Sequence record: MW349128.1 | Source: Staphylococcus phage Machias | Strand: one strand, 5' to 3' | DNA: 64,000 nt | Shown: positions 1 through 64,000 of the stretch, in pieces | Numbering within the stretch: the stretch's first letter is position 1 | How the letters are laid out: every line of letters starts with the position of its first letter | Position numbers and translations under genes: made by a program | The notes under the pieces: generated by a model | Told to the model about the DNA's origin: nothing | The model's input: the letters and a program-made list of their open reading frames with translations, nothing else | Databases searched by the model: none

Positions 1-530
1 ATTCATTAGTAGTCGATTCATTGAATCCTAAAAAAGATTCTATACCATTAATATTCATTACTAATTACCTTAAAGATATTGCAGTAAGTACTAATGAACT
101 TCTTTCAGTGGCGTACAATAATTCATTCAAGATTGATTTTGATTTAACTGACAAGGATTTCTTTATTAATGTTTATAAAGGTAATGGTACTGAATTACAA
201 GACATTAAAGAAGCTTCTCAAGGGGAAACAGCTTTAACTAATATTAGTTTATCATTATCATTATTAAATAAAGTTTCACAAGATTATAATATTCTTTATC
301 TAGATGAAATGGATGCAACATTAGACTCTAATAATCGTAGAAGATTTGTTGATGTTATTGATAAGCAAATTGAATTAATGGGATTAGAACAAGTATTCTT
401 AATTAGTCATAATGATGAATTTTATAGTTCTGATATTGATTTAATTTTGCTTAAAGGATATGAAAATAAGATTGATATTAATGATGAAGAAATGATGCAA
501 GGTAAAAATGTATTGTTTAAATTAAATTAA
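1..530 (+). CDS. SbcC/Rad50-like recombination ATPase, C-terminal fragment (gene starts upstream of window; frame is open to position 3)
   Basis: ABC-ATPase signature-like SQGE, Walker B ILYLDEMD, H-loop ISHN in the order expected for a Rad50/SbcC/T4 gp46 C-terminus; ORF is open to the window edge. Confidence 0.6.
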   Translation, partial: SLVVDSLNPKKDSIPLIFITNYLKDIAVSTNELLSVAYNNSFKIDFDLTDKDFFINVYKGNGTELQDIKEASQGETALTNISLSLSLLNKVSQDYNILYLDEMDATLDSNNRRRFVDVIDKQIELMGLEQVFLISHNDEFYSSDIDLILLKGYENKIDINDEEMMQGKNVLFKLN

Positions 531-551
531 ATTTGAAAAGGATGTTTTAAA

Positions 552-695
552 ATGAATAAAAAAAGACTATTAATATCTACTTTAATGACTATTGCAATTG
601 CTTTACCACTTAACGTATTCTTTGAACATTTAAGAACTAGATATCAGCAAGATGATATAGACACAGTTGATACAGAGAAAGAATTATTCTTATAG
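552..695 (+). CDS. small hydrophobic protein (47 aa), hypothetical
   Basis: ATG at 552 with AAAGGA about 10 nt upstream; predicted N-terminal hydrophobic stretch MNKKRLLISTLMTIAIALPL; below the ORF-track length cutoff, found by reading the sequence. Confidence 0.25.
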   Translation: MNKKRLLISTLMTIAIALPLNVFFEHLRTRYQQDDIDTVDTEKELFL

Positions 696-705
696 TTAAT
701 CAAAC

Positions 706-750
706 ATGCCAAACGATTCTAATCGAGTCGTTTGGCATTATATTTTTAAT
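706..750 (+). terminator. rho-independent terminator (ATGCCAAACGA...TCGTTTGGCAT hairpin plus T-run)
   Basis: Perfect 11-bp inverted repeat followed by TATATTTTTAATTTTTT. Confidence 0.55.
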
Positions 751-813
751 TTTTTACAAAATTGTAATAACTAGCAATTATGAAATAACTTGAATTAGGA
801 GGAATTTTTAGTT

Positions 814-1282
814 ATGGGTCGTTTTATAAAATCAACATATTTGAATAAAAAAGAAACATCTAATAAAAAAGAGAAAGTAGTAATGGTTGTTAAGGAAGAA
901 GATGGAACTAAGAAACATATGGAAATAGTAGATCCTATGATGCATTATTATGTAACTAAAGATGAACATTGGTTACCACCTAATATAGTTGTAGGTTCTA
1001 TGGCTAAAGAAAAAGTTAGAACTGTACACTGTAAACATAAAGATGTTATTAAATCTATAGTTAGAGAAGCAGGTAATGCTCAAGATAAATCAGAATACGA
1101 TAGAATATTATCTTCAGGTAATTATGAAGAGTTTAGAAAATTAAAAGATTTTCATTTAATGAATAATGTTCATGGATCTGATATTAATATTGAAGATTAT
1201 AATATTAATGAGTATATCAAACAAAACTTAGATAGTAAAGTTGGAATTGATATATGTCTATTTGATATAGAGGTAGATGGAT
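814..1282 (+). CDS. family B DNA polymerase, exon 1 (N-terminal domain plus Exo I motif FDIEV)
   Basis: RBS AGGAGG at 797. ...ICLFDIEVDG ends at the proposed 5' splice site after T1282. The spliced junction reads DIEVDG-F-PEPGMAE, which parallels T4 gp43 DIEVTGDKFPDPMKAE. Confidence 0.65.
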
Positions 1283-2070
1283 CGCAAACAGTTGGGTTAA
1301 TTTAGGTAGCTCAATTAAAAAATTATTAATTGCTGAAAAGTTTAAAAATAATCAGCATCACTAATTTAGTGTTCAACGACTAAATATAATAATATAATTC
1401 AAATATACTTCCTTTATAAAAGGAGGAAAATAATGAAAGAAATATGGAAAGACATTAAAGATTTTGAAAATTACTATAAAATATCCAATACTGGTAAAGT
1501 TAAATCGGTTTCAAGATATGTATATAATGATTCTTTAAAAGGTAAAGATAAAAGAATGCTTATTAAAGAAAGAGTATTAAAAACAAGAATAAATAAAAAT
1601 GGTTATGAAGATGTTCAATTATATAGAAATAATAAGAAGCATACAAGAAGAATACACCGTTTAGTTGCAGAGAATTTTATCGAAAATAAAGATATTGATA
1701 AAAATGTAGTTAATCATATTGACGGTAATAAATTAAATAACAATTTATCTAATTTAGAATGGATGTCAGTATTAGAAAATAATTTACATGCTATAGAAAA
1801 TAATCTTCATAAAACTGATAAAATGGAAGAATCATTAAAAAAGAGAAGAAAACCAGTAGCACAAATAGATAAAGAAACAGATAAAATTATAAAAGAATAT
1901 GAAAGTGCTAAATTTGCAGCGGAAGAATTAAATATAGATAGAAAAGGAATACAAGCAGTTGCAAATGGTTATAGAAATAGTAAAACTTACAAAAATTTTA
2001 AATGGAAATATATTTGAATTTAAAAGATATAGTCTAATCTTTATACAATTGTATAAAGTTAATATAAATG
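1283..2070 (+). mobile_element. group I intron 1 of polB (about 788 nt) carrying an HNH ORF in the loop between the R and S elements
   Basis: P element TAATTGCTGAAAAG (1327), Q AATCAGCATC (1352), R GTTCAACGACTAAATAT (1373), S AGATATAGTCTAATCT (2028), terminal ...AATATAAATG with omega-G at 2070. The splice restores the frame (t + tc = TTC Phe). Confidence 0.65.
1433..2017 (+). CDS. intron-encoded HNH homing endonuclease (NUMOD4-like N-terminus plus HNH)
   Basis: Strong RBS AAAGGAGGAAAATAATG. N-terminal WKDIKDFENYYKISNTGKVKS motif. HNH core HRLVAENF...VNHIDGNKLNNNLSNLEW. Confidence 0.85.
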   Translation: MKEIWKDIKDFENYYKISNTGKVKSVSRYVYNDSLKGKDKRMLIKERVLKTRINKNGYEDVQLYRNNKKHTRRIHRLVAENFIENKDIDKNVVNHIDGNKLNNNLSNLEWMSVLENNLHAIENNLHKTDKMEESLKKRRKPVAQIDKETDKIIKEYESAKFAAEELNIDRKGIQAVANGYRNSKTYKNFKWKYI

Positions 2071-2360
2071 TCCCTGAACCAGGAATGGCTGAAATTAATA
2101 TTATAACTGTAGTTGATTGGAGTAAACGTAAATGTTTAACATTTGCATTAAAATATGATACAGATAATTATAATGAAGTTATGACAGATAAAACTAAATT
2201 AATGGAAGATCTAAATAATATTTATAATAATAAAGATAGCGAGATTGGAGAAGATTTAGGTTTAGAATTTGAAATATATGAATTAGATACTGAAATGGAA
2301 ATTATTAAATCATTCTTATACTATATTAATGAAATTAGTAAGCCTGATATATGTACGGCT
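2071..2360 (+). CDS. family B DNA polymerase, exon 2 (region between Exo I and Exo II)
   Basis: Open frame FPEPGMAEINIITVVD... up to ...PDICTA. Joins exon 3 to give ICTA-WNLDFDFATIF, an Exo II-like ITGWNxxxFDxxY context. Confidence 0.6.
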
Positions 2361-3447
2361 TGAGAAACACACTGGGTCGTGTAAAACCTTTTTAATTGCT
2401 GGAACGTCCTTATTGCTTAGTGAGCTACAACGTGACTGGTAACGGTGAGCGTGATATGCTTAAAAATCATTAAGATTGGATAATCAGCAGCGAAGACTCT
2501 ATAAATCCTTTTCAAGAAAGGATGATTAATATGAATTATAAACCGAAAAATAAAAAGAAAATAACCAATGAAGATTGGAAAGAAATTGTCAAAGAATTAG
2601 GTAATGATGAATATGAAGTATTAGGAGATTACCTGGGTACAAAAAACAAAATTGAAATGAAACATAAAATATGTGGAGAGACATTTTTTATGACACCAAA
2701 TAATTTTAAAATAAGTGAAAATCGTTGTCCTATCTGTTCTATAAAGAAAGTTTCAGAAAAACGTAGGAAGAAGACAAAGGAATTAAATGAAAAAATAAAA
2801 GAAGTTCTTGATGATTCTTATGAATTTAAATTGAACGGTAATGAAACTGTTCATAATAAAATAAAAGTAAAACATAAACAATGTGGAAACGAATACAGTG
2901 TTTTAATAAGACATATAATTTATGATAAAAATAAATGTAGTAAATGTCAAGATTTTGTTAATTCAAGAGATGAAAAAGAAATAAATAAATTCCTTATAGA
3001 AATGGGCGTAGATTTCGAAAGACAATATAAATTTGAAGATGACAAAGTAAAAAATCTTAGATTTGACTTTGCAGTTTTTAAAAATAACGAAATCAAACTT
3101 ATAGAATTTGATGGTGAATTTCATTTTAAAGAAAAATTTGGTGGACCAAAAGCATTTGAGAAAGTAGTATACAATGACTATCTCAAAAATAAATTTTGTT
3201 TTGACAATAACATAAAATTACTTAGAATACCTTATTGGGAAAGTAATAATAAAAAAGAAATAATAAAAAGGTTTATAGAGTAACGTTCAACGACTATCGA
3301 AAAGTGAGCATTATGTCGAGAGGACCTATTGCAATATAACTGAGTAGAGTACACTTTTAATTAAGTGGAAAAAGAAGGGTATGTAGAGTAACGTCTATAT
3401 ACAAGATATAGTCTATCTTTCAATAAAATATATTTTATTGAAATTTG
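2361..3447 (+). mobile_element. group I intron 2 of polB (about 1.09 kb) carrying an endonuclease ORF between the Q and R elements
   Basis: P-like TTTAATTGCTGG (2391), Q-like AATCAGCAGC (2478), R GTTCAACGACTA (3288), S AGATATAGTCTATCT (3405), 3' hairpin CAATAAAATAT/ATTTTATTG. The 5' part is near-identical to the intron in the beta gene at 32400-32578 (minus strand). Boundaries are accurate to a few nt. Confidence 0.55.
2522..3283 (+). CDS. intron-encoded homing endonuclease, two zinc-ribbon modules plus an EDxHD/Vsr-like (PD-(D/E)xK-type) nuclease domain
   Basis: HKICGETF...CPICS and HKQCGNEY...CSKCQ modules; C-terminal RFDFAVF...IEFDGEFHF (E-D-x-H pattern). The alternative ATG at 2531 has better SD spacing. 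Confidence 0.55.
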   Translation: MINMNYKPKNKKKITNEDWKEIVKELGNDEYEVLGDYLGTKNKIEMKHKICGETFFMTPNNFKISENRCPICSIKKVSEKRRKKTKELNEKIKEVLDDSYEFKLNGNETVHNKIKVKHKQCGNEYSVLIRHIIYDKNKCSKCQDFVNSRDEKEINKFLIEMGVDFERQYKFEDDKVKNLRFDFAVFKNNEIKLIEFDGEFHFKEKFGGPKAFEKVVYNDYLKNKFCFDNNIKLLRIPYWESNNKKEIIKRFIE

Positions 3448-4389
3448 TGGAATCTAGATTTTGACTTTGCAACTATATTTGAAAGAATTAAAGTTAATGG
3501 AGAAGATCCAGCTGATTATTTCTGTTCTAAAGATTTACAAGATAAAAAAGCTTATTATAGATTAGATAAAAACGCTACAGATGCAGCTAATAGATCATCT
3601 ACGTTCGAAACTAACTCATACACTAACTGGATTGACCAATTAGCTTTATATGCAAATGTAAATAAACCAAATGGTGTTATGGAATCAGTTAAGTTAAATG
3701 ATGTTGGTGAAAAAGAAACTGGTATTAAGAAAGATGTATATGAAGGATCTATCTCTGATTTACATTTTAGAGATTATTATACATTCATTCTTTATAACAT
3801 TAAAGATACTGTATTAACTGCTTTAATAGAAAAGAACACTAATATGTTTGATTTATTATTCTCTATTGTAGATATGACTAGAACTAGACCAAGTAAAGCA
3901 CTTAAGAAAACTATTTGTTTAAGAAATCGTAGTTCTGTCTTCTTTGAAAATCAAGGATATGTATTAAGTAATAATCACTCTAAAATACTATCTGATCCAA
4001 ATGCAGATAAAATACGTGGTGGATTTGTAGCTAATATGACATTAATAGAACGTATGGGTGATATTTTAGTTAAAGGTAGAGATATTAGATCTAATAGATT
4101 ATTTAGTAATGTTTGTGACTTTGACTTGAGTTCACTATATCCTTCTATTATTAGAGGATTTAATATAACACCTGAAGGGCATATAGGTAAAATTCAAATA
4201 CAAGATAAATCTACAATGACAGTTCCTAAGTATGAAGAAGACAAATTAAATTACGACTTTAATACTGAATTTATTAGTAAATTTAACAGTCAAGATAGTG
4301 TAGCATTTGCTCAAGAATTTCATGGTTTACCTCCATTGAATATTGCAGCTAAGAAAGTATCTGATAAAATAAAAAGTAAAGGAGCTTAA
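3448..4389 (+). CDS. family B DNA polymerase, exon 3 (Exo II/III region plus palm motif A DFDLSSLYPSII); gene ends without motifs B/C
   Basis: WNLDFDFA (Exo II-like) and CDFDLSSLYPSIIRGF (motif A, DxxSLYPS). Stop at 4387-4389; no KxxxNSxYG or YGDTDS downstream. Confidence 0.65.
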   Translation, partial: WNLDFDFATIFERIKVNGEDPADYFCSKDLQDKKAYYRLDKNATDAANRSSTFETNSYTNWIDQLALYANVNKPNGVMESVKLNDVGEKETGIKKDVYEGSISDLHFRDYYTFILYNIKDTVLTALIEKNTNMFDLLFSIVDMTRTRPSKALKKTICLRNRSSVFFENQGYVLSNNHSKILSDPNADKIRGGFVANMTLIERMGDILVKGRDIRSNRLFSNVCDFDLSSLYPSIIRGFNITPEGHIGKIQIQDKSTMTVPKYEEDKLNYDFNTEFISKFNSQDSVAFAQEFHGLPPLNIAAKKVSDKIKSKGA

Positions 4390-4392
4390 CCT

Positions 4393-5178
4393 TTGAGTAT
4401 TTTAATTGAAGAAAGTAAAATAGTAAATAAATTAGTCATGACTTTTGAAGAAATTTCTAAATTATTTAATAATATTGAAAATGGAAGTAAATTGATAGAT
4501 TTCAAAAATAATGTATTTACTAATGGTTCTAATTTAGAAACTATACCTAATAATGTTAATGTACAAATTAAAGAAGATAATCCAATTTATGATTATCTTC
4601 TTCCAATTGAATATTGTAGCTTTAATGTAGAAGATTTTATACAGGTTAGAACTAATAAAGCTGATAAAATTATTAAAGTAGAATTCTTTAATGATGAAGA
4701 TAATAAAGGTATTAAGTTTACTAGAGAATCTGATTTAGAAACAATTATTGATGATAAAGATTATTATATTGAAGAGAATATTAATGAAGAATATAATTAT
4801 ACAGAGGATGCTATTAAATTTCTTAAAGAATCAGATCCTTTCTATTCTTTTAATTTAGATGAAAAATCTTTATTATATATTAAAGAATGTAAACCTTCTG
4901 AATTCTTTAAATGTATATTTACTGAAAATGAAATGTTTGTAAGAGAACCGTATTATATTTATAATGAAGATGATTATTTAATTGATTTTAGAACTTCAAA
5001 GAAATATCTATTAGGATTAAAATATAAAACTACAAAAGGAAATATTGTTTGTCCTGAAGTTCATGTAGATATCTTTGCTCCGGAAACAGATGTATATAGT
5101 GAATTTATCTTACTAAAATTTTCAATTTCTCAAGATAAATTTATAGCAAATTTAGATTTTTTGATTTATAATATATAA
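4393..5178 (+). CDS. hypothetical protein (261 aa), TTG start
   Basis: GGAG 10 nt upstream of TTG 4393; no recognisable motifs. Confidence 0.45.
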   Translation: MSILIEESKIVNKLVMTFEEISKLFNNIENGSKLIDFKNNVFTNGSNLETIPNNVNVQIKEDNPIYDYLLPIEYCSFNVEDFIQVRTNKADKIIKVEFFNDEDNKGIKFTRESDLETIIDDKDYYIEENINEEYNYTEDAIKFLKESDPFYSFNLDEKSLLYIKECKPSEFFKCIFTENEMFVREPYYIYNEDDYLIDFRTSKKYLLGLKYKTTKGNIVCPEVHVDIFAPETDVYSEFILLKFSISQDKFIANLDFLIYNI

Positions 5179-5203
5179 TGTAAGGAAAAATTCTAAAAAG
5201 GAG

Positions 5204-7687
5204 ATGAAATGGAATTTGGCTGAAGAAAATAATAAAATAAATAATTCTTTTAATAATTTAGATAAAGACATTATTAAAAGTTTAGATCCTGAAGAAAATC
5301 CTAAAATACTAGGAAATAGTATTAACGATTTTAATAAAAGATTACCTAATATAAGAAGAAAAACTAGTCATAGAGATGAAAATGGTGGAGATTTATTATC
5401 TTTAGGTGCTAAAGTTACTGCCAAAGAAATGAGTAACAGTAGAAAGAATAAAACTGTATCTAAAGATGAGAGACAAAACTTTGTTAATGATTTTATTAAA
5501 GAGAATATAGATGATCAAGATTTTAGTACTGAAGTAGCTAGAATATCTAGATATGACGATTATCGTATTATAGATAAATTTATACCAGAAATTTCTGCTA
5601 GTATAGATGTATTCTCAACTTCAATTATAGCTCCTGATGATACTAGTAAGTTATCATTAATGTATAGATATAAATCTGACATTAATGAAAATAATGAAGA
5701 GAATAGAAAAGTTAAAAGAGAATTAGATCGTATTGTAGAAAAATACGATTTAAATAAATTAATATATCCTTCAGTAAGAGAAGGACTAATGTTAGGTGAT
5801 CTTTTCTATATTATTAAAGATACTAGAAAAGATTTTGAAGAAATACTTACTGAGAACGATGATGTTTTAGGTAGAGAAAGTTCTTCTGTTGATGATGCTA
5901 AAGTTATTAATGAATCATTTTTAGATGAAGAAATTAATAATGAAGACTTGGATATTTTGCTTAAGGAATTAAATAATCATATTGATGAAGGATCAATATA
6001 TAAAGATGAAAAGAATGTTAAATTACAAAAAGAAAATTTTAAAAATGAGATTCTTAAGAGTATTAATGAAAATGTAGAATTCTTTAAAAATTCTTCTGAA
6101 TTGCTTTCTGATGTTGGTAAATATAAAGGATCAAATGACCTTCAATCTTTCTTAGATAAAGCTCAAGGAAGTAACAGAGATAAAAAGATTAAAAGTGGAA
6201 CTACATACTTCCGTAATGTAAATCCTGAAGATATGATTAAATTAGAAGTTGATGGTTTATGTATTGGTTATCTTTATATTGAACCTGATTCTGGTACTGA
6301 TATTAGAGGAGGAGCAAATCCTTTATTAAGTGCTATGAACGGTATTATGGGAGATGGATATCAAAAACAATCCCAAATGGGTTCTATGCCAAATGGAATG
6401 GGAATAACTAATTTAGATCCTGTTACAGGTAATTCAGCTACAGGAGGAACAACTACTAATTCTAAAAATCCAAATGCTGGAATGAATGCTACATCAGGTT
6501 CTTACTTTGAAAATGGTAATACATTGATGGCTTATCAAGGTCTTGTAGACGTAATGGTTAAAGGTATCGCTCAAAAAATCGATATGGATTTTGTAAATAA
6601 AAATGATTCTTTTAAAGATGTTATATATCGTTTAATACGTAAAAATTATATTATTGAAAATGGTATTAAATTGACATACTTAGAACCTGAAGAAGTTGTA
6701 CATCATAAACTTGATAGTCAAAAGACATATGGAGTTTCAAGATTATATAAATCATTATTCTTTGCTAAATTATATTTAAGTACATTAATTACTACTATGA
6801 TGGTTAAAATAAATCAGTCAAGAGACAGACGTGTATTTAGAGTTAAATCTGGATTAGATGATGATTATGAAGGTACTGTAGAAGAAGTTATCCGTAATGT
6901 AAGATCTAGTGAAATGTCTTCTGGTATGTTTGGAGATGGAACATCAGTTCAAACAATGTTTAACCAAGTAGGTAATTTAGAGAACATGTACATTCCTGAG
7001 AATAAAGATGGTAATACACCTTTAGAAATAGATACCATTTCAGGTATTCAAATTGATATTAATGATGAATTCTTAGAATGGCTTAAGAAATCCGTTATTT
7101 CAGGTACAGGAGTACCTTTAAATTATATTGATTCTGAAGCTGAAACTGATTATGCAAGATCATTAGCAATGCAAAATAATGGATTTGTAAGAAAAGTAGT
7201 TAACTATCAAAATTCATTTGGAGATTTCTTTACTAAAGTATTAAGACGTTTATATTATTTAGAAAATAAAGAAACTAATAATGACAAAGATTATGAAGAA
7301 CTATTAGGAACTGTATCAGAAATAGAAGCATATTTCCCACCACCAGTATTTTTAAATTTAGGTAATTTAAATGAAGAAGTTGGTGCAGTAACACAAATGT
7401 TAGATTTCTTAGTTCCTTTATATACTCCAGAAACTGAAGACGAGACTGAAAATGATAAACTTAAGAGATTATTTAGGAAAGAATTAGTAACACAAGAATT
7501 TATGTCTAATTTATCTTATGATAGATTTGAAAATATTATTGAAAATGTTAAAAAAGATATAGAAAAAGATAATAAAGAAGATGAATTATCGAAAAAATCT
7601 GGCGATGATTCATTTGGTTCTGATGACAATGCAGGCGATGATTCATTTGGTTCTGATGATAATTCAGATGATAATAGTGATTTTTAA
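5204..7687 (+). CDS. hypothetical large protein (827 aa) with Gly/Asn/Thr-rich low-complexity segment and acidic DDSFGSDDN repeat tail
   Basis: RBS AAAAGGAG; long ORF; internal GANPLLSAMNGIMGDGYQKQSQMGSMPNGMG... low-complexity region; C-terminal DDSFGSDDNAGDDSFGSDDNSDDNSDF. Confidence 0.5.
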   Translation: MKWNLAEENNKINNSFNNLDKDIIKSLDPEENPKILGNSINDFNKRLPNIRRKTSHRDENGGDLLSLGAKVTAKEMSNSRKNKTVSKDERQNFVNDFIKENIDDQDFSTEVARISRYDDYRIIDKFIPEISASIDVFSTSIIAPDDTSKLSLMYRYKSDINENNEENRKVKRELDRIVEKYDLNKLIYPSVREGLMLGDLFYIIKDTRKDFEEILTENDDVLGRESSSVDDAKVINESFLDEEINNEDLDILLKELNNHIDEGSIYKDEKNVKLQKENFKNEILKSINENVEFFKNSSELLSDVGKYKGSNDLQSFLDKAQGSNRDKKIKSGTTYFRNVNPEDMIKLEVDGLCIGYLYIEPDSGTDIRGGANPLLSAMNGIMGDGYQKQSQMGSMPNGMGITNLDPVTGNSATGGTTTNSKNPNAGMNATSGSYFENGNTLMAYQGLVDVMVKGIAQKIDMDFVNKNDSFKDVIYRLIRKNYIIENGIKLTYLEPEEVVHHKLDSQKTYGVSRLYKSLFFAKLYLSTLITTMMVKINQSRDRRVFRVKSGLDDDYEGTVEEVIRNVRSSEMSSGMFGDGTSVQTMFNQVGNLENMYIPENKDGNTPLEIDTISGIQIDINDEFLEWLKKSVISGTGVPLNYIDSEAETDYARSLAMQNNGFVRKVVNYQNSFGDFFTKVLRRLYYLENKETNNDKDYEELLGTVSEIEAYFPPPVFLNLGNLNEEVGAVTQMLDFLVPLYTPETEDETENDKLKRLFRKELVTQEFMSNLSYDRFENIIENVKKDIEKDNKEDELSKKSGDDSFGSDDNAGDDSFGSDDNSDDNSDF

Positions 7688-7695
7688 GATATAAA

Positions 7696-7736
7696 AATAA
7701 TTGAATAATGGTTTATTACAAATCATTATTCAATTA
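7696..7736 (+). terminator. terminator-like hairpin (AATAATTGAATAATG...CATTATTCAATTAT)
   Basis: 14-bp inverted repeat directly after the stop of the 5204..7687 ORF. Confidence 0.4.
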
Positions 7737-7747
7737 TATATTATAAA
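7735..7747 (+). promoter_or_regulatory. early-type promoter-like motif TATATATTATAAA
   Basis: Member of the recurring TTTAAATATATATTATAAAA family; 47 nt upstream of the 7794 start. Confidence 0.4.
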
Positions 7748-7793
7748 CATGTAACAATATTTGATTTATTTATACTTAAGGAGAGATTAGGAT

Positions 7794-9710
7794 ATGAGTG
7801 AAGAAAAGTTAGTTTTGGATTTAAAATTGGGTAAATATAATAATTATTTACATTCAGATAATTATTATGAAATAATAGAAGAATTAAAGCAGGATATTAT
7901 TAATAACCCTAAAGATAGAATGAATGACTATTTTGAAGATAATATTTCTAAAAGTAATTATTTAACATTATTAATTTTAGGAAAACCTTTTAGAGAAATG
8001 AATAAGAAATTTACAGAAGAGTATTTAGTTAATCCAACTAATATTAATGAATACTATGATTATTTTGATAAAATTGTAGTGAACTTTATTAAAGAAGGAC
8101 ATGATCCTATTAAAATCAGTCAATCAATAGCTTATATCATTGATGAACTTACTATATTCTCAAATGAATATATTCTTCCTGTAGATGGACCTTCTATATC
8201 TTTATATGATATTATGAGATTAGCTAATGAAGATAAAGAAATTGAAAGATTAATTAATTTTGATAATGATGATATTGATCCTAATTTAACTTATCAACAA
8301 ATTATTAATGAAGTTCAAAAACCTAATATGGATAATCTTATTAAACATATTAAGATGGATAAAGAAAATGATTATAAAACTTTCTTAGAGTCAGGAACAG
8401 GTATAAATAAAATACAATTGAATGAGGTATTAAGTTTTGTAGGATTTAAACCTGATATTCGTGGAGATGTTGTTACTGATATTATTGATACTTCATTTAT
8501 GCGTGGATTAAAGAATACAACTCAATTTGCTATTGATGCAGAATCTTCTTTAAATGCATTAATGAACTCTAAGAATAAAGTTAGAGAATCAGGATACTTA
8601 AACCGTAAGATTACATTATTAACTTCAGATTTAAAACTATCAGATAATCATGATTGTGGTAGTAAGCATTTACTTTACTTTAATGTAGATAGTCAAGAAA
8701 AACTAGATCGTATTAATGATAGATATTATTATGATGATAACGATCAAGAATTTAAATTAATTGATAGTAGAAATGATGTTCATTTAATAGGGCAAATTGT
8801 ACCATTAAGATCTCCTATAACATGTGCTGAACCAAATGGTAAAATATGTCAAATGTGTTATGGAAGAAGACTATATGATATTAATAGAAATTTAGCAGTA
8901 GGTATCATAGCTACATTACAGTTAACAGAACCTATGACACAGAAATTACTTTCAACAAAGCATCTTCAAGCTGTTCAACTTTCTGAATTCTCATGGTCAG
9001 ATATATTTAATGAACACTTTGAATTCTCTGGTGATAATATTATTCCTCGTGATGAGAAAACTAAAGTTATTATAGATGATATGATTATTAATGAAGATAT
9101 TGATTATGGAAAATATAAAGCTAAATCATTTAAATTTAAAATAGGTACTAAAGTACATGAAGTTAAATCACCTGTTATTCTTAGAATACCGGATCAGAAA
9201 TTTGATTCAATTGAAAAATTCTACAATGAAGATGAAAATGCTTATGTATTTAATATGAAAGATTTAGGAGAGAATTTCTTATTTAATATTAAAATTAAAA
9301 ATGAAGGTGTCGCAGATCCACTTCTAAAAATTCGTTCTATATTAGAAAGAAGTAATTTTATTAAGAATGATTATGAAGAAAAAGATTATCAAAGAATGTT
9401 TAATGATGTAATGGATCTATTATTAAAATCAGGTACAGATGTTATGTCAGTTCATGTTGAGACTATTATTCGTAATATGGTATTCTTAAATGATACTATA
9501 TATAAAGATAGAGTGAAATATAAAGATCCTGACTTTAATCCTAAAATTACTTTACGTAATGTAGGTAACTCTATATTAAATTCACCTTCACCAGTACATT
9601 CATTGATATTTGAAAATGTTCGTGCTCAGCTTACTACAGATGAAACTAATGGATTCTTCAGTAAAGATGATGAATCTATGTTCGATCCGTTATTTGATTT
9701 TGATATTTAA
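7794..9710 (+). CDS. multisubunit RNA polymerase beta-prime C-terminal-like subunit (unsplit copy)
   Basis: RSPITCAEPNGKICQMCYGRRLYDINRNLAVGIIATLQLTEPMTQKLLSTKHLQAV aligns by eye with bacterial beta-prime region G ([23 protein letters not shown]...[26 protein letters not shown]). Confidence 0.75.
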   Translation: MSEEKLVLDLKLGKYNNYLHSDNYYEIIEELKQDIINNPKDRMNDYFEDNISKSNYLTLLILGKPFREMNKKFTEEYLVNPTNINEYYDYFDKIVVNFIKEGHDPIKISQSIAYIIDELTIFSNEYILPVDGPSISLYDIMRLANEDKEIERLINFDNDDIDPNLTYQQIINEVQKPNMDNLIKHIKMDKENDYKTFLESGTGINKIQLNEVLSFVGFKPDIRGDVVTDIIDTSFMRGLKNTTQFAIDAESSLNALMNSKNKVRESGYLNRKITLLTSDLKLSDNHDCGSKHLLYFNVDSQEKLDRINDRYYYDDNDQEFKLIDSRNDVHLIGQIVPLRSPITCAEPNGKICQMCYGRRLYDINRNLAVGIIATLQLTEPMTQKLLSTKHLQAVQLSEFSWSDIFNEHFEFSGDNIIPRDEKTKVIIDDMIINEDIDYGKYKAKSFKFKIGTKVHEVKSPVILRIPDQKFDSIEKFYNEDENAYVFNMKDLGENFLFNIKIKNEGVADPLLKIRSILERSNFIKNDYEEKDYQRMFNDVMDLLLKSGTDVMSVHVETIIRNMVFLNDTIYKDRVKYKDPDFNPKITLRNVGNSILNSPSPVHSLIFENVRAQLTTDETNGFFSKDDESMFDPLFDFDI

Positions 9711-9721
9711 TAATTGATTTA

Positions 9722-9751
9722 ACCAAACTCTAATTAACTTTAGAGTTTGGT
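9722..9751 (+). terminator. rho-independent terminator (ACCAAACTCTAA/TTAGAGTTTGGT)
   Basis: 12-bp perfect stem followed by a T/A-rich run; overlaps a TATATTATATAAAA promoter-like motif at 9751..9764. Confidence 0.5.
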
Positions 9752-9786
9752 ATATTATATAAAAATTACTAAGGAGGAATTTAAGT

Positions 9787-10080
9787 ATGATTAATGAAGA
9801 AAATATTTTTAATGATAATTTATTAGAGAAGTTTCATTATGATAAAGATGAATTACTAAAGGTGATATTTAAAAATTGTGATGTGGTATTTGACAATATT
9901 AATGACGATGGTGAACGAAATATATATTTAATTTCTGATGCTGATATTAATGATAAATATGTACTTTCATTCTTATTAACTAAAGATGATATACCTGTAT
10001 CTTCACATAGTTTTTCTATTGAAGATATTTATGAGTTTGAAGATTTAAATAAAAAGATAATTAGAGAAATTAATTCGTAA
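9787..10080 (+). CDS. hypothetical protein (97 aa)
   Basis: RBS AAGGAGGAAT; no motifs. Confidence 0.45.
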   Translation: MINEENIFNDNLLEKFHYDKDELLKVIFKNCDVVFDNINDDGERNIYLISDADINDKYVLSFLLTKDDIPVSSHSFSIEDIYEFEDLNKKIIREINS

Positions 10081-10149
10081 AAAATTAAAAATTTATAATA
10101 ACTGATAGATATAAAATTTTAAAATTATATAGAATGGAGAATTTTCAAT

Positions 10150-10608
10150 ATGCTGAAAGTTACTAAATTAAAAGAATTAGAATACCCTAAAGAAGTTACA
10201 ATTGAGTTAAATACAGAAGATAAATACTTAAAAGAGATTAAAGATGCTTTTTTCAATTCAGAAAAAGGTACTTTTTCTATTACTAAATTAATTAATGAAA
10301 ATGTTGAAGATTATTTAAAATACTCAAAAGATGGTATTACATCTAAAGATATTTATAAATTAAATATTATTGTAGATAAAGAAGAAGATCAACAGATTAC
10401 TTTAATTAAAGCTGAAGAAAATAATCAATTCAAAGAAGGTTTATTCTATGTTGTTTCTGATATTTTATTCGGTCCTATGCCTGTATATGTTAATTTAGAA
10501 GATGAAAATGCTACATTTGATCTTTCAGGAATGTTTAAAGCTGATGGACCTGATATCTTTGAAACAATTAGCAACGTATTTTCTTCTACAATTGAAATTA
10601 ATAAATAA
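10150..10608 (+). CDS. hypothetical protein (152 aa)
   Basis: RBS ATGGAGAAT; no motifs. Confidence 0.5.
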   Translation: MLKVTKLKELEYPKEVTIELNTEDKYLKEIKDAFFNSEKGTFSITKLINENVEDYLKYSKDGITSKDIYKLNIIVDKEEDQQITLIKAEENNQFKEGLFYVVSDILFGPMPVYVNLEDENATFDLSGMFKADGPDIFETISNVFSSTIEINK

Positions 10609-10616
10609 GAAAGTAG

Positions 10617-12173
10617 TTGAAAATTATGGTAGTTTTAAATAAAACAAGAAAAATAAAAGTGTCGGTTTATCCGACACGAATTCTTGTTGAAAATTATGAA
10701 CTAGGATATTGTTCAGCAATAGAGAAATATCTATCTGTATGGGATAAAATATACTTTAAACATACGTATAAAGCTTTCGTATATAATGAAGAAGAGAAAA
10801 CTATATCGTTTCCTGCTGGAATAAATATGAAGATACTAATTCAGTCATTACAAAATCATGGAGAAGTAGATTTTCAAGATTTTAGAAAAGTAGACAATTT
10901 ATATTTTAAACCTAAAAAGAATTATGATGTAGAAATGAATTTTAAACCAAGAGATTTATTACAAAAGAAATCTATTGAATTCTTAAACGCTTTTAGTATA
11001 TATGAAGCTTCAACTCAGAAATTTTTATCACTTAAAACTGGTGAAGGTAAAACTTTTTGTGCTTTAAAAAGTGTTATTGATCGTCAGTTAGTTCCTATGA
11101 TATTTGTCAATAATAATAAACTTAAAGAACAATGGTTTGATAAGATTAAAGAATATACCAATATTGATGATGAAAGAATATATATTATTCAAGGTAAATC
11201 AAGTATTAATAAATTATTTAAAATGAAGTCTGATGAACGTAATAAAATAGATTTCTATATAGTTATGTATAAGACATTAAATTCATTTATAGAAGACGAC
11301 ATTGAAAAACTACAAGAACTAATATTTAAAACTAAAGTATCTATTAAGATATTTGATGAAGCACATTTAGACTTTAGAAGTTTAACAAATATAGATATAC
11401 AAACAGATTTACCGTCTATATATCTCTCTGCAACTCCTGAAAGATCTGATAAATCAGAGAACTTTGTATTTAATAATATATTCTTAAATGTTCCTATATT
11501 TAGATCTGACAATTATGATAAACAAATAGCTTCTAATAGAAAGATACCATCTAAATATCATGATGTGTTCATTATACGCTACAATAGTGAACCTAGTGAA
11601 ACAGAGCTAGCAGATTTTGTTTCAGCATCAAGAAGAAATGGTCTTAATGTAAATCATTACAGTAAATATCTTATAGATAAAGATGAGAGAAAAGATAAAT
11701 ATTTTGATATGATATTTAATATCATTAATGAAGTTATTATGAAAAAAGAAATAAGAAAAACTGTCGTTATGTTTAAATTGAAAAATATGATAGATGAGTT
11801 TTATTACTATTTAGAAGAAAAATTAGGTAAAGAAGGATTAGAATTTCTAAACTGTATTCGCTACTATGATGGAATTGATAAAGAAGAAAAATCTAAAGTA
11901 TTAGAATCTAATCTAATAATTACTACAGATTTATCTTTAGGAACAGGTATAGACATACCTGATCTCAAAGCTGTCATTAATACAGTTCCATTATCTTCTG
12001 AAAGTAAAGTTATACAGATAATGGGAAGATTACGCTATATTGAAAATGAAAAATTGATGTATTTTGATTTTGTCGATCATGGTTTTAAAAAACTAGTAAC
12101 GCAAGCTAATAATAGATTAAAAAATGTATTTAAGAAAAAAGCTTTAAACGTTACTGATTTTAAGTTAAAATAA
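10617..12173 (+). CDS. SF2 DEAD/DEAH-box helicase
   Basis: Motif I LKTGEGKTF, motif II IFDEAHL, motif III SATPER, motif VI QIMGRLRY. The alternative ATG at 10626 is equally plausible. Confidence 0.7.
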   Translation: MKIMVVLNKTRKIKVSVYPTRILVENYELGYCSAIEKYLSVWDKIYFKHTYKAFVYNEEEKTISFPAGINMKILIQSLQNHGEVDFQDFRKVDNLYFKPKKNYDVEMNFKPRDLLQKKSIEFLNAFSIYEASTQKFLSLKTGEGKTFCALKSVIDRQLVPMIFVNNNKLKEQWFDKIKEYTNIDDERIYIIQGKSSINKLFKMKSDERNKIDFYIVMYKTLNSFIEDDIEKLQELIFKTKVSIKIFDEAHLDFRSLTNIDIQTDLPSIYLSATPERSDKSENFVFNNIFLNVPIFRSDNYDKQIASNRKIPSKYHDVFIIRYNSEPSETELADFVSASRRNGLNVNHYSKYLIDKDERKDKYFDMIFNIINEVIMKKEIRKTVVMFKLKNMIDEFYYYLEEKLGKEGLEFLNCIRYYDGIDKEEKSKVLESNLIITTDLSLGTGIDIPDLKAVINTVPLSSESKVIQIMGRLRYIENEKLMYFDFVDHGFKKLVTQANNRLKNVFKKKALNVTDFKLK

Positions 12174-12193
12174 AGAAAGGTAGTTGAGGTATT

Positions 12194-12907
12194 GTGACAC
12201 GTATATCTCGTAAAGAGGCAATTGATAATTATCAATACCTCAACGAATTATTTATAAATGTAAGAAGAGATATTAATAAATTTCTATCAGATGAGATATT
12301 TAAAATTAATCATACTAGTTTTAAATCATCTATTATTAAAAATATTAAATCTAATTTTGATATAGTTGAAAATAAGAATAATATATCCCTTTTAATCTTA
12401 AACAAATTTATTGAATTTGATATTTACGAAGGTATTATATTCTTATATGACTTAGAAGAGAATATTGAATTTTTAAAAGAATCAATTAATAATCAAATAA
12501 ATATATTAGAAAATAAAATAGACACTAGAAAAAATACTATCGAAATTATGAATAGAAATAATAAAAAATATAATAGAGAATTAGAAGATAAGAATAATGA
12601 ATTAATTGAAAAAATTAAACTAGGTTCTTTATCTAATGCATTATTAAATCTAGTAGGTATGGATAATTCATTTAAAATTAAAAAAGAAATAAATGAATTA
12701 AAAGAGAGAATCTATAGTAATGAAGAGTTATTAGATAAGAATAATAAAGAATTAAACTCACTTCAAAAAGAAAAAGATACAATTAGTAAATATGACTTCA
12801 GATTTGCTAATAAAGATTTCATTATCAATAAGATAAATGGTTTCTTACAGTATTTTAGAAATGAATATGGTTTTGAATTTTACATTAAATATGAAGGTAG
12901 GTTATAA
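12194..12907 (+). CDS. hypothetical coiled-coil protein (237 aa), GTG start
   Basis: Heptad-rich K/E/N sequence; no enzymatic motifs. Confidence 0.45.
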   Translation: MTRISRKEAIDNYQYLNELFINVRRDINKFLSDEIFKINHTSFKSSIIKNIKSNFDIVENKNNISLLILNKFIEFDIYEGIIFLYDLEENIEFLKESINNQINILENKIDTRKNTIEIMNRNNKKYNRELEDKNNELIEKIKLGSLSNALLNLVGMDNSFKIKKEINELKERIYSNEELLDKNNKELNSLQKEKDTISKYDFRFANKDFIINKINGFLQYFRNEYGFEFYIKYEGRL

Positions 12908-12909
12908 GA

Positions 12910-13515
12910 TTGATAGAATTTGAAGAAAAATTGCCAGCGTTAAATATAATAGTTTCTGCAGTAACTACTTCACCTAAAACTAATACTGAATTTATCAATA
13001 TGACATTTATGGTAGATAGTCCTAAATTTAAAGACTTGTATTTAGAATTCTCAGATATAGATCTAAATGAAGTATTTAAAAATGAAATGCTTAAGGATGC
13101 ATATGAAAAAGGTCAATTGTCTGAATATACTAAGATTGATAAAACGTTAGATGATTATAACTTGAGATTAATTAAAGATGATACAGTTATTCAAGTTCAA
13201 CGTATTAGAGATTATTTTGAAGGTCTTTCTGAATATGCAGATAAATTAGTTTTCTGGATAGATGAAATAACTTTATGGAGTCAATTAATTGAATTGGTAT
13301 ACGGTGGATCTTCAGATAACACTTATGAATTTCCTTCATATATTGATTTCCAACCTATTGATGTGAAATCAGTAGTAAGAATGTCTAGTATTAAAGATGG
13401 TGATTATTCTTATGCAGAAGAATTAATGGGAACAAATGAATCTATGACTGATTCCTCATTATCAATTGCATCATTATTATTGTCATTCATTAAGAAAGCA
13501 AAAATTTTAGATTAA
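12910..13515 (+). CDS. hypothetical protein (201 aa)
   Basis: Translationally coupled to the upstream ORF; no motifs. Confidence 0.45.
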   Translation: MIEFEEKLPALNIIVSAVTTSPKTNTEFINMTFMVDSPKFKDLYLEFSDIDLNEVFKNEMLKDAYEKGQLSEYTKIDKTLDDYNLRLIKDDTVIQVQRIRDYFEGLSEYADKLVFWIDEITLWSQLIELVYGGSSDNTYEFPSYIDFQPIDVKSVVRMSSIKDGDYSYAEELMGTNESMTDSSLSIASLLLSFIKKAKILD

Positions 13516-13517
13516 AA

Positions 13518-13540
13518 ATTTAAATATATATTATATAAAA
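13518..13540 (+). promoter_or_regulatory. early-type promoter-like motif TTTAAATATATATTATATAAAA
   Basis: Best copy of the recurring 20-mer family; 41 nt upstream of the 13581 start. Confidence 0.45.
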
Positions 13541-13580
13541 GTAGTAATACAAAAATTATTTTATTAGGAGAGATTTTATT

Positions 13581-14786
13581 ATGTTAACAAATTTCAAAGA
13601 CCATCTATACCGAGGACAAAATGTTTCAGTTTCAATTTACACACTATTTGCTAGAAAGAATAAAAACACTGGTAATGCTATTAATGGTGAATATATCAAT
13701 ACTTATAAATCAAGTCAATATAACAATATTCCATTTTTAAGTGAAATTGAAAATAACGGTAATCATTATATTTCATTCTCTTACAGTAAATTTCAACAAG
13801 GTCAAGCACCTATCTCAGAGGATGTATTAATTAGTTATCCACATTTACAAGAATTTAATAATTTCTTAAAAGCTACTTACAAGAGTATTGGTGAAAACTT
13901 TAATAGTATTTTCCAAAATAATCAAGTAACTGCTGAGTATCAAAATCATATTTGGCAATCACCTAGTTTAGTTTCAGGTAAAGGTATTGCTTTCGCTCCA
14001 ACTACAATTGTTAATAAACGTACTAATTCAACTGAAATTGGTTTTGCTATTATTGTAAATGATAATAATAAATATGATTTCATTTCAGCAAATGCTTTTA
14101 TTAGTTTAGTTAATTTATTAGTTAGAATTACTAATGATCCTTTAACATTTAGAAATCAATGTGTACAAGCTGAAATGCAAGCTAAAGAAATTGAGAATAA
14201 TCAATTACTTAAAGGATTATTAAGAGCACAAGGTTTACCAACTGATATGTCTAATCACCATATGGATGAGAAAGCTTCATACAATAATGCTCCAAGACAA
14301 CAAAATAACTCAGGTGGATTTAATCAACAAAATAATGGTTTTGGAAATTTCGGTAACAATAATGGAGGATTCAATCAACAACAGAATAATGCTCCTCAAC
14401 AATCAAATAACCAATTTGGTAATTTTAATCAACCTCAACAACAGCAACAATCAAATCCAAATCCTTTCGGTAATGTAAATAATACACCACAAAATCAACA
14501 ACAAAGTACTCCGGAAAATCCTTTTGGTGCAGTGGATAATATTTCTGATGACGATTTACCTTTTGCTGATAAAACAGAAACTAACAATCAACAAGATGAT
14601 AGACAAATTGATAAATCTACAATGTTTAAAGATGCAGATGTTAATAAAGAATCTGGATCTATGGAAGACTTATCAAATAATGTAAATGAAGAAAATGGTG
14701 AAGATCAAGGTAGATCACAATCATTATTAGATAAATTTACAAGTAAAAGTAAAGAATTAGATAAAGATGACGATTTAGGAATTTAA
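13581..14786 (+). CDS. hypothetical protein with Q/N/G-rich prion-like linker and SSB-like acidic DDDLPF motif
   Basis: About 230 aa of ordered N-terminus, then NNSGGFNQQNNGFGNFGNNNGGFNQQQNNAPQQSNNQFGNFNQPQQQQQSNPNPFGN, then ISDDDLPFADK, with C-terminal ...DKDDDLGI. Confidence 0.5.
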   Translation: MLTNFKDHLYRGQNVSVSIYTLFARKNKNTGNAINGEYINTYKSSQYNNIPFLSEIENNGNHYISFSYSKFQQGQAPISEDVLISYPHLQEFNNFLKATYKSIGENFNSIFQNNQVTAEYQNHIWQSPSLVSGKGIAFAPTTIVNKRTNSTEIGFAIIVNDNNKYDFISANAFISLVNLLVRITNDPLTFRNQCVQAEMQAKEIENNQLLKGLLRAQGLPTDMSNHHMDEKASYNNAPRQQNNSGGFNQQNNGFGNFGNNNGGFNQQQNNAPQQSNNQFGNFNQPQQQQQSNPNPFGNVNNTPQNQQQSTPENPFGAVDNISDDDLPFADKTETNNQQDDRQIDKSTMFKDADVNKESGSMEDLSNNVNEENGEDQGRSQSLLDKFTSKSKELDKDDDLGI

Positions 14787-14793
14787 TAAATAA

Positions 14794-14823
14794 GGTATAA
14801 TGTGATTAATTTCACATTATACC
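14794..14823 (+). terminator. terminator hairpin GGTATAATGTGA/TCACATTATACC
   Basis: 12-bp perfect inverted repeat plus an AT run. Confidence 0.45.
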
Positions 14824-14866
14824 AATATTATATTTATTTTTTATATACTGTAAGGAGATTATGTAA

Positions 14867-15715
14867 ATGAAAAACAATAGAGACGTTTCAGATGAATTAG
14901 AAAGAATTATATCTAATGTAGACGAAGTTGATGTTAAATCAGTATTTAAAGATGTCAGATATACTGAATTAAATGATGAAATGGAAGATCAAGAAGAGCA
15001 ATCAAATTCTTCAAAATATCATGGTAGTATACAAGGAATTGTTACTAAAGAAGAATATGATAAATTACCTTATTTAGGTAAAAAGGTAATCCAATTTATG
15101 GAAAATATTGTAGGCGATAAAGAAGGAATGACTTTCGAAGAATATTTTGAAAGATATGCTAAAGTATATGGTGAAGGTGAAATCGATTCATTTAAAAACA
15201 CTATGTATAGATTAAAGAGTAGTAAAGTATTTACTATACATTCATTAATTAGTATTTGTGAAGTAATCGGATATAAAGTTTCATTAGTTTCAGAAGAATT
15301 TAAAGATAAAGATGAATTAACTTTATATAATCCTAAAAGAAAAACTAAGACATCTAAATTTTCAGGTAAACTAGGATTTAAATTAATGCCGGATGTTTTA
15401 TATGAAGAATATATATTAGAATTTGTGGATTTCTTAGAAATATTAGGTAATGAAGGTTATACATTTGAAATGTTATTTGGTGAGCTAGAAAAGAATTCAG
15501 ATGAAGTTAATGTAGTAAGTAAATTAAAATCATCTTTAGATAAAATGATCAAACAAGGAAAATTAACTTGGAAGACTATGGAAACAGTCATCAATTCTTT
15601 AGGAATGAATTTAAAAATAGAATTCATTAAAGAAACAATAGATACAGATGAGATAAATAAAATGGATGCAAGTAATAAAATAGAACTTTCTGATGATGAT
15701 ATTATTAGAGGTTAA
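14867..15715 (+). CDS. hypothetical protein (282 aa)
   Basis: RBS TAAGGAGAT; no motifs. Confidence 0.5.
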   Translation: MKNNRDVSDELERIISNVDEVDVKSVFKDVRYTELNDEMEDQEEQSNSSKYHGSIQGIVTKEEYDKLPYLGKKVIQFMENIVGDKEGMTFEEYFERYAKVYGEGEIDSFKNTMYRLKSSKVFTIHSLISICEVIGYKVSLVSEEFKDKDELTLYNPKRKTKTSKFSGKLGFKLMPDVLYEEYILEFVDFLEILGNEGYTFEMLFGELEKNSDEVNVVSKLKSSLDKMIKQGKLTWKTMETVINSLGMNLKIEFIKETIDTDEINKMDASNKIELSDDDIIRG

Positions 15716-15723
15716 AAATATAA

Positions 15724-15755
15724 TCCCCAATACCTATTAATTTAGGTATTGGGGA
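15724..15755. terminator. bidirectional terminator, conserved hairpin family (TCCCCAATACCT...AGGTATTGGGGA)
   Basis: Between convergent genes (15715 end on plus, 15773 end on minus); T-runs on both sides. Confidence 0.6.
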
Positions 15756-15772
15756 AATTTTATTATTTTTTT

Positions 15773-17692
15773 TTATTCTAAAGATCCTTCATCAGTTGAC
15801 TCTGGAGATTCTTCTACTTGTGATGTAGAAATATTAACATTAATATCTTTACTTACACTATCAGAAACAACTTTAACTTTAGAAGTTCCTTCAGCTTTAG
15901 CAGTTACAAGACCGTTATTGTCAACTGAAGCAAATTCAGATCCTTCAGTAATAGAGTAACTTACAGGGTTTCCTTTAGGATCTGTAGTTACTGTTAATTG
16001 TTGAGTTTCATTATCTTTCATATCAACACTATCAGGAGTAACTGTTAGACTTTTAGTCTTTACTCTAGTTACATTAACGCTAACTGTCTTACTTACACTA
16101 TCAGAAACAACCTTAACTTTAGCAGTTCCTACAGCTTTAGCAGTTACAAGACCACTACTATTAACTGAAGCAAATTCAGATCCTTCAGTAATAGAATAGT
16201 TTACAGGGTTTCCTTTAGGATCTGTAGTTACTGTTAATTTTTGAGTTGATTCTGCATCTATGTTAATTGTTTGTGGATTAACATTTATGCTTTTAGTCTT
16301 TACTCTAGTTACATTAACATTAACTGTCTTACTAATAGAATCAGAACTTACTTTAATTTTAGCAGTTCCTACAGCTTTAGCAGTTACAAGACCGTTATTG
16401 TCAACTGAAACGTATTCAGAGCCTTCAGTAATAGAATAATTTACAGTATTTGTAGATGGTTGAATTTTAACGTCTAACTGTTGATATGATTCTGCATCTA
16501 TGTTAACTTCTTCTGGAGTAACAGTTAGACTTTTAGTCTTTAAACGACTTACATTAACCTTTACATCTTTAGAAACATTATCTGATTTAACTGTAACAGT
16601 TGCAGTTCCTTCAGAAATACCAGTAATATTTCCTTTATTATCTAATGAAGCAAATTCAGAACCGTCTTTTAATTCAAAGCTTACTTTTCTTCCTTCAGGT
16701 TCAGTAGTAACTTCTAATTGTTGAGTTCCTTCAGCTTCAATATTAACTGTTTCTGGAGTAACATTTATACTTTTAGTTTGATTAATGCTTTCAAATTTTC
16801 CATCTTTAGGATTATAAACAGAATATTCAAGTTTTTTATCAATTTCTTTTTGTGCAGTTTCTTCACTTAAAATACGTACATTAAAGTTAATGATATTGTC
16901 TTGAATGTTTCTTTCAATAACTTTAACAACTATTTTTCCTTCTTTACTATAGAAGAATAAGCGATTTTTATTACGTTCAAATTTAGCAAAGCTAGTATCA
17001 CTAACTTCAACTGATAATAATTGTAATAAATTCTCTTTACTTATAGGAGTTACTTCTTTAGAATCAAAGTCTTTATATCCTACAATTTTCTCTAAAGGTA
17101 ATACAGATTCTTTATATACATTAATATCTTGTTGTAATTGAACAAGACGACCTGTAATTTTACCATATTCTTTTACTTGAATAAATACTTCATCATGTAC
17201 TCTTTCAAAAAGATCTTTATGACCTTCAGAAATAGCAATGTCATAATTTTCATCTGCATCTTCAGGGAAGTATAATCTTAATTTGTATTCTTCATCAATT
17301 TCAAGATCAGAAGTAGGTATACTTAATATTTCATTTTTAATATCTTTAACATTATGTGTACTTACAACTGTTTTATCAGATAATTTGATTAAATCAAATT
17401 TAAGTAAACCAAATACATCACGAGCATCAACAGGATTTACATAGAAAGGAACATTAATAAATTTATCTTGTTCTCCTTCAGTTTTGAAATAAATAGTACG
17501 TCTATCATATTTAATTTTTCCAGTTTCAGGTAAAGGTGTAACATCAGTAATAGTCCAACCAGCTTGTTTTAAACTAGCTAAATCACTACCAGAAAGAATA
17601 ACATTTTCTCTAGGACCGTATTCTTTATAACCTAAAAATGGAATTATTTTTTCGTCTAATACTTTCACTTTATAAAAGTTAGTAGTTGCCAT
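15773..17692 (-). CDS. virion-type protein with four tandem bacterial Ig-like (Big_2-like) domains
   Basis: Four repeats of about 85 aa, TVTPEEVNIDAESxQQLxVTTxPxxNxVxYSITEGSEFASVxxxGLVTAKAVGTAKxKVxSDSxSKTVxVNVT. Confidence 0.6.
   Translation of the reverse strand: MATTNFYKVKVLDEKIIPFLGYKEYGPRENVILSGSDLASLKQAGWTITDVTPLPETGKIKYDRRTIYFKTEGEQDKFINVPFYVNPVDARDVFGLLKFDLIKLSDKTVVSTHNVKDIKNEILSIPTSDLEIDEEYKLRLYFPEDADENYDIAISEGHKDLFERVHDEVFIQVKEYGKITGRLVQLQQDINVYKESVLPLEKIVGYKDFDSKEVTPISKENLLQLLSVEVSDTSFAKFERNKNRLFFYSKEGKIVVKVIERNIQDNIINFNVRILSEETAQKEIDKKLEYSVYNPKDGKFESINQTKSINVTPETVNIEAEGTQQLEVTTEPEGRKVSFELKDGSEFASLDNKGNITGISEGTATVTVKSDNVSKDVKVNVSRLKTKSLTVTPEEVNIDAESYQQLDVKIQPSTNTVNYSITEGSEYVSVDNNGLVTAKAVGTAKIKVSSDSISKTVNVNVTRVKTKSINVNPQTINIDAESTQKLTVTTDPKGNPVNYSITEGSEFASVNSSGLVTAKAVGTAKVKVVSDSVSKTVSVNVTRVKTKSLTVTPDSVDMKDNETQQLTVTTDPKGNPVSYSITEGSEFASVDNNGLVTAKAEGTSKVKVVSDSVSKDINVNISTSQVEESPESTDEGSLE
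15830..16780. repeat. tandem repeats of about 255 bp (encode the Ig-like repeats)
   Basis: Near-identical stretches, e.g. CTTACTTACACTATCAGAAACAAC(T/C)TTAACTTTAG... recurring with about 255 bp period. Confidence 0.5.
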
Positions 17693-17712
17693 TATCAGTT
17701 AAACTTCCTTTC

Positions 17713-18237
17713 TTATTTTGAGTTTTCTTTTAATAATTCAATTAAATCTTTTTTACGTGCATTATTTGGATATTCAATGCCTTTTGAATCTAATTCATCT
17801 TTAAGTTCAGCAACAGTGAATTCATTTAAATCTTCTTCACTAATTTCTGATTCTTCTTTAGAATTATCTTCTTGAGGTTCATCTACTTTTTCATCAACTG
17901 ACTGTTCTTCATTACTTCCTTCAGAAACTTCGCTCTCTTCTTTGCTTTCTGAAGAGTCGCTTTCCTCATCTTTCTTTGTCTCAACTGTTGTATCATTATT
18001 TTCTTCAACATTGACTTCTTCATTCTTTTCAGCTTTTTCTTCTTTTTTATTATCTTTATCACTAGGATATTCATAATCTTCATCCACTACTGTTACTTGT
18101 AAACCTAAACGTCTATATAAACGAATTTGAGATCCTGTAGCAATAAATGGTTTAACAAAAGGTCCTTTACCTTTACCAGGAACAAATGCTTTTTCATTAA
18201 TAATAATGAAATTATTATCTTCATTGAAATTTAACAT
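17713..18237 (-). CDS. small acidic protein sharing an N-terminal PxKGxGPxxKPF module with the 22034..23188 fiber-like protein
   Basis: N-terminus FVPGKGKGPFVKPFIATGSQIRLYRRL...DEDYEYP matches YIPNKGMGPINKPFYVDKDILKLYDLM...TEYDYVD of the 22034..23188 ORF. Confidence 0.45.
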   Translation of the reverse strand: MLNFNEDNNFIIINEKAFVPGKGKGPFVKPFIATGSQIRLYRRLGLQVTVVDEDYEYPSDKDNKKEEKAEKNEEVNVEENNDTTVETKKDEESDSSESKEESEVSEGSNEEQSVDEKVDEPQEDNSKEESEISEEDLNEFTVAELKDELDSKGIEYPNNARKKDLIELLKENSK

Positions 18238-18287
18238 ATAATTTTCTTTCCTTTCATCTTTATTATTTTATTATATAAAAAAGTTAA

Positions 18288-18312
18288 AAAGGGATTTTAT
18301 AAAAATCCCTTT
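18288..18312 (-). terminator. terminator hairpin AAAGGGATTT/AAATCCCTTT
   Basis: Perfect 10-bp stem; T-run on the minus strand follows the stop of the CHAP hydrolase gene. Confidence 0.5.
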
Positions 18313-18322
18313 AAGAACTTAA

Positions 18323-19120
18323 TTAACTAAATGTACCCCATGCAGCACCAATACGTTGTCCTTTACCATTTGATTTACCAATTGGTACATAAACATATTG
18401 ACCTTTAAAGTTACCTGATACCCAAATATGTCCATCGAAATCTTGAATTTCATCATATTTAATAGTATCACCTTTCTTCATAAATGGACCTTGAGCCCAT
18501 CCAGTCCATGGACCATTTTTACGAGTAATAATTCCTGAAGAAACATTACATGTGAATTTAGCTTTTTCAGTTTTCCATAGAATACCTGCTGAGTTGCGTT
18601 TCCAAGTATTAGTTGTAGACGCTTTCTTAGGAGCTGCTTTCTTAACTACTTTTTTCTTAGGAGCCGCTTTCTTAGGAGTTGCTTTCTTAGTAGCTGTACT
18701 ACCAAAAGCTGGACGAATTACTCCCCAGAAACCTGTATAATCATGAAATACTTTAGCTGCCGGTGAACCGTTACTTCCTGCATTAAACCAGTTTTGGTCA
18801 ACTGAATAGAAGTTATTTAAGTTAGCTGAAGTAATAATACCTGTATGACCATAAACATCATAAGGTGCATAAGCCCAAATAGCAATATCACCAGGTTGAG
18901 GTAAGAATGATGGAGTATTTTTAATTAATTTCCATCCAGCTGGCATTGTGTTGTCTTTAAGATTAATTGCATTACCCCAAGGACGGAAAGAACCACCTGA
19001 GATGTAATTACAGTAACCTATAGTTAAATCCATACACTGAGCTCCATACCAACCATCAAAATCTAGTCTACGACCAATGCGGTTGTTAACCCAATCAAGA
19101 GCTTGAGTTTTTGTTTTCAT
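18323..19120 (-). CDS. peptidoglycan hydrolase, CHAP domain plus C-terminal SH3b (SH3_5) cell-wall binding domain
   Basis: CHAP Cys/His context (GWYGAQCMDL...YGHTGIIT); SH3b-like WKRNSAGILWKTEKAKF...GHIWVSG...YVYVPIG. Confidence 0.75.
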   Translation of the reverse strand: MKTKTQALDWVNNRIGRRLDFDGWYGAQCMDLTIGYCNYISGGSFRPWGNAINLKDNTMPAGWKLIKNTPSFLPQPGDIAIWAYAPYDVYGHTGIITSANLNNFYSVDQNWFNAGSNGSPAAKVFHDYTGFWGVIRPAFGSTATKKATPKKAAPKKKVVKKAAPKKASTTNTWKRNSAGILWKTEKAKFTCNVSSGIITRKNGPWTGWAQGPFMKKGDTIKYDEIQDFDGHIWVSGNFKGQYVYVPIGKSNGKGQRIGAAWGTFS

Positions 19121-19191
19121 ATAGAATTCAAATCCTTTCTTTATTCCATTTTATATATTTATAATAACCTGTTCTTCTATTAAAGAAATAA

Positions 19192-19220
19192 GTCCTAACG
19201 CTCTATATGAACGTTAGGAC
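19192..19220 (-). terminator. terminator hairpin GTCCTAACG/CGTTAGGAC
   Basis: 9-bp perfect stem downstream (minus sense) of the amidase gene stop. Confidence 0.4.
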
Positions 19221-19235
19221 AATTAAATTAATAAA

Positions 19236-20198
19236 TTAACTAAATGTACCCCATGCTGGCCCTACACGTTTACCATTTCCTGTTGATTTACCAACCGGTA
19301 CATAAACATATTGACCTTTAAAGTTACCTGATACCCAAATATAACCATCAAAATCTTGAATTTCATCATATTTAATAGTATCTCCTTTAGCCATAAATGG
19401 ACCTTGCGGCCATCCAGTCCATGGACCACCTTTACGAGTTTTAATACCTACTGAAACACCACATTTAAATGTAGCTTTTTCAGTTTTCCATAGAATACCT
19501 GCAGAATTACGTTTCCAAGTTTTAGAAGTTACAGTTGAAGTTTTAGCTGGTTTAGCTGGAGCTTTCTTAGCAACTTCTTCTTTAGTAGCAACTTTAGTTG
19601 TTTTACTGTCTTTTGCAGTCGAAGTAACACCAGATTTCATATAAGCTAATACTTTTTTATCTACATTAGAAACACTACGAGACATACCGCACGCAGCTAA
19701 TAAGTTACCTGGATCTTGTTTATCTGCCTGAATATCTTGATGTCCAGGCATATTTGTGCTAGCGTTAATCTTATATGTTTTACATAAATAAGCTAATACA
19801 CGACAGTAATTATCAAATGATTTTAATGAACGATTACGGTCTGAGAAGTAACATCCTTCTACACCGATAGCACCGTCATTAGCATCAATACCGTACCAAG
19901 AGTTATCAGTTGGTGTATTGTACATAACATGCCAAGCTTTTTCATCTAAAGGAACACAAATAATGCATTCTTTATCGTCAACAAAGATATGAGCTGATGC
20001 TGTGTAGTTCCAATCGATATTATATGAATTACGATAGTAATCAACATTATTTTGAGCCGTTGTATTCGGGTTTCCTGTGTCATGAGCAACAATAAATTTA
20101 GGTCCGTTAAGCTTATCTCCAGCTCTACGAGTACCTATTGGTAAAAAATCAGTATATACAGGAACACCGTTCCATGTACCGATATGTTTTTTAGCCAT
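19236..20198 (-). CDS. N-acetylmuramoyl-L-alanine amidase (amidase_2/PGRP-like) plus C-terminal SH3b domain
   Basis: N-terminal amidase_2-like H...T...D/H pattern (FIVAHDTGNPNTTAQNNVDYY...MPGHQDIQADKQDPG). C-terminal SH3b is about 85% identical at DNA level to that of the 18323..19120 hydrolase. Confidence 0.75.
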   Translation of the reverse strand: MAKKHIGTWNGVPVYTDFLPIGTRRAGDKLNGPKFIVAHDTGNPNTTAQNNVDYYRNSYNIDWNYTASAHIFVDDKECIICVPLDEKAWHVMYNTPTDNSWYGIDANDGAIGVEGCYFSDRNRSLKSFDNYCRVLAYLCKTYKINASTNMPGHQDIQADKQDPGNLLAACGMSRSVSNVDKKVLAYMKSGVTSTAKDSKTTKVATKEEVAKKAPAKPAKTSTVTSKTWKRNSAGILWKTEKATFKCGVSVGIKTRKGGPWTGWPQGPFMAKGDTIKYDEIQDFDGYIWVSGNFKGQYVYVPVGKSTGNGKRVGPAWGTFS

Positions 20199-20239
20199 AA
20201 AAAATTTCCTCCATTTATTTTTATTATATTTACTTGTTC

Positions 20240-20473
20240 TTATTCTTCTTCTTTACTAGACCATTCTTCAGTATTCATAATATCTTGGGCTTCAGCTGCA
20301 TCAACAACTAAAACATTTTCTTCCTCTTGAATTCCATTATCTAAAATTTCAGCATATTCTAGATGACAAATAGTTTTATTTCCATCTACAGATTTTCTCC
20401 AATATTTAGTACTATATCCTAATTTCTCAAAAAATTCTACATTTGCAATTACAAATTTCATTACAAGTTCCAC
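20240..20473 (-). CDS. hypothetical small protein (77 aa), no TM segment
   Basis: ORF between the hydrolases and the LamG-like genes; acidic C-terminus; not holin-like. Confidence 0.3.
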   Translation of the reverse strand: MELVMKFVIANVEFFEKLGYSTKYWRKSVDGNKTICHLEYAEILDNGIQEEENVLVVDAAEAQDIMNTEEWSSKEEE

Positions 20474-21300
20474 CTTTCTTTTTCTAAATTATAGTTGTAC
20501 TGAATTTCTTGTTCAGTAAGCACTCTATCGTAAATTTTCATTGAATAGAGTTCATGTTCAAATCTTCTATAATAAGCTGTAGCATCTCCTTGACCTAAAA
20601 ATACTTTAAAATCTGTTTCTTGAGAAGTTGTAATTGTAATATCATTTAAAGGTTTCTCATCCTTTTTTACCCCATTTACATATAATGTAATTTTGTCGTT
20701 TTTATCAACTGTAGATACTAGATGAAATTCATCGCCATATTTATATCCTTCTGATTTACTAAATGAATAGGTACTTCTACCACCTTCAGCTCCATAGTAA
20801 GTAGAAGCAGAAATACTATATTCCTCAGAAGAAACTATATTATTGTCCTTTATAAACTGTAACCAAAATCTACCATATGTTTTACTGGTCATAAAAATTT
20901 CAGATCCTTTTTCTATAAGTTTATCTGACATTTTTAGTGTCATTTCAACTGAAAATTTTTGACCATTGTTAATTTTCTTCATATCTAACTGACTTACCGT
21001 TCCGTCAGGGTGTTTTGCCATAGGTATAATTCTATCATCAATACCATCAAATTTTAATCCTTTATTATAACCACTTTCAGAGTTATATAGGAAATTAAAA
21101 TGTTGTGCGTTTTCAGTAGATCTTCCAGTTAGGTCTTTGGTAACACCTTTATTAGTATCAATATTTTTCATACCATTAAAATCATACCATAAAACTAATC
21201 CATCTTTAATTGGGTTAGGGTATATTAATTTACTACCTTGATAAACAAAAGATATGGGATTATTGCCTAATCTAATTGTATTCATAATTATAACCCCCAT
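20461..21300 (-). CDS. LamG/concanavalin-like domain protein (paralog B)
   Basis: YPNPIKDGLVLWYDF...KFDGIDDRI... shared with the adjacent paralog (21288..22028). Confidence 0.5.
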   Translation of the reverse strand: MGVIIMNTIRLGNNPISFVYQGSKLIYPNPIKDGLVLWYDFNGMKNIDTNKGVTKDLTGRSTENAQHFNFLYNSESGYNKGLKFDGIDDRIIPMAKHPDGTVSQLDMKKINNGQKFSVEMTLKMSDKLIEKGSEIFMTSKTYGRFWLQFIKDNNIVSSEEYSISASTYYGAEGGRSTYSFSKSEGYKYGDEFHLVSTVDKNDKITLYVNGVKKDEKPLNDITITTSQETDFKVFLGQGDATAYYRRFEHELYSMKIYDRVLTEQEIQYNYNLEKERWNL

Positions 21301-22028
21301 CTTTCTTTTTCTAACTGATAATTATGTTTGATTTCTTCTTCAGTAAGAGTTCTGTTATATATTCTAGTTGACATTAAACTTCCTTCTAAATCATTCATAA
21401 TCTCTATATCAAACATTTTTTCATATTGAGGTTTTATTTCTGTAGTGTTTGATCCGTTTTCTTTATAATCTCCATTAATATAACATTTAATTCCATTAGG
21501 ACTGAAAACTGCAGTAAAATGAAAAGCTTCTGAACCAACCTCGAATACATTTCTCGATAGGTAATTTCTATTCCATCCATCTTCCTTTAAAGAATTTTTC
21601 ATGCACAACATCAATTGATTTGAATCATGATAAGTTAAGGACCAACCCATATAATAACCACAATATATTATATGATTTGTTCCACTATTTTCAGTTGCAT
21701 TCATTTTTCCAGTCCATTCTACAGTTAAATTATCTAACATAAATCTACCATCAGAACCATCAACAATTATCTTGTCATCTATTCCGTCAAAATTAAGATT
21801 ATTATTACTATATCCACTTTCACTATTAAAAGCAAAATTATTTAATTTTCCATCATTATCAATATTTATCATATTTTTTGCAATACTTTTATTAGCACTA
21901 TCATTTTTCATGCTTGCAAAATCATACCATAGAATTAAACCATCTTTAATAGGATTCGGATAGATTAAATCTTTACCTTTATATAGAAAAGATGATTTAA
22001 GACTTCCTATATTTATCATTTTAGTCAT
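21288..22028 (-). CDS. LamG/concanavalin-like domain protein (paralog A)
   Basis: YPNPIKDGLILWYDF...NFDGIDDKI...; tandem duplicate of the 20461..21300 gene. Confidence 0.5.
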   Translation of the reverse strand: MTKMINIGSLKSSFLYKGKDLIYPNPIKDGLILWYDFASMKNDSANKSIAKNMINIDNDGKLNNFAFNSESGYSNNNLNFDGIDDKIIVDGSDGRFMLDNLTVEWTGKMNATENSGTNHIIYCGYYMGWSLTYHDSNQLMLCMKNSLKEDGWNRNYLSRNVFEVGSEAFHFTAVFSPNGIKCYINGDYKENGSNTTEIKPQYEKMFDIEIMNDLEGSLMSTRIYNRTLTEEEIKHNYQLEKERWGL

Positions 22029-22033
22029 CCTTT

Positions 22034-23188
22034 CTATATAATAAAGTAAAGAGTATTAGGGTCTTTTTCTTCTAAAGTTTCATACTCTTCTCTAGTAAAA
22101 ACTTTAGGAGGAGCTGAATCACCTTTTTCACCTTTTAAGTTAGATAACTGTCCCTCAGTGAAATCAGAATATTTGAAGGGGTCGCCTTTTTCACCTTTTA
22201 ATTCTTCTTTATCTTTAGTAGTTAAATCATTAAAAGTTAATTTATCTCCTTTTTCACCTTTTAATTCATTTAACTGTTCTTCTGTAAAATCAGAATATTT
22301 GAAGGGGTCGCCTTTTTCACCTTTTAAGTTAGATAACTGTTCCTCTGTAAAATCAGAATATTTGAACGGTTCTCCTTGAGGGCCTTGAGGACCTTGATCA
22401 CCTTCATACATTTCAGCATTTTCTATCATATAATTTTTAAGATTCTCTTTATAATCTAATAAATTATTTTCAAAATCGTTTATTCTATTATTAAATGATT
22501 CTTGTGAAGATTTTAATTCTTCAGATTTATCTTTTATAAGGTTTAATTTTTCTTCAACTTTAATTACACTATTTTCCATATCCTTAATATAATTTGCAGT
22601 TTCACTTAAACTTTGCATTTCATCATTAAGACTCATTGTATTGTTATAATTACTATTGAACTGTTCTTTGACTTTTTCAAAATCAGATAAAGTGGCTTTC
22701 ATATCATTCAACTTAGTATTCATATCTTCTATTGTTGAAATCACATCTTCTTTTTCAGATTGAAGATCTGATTTTTTATTTTCTATGCTGTTTTTAAATT
22801 CATCAAGATCACTTAAGTATGCATCAAGATTATCAGTGTCAATTGAATTTTCTTTAACTTTGTTAAATTTATCTTCCATTTCTTTATTAATCTTTTCACT
22901 GTCATTAGACATAATCTTTATTTGTTTAAGTATTTCATTAACTTGTAGATACTTTAGTTCAATAAATTCTTCTACCGATTTTATTTCTTCAACTTCGTAT
23001 TTCCCATCTTCATTTATATCTACATAATCATATTCAGTTATTCTCTTATATTGTATATTCATTAAGTCATATAATTTTAAAATATCTTTATCAACATAAA
23101 AAGGTTTATTTATTGGTCCCATTCCTTTATTAGGTATATATGTTTTATGGGGAACCGTTATTAAAACTTTACCATCTTCTTTATTCAA
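22034..23188 (-). CDS. fiber-like protein with coiled-coil, short collagen-like GPQGPQGEP segment and tandem KGEKGDPFKYSDFTEEQL repeats
   Basis: N-terminal anchor motif shared with the 17713..18237 ORF. Four 22-aa repeats. DNA-level tandem repeats at 22130..22380. Confidence 0.55.
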   Translation of the reverse strand: MNKEDGKVLITVPHKTYIPNKGMGPINKPFYVDKDILKLYDLMNIQYKRITEYDYVDINEDGKYEVEEIKSVEEFIELKYLQVNEILKQIKIMSNDSEKINKEMEDKFNKVKENSIDTDNLDAYLSDLDEFKNSIENKKSDLQSEKEDVISTIEDMNTKLNDMKATLSDFEKVKEQFNSNYNNTMSLNDEMQSLSETANYIKDMENSVIKVEEKLNLIKDKSEELKSSQESFNNRINDFENNLLDYKENLKNYMIENAEMYEGDQGPQGPQGEPFKYSDFTEEQLSNLKGEKGDPFKYSDFTEEQLNELKGEKGDKLTFNDLTTKDKEELKGEKGDPFKYSDFTEGQLSNLKGEKGDSAPPKVFTREEYETLEEKDPNTLYFII

Positions 23189-23359
23189 AAGGTTTCTCCT
23201 ACTTTCTGTTTAAATTTTTTCAAATAAATCCCCCTAATACACTTTATAAATCGATGATTGTCTCTTATTTTTAAATTGGCTCATCGTTTAGTAATGTATT
23301 AGGGTATTTATTCAAAACAGCGAAAAATAATTAATATTATATAATAATGTTATAAAATT

Positions 23360-25276
23360 CTAACCATTAATAATTTTAAAAATATTTTCGTTCAATAGAT
23401 TTTGTTCTAATCTATCTTCATTCATTAGCATTTCTTTTAATTCTTTTTCACTTTTATCTTCAAAATCAATAGTTTTTCCATTGATAATTAATGATGATTC
23501 ACTAACTTTAATTTCTTTATTGATATTAAGATCATTGATATTTTCACTTAAAGCTTTTTTGAATTTTTCTTCATCTTTATTAGGTACATTTTCATAAGCT
23601 TCAAAAACAATATCTTCATAGAATTCTTCTAAAGACTCTTGATGACCTTCATATAATACTTCATCTTTATTTTTCATTTCAGCATTAATTGATTCTTCTA
23701 ATTGTTCTAGATCAACTTCATTATTATTAAGTTCCTCTTTTACACTATGATCAACTTCATCTAAAGGATTTAAAAAGTTTTCTAAAATTCCATTTAGTGA
23801 TTCATTAGTGACACGTTGTAATAATTGAGTATTGAATTCTTCTTTAAGTGAATCAAAATCAATTTCATTACTAGTGTAAAGTTCTTTAAGTAATTTATTT
23901 CCTTTAGGAGCTACAACAATTACTTTCTTAAATCCTTTACCAAAGTCAACTTTATCTACAAGTAAAGAAGATGGATTATATACAGAAGGAGTTTGTGAAT
24001 AAGATTCTTTAGATACAACTATATCTACACGTTTACCTAATGATTCGGAAATTGTAGTTGCATATCTTAATAAATCTTTAGGTGAAAATTCTTCATTAGT
24101 TTCAAATTCATTAATAACTTTAGTTTTAAATTCAACATCATCAGAACCACAATTTTCACAAACTAATTCAGCTTCATTAACGTTAGGGTCAACTTCTTCT
24201 TGAACACCACACTCATTACAGATAACTTCTCCAATTTCTTTTTCTTGTTTAATCGCTTCATTCATATCTTTGCTACAATTTTCACAGATTAATTCATTGG
24301 ATTCATTAAGAGAAAGTTTACTACCACAATCTTCACAAATTTGTTGACCGTTTTTAATTTTTCCAGTTTCATTTAATAATCCACGCATAGTTTCAATTGA
24401 TTCATTAGTAACAAAAATTTGTTTTCTACTTTTAGATTCTAATTTAAAAGTATTTAAAATGGATTCACTAATTTTCTTAACTTCACCATTAAAAGCTTTT
24501 ACAATAGCAGTATCGTAATTTTCATTTACTTTAACAAAAGGAAATGCTTTATTTTCCTCATCTACGTAAGTTTCATTCGCAACAATATTTTTACTTTGAT
24601 TTTTTACTTCACTAGATTCAGGTGTACCTATTGTATATCCTACTTCGGCATCAGTATCTAACAAAGCATTTTTTAAATCTACAAAAGTAAATTCAGGTTT
24701 AGGGTCTTTATCGTATAAATAAGTTTCAGTAACTGCTCCTCCAACACTAGCTGTACCGTTAGCTGTTGACATTCCTCCATCACTAACAGAAGGTGCTGAA
24801 GTACTTGCACTAGATGTATTAACTCCATAAGTTGAATGAGGACCAAAAGTAGTAGGAACTACCATTTGAGAATCTAAGAATTTAGCTCTTAATTCAGTAT
24901 AACCAGGTTGTGTTTCTTCTTCATCTTCTTTATCATCTTCATTAAATAAAAGATTTTCTTGAACGTCATTATTTGCAGTATCAACATCAATTACTTCATC
25001 TTTATCTAAGATAATAGGATTATCGTATTCAGGATCATCAGAATCAATAATTTTTACATTATCTTCTTCTTCAGCATCTTCTATTTCATCAAGATCATCA
25101 GATTCCTCATCATCAATTTCTTCTTCATTGATTAATTTATTGAAAGTTTCTTCAATTTCTTCATCATCTTCAGGAATATCTCTTTTTAATTCCTCATCAT
25201 TACTATCTAAATCATTTCCTTCATATAAAAACATATCTTCTTCATTTAAATCTGTTTTATTTATTTTTTTAGACAT
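23360..25276 (-). CDS. acidic protein with two CxxC...CxxC zinc-ribbon-like motifs (638 aa)
   Basis: CEDCGSKLSLNESNELICENCS and CNECGVQEEVDPNVNEAELVCENCG; highly acidic N-terminus. Paralogous to the 28340..29383 and 27712..28302 ORFs. Confidence 0.5.
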   Translation of the reverse strand: MSKKINKTDLNEEDMFLYEGNDLDSNDEELKRDIPEDDEEIEETFNKLINEEEIDDEESDDLDEIEDAEEEDNVKIIDSDDPEYDNPIILDKDEVIDVDTANNDVQENLLFNEDDKEDEEETQPGYTELRAKFLDSQMVVPTTFGPHSTYGVNTSSASTSAPSVSDGGMSTANGTASVGGAVTETYLYDKDPKPEFTFVDLKNALLDTDAEVGYTIGTPESSEVKNQSKNIVANETYVDEENKAFPFVKVNENYDTAIVKAFNGEVKKISESILNTFKLESKSRKQIFVTNESIETMRGLLNETGKIKNGQQICEDCGSKLSLNESNELICENCSKDMNEAIKQEKEIGEVICNECGVQEEVDPNVNEAELVCENCGSDDVEFKTKVINEFETNEEFSPKDLLRYATTISESLGKRVDIVVSKESYSQTPSVYNPSSLLVDKVDFGKGFKKVIVVAPKGNKLLKELYTSNEIDFDSLKEEFNTQLLQRVTNESLNGILENFLNPLDEVDHSVKEELNNNEVDLEQLEESINAEMKNKDEVLYEGHQESLEEFYEDIVFEAYENVPNKDEEKFKKALSENINDLNINKEIKVSESSLIINGKTIDFEDKSEKELKEMLMNEDRLEQNLLNENIFKIING

Positions 25277-25314
25277 ATTAAAATTCTCCTTTATTTTCTG
25301 TATTTTACAGTTTA

Positions 25315-26583
25315 TTATTTTTTAAATTTAGATTCAATATTATTTTTTATAATAAATAATATGCATGGTAATAATATATAATCTTCCATATCTAATTCAA
25401 ACTTATCATCATAATACTTAAATATTTTATCAAGAATTTTTTCATCAATATTATCTTTTTGTAAATAAAGTACAATTAATTTATAACGTTCATCAAGATC
25501 AGTTAAACTATTTACACCTTGATAATCTTCATTAATTCTATTAATCTTACTTATATTAGATAATTCGGTGAAATCATTCATATCATTTAATATTTTTGTA
25601 TCATGAAGAACTTTATTCATAAAGTTAATCTCCAAATATTTCTCTCTAAACATCTTTAAAAAGTTATCTTTAGTTTCATTTAAAGTTATTATATTAGGTA
25701 ATTCTTTTCTATCTTTCAATCTTTCATATAAAGAATATTTATAATTCTTTTGGTTTATTCTTTCATTTTTAGGATTTTTATCTTTATAAGGCATTATGTT
25801 TGATAAGTAGGTACTAGACTTTACTAATAAATTATTATCGTATATAAATCTAGATAAATTTAAATCTATATATTTTATATTTGCTACTGCACTAATTTCA
25901 TCTTCATAATAAATGAATGTATTTAATGAAGAATTATAGAAATTATCAATAATTAACGCAGATATTTCATCGGAGTATTTAATACTATTATTAACTTGAT
26001 AGAAATCTTCTTCTAATATTAATGATTTATTATCTGTACCAATATTAGAAAATACAGTTCTATAAGTATTAGAAACTTGTCTTTCAATATCTTCTGTATT
26101 TACATTAAAATTCTGGTAACTTATTTTATAATATGATGAATTTTCTAATGAACTCATTTCTACATTATTTACTCTATATATTCTACTAGTTGCATTTTCT
26201 TTAGATTGATACTGAAATACAATAAAATCATCTGGAAGAGGTTCAATAGTTCCAGGTAATATTACAGCTTCACTTTCTAAATCTTTTTCAGTTCCCCACT
26301 CTTCATCCCATTCTATAGTAGGATTCATTTCAGTAACAGAATATATAGGAAAATCTTTTAATTTATTATATTTAAGTGGAGAATTATCTCCAACAATTTC
26401 TTCAACATTATCTAATGATCTATCTGAGGTTGAGTTCTCATGATCTTTACTGTAATAAGTAACAAAACTAGGAGCTCCAGCTTGGAATTTACTATACTTT
26501 TCAGTACCTGAAAGATATGAAGATACATAACTATTTACAATATCTTTCGGTTGAAGATCATCATTACTAATAAAATAACCCAT
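25315..26583 (-). CDS. hypothetical protein (422 aa)
   Basis: Long ORF with RBS GTGAGGAAA; no motifs. Confidence 0.5.
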   Translation of the reverse strand: MGYFISNDDLQPKDIVNSYVSSYLSGTEKYSKFQAGAPSFVTYYSKDHENSTSDRSLDNVEEIVGDNSPLKYNKLKDFPIYSVTEMNPTIEWDEEWGTEKDLESEAVILPGTIEPLPDDFIVFQYQSKENATSRIYRVNNVEMSSLENSSYYKISYQNFNVNTEDIERQVSNTYRTVFSNIGTDNKSLILEEDFYQVNNSIKYSDEISALIIDNFYNSSLNTFIYYEDEISAVANIKYIDLNLSRFIYDNNLLVKSSTYLSNIMPYKDKNPKNERINQKNYKYSLYERLKDRKELPNIITLNETKDNFLKMFREKYLEINFMNKVLHDTKILNDMNDFTELSNISKINRINEDYQGVNSLTDLDERYKLIVLYLQKDNIDEKILDKIFKYYDDKFELDMEDYILLPCILFIIKNNIESKFKK

Positions 26584-26668
26584 TAATTTTCCTCACTTTC
26601 TTATTATTATTATTATTTATACGATATGTTAATGTTAACATTAAATTTATATAAAAAATAATAATAAA

Positions 26669-27667
26669 ATGAGGGAAGATACTATGTTAGAGATGAAAGA
26701 ATATGAAATAGATTTTGTTAAAGAATCAATTTCTTTTTATGAAGTAATTAATGAAGAAGAATCTTCAAATAAAAATAAAAAGAGTGTATTAGAAAAGATT
26801 AAGAAAATGCTTTTAAAAATTAAAAATTTCTTAGTAAATATTTATAAGAAATTCAAGAAATTTATAGTTAATCTAATTAATAAAATTAAAGATTATTCTA
26901 AGAAAGAGGAAGCATATATAGCTGAAATAGATAAAGTTAAAAAAGAAAATGAAAAAATTAAAAAAGCAAATTCAAGTAATTATATTATTCATGCTTCAGA
27001 GAAAAAAGAAATTAATGATAAAATAATGTCTAAGAAAAAAGCTTTAAGTGAAATTAAAATAAGAGATGGTTATGAAGGATTAATCGAAAAAGGTAATATA
27101 GGATTATTAAAAGAACTTTATACATTAACTGAAATTAAATATTTCTTTATGTCATTAAAAGGTGAAGTTGATATAAACAGTTCAGAAAAAGAAGTTAAAA
27201 AAAGTGTAAAACACTTAGATGAATTAATATCTGATTATAGAAATTATAAGAGTTCTTTAAAAACTATTTCAGCTGAAGAAGCAATTAATGAAACTAATGC
27301 TAGTGATATTAAATATTATAGTATGAAAAAAATTGATAGCTTCACAAATGAATTAAAATTATTCTCTAAAGATATGGATAAAATTTATAAAGAAGTTGAA
27401 GGAGAACTTAATGAGGATTTAGAAAGAGCAGAGTATTGTATTAAAGCAGTTAAGAATCCAGAATCAATTATAACTAAAGAAGACATAGATGAACTTAATA
27501 TGTTTATTGCATCAAATAGAAAGAAATTAACTTATATTAATTTCTTAAATACTGAGATTTCTTATATTATTCCTACAATTGTAACTGAAAGAAAAAATAT
27601 TCTTAAAGCAGTCAAACTAGGTATAGAAATTGAAACGTTACAAAATAAATTAAAATTAATTAAATAA
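26669..27667 (+). CDS. hypothetical protein, member of a four-gene paralog family (N-terminal ...K(K/E)FFxKIxxAxxEAxKKFxTFFV motif)
   Basis: MLEMKEYEIDFVKESISFYEV...KKMLLKIKNFLVNIYKKFKKFIVNL shares the motif with the 54489, 55486 and 56114 ORFs. Confidence 0.5.
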   Translation: MREDTMLEMKEYEIDFVKESISFYEVINEEESSNKNKKSVLEKIKKMLLKIKNFLVNIYKKFKKFIVNLINKIKDYSKKEEAYIAEIDKVKKENEKIKKANSSNYIIHASEKKEINDKIMSKKKALSEIKIRDGYEGLIEKGNIGLLKELYTLTEIKYFFMSLKGEVDINSSEKEVKKSVKHLDELISDYRNYKSSLKTISAEEAINETNASDIKYYSMKKIDSFTNELKLFSKDMDKIYKEVEGELNEDLERAEYCIKAVKNPESIITKEDIDELNMFIASNRKKLTYINFLNTEISYIIPTIVTERKNILKAVKLGIEIETLQNKLKLIK

Positions 27668-27674
27668 TAATAAT

Positions 27675-27706
27675 ATCCCAATACCTATTAATTTAGGTAT
27701 TGGGAT
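27675..27706. terminator. bidirectional terminator, conserved hairpin family (ATCCCAATACCT...AGGTATTGGGAT)
   Basis: Between convergent genes 26669..27667 (plus) and 27712..28302 (minus). Confidence 0.6.
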
Positions 27707-27711
27707 AATTT

Positions 27712-28302
27712 TTATAAACCGAATTCTTTATCTAAAGATTCTTCTAAAGAATCTAATTCTTTTTTATTATCATTTTCTTCTTTATTTTCTTCAGATAAAA
27801 TTTGCTCTGTAACGCCTTCTAAATATTCAAATAATTTGTCTTCAAAATCTTCATTAATACCTAATTCTTCCATACTTTCATTAACTGATTTAGATTTCTT
27901 AGGTTTTTTATCTGCTTTAGTTGTTTTAAATATTTTTAATAAATCTTTTCCATGTTTATTTTGGAATGATACAGCTTCTTGCATTGTTCCGAAACGATTA
28001 TAAATAAAAACGCTTCTATCAAAGAAACTCTGCTTACCATTAGGTTTAGTAAAAGAAAATACTAAACTTAATTCGTAATCTATAGTATGAGAATCCTTAC
28101 GTGTAGTAGCATGTGTAAATAATTTAGCGTCAGAATAATTTATCTTATAGCCTTTTTTAACTTCAATACTGTATTTCTTTTTAGCTACACGTACAGCAAA
28201 TTTTTCTTTAATTTCTTCAGGAGTTAATCCTATAAAAATTTTTCTAGCTACTTTTTTAGCTTTATCTAATTTTTTACCTTCTTGAATGTAAATATCTTCC
28301 AT
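27712..28302 (-). CDS. hypothetical protein paralogous to the C-terminal half of the 28340..29383 ORF
   Basis: KHGKDLLKIFKTTKADKKPK matches SNGNKFISIFKKAPDKKPK. The C-terminal ...SLEESLDKEFGL is identical to residues 10-21 of the 28340..29383 product (about 30 nt identical DNA). Confidence 0.45.
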   Translation of the reverse strand: MEDIYIQEGKKLDKAKKVARKIFIGLTPEEIKEKFAVRVAKKKYSIEVKKGYKINYSDAKLFTHATTRKDSHTIDYELSLVFSFTKPNGKQSFFDRSVFIYNRFGTMQEAVSFQNKHGKDLLKIFKTTKADKKPKKSKSVNESMEELGINEDFEDKLFEYLEGVTEQILSEENKEENDNKKELDSLEESLDKEFGL

Positions 28303-28339
28303 AATTTATTTCCTACCTTTTTTTTATTTTTAATAATTA

Positions 28340-29383
28340 TTAGTTTAAAAAGAATTCTTCATTCAATTTATTTTCTAATTCTTCTACCACTTTATCATCT
28401 TCATCAATTTTAGGTTTTTTATCGGGAGCTTTCTTAAAGATAGAAATAAATTTATTTCCATTACTTTGAGCCCATTTTTGTGCTTCTTTGAAACGGTCTG
28501 CAACTATTCCAATAGGTATTCTTCTAATTTTATCTTTACCTTTATATTTAATAGGTACCTCTAAAGCGGCATTTTTACCACCAGTACGTTTGGCTACAAC
28601 TACAGCATTACCTGAATCAATTCTAATGCCTTTACTTTTAGCTTTTATTTTAAAATTCATACAAGCTTTAGCAAAATCCGCTTCAAGAGTATCAGGTTCA
28701 ACAATTCCTTCTTGAACTGCAACATCGGAAGTGTTACCACATTCTTCGCATACTAATTGACCTGATTCATTTGGAGACATTTTAGACCCACATTCTTCAC
28801 AAATAGGTTCTTCTTTATCAGTATCAATATCACGATTTAATTCTTCATTTAATTTTTTCTTACTATTTTTCAATTTTTCTTTATATTCTTTAAGCTTTCT
28901 TTTTTTCTCTTTTCTATCTTTAGTATTTCTAATATCCTCAATATCTTTTTGAAGTTCTAGTTTTAATTTATCTTTCTTAATTCTACTTTCAGCAGCTTTT
29001 TTAGCTTCATCTGAAGGTTTCATTTTTTTAAGTTCAGGGAATACAGATGATTTATTTCTATTCATTAAGCTTTCATATTGTCCGCCAGATGCAATATTTC
29101 TATTAACTCTAATTACAGCAAAGTCTCTTTCTGTGTTTTCTCCACTAACTAGGTTTTTACATTTTACTTCTAAGTTTATATTAACTCCCGCATAAACAAA
29201 TTTACTAGGTTGAAAGTTAGCATAACCTTGTTTAGTTAATCTATCAATTCCTTTTTGATATTGATTTATAATAACGCCTTTTAAATCATTAAAAAGGTTT
29301 TGTTCTGGGTTTTCATTAACTAATCCAAATTCTTTATCTAAAGATTCTTCTAAAGATTTTAAATTCATATTTAATTTCCTCAT
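28340..29383 (-). CDS. zinc-ribbon protein (CEECGSKMSPNESGQLVCEECG), hypothetical; immediately downstream of the RNAP beta-like gene
   Basis: CxxC...CxxC motif shared with the 23360..25276 ORF; basic, K-rich middle; C-terminal ...EELENKLNEEFFLN. Confidence 0.5.
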   Translation of the reverse strand: MRKLNMNLKSLEESLDKEFGLVNENPEQNLFNDLKGVIINQYQKGIDRLTKQGYANFQPSKFVYAGVNINLEVKCKNLVSGENTERDFAVIRVNRNIASGGQYESLMNRNKSSVFPELKKMKPSDEAKKAAESRIKKDKLKLELQKDIEDIRNTKDRKEKKRKLKEYKEKLKNSKKKLNEELNRDIDTDKEEPICEECGSKMSPNESGQLVCEECGNTSDVAVQEGIVEPDTLEADFAKACMNFKIKAKSKGIRIDSGNAVVVAKRTGGKNAALEVPIKYKGKDKIRRIPIGIVADRFKEAQKWAQSNGNKFISIFKKAPDKKPKIDEDDKVVEELENKLNEEFFLN

Positions 29384-29422
29384 TTCTTTAATATTTATAA
29401 TAATATTGTGTTAAATAATAAT

Positions 29423-29451
29423 ATCCCAATGATCAATATAATCATTGGGAT
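29423..29451 (-). terminator. terminator, hairpin family variant (ATCCCAATGAT...ATCATTGGGAT)
   Basis: 11-bp perfect stem directly after the stop (29459) of the beta-like gene. Confidence 0.5.
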
Positions 29452-29458
29452 ATGTGAA

Positions 29459-32400
29459 TTAAATCATATCTTTTACTTTACGTTTTAATTCTATTAAAGC
29501 TTTATTTGTGAATAGCATCATATAAATATCAACTGTCATACGAGAGACAATACTTAATGGAGAGAATACAGCTTCGATTTCCTCATCAGGTCTATATTCC
29601 GCATAAGGAGATTCATTTGGAGGAGTTACATCAGCAACTACAGTTTTACAAGCTCCATAGAAACTAATTTTATCTCCAACACTCATATCATCTTCATACT
29701 CAGTGAAGATTTCAATAAGAACTCCATCAACTTTTTCTCCTTTAATTTTCTCTGTATTAATTTTATCAACTGCAGCGATATCTACATCAATACCAGGTAA
29801 AGTTTCTTTATTATTTTTAATTCCAGATTTATACTCTTTATATTTATCATTTGATTTTTTAATGTAATTATTAACTAATTTAGCTAAACTATCAGTCATA
29901 TTTTCAATATCATCATTATAATAAATATTAATCTTTTTAATATTACCTGTATATTTACTTCTAACAGCTCGGTTAGCTATATCTTGAATATCTTGTTCAA
30001 ATTCACTACCAATTTTATCTAATAAAGAACCAATACCTTCTTCATCGAATGAAGTTTCAAATATCATTAAAGGATCTCCTGTACGTACTTTCTGACCTTC
30101 TTTAACTATATATTGAATATTTGTGTTTGATGGAATATTTACTGTTTTCTTCATAGTAACTTTAGTAGACATTGCTTCAGACATACTACTAGAAATAATA
30201 GAACTATCTTCATAAGTCATTTATATTAGCTATTATATTTTTATAATAGATTAGACTATATCAAATTCATTAGTATTAATGAATAATCATATTTAGTCGT
30301 TGAACTCTATAAATGTAGAGATGCTGATTAATTTAATATTTCTCAGCAATTAATAATTTTTTGACATTACATTACTATAATGAAAGGCATTTATAATACC
30401 ATATGAGCTAGCTACAGATACTTTAGATAATTTACCTGAAGTGAATTGAATATCATTATTTTTACCAGATCCAGCAAAGAAATTATTATTTTTAGCAAGT
30501 ATTTGACCTTTATTAAAAGTGTCATCTACATTAAATTGTGGATCAAGTTTATTAGATTGATAAAAACCTGAGTTAGAGTTTTTGGCTAATTTTTCAGATA
30601 TATCAACAATATCTTTTTCACCATTGATATATTCCACTGTCATTAAACCAGTTTTCTCGTTAATTTTTAATACTTTACCATCTTGTTTAGCTTTAAAAGC
30701 AAATGTATCTGATAATTGATAAGCTAAAGATTTATCAACACCAGATCCAACTAATGGTTTACTATTAGTTTTTGTTGGAATTACGTGCTTGGCTTGAGTC
30801 AGATTATCTTAATACACTTTGTTTATTGTGTATTAGTTCTTAATGAACTTCTTTAAAATAAATTAAAGCTGAGACTATATCAAATACCATTTAGGTATAA
30901 TCTTATTTAGTCGTTGAACAATTTGATTGATGCTGATTAATTTAATTATTATTTTCTCAGCAATTAAAGATTTTTCTATTATTATATTACTATAATAAAG
31001 GGCATTCATATACCAGTCATTCCTATACGTGGACTATCTGCATGTTTTGAGCTGAATGGGTTGAGCAATTCTAATGGAGTGTATAGAGATGTATCACTCG
31101 CATCTTTCTTACCGCCATCTGTATAACCTCTAGTGGATTTAATTAGTGAATCATATGAAAGCTGTCTGACCACTCCTCAAATATCTTCAATAATGGGCGT
31201 TAACCATTACCAGTTCTCTTATGAACTTCTTTAGGATTTCCCTAAAAGTTGAGACTATATCAAATACCATCAATTAATGGTATAGTTCTTTTTCCACTCA
31301 CTTGAGTGTACTCTACTTCATCAAATATATCTTTGAAATAATTTTTATTAAAATCAGTGTAATAATCTTTTTCATTTAATATTTTTTTATTTCTTATAAT
31401 GAGTATATTTGATTTTTCGATAGTCGTTGAACTATTTAAAATATCATGAAAGTTATCTAAAAAGAAATTGATATTATTTTTATTTATACGAATTAAAGTT
31501 AAATTATTTTTTAAACAAAAGTCATTTTTTATGTGGTCTTTTAGTGCATTTTCTTTGACATTTTCTAATTTTTGATATTTAGAATTATTTCTATACTTAA
31601 AATGTTGAACCCCATCAAATTCCAAAAGTATATTTTCGTTATTTAATGTAAATAAGAAATCAAATCTAAATCTATTAGTATTTTTAGAATAATAAAAATC
31701 ATTAAAAGACTTTTCTCTTTCATAATTTATATTATTTTCATCAAAGAATTTTCTAATTGATATTTCACCATTAGACTTAATAGCACAAATAGGACATCTG
31801 TGCCCTGCACTTACAAAACTGTTTGCACGCATCTCAAATACTTTACCACACTTATGATGTAATATTTTCATTTTAGTGAATAGATTAGTATATGTTTGTC
31901 CATCAATAAGAGAGTATTCATTTTTGCCTAAATATTCTATTTCTTTTTTAAAACTTTCAATTGTTCTTTTTTTTATATTTAGAACATTTAGGACACTTCT
32001 TATAATATAACAAATTATTTGGAGTGGATTTAAATGTTTCATTGCATAGTGTATGTCTAAAATTTATTTTTATTTTACTCCCTTTATATCTTTCTAAAGG
32101 TATAAACAAATCATAGATATTCTCATTTTTTAAACTATAAATAAAATCTTCATGATTTTTATTTATACCGCCTACACATTTGACACATTTATTTTTTCCT
32201 TCAAACATTTGTTTAGGTTTTCGTTTAAATTTAAAACCACAATTATGTTTTAAATTTATTTCAGTATCATAGTCTACGTATTCTTCATAAAAAATTTCGT
32301 ATTCTTTAAATTTCTCATAATTATCATTTACTTTCTTTTTAAAACTTTCTTTATCAATTTTTCTCACATTATCACCCCAGATTATAATAAAATTATGTTA

Positions 32401-35400
32401 AAGGGGAATGTGATAAAAATAATATTTTAAACAGCTGCTGATTGTCCAATCTTAATGATTTTTAAGCATATCACGCTTACTGTTGCCAGTTACGTTGTAG
32501 CTCATTAAGCTCTAAGGATCTCCCAGCAATTAAGAACTTTTCGACATTACATCACTGTAATGAAGGGCAGTATTATTTACCTTGTTTGAGTCAGGCGTGC
32601 TTATTCCTAATACACCTTGCATACTTTCACTGTATGAACGAATATCAGGTTCATATGATTGTTCATTATTACGTCCAGCAGGACCTTTAAATGTAACAGA
32701 AGTCATCTTATCAATCTCTAAAGATGGATTAAGATCAGATACTTCATCTACAGTAGGTTGTTCCATTATAGTTTTGATTAATTGGTCTTGCTTAACAGAA
32801 ATATTCTTAGGATTCTTATTATTGTAAGAGTCTGAATATTCTTTATATGCGTTTGCAATCATTTTATATATTAAAGCATTAACTTGTTCTGGACCACGTA
32901 CACGATATATTCCCATGTCATTGTGTTCTCTAGCAGTTACATCTTCTAGCATAGTATTAGCTAAGAGTAATAATTCCACCATAGTTTCCGGTAATTTTAA
33001 ATCTCTTAATACATCTTCTGTAATTGGATCCATTGCTAAATCTAATGCATTTTTAATTCCTTTACCAACATTACGACTATAGAATTTATCATTAAAGTAT
33101 TCTAAGTAAGGTGTCTCACTATTAAATTCTTCAAAGTCATATTGTGAAGTAGGAATAGTATTTAATCCTGATAATAATAAATCATATCTTAATTTATCTG
33201 TTGAATAAATAAGATAACCATCTTGGAATTTAATTTTATTCTTCTTATCTTTAATAGTTATTCTTTCATTTTCTTTAACAAACTTATAATCAACTTCATA
33301 GAGATCAAGAATACTAGTTAAACCTTTATAGAAACCTAATAACACTATTGTAGGGATTAATTTATTAGTAATTTTAACACGAGAGAATGCCATTGTTTTA
33401 CTAGCTTGAATATTTTTACTGAATTTTTTATCTATTAGACTAAAATCAATATTATCTTCAAGTTGTTCAATAATATAATCTGTGATATTAATATTCATAG
33501 ATTCTATATTACTTTTAGTAGCTTTAAAAATAATAGATTCTGTAGTATTTGATAATATTAATTTAGATTTGTTTGAATTATAACCGATAGGATAGTATTT
33601 ATCTTTATCGTAATCAATCTCACTTAAAGTTTTACTTTCTGAAATAACTTTTTTAAGATTTCTTTGATTAAAATCAATTATCAAATCATCTTTAGAGAAT
33701 CTTAATATATTTTTAGATAAATTATTATACAACACAGAAGTTAAATATTCTTTATTAATTAAAGATGAATTACCTTTTTGAATACTAATATCATTTTTAT
33801 CTTTAATGTATTCTAGTACTTGTTTATCTTCAATAACTTTTTTAAGCCATTCAGTTTCAGAATTTTCTTTGCTACCAAATTTTTCAATGATGAATTTATT
33901 ATAGTTAGTTGTAATCCAAACTGTATCCGGTCTATATTTAACAATAGGATACATCATTAATTGTTTAGTTAGTACCTTTTTACCACCATTTAATTTTAAA
34001 TATTTACCATCAATAATTTTAGGTACATCAAATTTTACATTATGATTAATCCCATCAGGACTCTTAAATTGAACTTTTACAGTATTCTTTAATGATTGAG
34101 AATCTGAATTATCTTCTACATTCATTTTGCTAATGAATACAGGTATTTCTTCATTATCATTAAAACTCTTCATAATATTTACAAAGTCTTTATTAAATGT
34201 CTTTTTCATATAAGATAAGTCAAAATCATTCGAAGATACATTGTTAATTGCTTCATCATTAATACTATTAACATTTTCATTAATTTCTCTATCAATAACA
34301 TTATCTTCAGAAAAACTAAAATCTTCTAATTTTTCAAGATATTCATCTTGATTTTTAGCTAATGATAATATCTTTTTAGAATTCTTTAATGCAGTGTCTC
34401 CAATATATGATTTATTTTTAATATCTCTTTTAATTGATTTAAATGAATCATTCTTATCAAGTACATCATTATATAATGTATCTTCATCAATATCAATAAG
34501 ATCATTATTATCATTTAATTCTTTTTCAATTATCATTGCAATATTGTATTCATCATTAATATCCATATCAATATTATCATTAGATTTAATATATCTTAAT
34601 GTATCATCTATTTTCTTAGATATTTTTTCCATCTTAGAATCTTCAATGTCTTGATTAATTTCATCTTTATCATTATCTTGTAATTCAACTGGATCAATAT
34701 CTTTAACATTATTAAATGATTTCTTTTTAATAGTTGAATCTATAGCTTCTGTATTATCATCATCTTCAACATTAGAAATTTCATCTGTATCCATTTGTTG
34801 AGTATTTAAATCAATAGCTCTTCTTAATCTTTGTCTTAATCTATTATTCAATTTATTATAATCTTTAAAATCAAATTTAAACATTATACCGTTCTCAATA
34901 GAAACAAATAAAGCTACTACATTTTGATTTTCTTTGTGAGGTAATTCTTCCTGATTCTTAATCATCATAAATAAACTTGACATAAAATCTTTTGTATTTG
35001 GTCTAATAGCTTCTTGAGAAGATTTATTGTATCCATCTACATTAATTACATATAATAAATTTTCATATTCTTCTGGATTATTTAAATTATTATAAGTATT
35101 TTTAATTGAATCTAATACAGTTTTAAAATTCTTAGTCATTAACGATTTATTTTCAAGATTGATAAATTTACTTGAATCAACTATATAATTTCTACCTTTA
35201 AATAATTTCTCATTTCTTTCTACTCTATAAGATTTAATTGATTTACTTTTAATTTCTTGTTGATAATCTGAAATATTAGTAATTAATCTTGATTTTCTAT
35301 TTGTTGTTCTATATATTCTAGGAGTATAAATATTCTTGAAATTTTGATAATATAATATACCACTATTTAAGAATTCTATAAATGAATTTTCTTTAAAACC

Positions 35401-35517
35401 TTTATAAATTATTAATTGGTTTTTCTTTTGATCCTTAATATTTTCATCTATAGCTTTAATCTTATATCCTGAAATTGAATAGAATTTTAAATTCTTTAAT
35501 CTATTAAGATACTTCAC
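29459..35517 (-). CDS. multisubunit RNA polymerase beta-like subunit. Proposed exons (minus strand) 35517..32579, 31177..31012, 30799..30398, 30217..29459, interrupted by three group I introns.
   Basis: GTG start with AAAGGA RBS. ...FKGPAGRNNEQSYEPDIRSYSESMQGVLGISTPDSNKV | GVVRQLSY... parallels RpoB GPGGL...[39 protein letters not shown] parallels NPLGVPSRMNIGQ. VDD...AGSGKNNDIQF...ASSYG parallels the C-terminal VDDK...GGQRFGEMEVW..EAYGAAY. The proposed junctions give 4266 nt (1422 codons) in one frame. Confidence 0.65.
30218..30397 (-). mobile_element. ORF-less minimal group I intron (about 180 nt) in the beta-like gene
   Basis: P TTAATTGCTGAGAA, Q AATCAGCATC, R GTTCAACGACTAAATAT, S TTGATATAGTCTAATCT, terminal ...AATATAAATG whose ATG is picked up by the ORF tracker as the start of 29459..30220. 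The 5' end follows ...SSYG ggt. Confidence 0.55.
30800..31011 (-). mobile_element. ORF-less minimal group I intron (about 212 nt) in the beta-like gene
   Basis: 5' end ggt|ATATGAATGCCCTTTATTATAGTAAT is identical to the first intron of the second beta-prime gene. P/Q/R/S elements present. 3' end ...TAATCTG|ACTCAAGCC. Confidence 0.55.
31178..32578 (-). mobile_element. group I intron (about 1.4 kb) in the beta-like gene carrying a frameshifted homing-endonuclease gene
   Basis: 5' part (read on the minus strand from 32578) TTAATTGCTGGGAGATCCTTAGAGCTTAATGAGCTACAACGTAACTGGCAACAGTAAGCGTGATATGCTTAAAAATCATTAAGATTGGACAATCAGCAGC is near-identical to polB intron 2. S-like TTTGATATAGTCTCAACTTT lies at the 3' side. 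Confidence 0.5.
31260..32367 (-). pseudogene. intron-encoded EDxHD-type homing endonuclease split into two overlapping ORFs in different frames (31957..32367 and 31260..32042)
   Basis: The upstream ORF has two Zn modules (HNCGFKF...CVKCV; LCNETF...CPKCS). The downstream ORF has a third module (HHKCGKVF...CPICA) plus RFRFDFLF...LLEFDGVQHF. The frames differ (coordinates mod 3 = 0 versus 2). Confidence 0.45.
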
Positions 35518-35833
35518 TTATTATTCAATTCCTTTCATTTAATAAATTTTATATATGTACTTGTTTTCTTTATCTTTTTTATGTAATTTAAGGAGAAATA
35601 ATTTATTAGATTTTGATATAATCAAAATCTAAATATACCCCCTCTAATATTATATTTTTTATATATTAAAATATTTTATATTTTAATATATTATAATAAT
35701 TATATTATTATATAAATATAATATTCCGGAGGTTTTCAAATTTTTTACGAGATATTTTTATAAATTACAAAAATATAAAATTGATGATAACATTCAAATA
35801 TTACAAATAATATATGAAAGAAGTGAAACTAAA

Positions 35834-37387
35834 TTGGTTAATATGATTTATGATAAAAAAGATTTATCTGAGAAAGAAGTATCAACTTTATTAAGTATAA
35901 AAAAAGAAGATATTACTCTTGATAAACTTAAAGAATTATTTGCATTTAGACAAAATACACAACCAATGTTTAACCCTAGCGATAGATTTAAACTTAAAAA
36001 AGATTTAGTTTATAATAGTAAAGATGAGAGAACAACAGTTGGAAGATATATATTTAATAAATTTATATTAGACAATAAAATAGGACCTATTATAGGATAT
36101 ATGAATAAAGATATGGGAGGATCAGGTGTAGGAAATCTACAATCTGAACTATCTAGTTTATTACTTAATGATGTTATTACAACTAAAGATATGAATATGT
36201 ATATTGATAAACTTCAATGGCTCGGTTTCTCCATAGCAGGATTTATTAATTCTAGCTTAACAACTACAATGATGGTTGCTCCCGATAAAGTTAAACAAAA
36301 GAAAGAAGAATTACTAGAGAAATATGGTAAAGCATTAAATACTCCTGGTGAAGAATTGAATGCTATTAGTGCTATTGAAAAAGAATTAATTAAGTTAAGT
36401 AAGGAAGAATTAGAAGGTTTAGCAGATCTTGATATTTATGATAGTGGATCAAGAGGTAGTTTTGGAAATAACTTCAAGTTAACAGCTCTTATTCGTGGAG
36501 CAAATAAAAACTTTGCTGATCCTAGTAAAATACGTATTGCTAAGAGTTCTTTAGCTGATGGAATTGATCCAGAAGAATTATATATGTTTGGTGATATTAT
36601 GACAGCTGGTTCAGCTGGACGTGCTTTAGGTATATGAATGCCCTTTATTATAGTAATATAATAATAGAAAAATTATTAATTGCTGAGAAGATATAAACTT
36701 AATCAGCATCAATCAGAATGATTGTTCAACGACTAAATATAATTAAACTCATAAAGAGTTTTTGATATAGTCTGATCTATATTAAATTAATATAGATTAA
36801 CATAAATGACTCAAGAAGGTGGGTAAATTAGATGCTCACAATAAATTCTATTAATTGCTAGAATGTTAAAACTAACTAGCATCAACTTTATTAAGTTGTT
36901 CAACGACTAAATATAGAAATGATTAAATTCATAAGATATAGTCTAATCTATAATAAAATATAGATAATAAAATGATCAAGCTAAAAAACTTATGTCCGCT
37001 TTCCAAACAACTGTATTAGATAAACAAGGTTCTGATTGTAGAACAAAACATACATTAAAATTAACATTAACTAAAGATAATGCGAGTCTTTTATTATATA
37101 GATATTTTGAAGATACTTCAGGAAGAAAAGGTCAATTAATACTATTAACGCCTGAAAATGTGGATGAACACATGGGTAAAGTATTGAACTTCAGAAGTCC
37201 TATGTATTGTGCAAGTGAAGATATTTGTAGTAAATGTGCAGGAGAACTCCCTTACAAACTAGGTATAGAAAATATTGGACTATTGGTTAACCAAGTGGCT
37301 CAAGCAATTGTAACAAGCTCCATGAAGTCTTTCCATGATATGACAATTAAACAAAATGAAATAGATATCGAAGATTATATTTATTAA
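35834..37387 (+). CDS. second multisubunit RNA polymerase beta-prime C-terminal-like subunit; proposed exons 35834..36631, 36809..36824 (16-nt micro-exon), 36975..37387
   Basis: ...MTAGSAGRALG + TQEGG(Y) + QAKKLMSAFQTTVLDKQGSDCRTKHT parallels beta-prime [95 protein letters not shown] parallels region G. The exon lengths 798+16+413 = 1227 nt are in frame. Confidence 0.65.
36632..36808 (+). mobile_element. ORF-less minimal group I intron A (177 nt) in the second beta-prime gene
   Basis: ATATGAATGCCCTTTATTATAG..., P TTAATTGCTGAGAAG, Q AATCAGCATC, R GTTCAACGACTAAATAT, S TTGATATAGTCTGATCT, ends CATAAATG. Confidence 0.55.
36825..36974 (+). mobile_element. ORF-less minimal group I intron B (150 nt) in the second beta-prime gene
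   Basis: AAATTAGATGCTCACAATAAATTCTA..., P TTAATTGCTAGAATG, Q AACTAGCATC (compensatory GCUAG/CUAGC versus GCUGA/UCAGC), R GTTCAACGACTAAATAT, S AAGATATAGTCTAATCT, ends ATAAAATG (omega-G 36974). Confidence 0.5.
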
Positions 37388-37434
37388 AAGCGTAATATAT
37401 TGAAATATAAACATATATTATAATAATGAAGAAA

Positions 37435-37504
37435 GTTTATCTAGCTCAGTTGGTAGAGCAATGATTTTCATCATGTGTCCGGGGTTCGATCCCTCGGATA
37501 AGCT
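37435..37504 (+). tRNA. tRNA-like gene with a 4-nt anticodon loop (probable tRNA pseudogene/degenerate tRNA)
   Basis: Acceptor GTTTATC/GATAAGC, D arm GCTC-AGTTGGTA-GAGC, T arm CGGGG-TTCGATC-CCTCG, variable GTGTC. The anticodon stem ATGAT/ATCAT encloses only TTTC. Confidence 0.35.
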
Positions 37505-37857
37505 TTTTTTGGTCTAAAATTCTTATTTATTAAAAAATTTTATTTAAAAATATTAATTAACTATATAGTATAAATCTATAATGATCCTCGTCAAATTATT
37601 ATAGATTTTTTTTTTAGTTTTTGATTTAACTAAAAAATATAATAGATTAAATTCTATTATAACTTACTTTGTCGTTTGTTGTTGCTTTAAAAATGTTCCT
37701 TTGATTTCTTGTTTCTATTTTTAATATGTCATGGTTTTAAATAGAAATCCATACGCCTCCTTACGTATAATTAAAAATGAATAGATATTATTATATATTT
37801 ATTTACTTAAAAGAGTGCATAGATGATAAATGTACTCTTTTATTTTTTTTTTATTAA

Positions 37858-37929
37858 TGCTCTATAATTCAATGGTAGAATGCTTGACTGTTAATCAAGA
37901 GGTTGTTTGTTCGAATCAAACTAGAGCAG
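37858..37929 (+). tRNA. tRNA-Asn (anticodon GTT)
   Basis: Acceptor TGCTCTA/TAGAGCA (7/7), TA at positions 8-9, D arm ATTC-AATGGTA-GAAT, anticodon arm CTTGA-CTGTTAA-TCAAG, variable AGGTT, T arm GTTTG-TTCGAAT-CAAAC, discriminator G. Preceded by a terminator-like hairpin plus T-run. Confidence 0.8.
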
Positions 37930-37936
37930 TTTCTAT

Positions 37937-38039
37937 GTTCCTATAGCTCAATGGTCAGAGCGTACGGATTTCATGAATTATACCTGGATAGGATAATTTA
38001 TGGATCTGTAGGTTATGAGTTCGAATCTCATTAGGAACA
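37937..38039 (+). tRNA. tRNA-like gene (103 nt) with canonical acceptor/D/T arms and a 38-nt anticodon loop; reads as tRNA-Glu(TTC) carrying a 31-nt insertion at the canonical 37/38 intron position
   Basis: Acceptor GTTCCTA/TAGGAAC, D arm GCTC-AATGGTCA-GAGC, T arm ATGAG-TTCGAAT-CTCAT, anticodon stem TACGG/CTGTA (one G-U). The loop ATTTCA + 31 nt + T contains its own AATTAT/ATAATT hairpin. Confidence 0.4.
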
Positions 38040-38554
38040 ACCCTATAGGATTAATCATCCTTATAGCTTGGCTGCAGACTTGCTATAAATAAAATATAAA
38101 TTGAGTGATATGCCAAACTTAATTTATTAGATTCAACTAAAGTTAAGGCATATCTTTAGTTGTAAAAAAAATAGCACATATATTTAATCTGTCAAATTAA
38201 ATATATGTATCACAACAATCATTACAGTTTTAGGTCTAATTTACGTTTAGTTATTAGATCGGAGTATTAAAGAGGACTTATTTTACATTAATTTGTGATA
38301 AGTATCTGACTTTAATACATTTTAGGTTTTCTAGTTTCTTAGTCCCTAATATAAGAAAAACTAGACTATTAAATCGCTACAAGATTCCTAATATGTTCCA
38401 TGCATATATTGGTTTCTTTAATCCTTCTTATGCTTTATGGGATATAAAAAATTATTAAAGCAACTTTATACTTTTTTCGTAAAAGTAACTATAACCCTAA
38501 CCTACAGATTGATTCCAAATTAGTCGAAGAGGTTAGGGTTATTTTATACATATT

Positions 38555-38584
38555 TCCCAATATCTAATTTAATAGATATTGGGA
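38555..38584 (+). terminator. terminator, conserved hairpin family (TCCCAATATCT...AGATATTGGGA)
   Basis: 11-bp stem plus T-run after the tRNA region; a preceding AACCCTAACCT/AGGTTAGGGTT hairpin lies at about 38472..38527. Confidence 0.5.
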
Positions 38585-38600
38585 TTATTTTTATTTTACG

Positions 38601-38620
38601 TTTTAAATATATATTATAAA
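38601..38620 (+). promoter_or_regulatory. early-type promoter-like motif TTTTAAATATATATTATAAA
   Basis: 54 nt upstream of the 38674 start. Confidence 0.45.
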
Positions 38621-38673
38621 TTTGAGATTATTAAAATATAATCTTAATATTATAATATGGAGATGAATGCGAT

Positions 38674-40878
38674 ATGCTAGGTAAAAAATTAAGAGAAAGT
38701 TTTAAAGAAAAATTAGGTAATGACTATACATTTAATATAGATAATGATAAAGATTATCAAATAAATGAAGACAAAGTAAAAGTAACTTATAAAGGAAAAA
38801 TATCTGAAGAATTTAAGATAAGAATGATTAAATATACTAAAAGCAAAGAATGGCTTGATAATTATTTTGAAAGCTGTTTAAGAATAATTGACTCAGGAGA
38901 AAATGAAAATAAAGTTAACGCTGAGAAATTTTTAAAAAATAAAGAAAGAACTAAGAGACTTGAATCTCCTATGGTAGAAAACGCTAATGAATCTTTAGAA
39001 CCTTATACATTTTTCTTAAATAGCTCTACTAAAATGAAAGATAAAGTTAGATATTTAAAGAATAAAAGTAAAGAAGAAAAATATTTATTCTTCTATAATG
39101 CTACAATAGCTAAATATGGACTATATTCTCCTTATGATGTATCTAATTTTAAACCGAATAGTATAAATACTAAACAAAATATAGTATGTGAAAAACATGG
39201 TAGCTTTAAAAGTTCAGTTAAAAATTTTCTTATGAATGATCTTGATGGTTGTCCAGGTTGTAAGAAAGATGGAGAAGTGGCAACTACTGAAGATATCTTT
39301 AATAATTTAAAAGATATAGATCCTGATTTATTTTTAGAATTGACTAAAGATTACACAGAAGATGAAAAAGATCATATTTATGATTTAGCTCTAAATAAAG
39401 CTAATAATACAAACTATGATTTTTCTAAATTTAGACCCATTAACGAAAAAGATATTCAACCAATTATATGTGAAAAACATGGTGAATTTAAAACATCTAT
39501 ACATGAAATGTTATTTGATAAAAAATTAGCTTGTCCTAAATGTGAAGAAGAAAAACTTAGTATAGATAAAGACTGGGAAAAGATTGTAGAAAATAATAAA
39601 AAGAAACGTGAAGAAGAAACTGAGAAATTACTTAAGGGTATAAAGAAAACACCAAAAGCTAAAAAGAATATGAAGAAAGAAAGTATAGAAAGAGAAATTT
39701 CTAATAATTTTAATATTGATCAAGTTAATAATGTTATTAAAAGTTCAAATAAAGAACAAAAAGAAATAATTCCAGAACCAATACCAAAAATAAAGAATAA
39801 GAGAAAATATTCAGTTCAAGAATTAAAAGAGTATAAACGTATAAAGTCACTTAATACTAAGATTAAAAATCTTAATAACTTTGATTATACTGAAGAAGAA
39901 AAGACTGAAGTATATCAAACACTTGCAAATATTAAACATGGTAAAGATAAATATAATATGAGTAAATTTAGACCTAGCGATAAATATGAAAAATCAATAG
40001 TAATATGTAAAGACCATGGTGAATTTAAAATAAATGCAAATGAATTAATAGAAAAAGGTATTAATTGTCCGTCATGTAGTAATGGAAAATCATCTATTGC
40101 TGAATCAAAAGTATCTGATGAAATGAAATATTTAGGTTTTGAAATAGAAAGACAGAATAGAGATTTGTTAGATGGTAAAGAAATTGATATACTCTCTGAA
40201 GAACATAAATTGGCTATTGAAGTTAATGGAGTTAAATATCATTCTAATGAAACTAAATCTGATATAAATGCTAAGTATCATCAACTTAAGAAATACAATG
40301 AACTTAAAGAAAAGGGATACCATCTTCTTAATTTATTTGATGATGATATTCGTAATGAAACTAAAAGAATTGATGGTAAGAATTATGCTAAATTCTTACA
40401 TCAATTGTTACTATTTAAAGATGATTATTCCGTATTAGACTATGGTGGTATAAAAATTAAATCTATGGGATTCTTTACATTTAAAGATTTCTTTGAAAAT
40501 CATTCAACAGAAGACTTTTATGGAAAAGATTCTGACTTCTTCGCTCTTTATTATAAAGGTTATATTATTTGTGCATTTTCTTTTAATAATAAGACTAATG
40601 TATCACATAATTTTATTTCACTTTTAAATACAGACGCAGATTTAATTAAAATTAAGAAGGTATTTCCAGGTTTAACTTTTAACGTAAAATCTGATTCATA
40701 TACATGTTATAAATTTGAAAAATTTGGAATGTATAAAGTAGGTAATGAATTACCTATTGAAAAGACTTTCTTAAAAGGTACAAGTAATGATAGCTATATA
40801 AGAAATAAGATTGATAAAAATAAAACTTATATAAATAAAGTATATGATACAGGTTCGACTAATTTTATATTTGAATGA
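38674..40878 (+). CDS. free-standing homing-endonuclease-like protein, three CxHG...CPxC modules plus an EDxHD/Vsr-like nuclease domain
   Basis: CEKHGSFKSSV...GCPGCK, CEKHGEFKTSIH...ACPKCE, CKDHGEFKINAN...NCPSCS; LGFEIERQNRDLLDGKEIDILSEEHKLAIEVNGVKYH. No intron core elements flank it. Confidence 0.55.
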   Translation: MLGKKLRESFKEKLGNDYTFNIDNDKDYQINEDKVKVTYKGKISEEFKIRMIKYTKSKEWLDNYFESCLRIIDSGENENKVNAEKFLKNKERTKRLESPMVENANESLEPYTFFLNSSTKMKDKVRYLKNKSKEEKYLFFYNATIAKYGLYSPYDVSNFKPNSINTKQNIVCEKHGSFKSSVKNFLMNDLDGCPGCKKDGEVATTEDIFNNLKDIDPDLFLELTKDYTEDEKDHIYDLALNKANNTNYDFSKFRPINEKDIQPIICEKHGEFKTSIHEMLFDKKLACPKCEEEKLSIDKDWEKIVENNKKKREEETEKLLKGIKKTPKAKKNMKKESIEREISNNFNIDQVNNVIKSSNKEQKEIIPEPIPKIKNKRKYSVQELKEYKRIKSLNTKIKNLNNFDYTEEEKTEVYQTLANIKHGKDKYNMSKFRPSDKYEKSIVICKDHGEFKINANELIEKGINCPSCSNGKSSIAESKVSDEMKYLGFEIERQNRDLLDGKEIDILSEEHKLAIEVNGVKYHSNETKSDINAKYHQLKKYNELKEKGYHLLNLFDDDIRNETKRIDGKNYAKFLHQLLLFKDDYSVLDYGGIKIKSMGFFTFKDFFENHSTEDFYGKDSDFFALYYKGYIICAFSFNNKTNVSHNFISLLNTDADLIKIKKVFPGLTFNVKSDSYTCYKFEKFGMYKVGNELPIEKTFLKGTSNDSYIRNKIDKNKTYINKVYDTGSTNFIFE

Positions 40879-40889
40879 TTAAAAATATA

Positions 40890-40919
40890 TCCCCTAACCT
40901 AAATTAATAGGTTAGGGGA
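40890..40919. terminator. bidirectional terminator, conserved hairpin family (TCCCCTAACCT...AGGTTAGGGGA)
   Basis: Between convergent genes 38674..40878 and 40936..41628. Confidence 0.6.
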
Positions 40920-40935
40920 ATTTTATTATTTTTTT

Positions 40936-41628
40936 TTATTGTATTATCTTATTTGGTTTAACTTCATTCTTCATCTTGATTTCAGTTTTAACTTTATCAA
41001 GAACTTCTGATTCATATAAAGAAGGATCTTCTTCATATTTCTTAGTCATTTTCTTAACTGCTTCTATTTTATTTTCTAAAGGAGCTTCTAACTCAATTTG
41101 ATTAAAAAGACCTTCAAAATTACCAAAAACAAATTCTTCATTTAATGGAATAAATAGATCACCATTATGAGCTAGTTCATGTGCAGTATATGATAATGGT
41201 ACAATACCTATATTACCTTCAAAATGCATTTTAATAACATCTTCAGCTACAGTAAAACTTTCATATGATTTTTTATATTCATAATTAGTTTTTAATTTTT
41301 CACGATAGCTAGAAACGATATCATACAATGATAGTGGATAGTGGTGCATCTCAATAGTAAGTTTTTTATCATCATTAATATCAACTTCTGGTATAAACTT
41401 ACATTTAGTTAGATCCATTTCAGTTTTCAAAGCTTTAATAAATGATTTGTATTCATATGAGCTTCTAATTATTTTTTCTACATATTTATTAAAAGTCTCT
41501 TCAGACTTGATTTCGTCTTCAGTATTGTACATATCAAATTTTTTAGTTTCATCTACATTTAACTCTATTGTTTCTATTAATTTTGGCAGGTCTTTTTTAT
41601 CTACTTTTGGCATTTGCATAGATTTCAT
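40936..41628 (-). CDS. hypothetical protein (230 aa)
   Basis: ORF only. Confidence 0.45.
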   Translation of the reverse strand: MKSMQMPKVDKKDLPKLIETIELNVDETKKFDMYNTEDEIKSEETFNKYVEKIIRSSYEYKSFIKALKTEMDLTKCKFIPEVDINDDKKLTIEMHHYPLSLYDIVSSYREKLKTNYEYKKSYESFTVAEDVIKMHFEGNIGIVPLSYTAHELAHNGDLFIPLNEEFVFGNFEGLFNQIELEAPLENKIEAVKKMTKKYEEDPSLYESEVLDKVKTEIKMKNEVKPNKIIQ

Positions 41629-41725
41629 GACCTTCTTTCCGAATAATTTTGTTTACATTATTATAATAATATGTTACCATAATATTTTAAACTATATGAA
41701 TTTCATATTACCGTTTTATATCAAT

Positions 41726-41746
41726 TTTTAAATATATATTATAAAA
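41726..41746 (+). promoter_or_regulatory. early-type promoter-like motif TTTTTAAATATATATTATAAAA
   Basis: 61 nt upstream of the 41807 start. Confidence 0.45.
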
Positions 41747-41806
41747 GTGAAGTACTAATTGGCTAATAGTATTTCATAAAAATTATACTAGGAGAGTGAA
41801 TCGGAT

Positions 41807-43879
41807 ATGAGTAGAATAATACTAAAGAAAAACAATTTGTCAGAAGGTAATATCAGTTTAAAGGAAGTTAAACGTTGGTTTAAGAAAGAAATAGATGTTA
41901 ATCAACCATCTAAAATGGTAAATGATAAAGATTATGTAAATAATGTAAATAATCTTTTTGATGGTGTTATTAACATTATGAAAGATAATAAAATAACAGA
42001 TACAATGTTTAGATTTATTTCTAATGATAATAATGAAGAATCTAGAAATATTTTTATCGTTTATTCAATTGATAGTATTCCTTTTGTTACTAGGGTATAC
42101 GGTCCAAAAATGAATATTAAAGATAAACACAGCGATGTAAATGTAGATGCATTATTAAAATTTGTCAAATCAAGTATAATTGACAATTTAATGATTTATA
42201 AATTTTATAAAACTGGAAATTTTAGTTTCCATAAAAAACTAAGCAGTTTTGGTAATTATGAAAGAAATACATTATACGATTTAATTGCTGAAATTAATAA
42301 AGATTCTATTATGACAGCGTATAAAGAATTAAGTGTAGACAATTTAGGTAGTTATTTAATCTCACTAAACAGTGAGGAACTATTAAATAAATCTTATGAC
42401 GCAATTAATTATTTTGATTTACTAATGGATGCTAACCTAAATGTTAGAAGTAAAGAAGGTAAATTAATTGAAAAGATTGAAAGAAATGATATATTTTCAC
42501 AGAGAACATATTCTGAAGTGTTTACATTTAGTCAACGCTCAGATTATTATTTCGCTAGCAATCCATTATTCAATATTCCAAAAGTAAGCGATGTAAGAGA
42601 TGATACTAGAGTAGATTTATTTATATGCACAAATGGAAAAGAACAAAAGATAAGAGATACAAGTATCTTAACTAGAGAAAATTTGTATTTCAATCCATTT
42701 AGACAACGTTTCTTATCAGTTAGTTATGACCATCCTATTAGAGAGACATTGATATATGATTTATTCTTAAGTTTCTTAGGTATAGAAAATATTGAAAATA
42801 CTTTAAAGAGATTTACTTTTGAACTTCTTCAAGGGGTTTATTCAGGAATATATTCTAAAGGTAATGTTAATGAATTCACATCAAAATCATATTTATTGAA
42901 TTCAGAAAATAAACGTGGTTATATTAAGAAGAAGAAAAATGAGTATCCATTAAAAATGAATATATTAGAAACATCAAGTACTAGCACTCATATAGTAGGT
43001 TATACTTTATTCAATAACTTCTTATTTGAATATATACAGTCAAGTAATCAAACTATAAAACTTGATGATTTCAATGTTATAAAATTAATGAAATTCATTA
43101 CTTTTGAAAATAATAACACTGATTTTAATGAAGATATTAAAGATGTCTTCACTTCAAGAAAAGATATATTTGATAGTAGTAAACGTATTAAAACATCTTC
43201 AACTAGATATACAAATCTAAAACTAAGTTTAGAATCTTCATTAAAGGCAATATTCAATGAAGATAAAAATTACGTTGATGCATTTACCAATCAATATCGA
43301 AATATAATTGAAGAAAAATATGCAATTTCTAAACCTGAAAAAGAAAGTATTATTGAAATTAATAATGAAGATGAATTAAAACAAGTACAGGAAGAAATTA
43401 AATCAAAAGAAACTACTTTAGAATATGTAAAAGAAACTAAAAATGATAACAAAGAGGAGAAATTAAATATGACATACCAAATTATTAAAGAAAATAAATT
43501 CACTAAGGATGTATCATTTAAATATGCAGGAGCTACACATAGAATTGATAAAATTCGTAAAGGTGATATTGAATTAGAAATTGCTAAACGTAAATTATTT
43601 ATCAACAAGTTAATTAATGATAATACTAAATTTGCTTTTGTAGATAGTGTAGAGTTCTCTGATAGTCACACTATTAAAGTTACTAATATTGATGGTGAAG
43701 TTCAATTTGTTAGTGATTATATTGATGTTCTTGAAGGAACAGATACTTTAGAAGATATCAGAATTAAAGTTACTAATAAAGATTTAGATAGTGATGAAGA
43801 TTTAGTAAATTTAATTGCTGGTGAGAAAACTGATATCAATTCTTTAGATGAAGAAGTTTTAGATTCATTTATGGTTTAA
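41807..43879 (+). CDS. hypothetical protein (690 aa)
   Basis: RBS CTAGGAGAG; long ORF; no motifs. Confidence 0.5.
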   Translation: MSRIILKKNNLSEGNISLKEVKRWFKKEIDVNQPSKMVNDKDYVNNVNNLFDGVINIMKDNKITDTMFRFISNDNNEESRNIFIVYSIDSIPFVTRVYGPKMNIKDKHSDVNVDALLKFVKSSIIDNLMIYKFYKTGNFSFHKKLSSFGNYERNTLYDLIAEINKDSIMTAYKELSVDNLGSYLISLNSEELLNKSYDAINYFDLLMDANLNVRSKEGKLIEKIERNDIFSQRTYSEVFTFSQRSDYYFASNPLFNIPKVSDVRDDTRVDLFICTNGKEQKIRDTSILTRENLYFNPFRQRFLSVSYDHPIRETLIYDLFLSFLGIENIENTLKRFTFELLQGVYSGIYSKGNVNEFTSKSYLLNSENKRGYIKKKKNEYPLKMNILETSSTSTHIVGYTLFNNFLFEYIQSSNQTIKLDDFNVIKLMKFITFENNNTDFNEDIKDVFTSRKDIFDSSKRIKTSSTRYTNLKLSLESSLKAIFNEDKNYVDAFTNQYRNIIEEKYAISKPEKESIIEINNEDELKQVQEEIKSKETTLEYVKETKNDNKEEKLNMTYQIIKENKFTKDVSFKYAGATHRIDKIRKGDIELEIAKRKLFINKLINDNTKFAFVDSVEFSDSHTIKVTNIDGEVQFVSDYIDVLEGTDTLEDIRIKVTNKDLDSDEDLVNLIAGEKTDINSLDEEVLDSFMV

Positions 43880-43979
43880 TAAAATTAATAAATGATGAAA
43901 ACTTTTTAATTATATAAAGGATGAAGAGAGATCTAATCTCTCTTCATTTATTTTTTTTTTATAAATTCTAGGACGGTGT

Positions 43980-44591
43980 ATGAATTTGATAGACTTTAAG
44001 AAATATTTAAATGAAAATAGTGATAAAGTAACAATATATTGTGATGGTGCAATAAAAGGTGTTAAATCTAAAGGAACTAAATATGGTGGACTAGGTATAT
44101 ATTTACCTGAAGAAAATAGACCTTTTGAGTCTATGGGAATACCGGTAATGGATGAAAAATTAACTAATAACAATTTAGAAATACTATCATTTATATTTTC
44201 TGCTCTATTTGCTATAGAAACTTATAAGGGTGATAGAAAATTGAATATAAATATTAAAACTGATTCTAGATATGTTGTTGATGGTTTTAATGAATATCTC
44301 TTAAAATGGTCAGAAAATGGTTGGTTAACAAATACAGGAACTCCTATAAAAAATAAAGAATTATGGTTATTAGTGGATGATATAAAACATAATTTAGGAA
44401 TGAAGTTTAATATAAATTTATCATGGACAAAAGGACATAATAAATCAATTGATCAAGATTCAAAATATAATGAAATAGCTGATGAATATGCAAATAAAGG
44501 AAAATTACTTGCTTATGAAAATAATGATGAAGCTTATTCATATGATTATATTATAGAGAAAATAACTGAATTTGTTAATAATTTAAAATAA
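43980..44591 (+). CDS. rnhA: ribonuclease H (RNase HI family)
   Basis: IYCDGA, TNNNLEILS, IKTDSRYVVDG, W..NGW, KNKELW, WTKGH and NE.AD.YA residues match the E. coli RNase HI catalytic and structural motifs. Confidence 0.8.
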   Translation: MNLIDFKKYLNENSDKVTIYCDGAIKGVKSKGTKYGGLGIYLPEENRPFESMGIPVMDEKLTNNNLEILSFIFSALFAIETYKGDRKLNINIKTDSRYVVDGFNEYLLKWSENGWLTNTGTPIKNKELWLLVDDIKHNLGMKFNINLSWTKGHNKSIDQDSKYNEIADEYANKGKLLAYENNDEAYSYDYIIEKITEFVNNLK

Positions 44592-44600
44592 AAGGAGAAT

Positions 44601-45155
44601 ATGGATTTAATTATGACTACAAAAATAGATTTTAATGATAATGAATTTAATAATTTTTATGAAATTAGTAAATGGAACATATTATGTATGAAATACTGTA
44701 AAGAAGCTTCTGAGTTAAGTAAATGTGCAGCTAAAAAAGTTAGTGCAATTATTGCAGATAATTCTTCAATATATTCTATAGGAGTAAATGGATCATTTCC
44801 TGGTAAAGTTAATTGTAATGAAATATTTAAGAAAAAAGATAATATTTGGTATGAAATTAATGGAGATGAGTTAATAGAATGCAAAGATCAAGAATTACAT
44901 CATAAATGGTCATTACTTAATGAAGTTCATGCAGAAATAAATGCATTGACTAAGATGAGTAAAAAAGGAATATCTACAGAAGGACTTGATTTATATTGCA
45001 CACATTCACCATGTTACAATTGTGCTAAGAATATCATAGCTTCAGGAATAAAAACAGTTTACTTTAATGAACTCTATGATGATTATGAACCTGTTATGGA
45101 TTTATTAATAGAGAATAATGTTAATTTCATTAGAATTAAGGATGATGAACTGTAA
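44601..45155 (+). CDS. dCMP deaminase (cytidine/deoxycytidylate deaminase fold)
   Basis: Zinc-binding HAEINAL and SPCYNCAKNIIASGIKTVYF, as in ComEB/T4 Cd-type dCMP deaminases. Confidence 0.7.
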   Translation: MDLIMTTKIDFNDNEFNNFYEISKWNILCMKYCKEASELSKCAAKKVSAIIADNSSIYSIGVNGSFPGKVNCNEIFKKKDNIWYEINGDELIECKDQELHHKWSLLNEVHAEINALTKMSKKGISTEGLDLYCTHSPCYNCAKNIIASGIKTVYFNELYDDYEPVMDLLIENNVNFIRIKDDEL

Positions 45156-45319
45156 TGATTTATATTGTAACGGTTTTCATAATAAGTTTATTATTATTTA
45201 TATTACCAACTCTTTTATATGATATTCCTAAAAAAGAATATAATGAAAAAATTAAAATTAGGAATAAAAGAAAAAGATTTAATAATTTAAGAAGAATAAA
45301 AAGGAAGTGAAATGAATAA

Positions 45320-45790
45320 ATGTGGTTTTTAGTTACAGCTTTAATATTTATATGTGTACTTCTAGGTATATTCATAGGACATTATTATTATAAATATAAG
45401 CAAAGCTTAAAGAATATTAATCAACTTCAATATAAAGTAAAAGATATGGAAGACAAATTTGATGGTAAAAGTATCATTGATGATTTAGATTATTCTATTG
45501 ATAACTTCTTAAAACCTACTTATGATATAACAATAGAAGAAATATATCTAGATGTATATTTAGAAAATCCATCTATGAAATTTTCTAATGTAAGTATTAC
45601 GGAACAAAGAAAGAATACAATATTAGAAGATGTTTATAATAGATACATGAATTATATATCTGAAGATTTTAAGAAAAAACTCTATAAAGTTTATGACAAT
45701 GAAGAATTACCAAATATCATATTAGATATAATGTACTACAAATTAACACTATATGTAAAAGAAAGAAATGACTATCAAAAATCTATTTAA
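45320..45790 (+). CDS. hypothetical membrane protein (single N-terminal TM)
   Basis: MWFLVTALIFICVLLGIFIG followed by a charged coiled region. Confidence 0.4.
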   Translation: MWFLVTALIFICVLLGIFIGHYYYKYKQSLKNINQLQYKVKDMEDKFDGKSIIDDLDYSIDNFLKPTYDITIEEIYLDVYLENPSMKFSNVSITEQRKNTILEDVYNRYMNYISEDFKKKLYKVYDNEELPNIILDIMYYKLTLYVKERNDYQKSI

Positions 45791-45798
45791 AAATATAA

Positions 45799-45830
45799 TC
45801 CCCAATACCTAAATTAATAGGTATTGGGGA
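45799..45830. terminator. bidirectional terminator, conserved hairpin family (TCCCCAATACCT...AGGTATTGGGGA)
   Basis: Between convergent genes; long T-run. Confidence 0.6.
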
Positions 45831-45849
45831 AATTTTATTATTTTTTTTT

Positions 45850-46830
45850 TTATTCTTCGTTTAATTGAACTTTTCCTGATTTTGGTTTATTTTCATTATC
45901 TCTAACTCTAGGTTTTACACCATCACCAGATGGTTTAGTAGAACCATTCTCAGGATTTACTTTAGAAGATTGAGATGTATTAACTTTCAATGATCCATTT
46001 TTAATAGATTTTTGAACTTCTGACATATCAAATGTGCTTAATTTAGCTGTATGAACTAATTCCATAATAGTATAGTCTAAAACAGCTTCAGTTAACGCAT
46101 TCATATTAACTTCTTCAGCAGAAATTTCTTCTTTAAGATATTCTTCATTATTTACAATATCATTAATTGCCATTTCATGTAATGTACGGAAAAATGTTTT
46201 ACTTTGTTTTTTATGAGTATCAGCAATACCTTCATTTAATTTTTCACGTACTTCAACTAGTTCTGATTCTCTGATTACTGCAGATTCAATTTTCTTAGCA
46301 ACTACATTTACTAAGTAGTCAAATTCAGTACTACCTTTTTTATAAACTACTTTAGCTCCTTTAATTGAGTCTTTAGGATCAATAACTCCATGAGCATCTT
46401 TAGCATAAGCTGCAGCATTGAATTTTGCATTTTTAAATACTTCACTACCTTGATAATCAGCTAATTCAGCATCAATTGCTTCATTAAAGAAAACACGACT
46501 CTTACTTACAATATGGTCACGTAATTTACTTTTATCAGCAATTTTGTTAGGGAAAGTATTAAATACTAATGCTGAGAATAAAGTAGTCATGATAGTTTGA
46601 GTGTTTAATGATAATAAATCTCTATCATTTTTATTTTTAGCGTTATCTATAGCTCTTTTATTTGTAGCCTTGATTTGGTTATTTCTTCCTGAAATTAAAT
46701 CTTTTTCTTTCGAAACTTGTAATTCTTCATTAACCATATCGTTGTATTTCTTTTGTTCTAAAGCTTTATTAGCTTTTTTATTTAAGTCAGCTTGACTTTG
46801 ACGATATTTTGAGATGAATGGTTTAGACAT
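45850..46830 (-). CDS. hypothetical protein (326 aa)
   Basis: ORF only. Confidence 0.45.
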   Translation of the reverse strand: MSKPFISKYRQSQADLNKKANKALEQKKYNDMVNEELQVSKEKDLISGRNNQIKATNKRAIDNAKNKNDRDLLSLNTQTIMTTLFSALVFNTFPNKIADKSKLRDHIVSKSRVFFNEAIDAELADYQGSEVFKNAKFNAAAYAKDAHGVIDPKDSIKGAKVVYKKGSTEFDYLVNVVAKKIESAVIRESELVEVREKLNEGIADTHKKQSKTFFRTLHEMAINDIVNNEEYLKEEISAEEVNMNALTEAVLDYTIMELVHTAKLSTFDMSEVQKSIKNGSLKVNTSQSSKVNPENGSTKPSGDGVKPRVRDNENKPKSGKVQLNEE

Positions 46831-46858
46831 AAGTTTAAATTCTCCTTTTTATTTTATA

Positions 46859-49849
46859 TTAAGAAACTGAATAAGTAACATTTACAACATCATCATAAGT
46901 TAATCCTAAATCTATAACTGTAGTTCCTGTTGAATTATCTTCATTTTCAATTTCTACTTTATTTTCTCTAAGATTCTTTTTAATATTTATATATTCTGGA
47001 ACATATTCGATAATTTCTTGTTTATTTAGATCATTATAACCTAAATTAGTGTTAAGAAGTTTTTGATAGTGATTATCAACTTTCTCTGCATATTTACCTG
47101 AAATTCCATTAAATACAATATATTTAATAATATCAAAATTTTGTTCTAATAATCTTATTAAATTAGATATAGGTATAATACCATTTTCATTACATGCTTC
47201 AATAAAATCTGATATATATCTTTTAATTTCTTTATCTAAGAAATCATTAATTGGAGCATATAATGTTATATTTAGATCTAGTAATATATCAGTTCTAGAG
47301 ATATATTTATTTTCTACATTATCATCATTTAATTTAGTATCTAAATAATAATTATTAGAAGGACCTTTTGTATTATACAGTTTCATATCTATACTAGTAT
47401 TATTTTGTAATCTAGGAATAGCATCTTCTAGTATACCTTTATAACCATCTAATACTTTATATACTTCTTCATAATTATTCATAAAGTAACCTAATGAAAA
47501 CATTGGTATTAATTCTACTCTACATTTAGAATCATCCATGGATATTGTACTATTCATTACATTTGACATATCTTTATAGATAGATACACCTTCAAAAGTT
47601 TCCATAGAACAAGCTAATGTATAATCATTAATTTCATTATCTTCATGATTAGGAAAAGCATCTTTAAAGAAATTCATTTCATCAGAATAATCTAATTCAT
47701 TAAAATATCTCATATCTTCATCTTTATACATAATTCCAATTTTGACTACAAATTTCTCATCTATAAATACATTATCTTGTACAATACCTTTTGAATCATA
47801 TAATGAATCTGTGATTGCTAGTTTTCCTTCATGGAAAGATCTATTTGTAGATATCATACCTGTATATAGTGAAGATTTATCAACACTACTATCACTGTCA
47901 TCAATAATATTATTTTCAGATTCAATATTTTCTTCTGGTTTTAATTCAAAGTAACCATACTTCTCTCCAGTTTCTTGAGATAATAGAACTGCTCTAACAC
48001 TTAATAAATCTTTCATTTCTTGTAATGATGTATCCATACCAATTTCTACACTAAATTTAAATGTATCTGACTCTAATGTATTTTTGAAATCATTTAATTT
48101 TTCTACATATAAATCAGTTGTAGTTATATTACTAGGTATTAAATCATTAATGTATTTATATTCAGTTGAGAATAAATCATTTACATGAAGTTTATAATAG
48201 TTGGAAGATAAGAAAGGATACTTATTAATCTTGATTAAGAAAGGATTTACATAATATAAAGAATCCTTATCTTTTTCAAATTTTTCTTTTTCATCTTTAT
48301 CATCTAAACCATCAGGTATATGGATATATTCTTTTTCTTCATGATCGTATTTAAATAGACTATTTTCTGGAATAACATAACCGTCTTCTTCATTTCCTAG
48401 AGATGTATTTCCAATAAAATAGTCTTTAGGGAAATCTAAATAAGGTGCAGTGTTTGTAGGCATAACCTTATTATCACTATCTCTTAATAATAAGAATGCA
48501 TTGTACATACGTGTATATAGATCATTACGTTTCTTAACGAAATTAATAAATGAATTATTAATATTATTACTATCATTAACTTCATTAAAATAATTTTTAA
48601 TATCAAAATCTGTAATAATATTATCTCTAGTTATAGCTTTATTAATAATACGTCTTTTCTCTGAGTTTACTGTAGGTTTATTTCTACCGTTAACAGAATT
48701 TCCTTTAGGTAATACTGTAACAGGTATTTTTTCAAATGTACTAACTCCAGATTCTAATGATACATTTAATGTATCATTATAATTAAAGTTACCTTGTTCA
48801 CCTCTAGTAGTTAAAGTTTCAATTATAACTCTACTATTTGCTTTAGGTCTAAATGAATTAGCAATATTAGAGAAAGATATTTCTAGTTTATTTTCCTCTT
48901 TAAAATTATAATAACAGAAAGGATTATCTGTATCTGGAGTAAATGTATTATTGAAATAAGTTTCCATAGGGATTCTTTCACCCATATATTCATAAAATAC
49001 ATTAAACCCGGCTAATTGACCTTCATAACTACTATCTAGATAAATATTTTCTGCAATATCATTACTTGTAATATTAAATTCTTTTTCAACTCTATCAATT
49101 TGATATAGATCTAGACTAAAGAATAAATAATCTATTCCATTAGAAATATTTTTAGTTACTTTAACATTATTGTCTAGTATAGATGAGAATTTAAATAAGT
49201 TGTTATCTATATTATAATTAGCTGATATTTTATAATCAATTAATTCTTTACCATCTTTAGTAACTGGATATTGTTTTAATATAATAGAAACATCATAAGG
49301 TAAGCTATATTTAAAGTTACCTATAGTGAAATCTTGTTTTTTAGATATAGTTGCTTCATATGTTTTTAAAGATTTTTCTTTATCAATAGTTTTAGTGGAT
49401 ATAATCTCTTTAGTTGGAAGTTTTAATATATCCTCTTTTCTAACTACTAAATCTACTTTAAAATTAGCAGGAGTAGCCATTTGAATAGGTACGTTATATA
49501 ATTTAGCAAAGTTATAAATTGACATCGGTATTGATGCTGTATTTAAGAATAATTCATCATACAAAACATTTCTGTGATAAATAGCATTTTTAACTTCATG
49601 AGAATTAATTTCATTAATATAACCAAATAAGCCTGCTTTAAGCAAACTAATAAGTTCTTCATTTTCATTATCATCAATAGGAGTATTTTCAGTATCAATT
49701 TCAAAGAATTTACTAGCCATATTAAACCATTTTTCTTTAACATCATATGAAGTACTTCCTATTTTAATAACACTATCCGTATCTATCTTAGCATTATTTA
49801 AAAAATCTAATTTCTCTTGTTCGTTAGAGAAATACTGTGTTATAGCCAT
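46859..49849 (-). CDS. hypothetical large protein (996 aa), possibly structural
   Basis: Long ORF translationally coupled with its neighbours. Confidence 0.5.
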   Translation of the reverse strand: MAITQYFSNEQEKLDFLNNAKIDTDSVIKIGSTSYDVKEKWFNMASKFFEIDTENTPIDDNENEELISLLKAGLFGYINEINSHEVKNAIYHRNVLYDELFLNTASIPMSIYNFAKLYNVPIQMATPANFKVDLVVRKEDILKLPTKEIISTKTIDKEKSLKTYEATISKKQDFTIGNFKYSLPYDVSIILKQYPVTKDGKELIDYKISANYNIDNNLFKFSSILDNNVKVTKNISNGIDYLFFSLDLYQIDRVEKEFNITSNDIAENIYLDSSYEGQLAGFNVFYEYMGERIPMETYFNNTFTPDTDNPFCYYNFKEENKLEISFSNIANSFRPKANSRVIIETLTTRGEQGNFNYNDTLNVSLESGVSTFEKIPVTVLPKGNSVNGRNKPTVNSEKRRIINKAITRDNIITDFDIKNYFNEVNDSNNINNSFINFVKKRNDLYTRMYNAFLLLRDSDNKVMPTNTAPYLDFPKDYFIGNTSLGNEEDGYVIPENSLFKYDHEEKEYIHIPDGLDDKDEKEKFEKDKDSLYYVNPFLIKINKYPFLSSNYYKLHVNDLFSTEYKYINDLIPSNITTTDLYVEKLNDFKNTLESDTFKFSVEIGMDTSLQEMKDLLSVRAVLLSQETGEKYGYFELKPEENIESENNIIDDSDSSVDKSSLYTGMISTNRSFHEGKLAITDSLYDSKGIVQDNVFIDEKFVVKIGIMYKDEDMRYFNELDYSDEMNFFKDAFPNHEDNEINDYTLACSMETFEGVSIYKDMSNVMNSTISMDDSKCRVELIPMFSLGYFMNNYEEVYKVLDGYKGILEDAIPRLQNNTSIDMKLYNTKGPSNNYYLDTKLNDDNVENKYISRTDILLDLNITLYAPINDFLDKEIKRYISDFIEACNENGIIPISNLIRLLEQNFDIIKYIVFNGISGKYAEKVDNHYQKLLNTNLGYNDLNKQEIIEYVPEYINIKKNLRENKVEIENEDNSTGTTVIDLGLTYDDVVNVTYSVS

Positions 49850-49872
49850 TTTATTAATTTCAACTCACTTTC

Positions 49873-50862
49873 TTATAAAAATCTTAATCTATATTTATTT
49901 TGTGATCCGTCTTCACTTCTTGATCCCATCGCAATATAAGGATTACCTGTATTAATAGGATACATTTCATCGTATTTAAGTTTAACACCCATTGTTACTG
50001 CATTTATATTAGCTCTTATAGGAGAAGCACCTGAAGCATTTGTAACTGAACTTCCCATTGTTGATACTGTATTAAAATCAACTAAAGTATCTGGATTCAT
50101 ATCTTCTTTATACGAATAAGCAAAGTTAACTGATACATGTGGAACGTCTACATCTTCACCAACATTTTGAGAAAAAATATCATATGGTACATTAATAGGG
50201 AAACATCCTGTGTATTTAGAATAATGTAAAACAGTTTCTCCATCAAAATCTAGTAAGAAATAATAAATAGAACTAGTATAATCTATATATCTTTTACTTT
50301 TCGCATCGTCTGAAGGATACATGTAACCTCTAGTAACACCTTCAATATATTCGCTCCAAGCTTTTATTAAATGTATAATATCTATATTTTTATTTTCTTC
50401 AAAGTCAACAGCAATTTCCCCACCAGCAATTGAATTAACTGTTCCTACCGGTAAGTGTTGTTTATATCCGTAGAATGTTTCATGGAATTCTTTCATTGTA
50501 GTTTGTGTATCAGGTATAGATATACCCATAAATCTATTTGAAAGGATTGGAATAAAAGGTTTACCTGAACTTATAGCATTTAAATTACTAAAATTTAAAG
50601 TTTCTAATAATTTTGGTTTAACACTTTTAAGATATGAAAAGAAACTATCTCTATTTATATTACCATCTACTAAATTTAAACGAGGAGCAGTAAAGAAAAT
50701 ATAAGGTAATCCTTTATTAAATATTTCTGAATTTTTATCCTTCATTCTATAAGGGTTAAAGGATTCTATTTCTTTTACATTACCTTCTTTTTTAAGTTCT
50801 TCCTTAAAAGAAGTTTCTAAGCTTTTATCATCTTCAGCCAATCTTTCTTCACCACCATTCAT
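49873..50862 (-). CDS. hypothetical protein (329 aa)
   Basis: ORF only. Confidence 0.5.
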   Translation of the reverse strand: MNGGEERLAEDDKSLETSFKEELKKEGNVKEIESFNPYRMKDKNSEIFNKGLPYIFFTAPRLNLVDGNINRDSFFSYLKSVKPKLLETLNFSNLNAISSGKPFIPILSNRFMGISIPDTQTTMKEFHETFYGYKQHLPVGTVNSIAGGEIAVDFEENKNIDIIHLIKAWSEYIEGVTRGYMYPSDDAKSKRYIDYTSSIYYFLLDFDGETVLHYSKYTGCFPINVPYDIFSQNVGEDVDVPHVSVNFAYSYKEDMNPDTLVDFNTVSTMGSSVTNASGASPIRANINAVTMGVKLKYDEMYPINTGNPYIAMGSRSEDGSQNKYRLRFL

Positions 50863-50916
50863 TTTCTTAAAATTTTAATAAGTACATGTTAAAGCACATT
50901 TATTATTTTAATTTAA

Positions 50917-50943
50917 TTTTTAAATTTATATTATAATAATGGA
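50917..50943 (+). promoter_or_regulatory. early-type promoter-like motif TTTTAAATTTATATTATAATAATGG upstream of a non-coding region
   Basis: Close variant of the recurring 20-mer. Confidence 0.35.
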
Positions 50944-50945
50944 AG

Positions 50946-51560
50946 AGAGAATGTCATCTTTCTTCGCTCTTATAACTAGTCTATAAATATGCCTGACTCT
51001 TTAATTCACCCTTATAATTAAAGAGCAGAAGGTCTGGGACCTCCCAGTTATCGAATAGGAAATAAATGCTAATTGTAGACAAAATGAGTTAAATAAAAAA
51101 GATTATTAATTAAAATCAAAAAGTCGTACTGTTATATTTGGGTGTATTGATCTTATTATAAGATTAATATAGTCTACACATATTTATAAGATAGCGTAAG
51201 AGATATGCTGCTCGTATAGGGGAATAAAAATAAATGACATTAGAAGAAATAATAAAGAAGGAAGAAAATTATAAAAAAGAAAATATATATCAAGATAATG
51301 GCAAAAGAAATAAAGAAAAGTGTATGAATTTAAATGATTTCATTTTAAATGAAGTGTTGTATACACCAAAAATATAGAAACTCAGTAATTAATAAAAATA
51401 GAAATAAATTTAATGAACGGAACTGTATCGGAAAACAGGAAAGTAGTCATATACGTATTTTATCGCTTCTAGTATATGGCAGGCGAAAGCCTAAAGCGAT
51501 AACCTTCTTAAATATAACAGTACTTAAAAAACAACTCATTTCATATTATGATAATCATTG
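50946..51560 (+). ncRNA. candidate structured non-coding RNA region (about 600 nt), function unknown
   Basis: No credible ORF (51349..51573 is C/H/R/K-rich junk; the 47-codon ORF at 51234..51377 is very K/E-biased). Several strong hairpins (CTCTTTAATT/AATTAAAGAG; CTGGG-ACCT-CCCAG; TATCGCTT...AAGCGATA enclosing a GNRA-capped AGGC-GAAA-GCCT). Promoter-like motif upstream, terminator downstream. Confidence 0.3.
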
Positions 51561-51605
51561 TCGATCTCTTTAATTAGAGATCGATGATGGTTATTTTTTT
51601 TTTAC
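51561..51605 (+). terminator. rho-independent terminator TCGATCTCT/AGAGATCGA plus T-run
   Basis: 9-bp perfect stem followed by TTATTTTTTTTTTACTTTTTTT. Confidence 0.55.
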
Positions 51606-51671
51606 TTTTTTTACTAAAAATCATCATCAAACATAATTTTATAAAAATCTTAATAAAAATAAGGAAAGGCA

Positions 51672-53219
51672 GTGAAAGTTTTGGTTAAAAAATTAAATAT
51701 ACTTTCAGATGTTATTGATTTACTTAAGGATTCCACTACAGGTAATGTAAAAAATAACTATAAAAATAACAGTAGACGTAAAAGACCATTCGATAGAACA
51801 CTAAGAGGAAAAGCTGGAGATTTTATTTTACAATTTCCATTAGTGACTTCTGATGCTTTAGATAATGATACTGTAGAATTAATGAGAAATCAATTAGAAT
51901 TAGAAAGAGCATATGAATTTGAATATATTTTAACAAATACTCCAATTCAAGAATATAATCCAAAAGATCCAAATTCATTTATGGGAGACTTACATCAAAA
52001 TATTAATTTTAATGAAAGTACTAAGCAAGATATTAAACGTGTTAATGATTATTTAACTGAGTCACCAGACGAAAAATTTAATAAAACTTCAATTAATGAT
52101 ATGTCAATTACTAAAGAAGAAATGGATTTATTAAATGAAGAAACAATTGATTTTGAGGATTCAAGAAAGATTAAAGGTTATATTGAATTTGACGTTAAAG
52201 AATTCTTAAAGGCTAATAATCCTGATACTAAGGATACTTATACTGCAACAGTATATATAATTAAACCGAATTCTAACGGTGAACAACTGGAATTTTTATT
52301 TAATAATTTGAAAGAGGTTAAATATAGAGGTGGAGAAGATAATTCAAGATCGTTATATGATATCTTGAAAACATCAAGTAATGAAGGAACTTTATCTGAT
52401 AATGGTATGAAATTCTTATATGGTTCTATGGAAATTGCTGAAGCATTTAGTTCATATATTAAAAATATTATAGGAGTAAAACCTGATATACAAACGAATC
52501 AATATGATAATTATGGAACTACTACTACAATTCAAAAAGATAAATTAAATTCATCTATACCAACTATGGTTAATACGAATGTTACTTTCTTAATTACAGA
52601 TTCTAAAGGTGAACCAGTTTCAGGAATTAATCATCCTAGTAAACCAGTTAAATTTGGTGTAAAAACTGTAGTACATCCTGTTAAAACAGAAGATGTAGTA
52701 TTCTATTTATCTGATAAATCTAGAAAATCTAATCTTGTAACTAAATTAGTTAAATTTACTACAGGTGAATTAAGATTATTTAGAGATTTATTATTAGATA
52801 CAGAAAGAACTAAGAAAATTGCTAGAGATTCTAAAAAAGGACGTACAGGTGCTATTTGGAATAAATTAAATTCTATTTATACTGTAGATAGAGCTGGTAG
52901 TATTACTAGATCTAAATCCGGAAATTATATTCCTACAACAGCTTTAATGATTAGCATTGATGAAACTCAAGAAGTTAAACGTAAAACTGGCGTTGATTTA
53001 TTAAATGATAGACGTGCTGTAGATAAAGTTTATAAAGAATTCTTCTTATTAGAATTTATTGTAATTGATGAAGCTAGAGAATTGGTTTACAAATATCTTC
53101 CAGAACATCGCAAATTTGAAATTATAAAACAAAATAAATTAGGTGCTTTGAAAGTAAGCAGTGATAGTAAAAAAGGTGACATTGATTCTAAAGATTTAGC
53201 TAAATTATTAAAACGATAA
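51672..53219 (+). CDS. hypothetical protein (515 aa), GTG start
   Basis: RBS AAGGAAAGG; no motifs. Confidence 0.5.
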   Translation: MKVLVKKLNILSDVIDLLKDSTTGNVKNNYKNNSRRKRPFDRTLRGKAGDFILQFPLVTSDALDNDTVELMRNQLELERAYEFEYILTNTPIQEYNPKDPNSFMGDLHQNINFNESTKQDIKRVNDYLTESPDEKFNKTSINDMSITKEEMDLLNEETIDFEDSRKIKGYIEFDVKEFLKANNPDTKDTYTATVYIIKPNSNGEQLEFLFNNLKEVKYRGGEDNSRSLYDILKTSSNEGTLSDNGMKFLYGSMEIAEAFSSYIKNIIGVKPDIQTNQYDNYGTTTTIQKDKLNSSIPTMVNTNVTFLITDSKGEPVSGINHPSKPVKFGVKTVVHPVKTEDVVFYLSDKSRKSNLVTKLVKFTTGELRLFRDLLLDTERTKKIARDSKKGRTGAIWNKLNSIYTVDRAGSITRSKSGNYIPTTALMISIDETQEVKRKTGVDLLNDRRAVDKVYKEFFLLEFIVIDEARELVYKYLPEHRKFEIIKQNKLGALKVSSDSKKGDIDSKDLAKLLKR

Positions 53220-53360
53220 TTTAGAAACTTTTAGTTATAATGTATATATAAAATCTTAAGATGAAGAAAATTAAGGTTTATTTAATTTAAACATTTATTT
53301 ATAAAATATAAAATTAGAAAAATTATATTAGCGTGTAGTGATTCTATATTTTTATTTTAT

Positions 53361-54449
53361 TTGTATATTAACTCTAGAAAGGAAGTGGAATTCTCTGTGG
53401 AACTTGAACGTAAACATCTTTTAAATGAAGATGCAATGTCTCAAAAAGTTTTACAGGAATTCTCTTTACCCTTCAGACCTTTTAAACGTTTATCACCTGA
53501 AGAGCAAGTGGAAGCTCTTGGTTTAAGCGTAGCTAAAATGTCTGATAAACTGTTGAAAAAATCTGGAAATAAAAACTTAAAATCAATTCTTTCTAGTAAG
53601 GGTGATTTTAAGAAAATCAAAGCGTATAAAGATTTTGAGAAAACTTTTAATTACATAAAAGCTCAAAAATCTAAAGGCTTTGACAAAACACTTATTTTCG
53701 CTTTTGACACTATTGAGAATTCTGTAAAATTGCTTGAAAAAGAAAAACAAAATTTTAAAAAATGTTTTACAAATGATAATGAAGTAGGTCAATTGACTTA
53801 TACAACTATAGCTGCTTCTGTTATGTCAGCTACAGTACAACTTTTCTTCTTAGGATTTGAAAAAGATCTTAATGGAAATTTAAAATTCACTGATAAAAAA
53901 TTAAGTAAAAAAGATTCAATAGAGCTTAAAACTTTAGATAATCTTTTAAAAACATATAAAGCTGGAAAACTAAAAGAAATTTTTAAAATTGATGGCTCAT
54001 TTGTTTCTACAAATGAAGAATTTGATTTTAAAAAACTTGCAGACGATGCTAGTGAAGCATATAAAGATGGTGCTTTAGGAACTATCATGAATAAATTAAA
54101 ATCATTAAATAAAGGAACTAAAGTGGCTGCAGGTGGAATACTTGTTATTGCCTTAGCTCCAATGGTATTATTAATGATTAAACAAGCTTATATTTATTTT
54201 ATTAAAAAACGTTCAGATTTTGCTGAATATTTACGTGATGCTGTTAGTATTATTGAAGGTGAAAAAGATAATGATATTAGTGATTCAGCACGTAAGAAAC
54301 AGGAAAAAATGGCTGAAAGATTAAATAAATTAGCTGATAAAATAGATATTGAAGATGGTGTAGCTGAAGTTCAGTCTAGATCAGAATCAGAATCTATTGA
54401 CGTTGAAATTGGAAAAGAATTAGAAAATGATTTTAATATTAGATTCTAA
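53361..54449 (+). CDS. hypothetical protein with one TM segment (AGGILVIALAPMVLLMI)
   Basis: ORF plus hydrophobic segment. Confidence 0.45.
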   Translation: MYINSRKEVEFSVELERKHLLNEDAMSQKVLQEFSLPFRPFKRLSPEEQVEALGLSVAKMSDKLLKKSGNKNLKSILSSKGDFKKIKAYKDFEKTFNYIKAQKSKGFDKTLIFAFDTIENSVKLLEKEKQNFKKCFTNDNEVGQLTYTTIAASVMSATVQLFFLGFEKDLNGNLKFTDKKLSKKDSIELKTLDNLLKTYKAGKLKEIFKIDGSFVSTNEEFDFKKLADDASEAYKDGALGTIMNKLKSLNKGTKVAAGGILVIALAPMVLLMIKQAYIYFIKKRSDFAEYLRDAVSIIEGEKDNDISDSARKKQEKMAERLNKLADKIDIEDGVAEVQSRSESESIDVEIGKELENDFNIRF

Positions 54450-54488
54450 ATATTAAAATAAATTAAAAATAAATGGAGGAAAAATATA

Positions 54489-55280
54489 ATGTTGCAAAAT
54501 CAATCATTTGAAATGTCTTTCTTACAAGAAGAACTTTCTGCATCTCAAACAGAACTTTTTGTTTTAGAAAGTGTTAATGCTTTAAACGAAGCTGATGAAG
54601 AAGAAAAAGGAGCTTCAAAAGCAGGAGAACTTGCTAAGAAAGCTAAAGATTTCTTTATTAAAATTGCTAAAGCTGTTGCAGAAGCATTTAAAAAATTCAC
54701 TACTTTCTTTGTAGAAATGTATAAAAAATTAGAATCTCGTGTAGTTAACGTTCAAAAATATATTAGTGGAGTTAAATCTAGTGCTAAATTAAGTGAAGCT
54801 AGAGAATATTCTTTATTAGCTCCAAGTGCTTTGAAAAACTTACAAGAATTAGCTAAAGCTGATAGTCCTAATTTTGATCGTGGATTTGAACGTGCTAAGT
54901 CTGGTCTTAATGATGAGAAAAATATTGTAAAAGGTTCAATTAAAACAATCTCTGAAGCTGATAAGGCTGCTAAATCTGCTGCCGGTTCAGTTAAACAAGT
55001 TAAGGCTGCAGCTAGCGTAGTTTCTCAAACTAATAAATCTGCTCAACAAGCTGCTAAAGATGGTGTATCTGCTTCTGCTAAAGGAGATAAAGAAGCTATT
55101 AATGAGAAAAAACGTGTAGCATCTAATGCTAGTAAAGCTAACTCATTATCTCGTACAGCTGTATCTAAATCAATTAAACTTTCTAACCAAACTTTAGCTA
55201 CTGCATTTTCTGCTGCTAAAGCTATCAATGCTGCTGGGAAAAAAAGTGATAAAAAAGCACCTAAACCAGCAAATGCATAA
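54489..55280 (+). CDS. Ala/Lys-rich protein, paralog family member (with the 26669, 55486 and 56114 ORFs)
   Basis: N-terminal FEMSFLQEELSA...AKKAKDFFIKIAKAVAEAFKKFTTFFVEMYKK matches the 56114..56935 product. Confidence 0.5.
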   Translation: MLQNQSFEMSFLQEELSASQTELFVLESVNALNEADEEEKGASKAGELAKKAKDFFIKIAKAVAEAFKKFTTFFVEMYKKLESRVVNVQKYISGVKSSAKLSEAREYSLLAPSALKNLQELAKADSPNFDRGFERAKSGLNDEKNIVKGSIKTISEADKAAKSAAGSVKQVKAAASVVSQTNKSAQQAAKDGVSASAKGDKEAINEKKRVASNASKANSLSRTAVSKSIKLSNQTLATAFSAAKAINAAGKKSDKKAPKPANA

Positions 55281-55294
55281 TAAATAATTTTTAT

Positions 55295-55327
55295 TGACCT
55301 AATACCTTTAAATTGGGTATTAGGTCA
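55295..55327 (+). terminator. terminator (GACCTAATACC...GGTATTAGGTC), related to the conserved hairpin family
   Basis: 11-bp stem plus TATATTTTTAT. Confidence 0.5.
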
Positions 55328-55485
55328 ATATATTTTTATAAGAAAGGGGTATTAAAATTTTATTATCTAATAAAAATTATAAGGAAGATATTCTTAAAGA
55401 AGAAATTAATATAGTTAATGAATCAATATTATTTAATGAAAATATAAATTCTTTAAACGAATCCCCTGTTGGTAATTTCTTTGAA

Positions 55486-56094
55486 ATGGTTAAAGAATTC
55501 TTTCTAAATATACTATCACTTATTAAGAATGCACTAGTTAAATTTATGAAATTCTTTAATACGCATTTTAATAGAACTACACTAAAAACAAAAAGTATAC
55601 TTAAGAAAATAGAAAAGAATAAAGAAAATATAAATGTTGCAATGAGTAATTTATCTGGTTCAGCATCTATATTTTATATATGGAAAGCTAAAGATCTTAA
55701 GAAATACGAAGATGTATTAAAACATGCAGGTAAGACTAGTTTTGATTTAAAATACAAAGAATTTGAAATGGATCTAAATGAGAATAATCATTATTTAGAA
55801 ATACCTTTAACAATGTCATTAGATTTAAAATATGTAGTTGAAAAATCATTTGAACAGTTTAATGCTTCAAAGAATTTCGCTAAATCTTTTAAAATATCTT
55901 CAGACACTATGAAAGGTGCTTCCGAAACTTCAATTAAATTTGCTACTAAAGAAATTGAAGCTGAGAAGATAAAAGAAAATCAAAGACTTGTTAATGACTT
56001 GAACAAATTAAATATACTATATAGAAAAGTCATTAATAATTCATTAAAAAGTCATAATGAATTATTAAATAAAGTTGAAGAATATATAAAATAA
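55486..56094 (+). CDS. hypothetical protein, probable distant member of the same paralog family
   Basis: MVKEFFLNILSLIKNALVKFMKFFN repeats the KEFF...KF.KFF motif. Confidence 0.45.
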   Translation: MVKEFFLNILSLIKNALVKFMKFFNTHFNRTTLKTKSILKKIEKNKENINVAMSNLSGSASIFYIWKAKDLKKYEDVLKHAGKTSFDLKYKEFEMDLNENNHYLEIPLTMSLDLKYVVEKSFEQFNASKNFAKSFKISSDTMKGASETSIKFATKEIEAEKIKENQRLVNDLNKLNILYRKVINNSLKSHNELLNKVEEYIK

Positions 56095-56113
56095 AAAAGG
56101 GTGGAAATATAAA

Positions 56114-56935
56114 ATGATTGAAAATATCAGTATTGAAGAAAGTTTTTTAAATGAAGAATTAGAAATCGTTACAGAAGCAATTTCTATGAATGAAGCAGTT
56201 CAAGAAGTTGTTAAAGATAAGAAAGATTCTAATATTAAGAAAACAGTTAAAAAATTAAAAGAATTCTTTGTTAAGATTGTTAGAGCAATCCAAGAAGCTA
56301 TGAAAAAATTCTCTACTTTCTTTGTAGCAAATTTTGGTAAAGTGACTAAATTACATGATTTAGCTGCAACAGTTCTAGCTAAACTTAAAAAAGATAAAAA
56401 ATTAATTGCAGATTTTGTCGCATCTAGAGCAGAAATGAAGATACCTGTTGGTAAATTAGCTAAATCAGAAAATTATAAAAAATTAGCTGATTTAAGAAAT
56501 AAGATCTATTCAGATGATTTTGACAAAGAATACGGTGAATTAAGAAGTAACAGTGCGAGTGAAGCAGATGATCGCATCGCTTTAGGTAATTTAGCAAATG
56601 TTGAAACATTATTGAAACAAAGTGAACAACTTGTAAAATTCTCTAAAGAATCTGCTAGATCATGTAAACAATTAAAAGATGATATCCAAAAAGATAGTAA
56701 AACTGCTATTAGTGAAATCAAAGAATTAGAAAAAGGAAAAACTGACAGAAAAGAAAAAATAAACGAACAAAAAACTTACGTTACTAGAGCAAATAAACTA
56801 TTCAGTATGAATCGTCAAGCTTCAACACAATTCTTAAAACAAGACTACATTCTAAGTAACATTATTGTTAACTTTGGCGTAAGTGTAAAATTAGTAGAAA
56901 CTGAAAATGCTCAAAGAAATAAAGCGTTTCAATAA
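56114..56935 (+). CDS. paralog family member (closest to the 54489..55280 product)
   Basis: IEESFLNEELEIVTEA...KKLKEFFVKIVRAIQEAMKKFSTFFVANFGK. Confidence 0.5.
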   Translation: MIENISIEESFLNEELEIVTEAISMNEAVQEVVKDKKDSNIKKTVKKLKEFFVKIVRAIQEAMKKFSTFFVANFGKVTKLHDLAATVLAKLKKDKKLIADFVASRAEMKIPVGKLAKSENYKKLADLRNKIYSDDFDKEYGELRSNSASEADDRIALGNLANVETLLKQSEQLVKFSKESARSCKQLKDDIQKDSKTAISEIKELEKGKTDRKEKINEQKTYVTRANKLFSMNRQASTQFLKQDYILSNIIVNFGVSVKLVETENAQRNKAFQ

Positions 56936-56940
56936 TTTAA

Positions 56941-56976
56941 ATCCCAATACCTTTAATTAAAATTAGGTATTGGGAT
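56941..56976. terminator. bidirectional terminator, conserved hairpin family (ATCCCAATACCT...AGGTATTGGGAT)
   Basis: Between convergent genes; overlaps the last codons of the minus-strand gene. Confidence 0.55.
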
Positions 56977-58255
56977 TATTTTTTGTAAAAGAATGATCTG
57001 ATACTTTTCTTAAAGTTATAAAGCTACTTAAGACTAATGCTTTACTAGCATTTTTAAACTCTTGATTAATTCCAAGAAGTTCATATATTCCATTATAGTG
57101 TTTATAGTAATCATTGAAGAATTCTATGTCAAATTGTTTAAATGTATCGTCTAATGTTATGTCTACATCATTTAATTGCATTCTTAATATTATATCTTTA
57201 CTATTATTAAATTCTTTCTTTAAACTGTAATCGTTATCAAATATATCATCATATACTTTAACTTTATTAATTTCTCCATTACGATCTTCTATTTTTCTTC
57301 TGTATGTAGATAACTTTGTTCCTTCATTTTCATTATCTATTCCAAACAGATTTATTTCAGATCCAACTAGTTCATTAAATAATCTTGTATTATCTACTAA
57401 ACTAACATTATTAATTTTAGTTATTATATTTTTATTTCTTATAGTATCATCTAATTGATTTATCTGTTCGTAACTACCCTCTATTATTTCTTCATCAGTT
57501 TGATTTGATGGAAACCTAACTTGTATATTAACTTTACCAATTGTATTAGGATCAAATCCTGACATGGGTAATATATTTAAACCTGTATGGTGATTAAATA
57601 ATTTTATTTCTCTGTCATATATTCCATAAACATCATCTATGAATTTAAGATTATCATATATATTTGCAGGTAATAACATTATCTGTTCATATATTTTATT
57701 ATTATCAACTTCATGAAAATATATATCTCTATTATTAAATTGAGATAACAAATCAGTAACTACTTCACTTACAGTACAATTATTGTATATACCAGATACT
57801 ATAGGTTTATTTGTTTTTAATATCTCTTCTGATATTGCAACCATTTCATATCTATCAAATAGATTTTTACGATTATCATCATCTTTAGTAATTCTATCAT
57901 CATAATCAATAATATTATTTAAATCCATTAAGGGTTTTAAAATTATTTCTTCATGAAAAGGAACATCTAATTTAACGTCTTCTGTATCATTAGTTGTCAT
58001 ATTAGAACTAAATGAAAATACAACTTTTTCTCTATCCGTATTTATTTTTATAATAGTCTCTTTAGGAGGTCTTAATATAAATCTATAATAAGGCATAATA
58101 TATTCTTGGAAGTTCATTTCAATTCTAGAACGTTTAACATATTGAGAAATATCTTCAGTTGTTCCATCAGAATATAATGCTATAAGTTTTATATTAAACA
58201 ATTTCTTACTTACTAAACTTTCTATCAACTCTTTTTCACCGACTTTCTTCTTCAT
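56963..58255 (-). CDS. hypothetical protein (430 aa)
   Basis: ORF only. Confidence 0.5.
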   Translation of the reverse strand: MKKKVGEKELIESLVSKKLFNIKLIALYSDGTTEDISQYVKRSRIEMNFQEYIMPYYRFILRPPKETIIKINTDREKVVFSFSSNMTTNDTEDVKLDVPFHEEIILKPLMDLNNIIDYDDRITKDDDNRKNLFDRYEMVAISEEILKTNKPIVSGIYNNCTVSEVVTDLLSQFNNRDIYFHEVDNNKIYEQIMLLPANIYDNLKFIDDVYGIYDREIKLFNHHTGLNILPMSGFDPNTIGKVNIQVRFPSNQTDEEIIEGSYEQINQLDDTIRNKNIITKINNVSLVDNTRLFNELVGSEINLFGIDNENEGTKLSTYRRKIEDRNGEINKVKVYDDIFDNDYSLKKEFNNSKDIILRMQLNDVDITLDDTFKQFDIEFFNDYYKHYNGIYELLGINQEFKNASKALVLSSFITLRKVSDHSFTKNNPNT

Positions 58256-58320
58256 ATCATTAATAAAATGATGTTATTGCTATACATGGATTTTTATAAA
58301 TTTACAAATGAATAATTAAT

Positions 58321-58334
58321 TATATATTATAATA
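58321..58334 (+). promoter_or_regulatory. early-type promoter-like motif TATATATTATAATA
   Basis: 22 nt upstream of the 58356 start. Confidence 0.35.
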
Positions 58335-58355
58335 CTGAAAGGATGTAGATAATCA

Positions 58356-59498
58356 ATGGATGTAGAAATAATTGAAAGAATAATAAATTCTAAAAAATTA
58401 AATTACAATAAAATGACGGAATTGGTTAGACCTTATATAGAGGGAGGAAGATTTAGAGGAAATACTAATAATAATAATGTAACCATTTATATAGACATTA
58501 ATAACGTTATTAAGCAATTATATTCACCTCAAGTTTCAGAGAATTTTACTCATTTAAAAACTAAAAATAGATTGAATTTAGTTGTTGAATTAGTAAATAT
58601 TATAGGACATTATAGACATTTCTTTGCAAGTAGATTAAATATGCATTCTAGATTCTTTTTATTCTATTCAGATAAAGAATCAATATATCACACTTCAGTT
58701 GATCCTGATTATAAAAAAGAATATTACAAGAAAATGAATGAAGATAATATAACTTATAGAGATATAAATAAGACTATATCAATAACATTAGAATTAGTTA
58801 AAACAATCGTAAAGTATATACCTAATGCATATTATATTGATACTTATAAAATAGAACCTACTATATTACCTTATTATATTATGGAAAAAACAACTATAGA
58901 TAATGAAAATGATTATTCTTTAATTGTAAGTAATGATAAAATATATAGACAATTATTAGATTATAAAGATAGACTACTACTTTTAGAATTAAGAGGATCT
59001 GAGAAGAGTAAAGTTATTTCCAAAGAAAATATAAAAGGAGAAATATTTAGTTCTAGCACAAAGAAAGATATTAATGATTTTATGAATATTGATTCTGGGA
59101 TCATAGATATTTTTAACTTATTTTCAGATCATAAGGATCAAGAATACAAATCTATATCTGGATATGGACCAGTAACTACAATTAAACTATTAGATAGAAT
59201 GATAGAAGATACAAAATTATCTCCTTTAAAAGAATATAATAATGAAACACTGTTAAGAGATACTTTTAAAGATTATTTAAAAGAAGAAAAATTAGAAGAG
59301 TTAATCAAACGCTTTAAGTTATTTGATCAAAAACACATTGTTGATGAAATTGATGGAAGTAAGATACAAAATATTTTATCTTCTCAAATAATAGATTTTA
59401 ATGACCCTTTAGAAATAAAAAGACTTAATGATGAATTATTTATAAATTCATTTATAAATATAGATTATTTATTTGAAGGAGAAATTAATAGAAACTAA
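58356..59498 (+). CDS. hypothetical protein (380 aa)
   Basis: RBS GAAAGGATG; no motifs. Confidence 0.5.
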   Translation: MDVEIIERIINSKKLNYNKMTELVRPYIEGGRFRGNTNNNNVTIYIDINNVIKQLYSPQVSENFTHLKTKNRLNLVVELVNIIGHYRHFFASRLNMHSRFFLFYSDKESIYHTSVDPDYKKEYYKKMNEDNITYRDINKTISITLELVKTIVKYIPNAYYIDTYKIEPTILPYYIMEKTTIDNENDYSLIVSNDKIYRQLLDYKDRLLLLELRGSEKSKVISKENIKGEIFSSSTKKDINDFMNIDSGIIDIFNLFSDHKDQEYKSISGYGPVTTIKLLDRMIEDTKLSPLKEYNNETLLRDTFKDYLKEEKLEELIKRFKLFDQKHIVDEIDGSKIQNILSSQIIDFNDPLEIKRLNDELFINSFINIDYLFEGEINRN

Positions 59499-59514
59499 AA
59501 AAAAAAACAAAAAT

Positions 59515-59547
59515 ATCCCATACACTCAATTATAGAGTGTATGGGAT
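59515..59547. terminator. bidirectional terminator, conserved hairpin family variant (ATCCCATACACTC...GAGTGTATGGGAT)
   Basis: 13-bp stem; A-run upstream and T-run downstream. Confidence 0.55.
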
Positions 59548-59567
59548 TTAAAATTATTTTTTTTTTT

Positions 59568-61313
59568 TTAATAATTTGATATAAATTGTGATACTTCAGA
59601 AATGAAATATTTTTTATCAATATCAGCAATTACTTCTTCTTCAGAATTTAAATCTTCAGGAGTATAACTAAACTTGTAACCATTAACTAATGCAATTCTT
59701 AATATGAAATTATCTTTTTCAGTAATATCATTAATAAATTTATATTTATCCCAAGCAGATACATAGTATTTGTCCGCAATAACATCTAATGATAATTTAC
59801 CCACATTCTTAGCTTTAGTTCCAGAAACTACTTTTGAAGCAACTATCTTACCTAAAGTATCCATATTATTTTCAATTAATTCTTTAGACATGATTGCTAA
59901 TAAAGATACAATACTCTTTCTATCATTTGTATTAACATCAAAATGCTCAGCAAAATAAACTTTAATTAAATGAGATTGTAAATCATTTATATAATCAAAT
60001 TTGTCATATAAATGCTTAATATATTCTTCACTGATATTTAATTCTTTTAATTTTTCAGTGATATAACGATCAATAGTTATTTTATTAGCAATATCTAATC
60101 TTTCATTTTGCTTAAAGAAATTATTCATTTGGAATTTATCAAAACCATCTTCATCATCGTCATCATCTGTAGTTAATTTAATTGATCTGAACTTAATAGG
60201 ATATTTGAATTGGAATTCATAATCTATTGAGAATTTGATAACAGAAGTGAAATAAGATACTGCAGAAGTATCAACTAATAATTTACATACAATTTGTCTA
60301 ATGATTTTATCCATTATTTTATTGATTACAGTGTCTGGATCTATAGAACGTAAATCTAAAAACTTCCACATAACTCTATCATTATATTTTGTTTTAATTA
60401 CTTTAGGTTCTACTATCTTATAAAGTTTATTATTATTAGCTACATTATAATCTAAAGATGTAATACACATACAGTAATTAAATGCTTTAAAATATCCATT
60501 CTTAGTTCTCTCTTTATCTTCATCTGTATTTTTACAATGATATTTATTAGTAAGAACATAGTACTGATTAATAAAAGGTATAATAAATCTTTGCAATAAT
60601 GCAGTTGCTAAAAATGATTTGTTAACTTGGTCCGTAACTTGTAAATCTTTTTTAATGATTTTTTTGCTTTGTAACATTGCTTCTGCATTTGTCTTATCTA
60701 AATCAATGGTATAATTATCATTAACGATAGTACAAACAACATTTCTTAAATCTTCATCTTCAATTAAATCTTGAATATCTTGAAAGAATTCTTCTTCACT
60801 ATATTCATCTTTTTTACTAAATATTTTTTGACAAATATTAGCACATTTTAATATGATATGTGGTATTTCATTAAATATAAAATTCATGTCATTAACAATA
60901 TACTCTAATATACTCTTATAAGAACGTTGTTTGATTTGGATTGTAAATATGTCATTAATATAATCAGTATTCAAATTAGGTTTGTTTAATATCTTATGTA
61001 CATTAATGAATAATGTGTCATTAGTATTATCAGCAAATTTTATTAATTCTTCAATATCATCTCGCTGAATGATTTTAGTTTCAATCTTCTTATTACCATT
61101 TTTCTGAGTAACTTCTTTCTCATAAGTTTCTAAGTCTATTGAATTGATATACTTATTTGTAAACTCAAAATTACCTTTAACCGGTTTTAATTTAAAAACA
61201 TTACTAGATAATAAAGGTGTTTCTTTCTTTTCTTCTACCTTTTCTTCTATTTCATTCAAATTTAAATCTTCTTCGCTTAAATCTTTTCTCTCTATGACTT
61301 TATTGTTTTCCAA
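59568..61313 (-). CDS. hypothetical protein (581 aa), TTG start
   Basis: RBS AAGGAGAG 8 nt upstream of TTG; early-type promoter motif upstream. Confidence 0.5.
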   Translation of the reverse strand: MENNKVIERKDLSEEDLNLNEIEEKVEEKKETPLLSSNVFKLKPVKGNFEFTNKYINSIDLETYEKEVTQKNGNKKIETKIIQRDDIEELIKFADNTNDTLFINVHKILNKPNLNTDYINDIFTIQIKQRSYKSILEYIVNDMNFIFNEIPHIILKCANICQKIFSKKDEYSEEEFFQDIQDLIEDEDLRNVVCTIVNDNYTIDLDKTNAEAMLQSKKIIKKDLQVTDQVNKSFLATALLQRFIIPFINQYYVLTNKYHCKNTDEDKERTKNGYFKAFNYCMCITSLDYNVANNNKLYKIVEPKVIKTKYNDRVMWKFLDLRSIDPDTVINKIMDKIIRQIVCKLLVDTSAVSYFTSVIKFSIDYEFQFKYPIKFRSIKLTTDDDDDEDGFDKFQMNNFFKQNERLDIANKITIDRYITEKLKELNISEEYIKHLYDKFDYINDLQSHLIKVYFAEHFDVNTNDRKSIVSLLAIMSKELIENNMDTLGKIVASKVVSGTKAKNVGKLSLDVIADKYYVSAWDKYKFINDITEKDNFILRIALVNGYKFSYTPEDLNSEEEVIADIDKKYFISEVSQFISNY

Positions 61314-61381
61314 TTAAGACACACTCTCCTTAGATAATTAATAAAATGATAAGTATATTTAAAATTATTATATTAAATACA

Positions 61382-61401
61382 TTTTTATAATATATATTTA
61401 A
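61382..61401 (-). promoter_or_regulatory. early-type promoter-like motif (minus strand) GTTAAATATATATTATAAAAAT
   Basis: Reverse complement of 61381..61402 matches the family 20-mer; about 65 nt upstream of the 61313 start. Confidence 0.4.
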
Positions 61402-61403
61402 CT

Positions 61404-62234
61404 TTATTTTCTCTTTTTGGTAGTCTTTACCTTTTTAACTTTTCCAATAGGTTTGGATTTACGATTGATTGGTTTTGTTTTCCTCTGCTGTTCTTGTCGT
61501 CTTTTATCTAATTGATTACTTATTTGCTTAGTTACAATATTTCTATTCTTTTCTTTTTGAGTATTTTGTTTTTTAATTCTATTGTATTCTTTTAACTTTA
61601 AATCTGAAGGCATAAAAGTTTTCTTAATTCTTTGTCTATTCGGTAATGTTAAATGTAAAGGATTTTTTAATGCTTTAGGATTTGTTTCTAAATACAATAG
61701 TGCAAAATAAACTGATTTTTCAAAACCGTATTCATGTCTAGGGTTTCTAACAACTGGAGCTTGAGTTAAAGCTTTTTTACCTAATTTATAACTCAACCAG
61801 CTAATAAGTAAATCATCTTTATTATATAAGTAACCGTATGTAAACATAAAGTTTGGAGAGTTACTTATAAATCTTATTAAATAATTATTAAGATCTTTAG
61901 TTTTAGCTGCTTTTTCATTAGGTGGTCTAAATTCTATGATTACGTCATAATGTAATCCATCTTTAAAGTAATCTTCTGAAGGTATTTGAAAATAGAAATA
62001 ATAGTTTTCTTGATGAAGAAATATCTTTAATTTAAAACTTCTTTTATTTTTCTTATATAAATAAGAAAATCTTGTTCTCATATCTAAAATAATACGATCA
62101 CGTCTAGCTACAGTGGCTGATCCCTTTCCTGTAGGGTTTTTAAGGAATTGAGAAGCTGTCATATTAACCAATAAAAATTCCTCCTTATTTTCTACTACAT
62201 TTTTAATTATAACAAAACTTTTATAAAAAAGCAA
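61404..62234 (-). CDS. hypothetical protein with a strongly basic C-terminal tail
   Basis: ...RRQEQQRKTKPINRKSKPIGKVKKVKTTKKRK; RBS AAGGAGGAAT. Confidence 0.45.
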   Translation of the reverse strand: MLFYKSFVIIKNVVENKEEFLLVNMTASQFLKNPTGKGSATVARRDRIILDMRTRFSYLYKKNKRSFKLKIFLHQENYYFYFQIPSEDYFKDGLHYDVIIEFRPPNEKAAKTKDLNNYLIRFISNSPNFMFTYGYLYNKDDLLISWLSYKLGKKALTQAPVVRNPRHEYGFEKSVYFALLYLETNPKALKNPLHLTLPNRQRIKKTFMPSDLKLKEYNRIKKQNTQKEKNRNIVTKQISNQLDKRRQEQQRKTKPINRKSKPIGKVKKVKTTKKRK

Positions 62235-62300
62235 GTAAAAGTTTAATAAAAATCAAAATTTTAAAAATGTATATAATTTTAATTGATTTGCAAAAATAAA

Positions 62301-62334
62301 CCGAAACCATTAATTAAATTCATAATGGTTTCGG
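62301..62334 (-). terminator. terminator CCGAAACCATTA/TAATGGTTTCGG
   Basis: 12-bp perfect stem; T-run on the minus strand after the chaperonin gene stop. Confidence 0.5.
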
Positions 62335-62347
62335 TAGAGTTTAAATT

Positions 62348-64000
62348 TTAATCTTGTGGAATAATTAAAGAATTAGTTAAGAATTGGTTACTTAATGAAA
62401 TTAATCCAATAATACTAATTGTAGTTTCTAGTATTTTAATATCTGTTTCTACAGAGTTTATAATATCAGTTTCTGTATCATCTTCATATTCAGCAGTTTT
62501 AATATTATAAATTGCATCTTTACTAATACAAGTCTGAGTCATAGATTCTATTTCAGGTTTTTTAAATCTATTGAAGTTTTCTAATACTTTATGATATACT
62601 TCACGAGAAGAAATATCAATTAAGTCTAAGACTAATCTATCTAAATCAGATAATTTTTCTGTATCAATATTTTTGATAACTTTATTTACTGATAAATTTC
62701 CTCCAGATACATAACCAAATTTCAATGCTGATTTAGAAGCATGTACTGAATCCTCTACTAAATATTTACGAGAGATTTTTTCTGCTTGAGAAGATCCACC
62801 AACATATAACTTAGCAATTGCACTATTTAAAGAATTAGCTCTACGTTGTAATGTAGTAATTTCTCCAATAGCTTGTTCTGAATTCATATCTGCAAAATAA
62901 CTAATTTCATTATTTATTTCTGCAATACGATCTTTCAATCTTCTAGCACCAGTTTCAGTTTTATTACCATGACCTTCAATGATTTGAGTTTTAAAAGAAT
63001 CAATTAGAAATCTTTCAGTACGACCTACGTATTGTTGTTGGAATTCCATCCAATTTAATGGATTACTTCTAGAATCTTCTAATTTATCAACAATATTCTT
63101 TTTAAAATCTTCTGGATCAATTGTCATATCAATAACATTTGAACCTACATATATTGCAAGATCTTCTAATTCTTCAGGGTCTTTACTATAAGATGCTACA
63201 GATAATTCAAATTCAGCTTCAGCTGCCTTTAAACCTCCATTATTACGGTTAGCATTTAATAATACTTTTACCCAACTAATAAATTCTTTAGAAAAGCTAG
63301 GTGCAACAAATACTAAACCTTTACTAGAGAAAGGTTGTAAAGAAGTAACAATCTCACTACACCATTTAATGTCTTCTTCTTTTAGTTTATCATTAACTAC
63401 TACTACATGAGGTTTATTAAAATCAACTGAATGATTTTCTTTATCATTAATTAATTTATTATCTAATAACGCATTATTTTTCTCAATACCTTTAGTTAAT
63501 GAGTAGTAATCTTCTTCATTGTCTGAAATTTCAGGTGTAATAAAACCATTTTTACCTATTTGAGAAAAGATTTCGTAAACCATCTCACCTAATTTTTCAT
63601 CATTGTTGTTTGATACTGTAGCAATATTTTTTAATTTATAGAAATTGTCTTCATTAATTTCTATAGATTTATCTTTTAAACCTTCTGTAATTAAATCTTT
63701 CATGTTATTTAATGAATCGGAAATTTCTTTACGAGAGAAACCACCTAAATCATCTTTTTCTTTTAATCTAGCATTAATTTCTTTAAACATAGCTTGAGAA
63801 TTAATTACTGAAGAAGTAGATCCATCGCCTACAGTTTTAACTAGTGATAATGAAACTTCTTTAATGAAGTTTAATATCGCTGCAGCAATAGTATCTTGAA
63901 ATCTAATATTTTTTAAAATATTATATCCGTCTTTAGTCACAAATCTACTAATACCATCATCAAATATTGTAGTAGAACCATAATAACCTAAAGATTTCAT
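62348..64000 (-). CDS. GroEL-like chaperonin, C-terminal about 550 aa (N-terminus beyond window end)
   Basis: KTVGDGSTSSVINSQAM parallels the GroEL GDGTTTATVLA motif. GSTTIFDDGISRFVTKDGYNIL parallels [20 protein letters not shown], implying about 30 missing N-terminal residues. Confidence 0.6.
   Translation of the reverse strand: MKSLGYYGSTTIFDDGISRFVTKDGYNILKNIRFQDTIAAAILNFIKEVSLSLVKTVGDGSTSSVINSQAMFKEINARLKEKDDLGGFSRKEISDSLNNMKDLITEGLKDKSIEINEDNFYKLKNIATVSNNNDEKLGEMVYEIFSQIGKNGFITPEISDNEEDYYSLTKGIEKNNALLDNKLINDKENHSVDFNKPHVVVVNDKLKEEDIKWCSEIVTSLQPFSSKGLVFVAPSFSKEFISWVKVLLNANRNNGGLKAAEAEFELSVASYSKDPEELEDLAIYVGSNVIDMTIDPEDFKKNIVDKLEDSRSNPLNWMEFQQQYVGRTERFLIDSFKTQIIEGHGNKTETGARRLKDRIAEINNEISYFADMNSEQAIGEITTLQRRANSLNSAIAKLYVGGSSQAEKISRKYLVEDSVHASKSALKFGYVSGGNLSVNKVIKNIDTEKLSDLDRLVLDLIDISSREVYHKVLENFNRFKKPEIESMTQTCISKDAIYNIKTAEYEDDTETDIINSVETDIKILETTISIIGLISLSNQFLTNSLIIPQD

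Follow-up and report, generated by a model that had tools for sequence, protein, structure and literature searches.

A tRNA-shaped element with a non-canonical anticodon region beside a covarying four-hairpin RNA in Staphylococcus jumbo phages

tRNA-like RNAs in other systems and at the phage locus

In plant mitochondria, tRNA-like t-elements direct cleavage by RNase P and RNase Z to make RNA ends (Forner et al., 2007, PMC1920247). Like the tRNA-shaped gene that is the main subject of this analysis (element 3), they are cloverleaves of non-canonical form that do not decode, keep a conserved T arm and acceptor stem, and lie beside another RNA. The RNA ends that RNase P and RNase Z set at t-elements have been mapped experimentally, and t-elements can accumulate as stable small RNAs, whereas cleavage of element 3 is a prediction. 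Furthermore, t-elements flank mRNAs in an organelle, while element 3 belongs to a bacteriophage and is placed ahead of a structured non-coding RNA. The TMERs of the herpesvirus MHV68 consist of a tRNA-like element followed by hairpins, which are separated by tRNase Z (PMC4838037). They share with element 3 and the hairpins behind it (H1 to H4) a viral origin and a tRNA-like element with hairpins downstream, but TMERs belong to a eukaryotic virus, are transcribed by RNA polymerase III and have hairpins that serve as Dicer substrates; the phage unit, whose bacterial host lacks a miRNA pathway, has four hairpins whose loops are invariant, with a loop-loop contact possible.

YrlA, a tRNA-mimicking non-coding RNA like element 3, is bound with Ro/Rsr and has its ends in the Ro-binding stem, whereas element 3 ends at its acceptor stem and no TROVE protein was found among the ORFs scanned. 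The YrlA model (Rfam RF02553) reached 18.5 bits at the locus (E = 1.5; gathering score 69), in a match that straddles parts of two genes. Some jumbo phages carry Ro/TROVE proteins together with such a partner RNA (PMC7824862). Phage tRNAs with a role against host defence (PMC10264068, PMC11464382, PMC11555353) resemble element 3 and a further tRNA-shaped gene of the locus (element 1) in having anticodon loops that depart from those of the host, but those tRNAs are able to decode, having 7-nt loops and defined anticodons, whereas elements 1 and 3 have no usable anticodon loop.

A pseudo-tRNA-Asn is annotated in Madawaska and Machias, and the literature regards such pseudo-tRNAs as degenerating genes. 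The pseudo-tRNA-Leu of DC4 (72,405-72,475) and the 'tRNA-Ser' of SA1 are orthologues of element 3, and PB50 and AH12 carry no tRNA annotation at the locus. In the literature on related Staphylococcus jumbo phages, we found no description of the universal retention, the covariation or the linked H1-H4 hairpins reported below. The published 94-nt 'tRNA-Phe(AAA)' of DC4 was considered and set aside, being an ARAGORN-only call with a sequence unlike the elements studied here.

The stretch of DNA analysed, referred to as the window, comprises 64,000 nucleotides of Staphylococcus phage Machias (MW349128.1), an S6/PB50-like Staphylococcus jumbo phage related to AR9. The locus contains the following features.

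37414-37421, + strand: early-promoter motif TATATTAT, 13 nt upstream of element 1
37435-37504, + strand: element 1, a full tRNA body whose anticodon arm (37461-37474) is cut down to 14 nt; Rfam 45.8 bits
37476-37510, + strand: T arm of element 1 lengthened to 9 bp with T7 behind it, a 3' end resembling an intrinsic terminator; terminator scan
37575-37615, + strand: AT-rich hairpin TCTATAAT/ATTATAGA followed by T10; direct reading, conserved in PB50 and AH12
37809-37852, + strand: hairpin AAAAGAGT/ACTCTTTT followed by T10, leader or terminator, directly upstream of tRNA-Asn; direct reading
37858-37929, + strand: canonical tRNA-Asn(GTT) with U1-A72 and G73; Rfam 72.1 bits, ARAGORN Asn
37937-38039, + strand: element 3, a canonical acceptor/D/T body with A73 and no encoded CCA; Rfam 54.7 bits, orthologues in relatives
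37963-38010, + strand: anticodon arm of element 3, a closed helix of about 21 bp; the apparent 38-nt loop is 37968-38005
38047-38061, + strand: hairpin H1, AGGAT-TAATC-ATCCT, invariant in all phages
38062-38087, + strand: hairpin H2, invariant 8-nt loop GCTGCAGA (38071-38078) on a covarying stem, 6 of 9 pairs changed on both sides
38096-38127, + strand: hairpin H3, 10 bp, covarying (5 of 10 pairs compensatory), loop with invariant ATATGCC (38108-38114)
38134-38162, + strand: hairpin H4, 9 bp, covarying (4 of 9 pairs compensatory), loop with GGCATAT (38147-38153)
38277-38303, + strand: hairpin ACTTAT/ATAAGT in the nine-phage alignment, ACTCAT/ATGAGT in SA1, absent from Madawaska
38330-38365, + strand: hairpin TCTAGTTT/AAACTAGA in the nine-phage alignment
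38555-38592, + strand: terminator-like hairpin with T-rich tail that closes the non-coding block; terminator scan

A sequence-only reading of this DNA had placed three tRNA-shaped elements on the + strand, and the Rfam tRNA model RF00005 confirmed all of them with full-length matches at identical coordinates (E = 1.5e-6 for element 1, 8.5e-14 for tRNA-Asn and 4.9e-9 for element 3), each above the gathering score of 29. Both these matches and direct segment reading reveal in all three the four stems of a cloverleaf (acceptor, D, anticodon and T) and the elbow between T loop and D loop, a shape that is far beyond chance. ARAGORN at default settings called 37858-37929 as tRNA-Asn(GTT), in agreement with its earlier description as a textbook gene, listed element 1 as 'tRNA-???' with a 2-nt anticodon, and missed element 3. 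Of the three, only tRNA-Asn has an anticodon loop of 7 nt that carries U33 and a purine at 37. ARAGORN reported no tmRNA in the window. Across 36500-38800, Rfam in E-value mode returned, besides the three tRNA matches, sub-threshold noise only: the YrlA match, an S15 leader at 14.5 bits, and Plastid-ycf2 matches that are opposite-strand mirror images of the tRNA shapes.

Structure and conservation of the elements

We compared element 3 with the corresponding regions of PB50, AH12, SA1, Madawaska, MarsHill, S6, PALS_2, LY01 and DC4, and of the metagenome contig L035, one more S6-type sequence recovered by a metagenome scan. An orthologue was found at the same location in all 10 other genomes examined. 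The window, PB50 and AH12 form one clade of phages about 95% identical to each other; together with SA1 and the S6 clade, this amounts to about three deep lineages, so that independent compensatory events are few. Searches further afield brought up no additional copies. In IMG/VR, the T-arm/acceptor pattern matched unrelated phage tRNAs only. The trailer-plus-H1 pattern matched nothing, the H4 pattern gave chance matches within coding sequence only, a genome scan gave a single chance match in a Rhodoblastus MAG of 62% GC, and the H1-H4 covariance model found no match in regions of about 12 kb around the vRNAP beta'-mid genes of AR9 and BpSp.

Direct reading of element 3 confirmed the intact acceptor (GTTCCTA/TAGGAAC), D (GCTC/GAGC) and T (ATGAG/CTCAT) stems proposed earlier, as well as an anticodon stem, TACGG/CTGTA, enclosing 38 nt. 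In eight sequences, not one of the 17 pairs in the acceptor, anticodon and T stems is non-standard, and eight of them have changed on both sides (acceptor pairs 5, 6 and 7; anticodon-stem pairs 1, 3, 4 and 5; T-stem pair 1). In the T loop, only position 57 (R) and position 59 vary, and the G18/G19 pair is retained. Orthologues of the S6 clade have a D stem of 3 pairs only, and the Rfam tRNA model fails to reach E <= 1 on them. BLAST homology between clades begins only in the T arm, the 5' halves being so strongly divergent that replacement by another tRNA gene is possible, as opposed to covariation in situ.

The anticodon region presents a different picture from the body in every lineage. In the window, the anticodon arm is one continuous helix of about 21 bp with single-nucleotide bulges (MFE -36.4 kcal/mol, z = -5.3), and none of 200 shuffled sequences folds as well; the AATTAT/ATAATT hairpin noted earlier is present, not as an independent fold of an insert but as a part of this single helix. 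In AH12, the stem halves are separated by 20 nt. The orthologues of SA1, S6, Madawaska, MarsHill, LY01 and DC4 have no insert and carry non-canonical loops of 5-8 nt: SA1 has the 8-nt loop TTTGAATA, and the others have AGTAAAT or AACAAAT, in which U33 is replaced by G33 or A33. The anticodon position reads TTC in the window and TTT in PB50, is deleted in AH12, and reads TAA, CAA or (T)GAA in the distant phages. By this comparison, the anticodon loop of element 3 is under no selection. Two possible sources of the insert were also examined and rejected. A blastn search of 37388-38673 against the window found promoter-like AT-rich repeats only and no second copy of the 38 nt, as would be expected of a mobile or repeated element, and a duplication of the trailer plus H1 (ATAGGAT-AAT compared with ATAGGATTAAT) gave a local alignment score of 16, equal to the shuffle mean (P about 0.5).

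None of the element 3 orthologues encodes CCA at positions 74-76, which read ACC, CCC, CGC, CCG or AAC. Given that tRNA precursors without an encoded CCA go via RNase Z in Bacillus-type 3' processing, this absence fits the RNase Z route.

H1 starts 6-7 nt past the discriminator A73 of element 3 in every genome. In the alignment of H1-H4, 97.2% of cells are paired, compared with 25-40% when the partners are slid, and 15 pairs have changed on both sides, compared with 0-2 when slid; none of 500 shuffles reached the covariation score. Judging from many G.U wobbles and a lone A.C pair, the structure belongs to the + strand. Judged by this covariation, H1-H4 is a real structured RNA. It has no Rfam match, and its own covariance model scores 153 bits at the locus and finds a single copy in the window. 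The H3 and H4 loops are complementary, and kissing pairs can form in 100% of cells; a 7-bp H3-H4 kissing interaction is thus possible from the sequence, although comparison neither supports nor contradicts the contact because both loops are invariant. Farther downstream, the position of the terminator at 38555-38592 is kept in all relatives, with the stem CCCTAACCT/AGGTTAGGG there. A candidate minus-strand small ORF behind GGAGG (37755-37760) was dismissed, since its frames span 1-7 codons and differ between phages.

The tRNA-Asn gene is present in PB50, Madawaska, S6 and PALS_2 and is precisely absent from 5 of 10 phage genomes (AH12, MarsHill, LY01, SA1 and DC4), its presence or absence being clean and bounded by direct TTAT repeats. 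The unit of tRNA-Asn and element 3 has a terminator-like hairpin and U-run directly upstream, with no clear promoter between, and the S6 clade has an analogous hairpin, AGTGGATCAT.../ATGATCCACT, ahead of its tRNA or tRNA-like genes.

Element 1 is specific to the window's clade, with identical copies in PB50 and AH12 and none in the other relatives. Its acceptor (GTTTATC/GATAAGC), D (GCTC/GAGC) and T (CGGGG/CCTCG) stems have the anatomy described earlier, but calling them perfect was slightly generous, as the acceptor has one U.G and the T stem one G.U pair. The anticodon arm, ATGAT-TTTC-ATCAT, does close a 4-nt TTTC loop on 5 bp as had been read, or alternatively a 6-nt loop on 4 bp; a normal arm has 17 nt. 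ARAGORN also labels the element 'tRNA-?(Lys|Glu)(tt)', and the closest matches to its body are tRNA-Lys genes of phages (86.7% over about 57 nt). The motif TATATTAT upstream of it is the consensus of AR9/MarsHill early (virion-RNAP) promoters (bioRxiv 10.1101/2020.12.14.422802), and the extended motif also precedes several ORFs of the window, for example at 38610, 41735 and 50927. The terminator scan found two sites against 0.2 expected from shuffles; it passed over the hairpin at 37575-37615 because the stem has no G-C pairs, and this hairpin is likely the end of a short early transcript bearing element 1. With this promoter motif and a U-run at its 3' end, element 1 would form its own short early transcript, and it is probably either a tRNA mimic in free form or a gene that was disabled recently.

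The surroundings of the locus are variable. One to three paralogous Hef-like homing-endonuclease genes flank it, gene content nearby changes between genomes, and AH12 has an additional endonuclease-like insertion near it. Pfam scans of 27 ORFs around the locus, in a genome of about 270 kb, found no RNA ligase, RtcB, kinase/phosphatase, splicing endonuclease or Ro/TROVE protein; apart from RNase H, a dCMP deaminase and RNA-polymerase fragments, they recognized no nucleic-acid enzymes.

Candidate functions and alternative explanations

With a probability of roughly 45%, we interpret element 3 as a conserved, non-decoding tRNA-shaped module that directs processing by RNase P and RNase Z, and not as an intron-bearing tRNA or a decaying pseudogene. 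From structure and conservation, we infer that the locus is transcribed and that the acceptor/T-arm elbow is retained for recognition by host tRNA-processing enzymes. RNase P would cut at G1, and RNase Z would be expected to cut past A73 because no CCA is encoded. These cuts would set free a stable tRNA-shaped RNA and, where tRNA-Asn is present, would also fix the 3' end of its precursor, but their chief effect would be to give an exact 5' end to the H1-H4 RNA (38047-38162), which may then act in a role of its own. The anticodon arm would stand outside decoding, with a closed helix as its sole requirement, leaving its distal part free to drift. RNase P/Z recognition alone leaves the perfect anticodon-stem pairing unexplained, which could point to a trans-acting mimic of a whole tRNA. 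Among the possibilities in the sequence-only reading, tRNA-derived regulatory RNAs or decoys came close to the interpretation favoured here, although its headline was an intron-bearing tRNA.

The view held in the literature on MarsHill, Madawaska and DC4, that such genes are functionless, decaying tRNA pseudogenes whose abnormal anticodon arms are damage, strikes us as unlikely. The sporadic gain and loss of tRNA-Asn between genomes, the indels in anticodon arms, the weakened D stem and failing Rfam model of the S6 clade, and the position of the locus amid mobile homing-endonuclease-like genes are all consistent with decay. Element 1, confined to one shallow clade, adds no variation for judging selection, since all three copies are identical. 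Decay is contradicted, however, by the retention of element 3 in every genome when the working tRNA-Asn is not so kept, by eight compensatory changes with zero broken pairs in three stems, by a T loop that varies solely where real tRNAs vary, and by the constant spacing of element 3 to the covarying H1-H4. In each lineage only the anticodon loop is damaged, a pattern that random decay would not give.

It is likewise doubtful that the elements serve chiefly as trans-acting mimics or decoys, processed and CCA-tailed RNAs that bind a host factor recognizing the tRNA body, with arm variation reflecting an arms race. Candidate targets would be a tRNA-targeting defence nuclease or sensor, a modification enzyme, or EF-Tu/aaRS. 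Retention of the whole L-shape including the anticodon stem, beyond the needs of RNase P and RNase Z, would suit such a role, as would an anticodon arm that is the most variable part even among phages of about 95% identity. Element 1 has its own early-promoter motif and short unit, a timing typical of counter-defence, and its body resembles tRNA-Lys, which anticodon nucleases often attack. There are phage tRNAs that protect against tRNA-cleaving defences (PMC10264068, PMC11464382, PMC11555353), but the examples known so far are working tRNAs with 7-nt loops that take the place of host tRNAs after cleavage; they are not decoys lacking an anticodon. Neither a defence system nor a partner protein was identified; Pfam found no dedicated tRNA-repair or RNA-binding partner among the 27 neighbouring ORFs. 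The fixed coupling of element 3 to H1-H4 is also left unexplained by a decoy role. A broader version, also improbable in our estimation, would join an anticodon-less mimic and a four-hairpin kissing-loop RNA in one composite non-coding RNA, to which one clade adds the early element 1. Once processed, its halves would work on the host in trans, with the mimic titrating a tRNA-recognizing defence or translation factor and the hairpins having regulatory or protein-binding functions, as a phage counterpart of the herpesvirus TMERs.

We regard it as very unlikely that the locus acts at the DNA level, as a target or immunity site for the Hef-like homing endonucleases with the arm indels as repair scars. 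The flanking paralogous endonuclease genes with their shifting gene content, the clean presence or absence of tRNA-Asn between TTAT repeats and the extra insertion in AH12 would all be in keeping with it, and T4 SegB, which acts in the T4 tRNA cluster, would be the analogue. However, the compensatory changes, along with G.U wobbles and one A.C pair, indicate that what is selected is a single-stranded fold of the + strand and not duplex DNA.

Non-standard decoding has still less in its favour. 8-nt anticodon loops are a hallmark of +1 frameshift suppressors, and the 6- or 8-nt loops of element 1 and of SA1 ('TGAA') could be taken for tRNAs of that type, all the more as ARAGORN assigns a 2-nt anticodon to element 1 and a 4-nt anticodon to the SA1 orthologue. 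Given that loop size differs in every orthologue (5/7, 6/8, 20 and 38 nt), no decoding property is conserved; in addition, the energetically preferred folds shrink the loops to 4-6 nt, and no frameshift-dependent gene was identified.

Finally, the sequence-only reading had proposed that element 3 is a tRNA-Glu(TTC) with an archaeal/eukaryal-type intron at 37/38. ATTTCA plus 31 nt plus T does yield a 7-nt loop broken at 37/38, and ARAGORN in intron mode, a check that the same reading had suggested, does return models, but with three identities and splice positions in near-identical phages: Arg(TCG) for the window, Gln(TTG) for PB50 and Ile(TAT) for AH12, with introns of 29, 29 and 11 nt. The rule applied in the original proposal is no more consistent, giving Glu for the window (ATTTCA), Lys for PB50 (ATTTTA) and none for AH12, which has lost one base at the anticodon and 17 further nt of the supposed intron. 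A scan for bulge-helix-bulge (BHB) motifs within the anticodon arm, G.U pairs allowed, found none in the window, PB50 or AH12 and did find a synthetic positive control. No Rfam intron family matched in 36500-38800, and 29-31 nt is far below the size of bacterial group I introns, which have a P1-P9 core and a length of about 200 nt or more. Bacteria are not known to have a tRNA-splicing endonuclease, nor Staphylococcus such an endonuclease with its ligase, and no candidate splicing enzyme was found among the 27 ORFs scanned. With the arm a single continuous helix and the insert-free orthologues still without a canonical loop, a functional tRNA from which a phage or host enzyme removes a 29-31-nt intron is hardly credible. 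The TTTTCAT/ATTTCAT remnant thought to link elements 1 and 3 did not hold up either, as it is not conserved in PB50 or AH12.

Meaning for jumbo-phage biology

The usual explanation for tRNA genes in phages is codon supply or, lately, replacement of host tRNAs cut by defence nucleases. At this locus, the best-conserved 'tRNA' of the whole jumbo-phage clade is unable to decode and is better kept than the neighbouring tRNA-Asn. The labels 'tRNA-Ser', 'pseudo-tRNA-Leu' and 'tRNA with intron' are artefacts of a tRNA model forced on a tRNA-like RNA. If the predicted processing is confirmed, phages would join plant mitochondria and a herpesvirus in reusing the tRNA fold as a handle for other RNAs, and the H1-H4 unit would represent a new, testable non-coding RNA in phages that are considered for S. 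aureus therapy.

Anatomy of the tRNA cluster and the intron interpretation

The Rfam tRNA model (gathering score 29) matched all three tRNA-shaped elements over their full length:

37435-37504, + strand: tRNA-like 1, 45.8 bits
37858-37929, + strand: tRNA-Asn(GTT), 72.1 bits, also called tRNA-Asn(GTT) by ARAGORN
37937-38039, + strand: tRNA-like 3, 54.7 bits

ARAGORN labeled tRNA-like 1 "tRNA-???", assigning it an anticodon of 2 nt, and, when run without intron search, missed tRNA-like 3. Read segment by segment, the former has a whole tRNA body with an anticodon arm of 14 nt versus the usual 17 (ATGAT-TTTC-ATCAT); the latter has a textbook acceptor stem, D arm and T arm, with TACGG and CTGTA separated by 38 nt. 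Its entire anticodon arm folds into one continuous helix of ~21 bp with single-base bulges (minimum free energy -36.4 kcal/mol, z = -5.3), and 0 of 200 shuffles fold as well. The Rfam matches, segment-wise reading and fold statistics thus bear out, far beyond chance, the anatomy described in the sequence-only reading; the 38 nt were correctly counted there but belong to the continuous helix, not to a loop.

That reading favored a tRNA-Glu(TTC) with an intron at position 37/38 for tRNA-like 3, an interpretation our analyses do not support. Scanning the anticodon arms of the window, PB50 and AH12 with G.U pairs permitted, a procedure validated with a synthetic positive control, found no bulge-helix-bulge arrangement. 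The proposed anticodon region (GGATTTCATG in the window, GGATTTTATG in PB50, AGATTT-ATG in AH12) is not kept between near-identical phages, and the AH12 "intron" is shorter by 17 nt. With intron search, ARAGORN assigned three identities (Arg(TCG) in the window, Gln(TTG) in PB50, Ile(TAT) in AH12) with differing intron lengths and positions. More distant orthologues have no insert, and their loops are still unusable. A bacterial group I intron was also rejected: the insert (29-31 nt) is far too short, and Rfam detected no intron family.

Conservation of tRNA-like 3 and a linked four-hairpin RNA

We compared tRNA-like 3 in PB50, AH12, SA1, Madawaska, MarsHill, S6, PALS_2, LY01, DC4 and one metagenome contig. 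Every related genome carries a homologue at the same position, followed by the invariant hairpin TAGGATTAATCATCCT. In several relatives, Rfam detects it only as a mirror-image "Plastid-ycf2" match on the opposite strand; in the literature, the DC4 and SA1 orthologues are named "pseudo-tRNA-Leu" and "tRNA-Ser," respectively. Among eight sequences segmented by hand, standard pairs are found in all eight for the acceptor (7/7), anticodon (5/5) and T (5/5) stems. Eight pairs have both partners substituted between lineages (acceptor 5, 6 and 7; anticodon-stem 1, 3, 4 and 5; T-stem 1), although this covariation is drawn from only about three deep lineages, and the 5' halves diverge between clades, so that gene replacement could mimic it. 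The D-loop GG is kept, and variation in the T loop (TTCRANT) is confined to position 57, always a purine, and position 59. The distal part of the anticodon arm, by contrast, differs each time and is never canonical.

Distal anticodon arm of tRNA-like 3
S6, Madawaska, MarsHill: loop AGTAAAT (G33); alternatively 6 bp and a 5-nt loop
LY01: loop AACAAAT (A33); alternatively 6 bp and a 5-nt loop
SA1: loop TTTGAATA, 8 nt; alternatively 6 bp and a 6-nt loop
AH12: 20 nt
Window and PB50: 38 nt

The canonical tRNA-Asn beside it is cleanly missing from AH12, MarsHill, LY01, SA1 and DC4. Therefore, judging from these genomes, the non-decoding element is retained more faithfully than the decoding tRNA. The published interpretation of these loci as "degenerating tRNA genes" predicts the opposite. 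The tRNA-Asn itself forms a clean presence/absence cassette bounded by short TTAT direct repeats (window 37853-37936 compared with AH12 4678-4686, L005 4290-4298 and L003 4290-4378), and its PB50-type and S6-type versions show many compensatory sequence differences.

Two other tRNA loci were noted. The 228-kb contig of an uncultivated jumbo phage (IMGVR_UViG_3300035698_010479, L008; - strand, ~11229-11330) encodes a tRNA with the acceptor stem of tRNA-like 3, a near-identical D arm and a canonical loop, TTCTAAA, whose anticodon CTA makes it an amber-suppressor tRNA. The published 94-nt "tRNA-Phe(AAA)" of DC4 (L018 1644-1737, - strand), an ARAGORN-only call in an unannotated stretch, is unlike the tRNA-like elements here and may be a false positive.

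An alignment of nine phages revealed a conserved non-coding block 3' of tRNA-like 3, the first ~120 nt of which form four hairpins, H1-H4 (window 38047-38162; L001 3371-3486; L007 7689-7804; and others).

Hairpins of the conserved non-coding block
H1: AGGAT-TAATC-ATCCT; invariant, loop TAATC
H2: covarying stem; invariant loop GCTGCAGA
H3: covarying 10-bp stem; loop with invariant ATATGCC
H4: covarying 9-bp stem; loop with invariant GGCATAT, complementary to the H3 loop
38277-38365: two further conserved hairpins, ACTTAT/ATAAGT (compensatory ACTCAT/ATGAGT in SA1) and TCTAGTTT/AAACTAGA

Of the alignment cells in the H1-H4 structure, 97.2% are paired, and 15 pairs have both partners changed; displacing the 3' partners by 1-3 columns lowers these values to 25-40% and 0-2, respectively. 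None of 500 shuffles matched the covariation score. Many G.U wobbles and a single A.C pair place the RNA on the + strand, like the tRNA-like genes. The loops of H3 and H4 could form a 7-bp kissing contact in every sequence; because both are invariant, the comparison speaks neither for nor against it. In every genome, H1 begins 6-7 nt past the discriminator base (A73) of tRNA-like 3, and no genome compared encodes a CCA after tRNA-like 3. The RNA has no Rfam match and is single-copy per genome; its covariance model matched the window once (153 bits) and had no match in the scanned regions of AR9 and BpSp. The hairpins at 38277-38365 suggest that the structured transcript may extend well beyond H4. 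The block ends with a terminator-like hairpin, followed by the early-promoter motif TATATTAT before the next ORF.

Genomic setting and predicted transcription signals

The 4-kb stretch at the locus matches Staphylococcus jumbo phages (vB_StaM_PB50, 95% identity; AH12, 94%) and, more distantly, AR9 and PBS1, two Bacillus phages with uracil-containing DNA. The flanking virion RNA polymerase beta'-mid gene is ~80% identical to those of LY01, MarsHill, Madawaska, SA1, S6, PALS_2 and DC4. GC content is ~25% across the whole window. The cluster lies in a 1.29-kb non-coding gap between the end of the beta'-mid gene (37387) and a 734-aa ORF (38674-40878), which has weak Pfam matches to DUF723, a treble-clef zinc finger and REase_MTES_1575/DUF559 nuclease domains and is homologous to the "Hef-like homing endonuclease" of AR9. 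One to three paralogues of this ORF border the locus in S6, LY01 and DC4. The neighborhood is therefore a hot spot for mobile elements, and this is probably why tRNA-Asn and ORFs close to it have been gained and lost. Among the 27 ORFs around the locus, Pfam identified structural proteins, fragments of RNA polymerase, RNase H and a dCMP deaminase, but neither an RNA ligase nor a splicing endonuclease nor a Ro/TROVE protein.

The Hef-like ORFs form a multi-copy, rapidly diverging family with zinc-finger repeats and a DUF559/REase_MTES_1575-like domain (window 38674-40878; L007 5218-7293 and 8167 onward; L019 2027-4102 and 4413-5864; L037 6502-8199). Copy number varies among phages; the copy directly 3' of the non-coding block is orthologous in all. 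The beta'-mid gene is one 1227-nt ORF in Madawaska, MarsHill, SA1 and S6 and two in the window (35834-36637 and 36992-37387), suggesting a ~354-nt intervening sequence (36638-36991), plausibly a group I intron as described in this phage group; Rfam found no intron match there. In AH12, ~1.3 kb has been inserted where this gene ends at its 3' side (L002 2890-4200); the added sequence contains an unannotated ORF, repeats the final ~45 nt of the gene and looks like a homing-endonuclease insertion.

tRNA-like 1, whose body is closest to phage tRNA-Lys genes, is shared by the window, PB50 and AH12 and by no other relative. The AR9/MarsHill early-promoter consensus, TATATTAT, lies 13 nt upstream of it; the extended T arm of tRNA-like 1 plus U7 scores as an intrinsic terminator, and a second hairpin, AT-rich and followed by T10, comes ~100 nt further 3'. 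Given these signals, tRNA-like 1 looks like a dedicated short early transcript. Since its three copies are identical, their comparison is uninformative on selection, and the element may be a functional tRNA mimic or a gene that was disabled recently. An extended form of the motif, (T/A-rich)TATATTATAA, which fits the AR9/MarsHill consensus, repeatedly precedes transcription units (13527, 35687, 37414, 38610, 41735, 50927 and 58323, + strand; 61394, - strand).

The tRNA-Asn/tRNA-like 3 unit is immediately preceded by a hairpin and its U-run, and the sequence between them shows no obvious promoter. At 37751-37768, the hairpin ATACG-CCTCCTTA-CGTAT displays an anti-Shine-Dalgarno-like CCUCC in its loop; its counterpart in the S6 clade is GGG-CCTCCGA-CCC. 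In both cases, CGTATAAT comes next, and then a hairpin that carries a U-run. The CCUCC hairpin, missing in SA1 and DC4, may act as a small regulatory RNA or as an element close to a promoter.

A candidate processing module

The pattern of tRNA-like 3 fits best with a tRNA-like processing and stability module, because its acceptor, T and anticodon stems and elbow appear to be under selection while the anticodon loop varies freely, a CCA is not encoded, and the covarying RNA downstream lies at a constant distance. Excision of the tRNA-shaped RNA by RNase P and RNase Z would at the same time set where the H1-H4 RNA begins. This is how plant-mitochondrial t-elements work, their excision by the same two enzymes defining the end of the adjoining RNA (PMC1920247), and the TMERs of MHV68, resolved by tRNase Z, share the layout of a tRNA-like element plus hairpins (PMC4838037). 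Transcription of the locus, its cleavage and any trans function are inferences from sequence.

There is real room for the tRNA-likes to act in trans as tRNA mimics or decoys, as the perfectly kept anticodon stem of tRNA-like 3 and the predicted early expression of tRNA-like 1 would favor. Phage tRNAs that counter tRNA-cleaving defenses are similar in spirit, but are functional decoders.

Copies in relatives have already been published as pseudo-tRNAs; the accounts we examined mention neither their conservation and covariation nor the linked RNA. The finding is best summarized as a set of conserved tRNA-like RNAs without anticodons; on comparative grounds, one of these appears to head a previously unannotated structured non-coding RNA specific to Staphylococcus jumbo phages.

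Follow-up and report, generated by a model that had tools for sequence, protein, structure and literature searches.

The interval 50941-51603 of the Staphylococcus jumbo phage Machias is a candidate early mRNA, 663 nt long and monocistronic, as judged from its sequence signals. Its best description is an mRNA whose UTRs are exceptionally long and structured and pair with each other, not a large ornate non-coding RNA. The promoter-to-terminator span is 50922-51603, and 21% of the RNA is coding. We see about an even chance that its small gene is under cis control by its own UTRs, which would affect translation or RNA stability. An earlier reading from the sequence alone had proposed a large structured non-coding RNA. 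That holds insofar as the RNA is mostly non-coding, has a conserved structure and belongs to no described family, but it carries a conserved gene of 43-52 codons. In the following, the window means the whole 64-kb stretch of DNA that was analysed.

The boundaries of the unit are set by motifs (Table 1). The promoter agrees with the AR9 early consensus, AAATATATATTAT-(6N)-G+1, at 12 of 13 positions as well as in the +1 G; this consensus was derived experimentally by dRNA-seq (Lavysh et al. 2017, PMC5312081). All relatives have the same promoter motif at the same place, with the perfect AR9 consensus. In AH12, the sequence of the terminator stem is wholly replaced, and a 21-bp stem is still formed. 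The early-type promoter, the strong terminator (a 20-bp stem and T10) and the promoter-to-terminator unit of about 650 nt in the sequence-only reading are all borne out by these motifs. The window contains seven AR9-type early promoters in total. The leader is 293 nt here versus 19-67 nt at the six others, or 4-15 times longer, and the 3'UTR is 226 nt. In SA1, the corresponding RNA is predicted at ~520 nt, within 242600-243300 of MW218148. The locus is a divergent gap separating two virion structural genes, both of which are complete and have full-length homologues. The late-promoter motif beyond the terminator fits the AR9 late consensus AACA-(6N)-TA/G and is kept in relatives. Relatives hold additional early cassettes in this divergent gap, which is a hot spot.

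Table 1. Sequence and structural features of the early unit and its downstream border. P, pair probability.
Feature	Coordinates	Strand	Description
Early (virion RNA polymerase) promoter	50922-50941	+	AAATTTATATTAT-AATAAT-G; predicted start G50941
H1, 5'-terminal hairpin	50942-50965	+	GAAGAGAGA/UCUUUCUUC, loop AUGUCA; P 0.98
Pa, 5' arm	50982-50991	+	UAUAAAUAUG; partner 51179-51188, 10 bp
H2 hairpin	50997-51025	+	Stem CTCTTTAATT/AATTAAAGAG, 50997-51006/51016-51025; C-rich apical loop CACCCUUAU
CUGGG hairpin	51034-51047	+	CUGGG-ACCU-CCCAG; stem 51034-51038/51043-51047; clade-specific; P 0.96
H3, 5' arm	51074-51080	+	UGUAGAC; partner GUCUACA 51172-51178; 7 bp, 100% paired
boxA, 5' arm	51082-51091	+	AAAUGAGUU(A); partner 51532-51541 in 3'UTR
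V1, small hairpin	51101-51117	+	Closed by invariant GAUU/AAUC, 4 invariant pairs
boxB, 5' arm	51126-51142	+	GUACUGUUAUAUUU(GGG); partner 51507-51523 in 3'UTR
V2 hairpin	51143-51171	+	UGUAUUGAUCUUA/UAAGAUUAAUAUA; 13 bp; P 0.98
H3 3' arm and Pa 3' arm	51172-51188	+	51172-51178 and 51179-51188; contiguous 17-nt strand closing the 5' domain
Ribosome-binding site	51218-51223	+	AGGGGA; 10 nt 5' of ATG
Small gene, 47 aa	51234-51377	+	MTLEEIIKKEENYKKENIYQDNGKRNKEKCMNLNDFILNEVLYTPKI; conserved frame, SD, purifying selection
Clade-specific 3'UTR block	51400-51502	+	Hairpins CUGU/ACAG (51423-51438) and UAUCGCUU...AAGCGAUA around AGGC-GAAA-GCCU (51463-51501)
Pyrimidine tract, candidate anti-SD	51504-51509	+	CUUCUU, directly 5' of boxB'; CUUCUC in other clade
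boxB', 3' arm	51510-51523	+	AAAUAUAACAGUAC; pairs with boxB
boxA', 3' arm	51532-51541	+	(C)AACUCAUUU; pairs with boxA
Intrinsic terminator	51550-51603	+	20-bp stem 51550-51569/51576-51595, 6-nt loop, then T10; P 0.98
Late-promoter motif, outside the unit	51630-51641	+	AACA-N6-TA; serves downstream 515-aa virion gene (start 51672)

On comparative evidence, the frame at 51234-51377 is a credible protein-coding gene, fast-evolving and under purifying selection. The frame after the SD is open over 43-52 codons in 10/10 related sequences. The pN/pS values are 0.25/0.68 and 0.02/0.19, with the ratio below 1 in every pair compared, and all indels among relatives are multiples of 3. The peptides have a common C-terminal motif, [DN]F..[ND]E.[IL]L. 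The 47-aa peptide is rich in K, E and N, strongly hydrophilic and charged, and has no hydrophobic or membrane segment; its AlphaFold model, a single long helix of soluble type (pLDDT 80), was uninformative. Pfam and PHROG scans of the peptides gave nothing significant. The GGGGA SD, the frame conserved in 10/10 sequences, pN below pS and the in-frame indels contradict the earlier statement that the region has no credible ORF. Its view that the listed ORFs are implausible is right for the others, including a 74-aa frame at 51349-51573, but not for this one. It had also named a real small protein gene in the region as evidence against a non-coding RNA, and 51234-51377 is such a gene. The product is identical to CPT_Machias_184, and the gene is annotated in PB50 and AH12. 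The annotation is "hypothetical protein" only, and the corresponding AR9 locus is without any annotation.

The + strand of the unit folds with an MFE of -145.7 kcal/mol versus -111.4 +/- 6.6 for 150 dinucleotide shuffles (z = -5.2, 0/150); the z of the - strand is -3.4. Covariation was examined in 10 sequences from two clades. MAFFT on full units misaligned the 3'UTR boxes between clades, so an N-padded alignment hand-fitted to the structure was used. The 63 tested pairs are 98.1% paired in the 10 sequences versus 31-51% in slid controls. Compensatory changes on both sides are found in 12 pairs, a number reached by 0/500 shuffles, and each of them corresponds to about one event since there are only two clades. 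The covariation score is 0.239 versus 0.140. Many G-U/A-U exchanges are compatible solely with + strand RNA. RNAalifold on a plain MAFFT alignment, which is not hand-fitted, recovers boxA, boxB and the pairing between the SD and CUUCUC. The comparative alignment that the sequence-only reading had recommended thus supports a conserved structure.

The leader contains both conserved and variable hairpins. At +1, the other clade has an unlike sequence, yet it too has a 10-bp hairpin (GAGAAGUUAA/UUAACUUCUC). By analogy with Firmicute 5' stabilisers, H1 would protect the 5' end. A second early unit in Madawaska is an example of a 5'-terminal hairpin at another early start of these phages. The H2 stem shows changes on both sides in 6 of its 11 pair columns. 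The H2 loop in relatives is UACCCUAUA or AUCCCCUAUA, so that the C-rich pattern (A/U)CCC(C)U(U)AUA is kept in both clades. H3 differs between the clades by a two-sided swap of two neighbouring pairs (AG/CU to GA/UC) and also has G-U variants. Pa is 100% paired in the 10 sequences, with two one-sided U-A/U-G changes and zero double changes, and is part of the MFE structure in Madawaska and MarsHill. The inner stem of V1 is variable among relatives (UGAC/GUCA or AUCGA/UCGAU). V2 is reduced to 10 bp in AH12 and is missing from the other clade. The CUGGG hairpin lies inside a 44-nt insertion (~51029-51072) absent in the Madawaska clade; it is identical in Machias and AH12 and so offers no substitutions for covariation. 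The four stems named earlier are all present, including the H2 stem, CTGGG/CCCAG, and TATCGCTT/AAGCGATA at 51463-51470/51494-51501 around AGGC-GAAA-GCCT. The fourth, GATTAATATAGTCTAC, consists of the 3' arm of the 13-bp hairpin and the 3' arm of helix H3.

The two UTRs are complementary to each other in two boxes. boxB (P 0.98) is a perfect 14-nt inverted repeat with arms 370 nt apart, which was equalled in 3/200 shuffles. Its 15 pair columns are 100% paired in the 10 sequences; two of them changed on both sides, five on one side only (G-U/A-U), and a 1-nt indel is compensated. boxA has P 0.94 in the window fold; its 10 pair columns are 95% paired, with 2 double changes. Together, boxA/A' and boxB/B' have 25 pair columns, of which 4 carry double changes; pairing in the 10 sequences is 95-100%. 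This two-part duplex of ~25 bp (10 + 15) encloses the ribosome-binding site and the gene. Among single-sequence folds, boxA/boxB is in the MFE structure of Machias, AH12, LY01 and SA1 (P 0.56-0.98). Because boxA/boxB cross Pa/H3, simultaneous formation of all helices is impossible in a simple fold. The modelled helices would form either a pseudoknot or alternative folds. A GAUUACC/GGUGGUU helix in the Madawaska MFE structure was dropped, as it is broken in SA1.

The 3'UTR block at 51400-51502 is found only in Machias, PB50, AH12 and Logan contigs, and is missing from the Madawaska clade. In PB50, its GAAA is changed to GAAC. A special constraint on a 3' block at 51420-51530 was considered and rejected. 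The flanking structural genes of Machias and AH12 are also 97-99% identical, and the near-identity of the block is thus at the baseline of the flanking genes and no evidence of special constraint.

Two pyrimidine-containing elements are candidates for masking the ribosome-binding site, whose GGGGA is invariant in 10/10 sequences. In the Madawaska clade, this site is almost the sole run of at least three G in the RNA. The best partner of the H2 loop within the RNA is the ribosome-binding site in 7/7 phages (-9.6 to -9.7 kcal/mol). Pairing of the H2 loop with the GGG after boxB suits Machias and AH12 and fails in the other clade, and was rejected. The other element is the pyrimidine tract. In the RNAalifold consensus of the Madawaska clade, CUUCUC is paired with GGGGAG, on the same strand as boxB and continuous with it. 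The pairing of the tract with the SD comprises 6 pair columns with zero double changes and is weak in the Machias clade, where 3 pairs are G-U. The SD-masking pairs in general are invariant or rich in G-U, without compensatory change. In nested-fold ensembles, SD burial is not clearly different between the two folds. GGGG-type ribosome-binding sites are also found at other genes of the window, e.g., near 21297, 23233 and 35641 (- strand).

The boundaries, the gene and the helices rest on motifs, frame conservation and covariation; the masking, the involvement of RNases and the timing we infer. The conserved predicted architecture includes the 5'-terminal hairpin, the hairpin with a UCCC-type loop, the 5' domain closed by the 17 bp of Pa and H3, and the ~25-bp boxA/boxB duplex. 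The virion-borne phage RNA polymerase would transcribe the unit immediately after infection. The G-rich GGGGA site of the RNA may be masked in cis by the C-rich loop ~200 nt upstream, by the CUUCU(C/U) tract, or by both. The boxB duplex would place this tract beside the ribosome-binding site. The closure of the 5' and 3' ends, with the end hairpins, may protect the RNA against host RNases (J1, Y) or give rise to an RNase III site. Masking and closure would jointly set the timing and amount of the small protein.

Other explanations account for part of these observations. RNAIII of S. aureus and the UCCC-motif sRNAs have C-rich loops complementary to G-rich ribosome-binding sites. A dual-function or mainly regulatory RNA of this kind, whose UCCC-type loop acts in trans and whose ORF is secondary cargo, is unlikely, though several observations favour it. 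Both clades keep the C-rich loop on a covarying stem, structured non-coding sequence makes up 79% of the RNA, and several other genes of the window have GGGG-type ribosome-binding sites. Like RNAIII, the RNA is ~0.5-0.66 kb long, with many hairpins, domains closed by long-range helices, an embedded small peptide gene and a C-rich apical loop. However, it has a single C-rich loop common to both clades, and the best partner found for this loop is the RNA's own ribosome-binding site. It shows no sequence or Rfam similarity to RNAIII, and is an early phage RNA, whereas RNAIII is a quorum-sensing RNA. The purifying selection on the ORF also indicates that the RNA is at least also an mRNA. An extended form of the idea is more doubtful. 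It sees an RNAIII-like, bistable or pseudoknotted 0.66-kb early regulator made by the injected polymerase. The UCCC loop would silence G-rich sites in trans, and refolding from the closed 5' domain to 5'-3' closure would time the release of its own protein; AR9-like Bacillus/Listeria phages would keep analogous orphan early RNAs at the locus. An ordinary small early gene, with UTR structure for stability only and without translation control, is again an unlikely reading, but one with a precedent in hbs. Each element would then counter one nuclease activity: the 5' hairpin RNase J1, the terminator 3' exonucleases, and the duplex, as in hbs, RNase Y. The 5'-terminal hairpins at other early starts, such as that of the second unit in Madawaska, and the small difference in SD accessibility between the modelled folds agree with it. 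It leaves unexplained the conserved C-rich loop opposite the G-rich SD and the CUUCUC-SD helix of the consensus fold, and leaders of 19-67 nt suffice for six other early genes.

Type I toxin mRNAs of the hok type fold back from 5' to 3' around a small ORF and have competing folds. The early unit resembles them in its long-range 5'-3' pairing around a small ORF with a possibly masked SD, and in one clade the energies of its two competing folds are almost equal. A type I toxin-antitoxin-like module, with a hok-style mRNA held inert by the fold-back, is nevertheless very improbable. The peptide is hydrophilic and charged instead of membrane-spanning, and no antisense gene is evident, the sole promoter-like match on the - strand being inside the AT-rich early promoter. 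PADLOC-type neighbours are absent, and virion genes of a lytic phage flank the unit on both sides. A DNA-level feature, such as mobile-element repeats or a recombination or packaging signal, could be read from the inverted repeats on either side of the ORF and from the hot-spot character of the gap. It is largely refuted, as is membership in a known family of ornate RNAs or introns, and we give these options hardly any probability. The helices are kept via G-U pairs, which are A-C mismatches on the opposite strand, the + strand folds better than the - strand, and the unit is single-copy in the Machias window, PB50 and AH12. A search of 50700-51800 against Rfam at E<=10 gave no GOLLD (RF01998), ROOL (RF03087), group I/II, RNase P or tmRNA match and weak terminator-like hairpins only; the whole window at gathering thresholds gave nothing relevant to the unit. 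The suggested kinship to GOLLD or ROOL is thus not borne out, and the tRNA genes, near which such RNAs were said often to lie, are 13 kb off. The suggestion of a decayed intron is without basis, as there is no Rfam intron match and no interrupted gene, both flanking genes being complete and divergent. A retron msr-msd RNA was also considered and rejected: the neighbours are virion genes, and the retron-type phage RT (MarsHill gp206) is at least 16 genes off, with its own 1.2-kb non-coding region.

Searches of sequence collections gave few relatives of the unit. In blastn of sub-regions against a phage collection, PB50 and AH12 were the only relatives, and the remaining matches were chance 20-mers. 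The pattern TATAAATATGCC..TGAGTTAA in viral contigs gave 4 chance matches, in coding DNA, and a longer pattern gave 0 matches in metagenome and genome contigs. A scan of viral contigs with the 329-aa neighbour protein gave no relatives. This scarcity in contig collections fits under-sampling of uracil-DNA phages. nhmmer searches with leader and 3'-part profiles showed no homology to the AR9, BpSp, LPJP1 and phiR1-37 loci, and no second copy in the 64-kb window.

Few uracil-DNA jumbo phages that bring their own RNA polymerases have been sampled, and to our knowledge post-transcriptional control has not been described in them. If cis control by the UTRs is true, the unit would be the first phage example of a 5'UTR-3'UTR pairing logic known so far from a small number of Firmicute host mRNAs (icaR, hbs). 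It has clear covariation and lends itself to simple mutate-and-rescue tests. The icaR mRNA of S. aureus combines 5'UTR-3'UTR pairing with a UCCCC anti-SD and RNase III (Ruiz de los Mozos et al. 2013, PMC3868564). In the modelled fold, boxA/boxB would constitute a pairing of the icaR type. Common to both are the Staphylococcus host, a UCCCC-type C-rich motif, here predicted to lie opposite the ribosome-binding site, and a duplex whose length makes it a candidate RNase III substrate. The C-rich motif is in a 5'UTR hairpin loop here but in the 3'UTR in icaR, and the main duplex (boxA/boxB, ~25 bp) is adjacent to the SD without covering it. Near the SD, the 3'UTR element is CUUCU(C/U), and the gene product is a phage protein of 47 aa. 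The two share no sequence similarity. In the hbs mRNA of B. subtilis, a 14-bp interaction of the 5' and 3'UTR modulates RNase Y cleavage (Braun et al. 2017, PMC5737220). Both are Firmicute mRNAs with a small ORF, a strong SD, a highly structured 5'UTR and a long-range 5'/3'UTR helix of ~14 bp just 5' of the terminator. The phage duplex differs in being two-part (10 + 15 bp), the leader is much longer, and the unit is phage-encoded and predicted to be transcribed by a phage RNA polymerase.

AR9, BpSp and LPJP1 also have an early-promoter-to-terminator unit at the syntenic position. In AR9, dRNA-seq mapped an early start (TSS 181724, Table S2), left unassigned, 340 nt 5' of the late gene g214, the homologue of the 515-aa gene; g214 is not active at 5 min and starts from a late site of its own (Lavysh et al. 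2017, PMC5312081). This orphan transcript lies between the same two virion genes, has the same promoter class and stops short of the late gene. It contains a tiny conserved ORF with a predicted 13-bp long-range helix around it. It is ~250 nt long versus 663 nt, its 15-aa hydrophobic peptide (MFKALRTVLSIIGLQ) is unrelated to the 47-aa protein, and sequence homology is not detectable with nhmmer. The units at this locus in the three phages suggest that a small early RNA or micro-protein may be a conserved part of the infection programme.

The unit occupies a divergent gap between two genes and begins at an early promoter of the type known from Bacillus phage AR9. The early promoters of AR9, determined by dRNA-seq and primer extension, are AAATATATATTAT-(6N)-G+1, and their user is the injected virion polymerase. 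Because the match in the window ends at G50941, transcription is predicted to start there. The sequence-only reading had proposed a promoter-to-terminator unit, which is borne out by this promoter and by the 20-bp stem and T10 of the terminator. Every hairpin named in that reading is present. The minimum free energy (MFE) of the + strand RNA (663 nt) is -145.7 kcal/mol, compared with -111.4 +/- 6.6 kcal/mol for 150 dinucleotide shuffles (z = -5.2; reached in 0/150), while the - strand gives z = -3.4 against dinucleotide shuffles. Since promoter, terminator, hairpins and fold energy all check out, the unit and its structure are real. A sigma-70-like match (ATGACA-16-TATAAT, 11/12; 50957->50930, - strand) is directed at the 329-aa virion gene. 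Its sequence is shared with the early promoter and H1, and the AT-rich early motif probably accounts for it.

Features of the unit and of the corresponding loci in related phages (double changes, both-side changes of a pair)
Feature	Coordinates	Strand	Size	Remarks
Divergent gap	50863-51671		809 bp	contains the unit
329-aa virion structural gene	gap flank	-	329 aa	
515-aa gene	other gap flank	+	515 aa	homologue of AR9 g214 'minor virion structural protein'
Early-promoter match	50922-50941	+		AAATTTATATTAT-AATAAT-G
H1, 5'-terminal hairpin	50942-50965	+		
5' domain	50982-51188	+		closed by Pa and H3
H2, C-rich-loop hairpin	50997-51025	+	11 pairs	6 double changes
H3		+	7 pairs	UGUAGAC/GUCUACA vs UGUGAAC/GUUCACA; 2 double changes; 100% paired
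Pa		+	10 pairs	UAUAAAUAUG/CAUAUUUAUA; 100% paired; one-sided changes only
boxA/A'	51082-51091/51532-51541	+	10 pairs	2 double changes
boxB/B'	51126-51142/51507-51523	+	15 pairs	100% paired; 2 double changes; 5 one-sided G-U/A-U exchanges; 1-nt indel on both arms
Small gene	51234-51377	+	47 aa	
Intrinsic terminator	51550-51595 (stem)	+	20 bp	followed by T10
Late-promoter motif AACA-N6-TA	51630-51641			3' of terminator, 5' of 515-aa gene
AR9 orphan early RNA	3882->3630 of L010 (AR9 locus); KU878088 181724-181976	- of locus	~250 nt	unannotated
BpSp orphan early unit	~2890->2640 of L015 (BpSp locus)	- of locus		
Listeria phage LPJP1 unit	3914->3446 of L009 (LPJP1 locus)	- of locus	469 nt	early-promoter-to-terminator; syntenic

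The proposal of a large structured ncRNA with no credible ORF did not hold, as a conserved small gene lies within the unit. Its ATG follows a Shine-Dalgarno sequence (SD), AGGGGA, at a distance of 10 nt. The gene is annotated in phages PB50 and AH12, and its 47-aa product and CPT_Machias_184 of phage Machias are the same. In every relative (AH12, Madawaska, MarsHill, UFV_DC4, S6, LY01, SA1, PALS_2 and three metagenomic contigs), the same GGGGA precedes an open frame of 43-52 codons. It persists despite DNA identity down to 61% there (window vs AH12), indels are multiples of three, and pN/pS is 0.25/0.68 for window-AH12, 0.02/0.19 for S6-LY01 and 0.18/0.25 for Madawaska-SA1. At 20% G+C, chance alone should make about every tenth codon a stop (our own estimate), so we take frame retention across several diverged lineages as strong evidence for coding in itself. 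The C-terminal motif [DN]F..[ND]E.[IL]L is common to both clades, one including the window, PB50 and AH12 (the window clade) and the other including Madawaska, MarsHill, UFV_DC4, LY01 and SA1 (the Madawaska clade). The protein, predicted to be one long hydrophilic helix, matched no family in Pfam or PHROG. The other ORFs of the unit are regarded as spurious; their frames are not conserved outside the near-identical block. In the window clade, the H1 loop AUGUCAU (50952-50958) shows full complementarity to AUGACAU (51234-51240) in the region of the start codon. In the Madawaska clade this loop is GAAA, and a local hairpin, AUUCAA/UUGAAU, hides the UUG start.

What is exceptional is the non-coding parts of the unit. 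Only 141 of the 663 nt encode amino acids. Six of the seven consensus early promoters in the window have leaders of 19-67 nt before genes for 380-734 aa; the leader here is 293 nt, ahead of only 47 codons.

The RNA structure is conserved. An alignment that took the structure into account and ran from Pa to boxA', with the ORF replaced by NNNN, was fitted by hand, and MAFFT made no change to it. For 63 proposed pairs in 10 distinct sequences, 98.1% of cells were standard pairs, compared with 31-51% when the 3' partners were slid by 1-3 columns. Both-side changes were seen at 12 pairs (shuffle mean 7.0; 12 reached in 0/500 shuffles), each corresponding to about one evolutionary event because only two clades are sampled, and the covariation score was 0.239 against 0.140 in the control (0/500). 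A count with 7 sequences agrees. G-U pairs are frequent, which is compatible with the + strand RNA only. The 14-nt perfect inverted repeat of boxB was matched in 3/200 shuffles. Two checks were independent of the hand-fitted alignment. In single-phage folds, boxA and boxB are in the MFE structures of the window (P 0.94 and 0.98), AH12, LY01 and SA1 units. From a plain MAFFT alignment of five units of the Madawaska clade, RNAalifold recovered H1, H2, boxA, boxB and the terminator, together with a GGGGAG/CUUCUC helix continuous with boxB' and the hairpin over the UUG start codon.

Since the closed 5' domain contains the 5' strands of boxA and boxB, whose partners are in the 3'UTR (51507-51541), the two helix sets cross, implying either a pseudoknot or alternation. 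Transcription reaches the 3' partners only ~370 nt later, so the 5' domain would be the first to form. When the ensembles are constrained, six phages favour the long-range fold, by 0.5-9.7 kcal/mol, and Madawaska disfavours it, by 2.2 kcal/mol. Pa/H3 is in the MFE structures of Madawaska, MarsHill and UFV_DC4, with pair probabilities of only ~0.05 in UFV_DC4.

Masking of the SD by pairing in cis is a plausible proposal. GGGGA is invariant, and H2 keeps its apical loop, (A/U)CCC(C)U(U)AUA, on a covarying stem. Across the whole RNA, the Madawaska clade has no C-run of at least 3 besides this loop (in SA1, almost none), and hardly any G-run of that length besides the SD. The best intramolecular partner of the loop is the SD region in 7/7 phages (-9.6 to -9.7 kcal/mol). 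A CUUCU(C/U) tract directly 5' of boxB' could also pair with the SD once boxB has formed; in the window clade the pairing is weak, and compensatory changes are absent from it. SD accessibility is similar in both folds in nested models.

The best-supported reading, to which we give an even chance, takes the unit as an early mRNA that encodes a small protein and is controlled in cis by its own long UTRs. The closest precedents come from the same host group. In icaR of S. aureus, a UCCCCUG in the 3'UTR pairs with the SD, blocking initiation and creating an RNase III site (PMC3868564), and in hbs of B. subtilis, RNase Y cleavage is modulated by a 14-bp 5'/3'UTR interaction (PMC5737220). The unit is like both in outline but differs in layout: its C-rich motif is in a 5'UTR loop, its two-part duplex lies beside the SD and not on it, and its 5' domain crosses the duplex. 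An RNAIII-like role in trans for the C-rich loop is unlikely; in its favour, G-rich ribosome-binding sites also occur at other phage genes. Repeats acting at the DNA level were rejected on account of the G-U pairs, the strand asymmetry and the single copy. The GOLLD/ROOL-type ornate RNA or decayed intron suggested earlier found no support, as the unit matched no Rfam family, and introns and known ornate RNAs were rejected on this ground. A type I toxin was rejected because the peptide is hydrophilic, and a retron ncRNA because the RT lies elsewhere. As an mRNA under its own UTRs, the unit would, we infer, represent a new form of intramolecular control between UTRs, and in an unusual setting.

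The Staphylococcus jumbo phage vB_StaM_PB50 is 99.6% identical to the window over the region, and both belong among the relatives of Bacillus phage AR9/PBS1. These Staphylococcus phages presumably carry uracil-DNA and encode virion and non-virion multisubunit RNA polymerases. Identity of the non-coding block between the window and AH12 is uninformative by itself because the flanking structural genes are also 97-99% identical. The Madawaska clade is the informative comparison; blastn finds only its terminator region, while anchor-based alignment shows clear homology. Over 51672-54600 (the 515-aa virion gene and beyond), window-AH12 identity falls to 51-88%, compared with 97-99% left of the unit. 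The shift in identity appears to mark a mosaic or recombination boundary near 50990-51000.

The AR9, BpSp, LPJP1 and phiR1-37 loci have no detectable sequence homology to the Staphylococcus unit. In AR9, an early start at 181724 (dRNA-seq) lies 340 nt 5' of g214, whose expression is 0.69 at 5 min and 1427 at 40 min in the per-gene table and which has a late start of its own at 182012 (PMC5312081). Given this silence of g214 at 5 min and its separate late start, AR9 makes an orphan early RNA at this locus. It contains a 15-codon ORF, MFKALRTVLSIIGLQ, 3' of GGAGG, surrounded by a predicted 13-bp long-range helix (P 0.98). The BpSp peptide is MFKLVRIIVSLING, and the Arg (AGA/CGU) and Ser (UCA/AGU) codon swaps between the two phages indicate selection on the peptide. 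The C-rich loop of AR9, AACCACCU, is complementary to AGGUGGUU just 5' of the U-tract, and the corresponding BpSp pairing, AACCGCCUU/AAGGCGGUU, covaries with it (A-U to G-C). The LPJP1 unit has no credible ORF, only TTG frames of 25 and 15 codons without SD, and may be the stronger candidate, compared with the unit in the window, for an early RNA that is truly non-coding. In Yersinia phage phiR1-37 the gap is only 150 bp.

The gap is a hot spot for early 'morons'. In the Madawaska clade it holds an extra early cassette 5' of the unit (1443-2448 of L003, the Madawaska locus; likewise in loci L004-L008), containing a separate consensus early promoter, a hairpin at the 5' terminus, one to three small genes and a terminator. 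Short metagenomic contigs L017-L022 (Logan ERR13865871-75; ENA ERZ27252336) carry whole-unit variants, one AH12-like and two Madawaska-like, so these uracil-DNA phages are present, though rare, in public read sets.

Elsewhere in the window, Rfam detected three tRNA-like genes (37434-38039), at 37435-37504, at 37858-37929 and, as a 103-nt match, at 37937-38039, in a ~1.3-kb gap without a long ORF (37388-38673). ARAGORN found only two, one with an undetermined anticodon, in agreement with the 'pseudo-tRNA' remark for Machias. Three convergent gene ends (15728/15751, 40894/40915 and 45803/45826) carry the motif (T/A)AGGT(A/T)TTGGGGA(A/T) on both strands, the + strand copies being followed by a T-run. 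They look like a family of bidirectional terminators.
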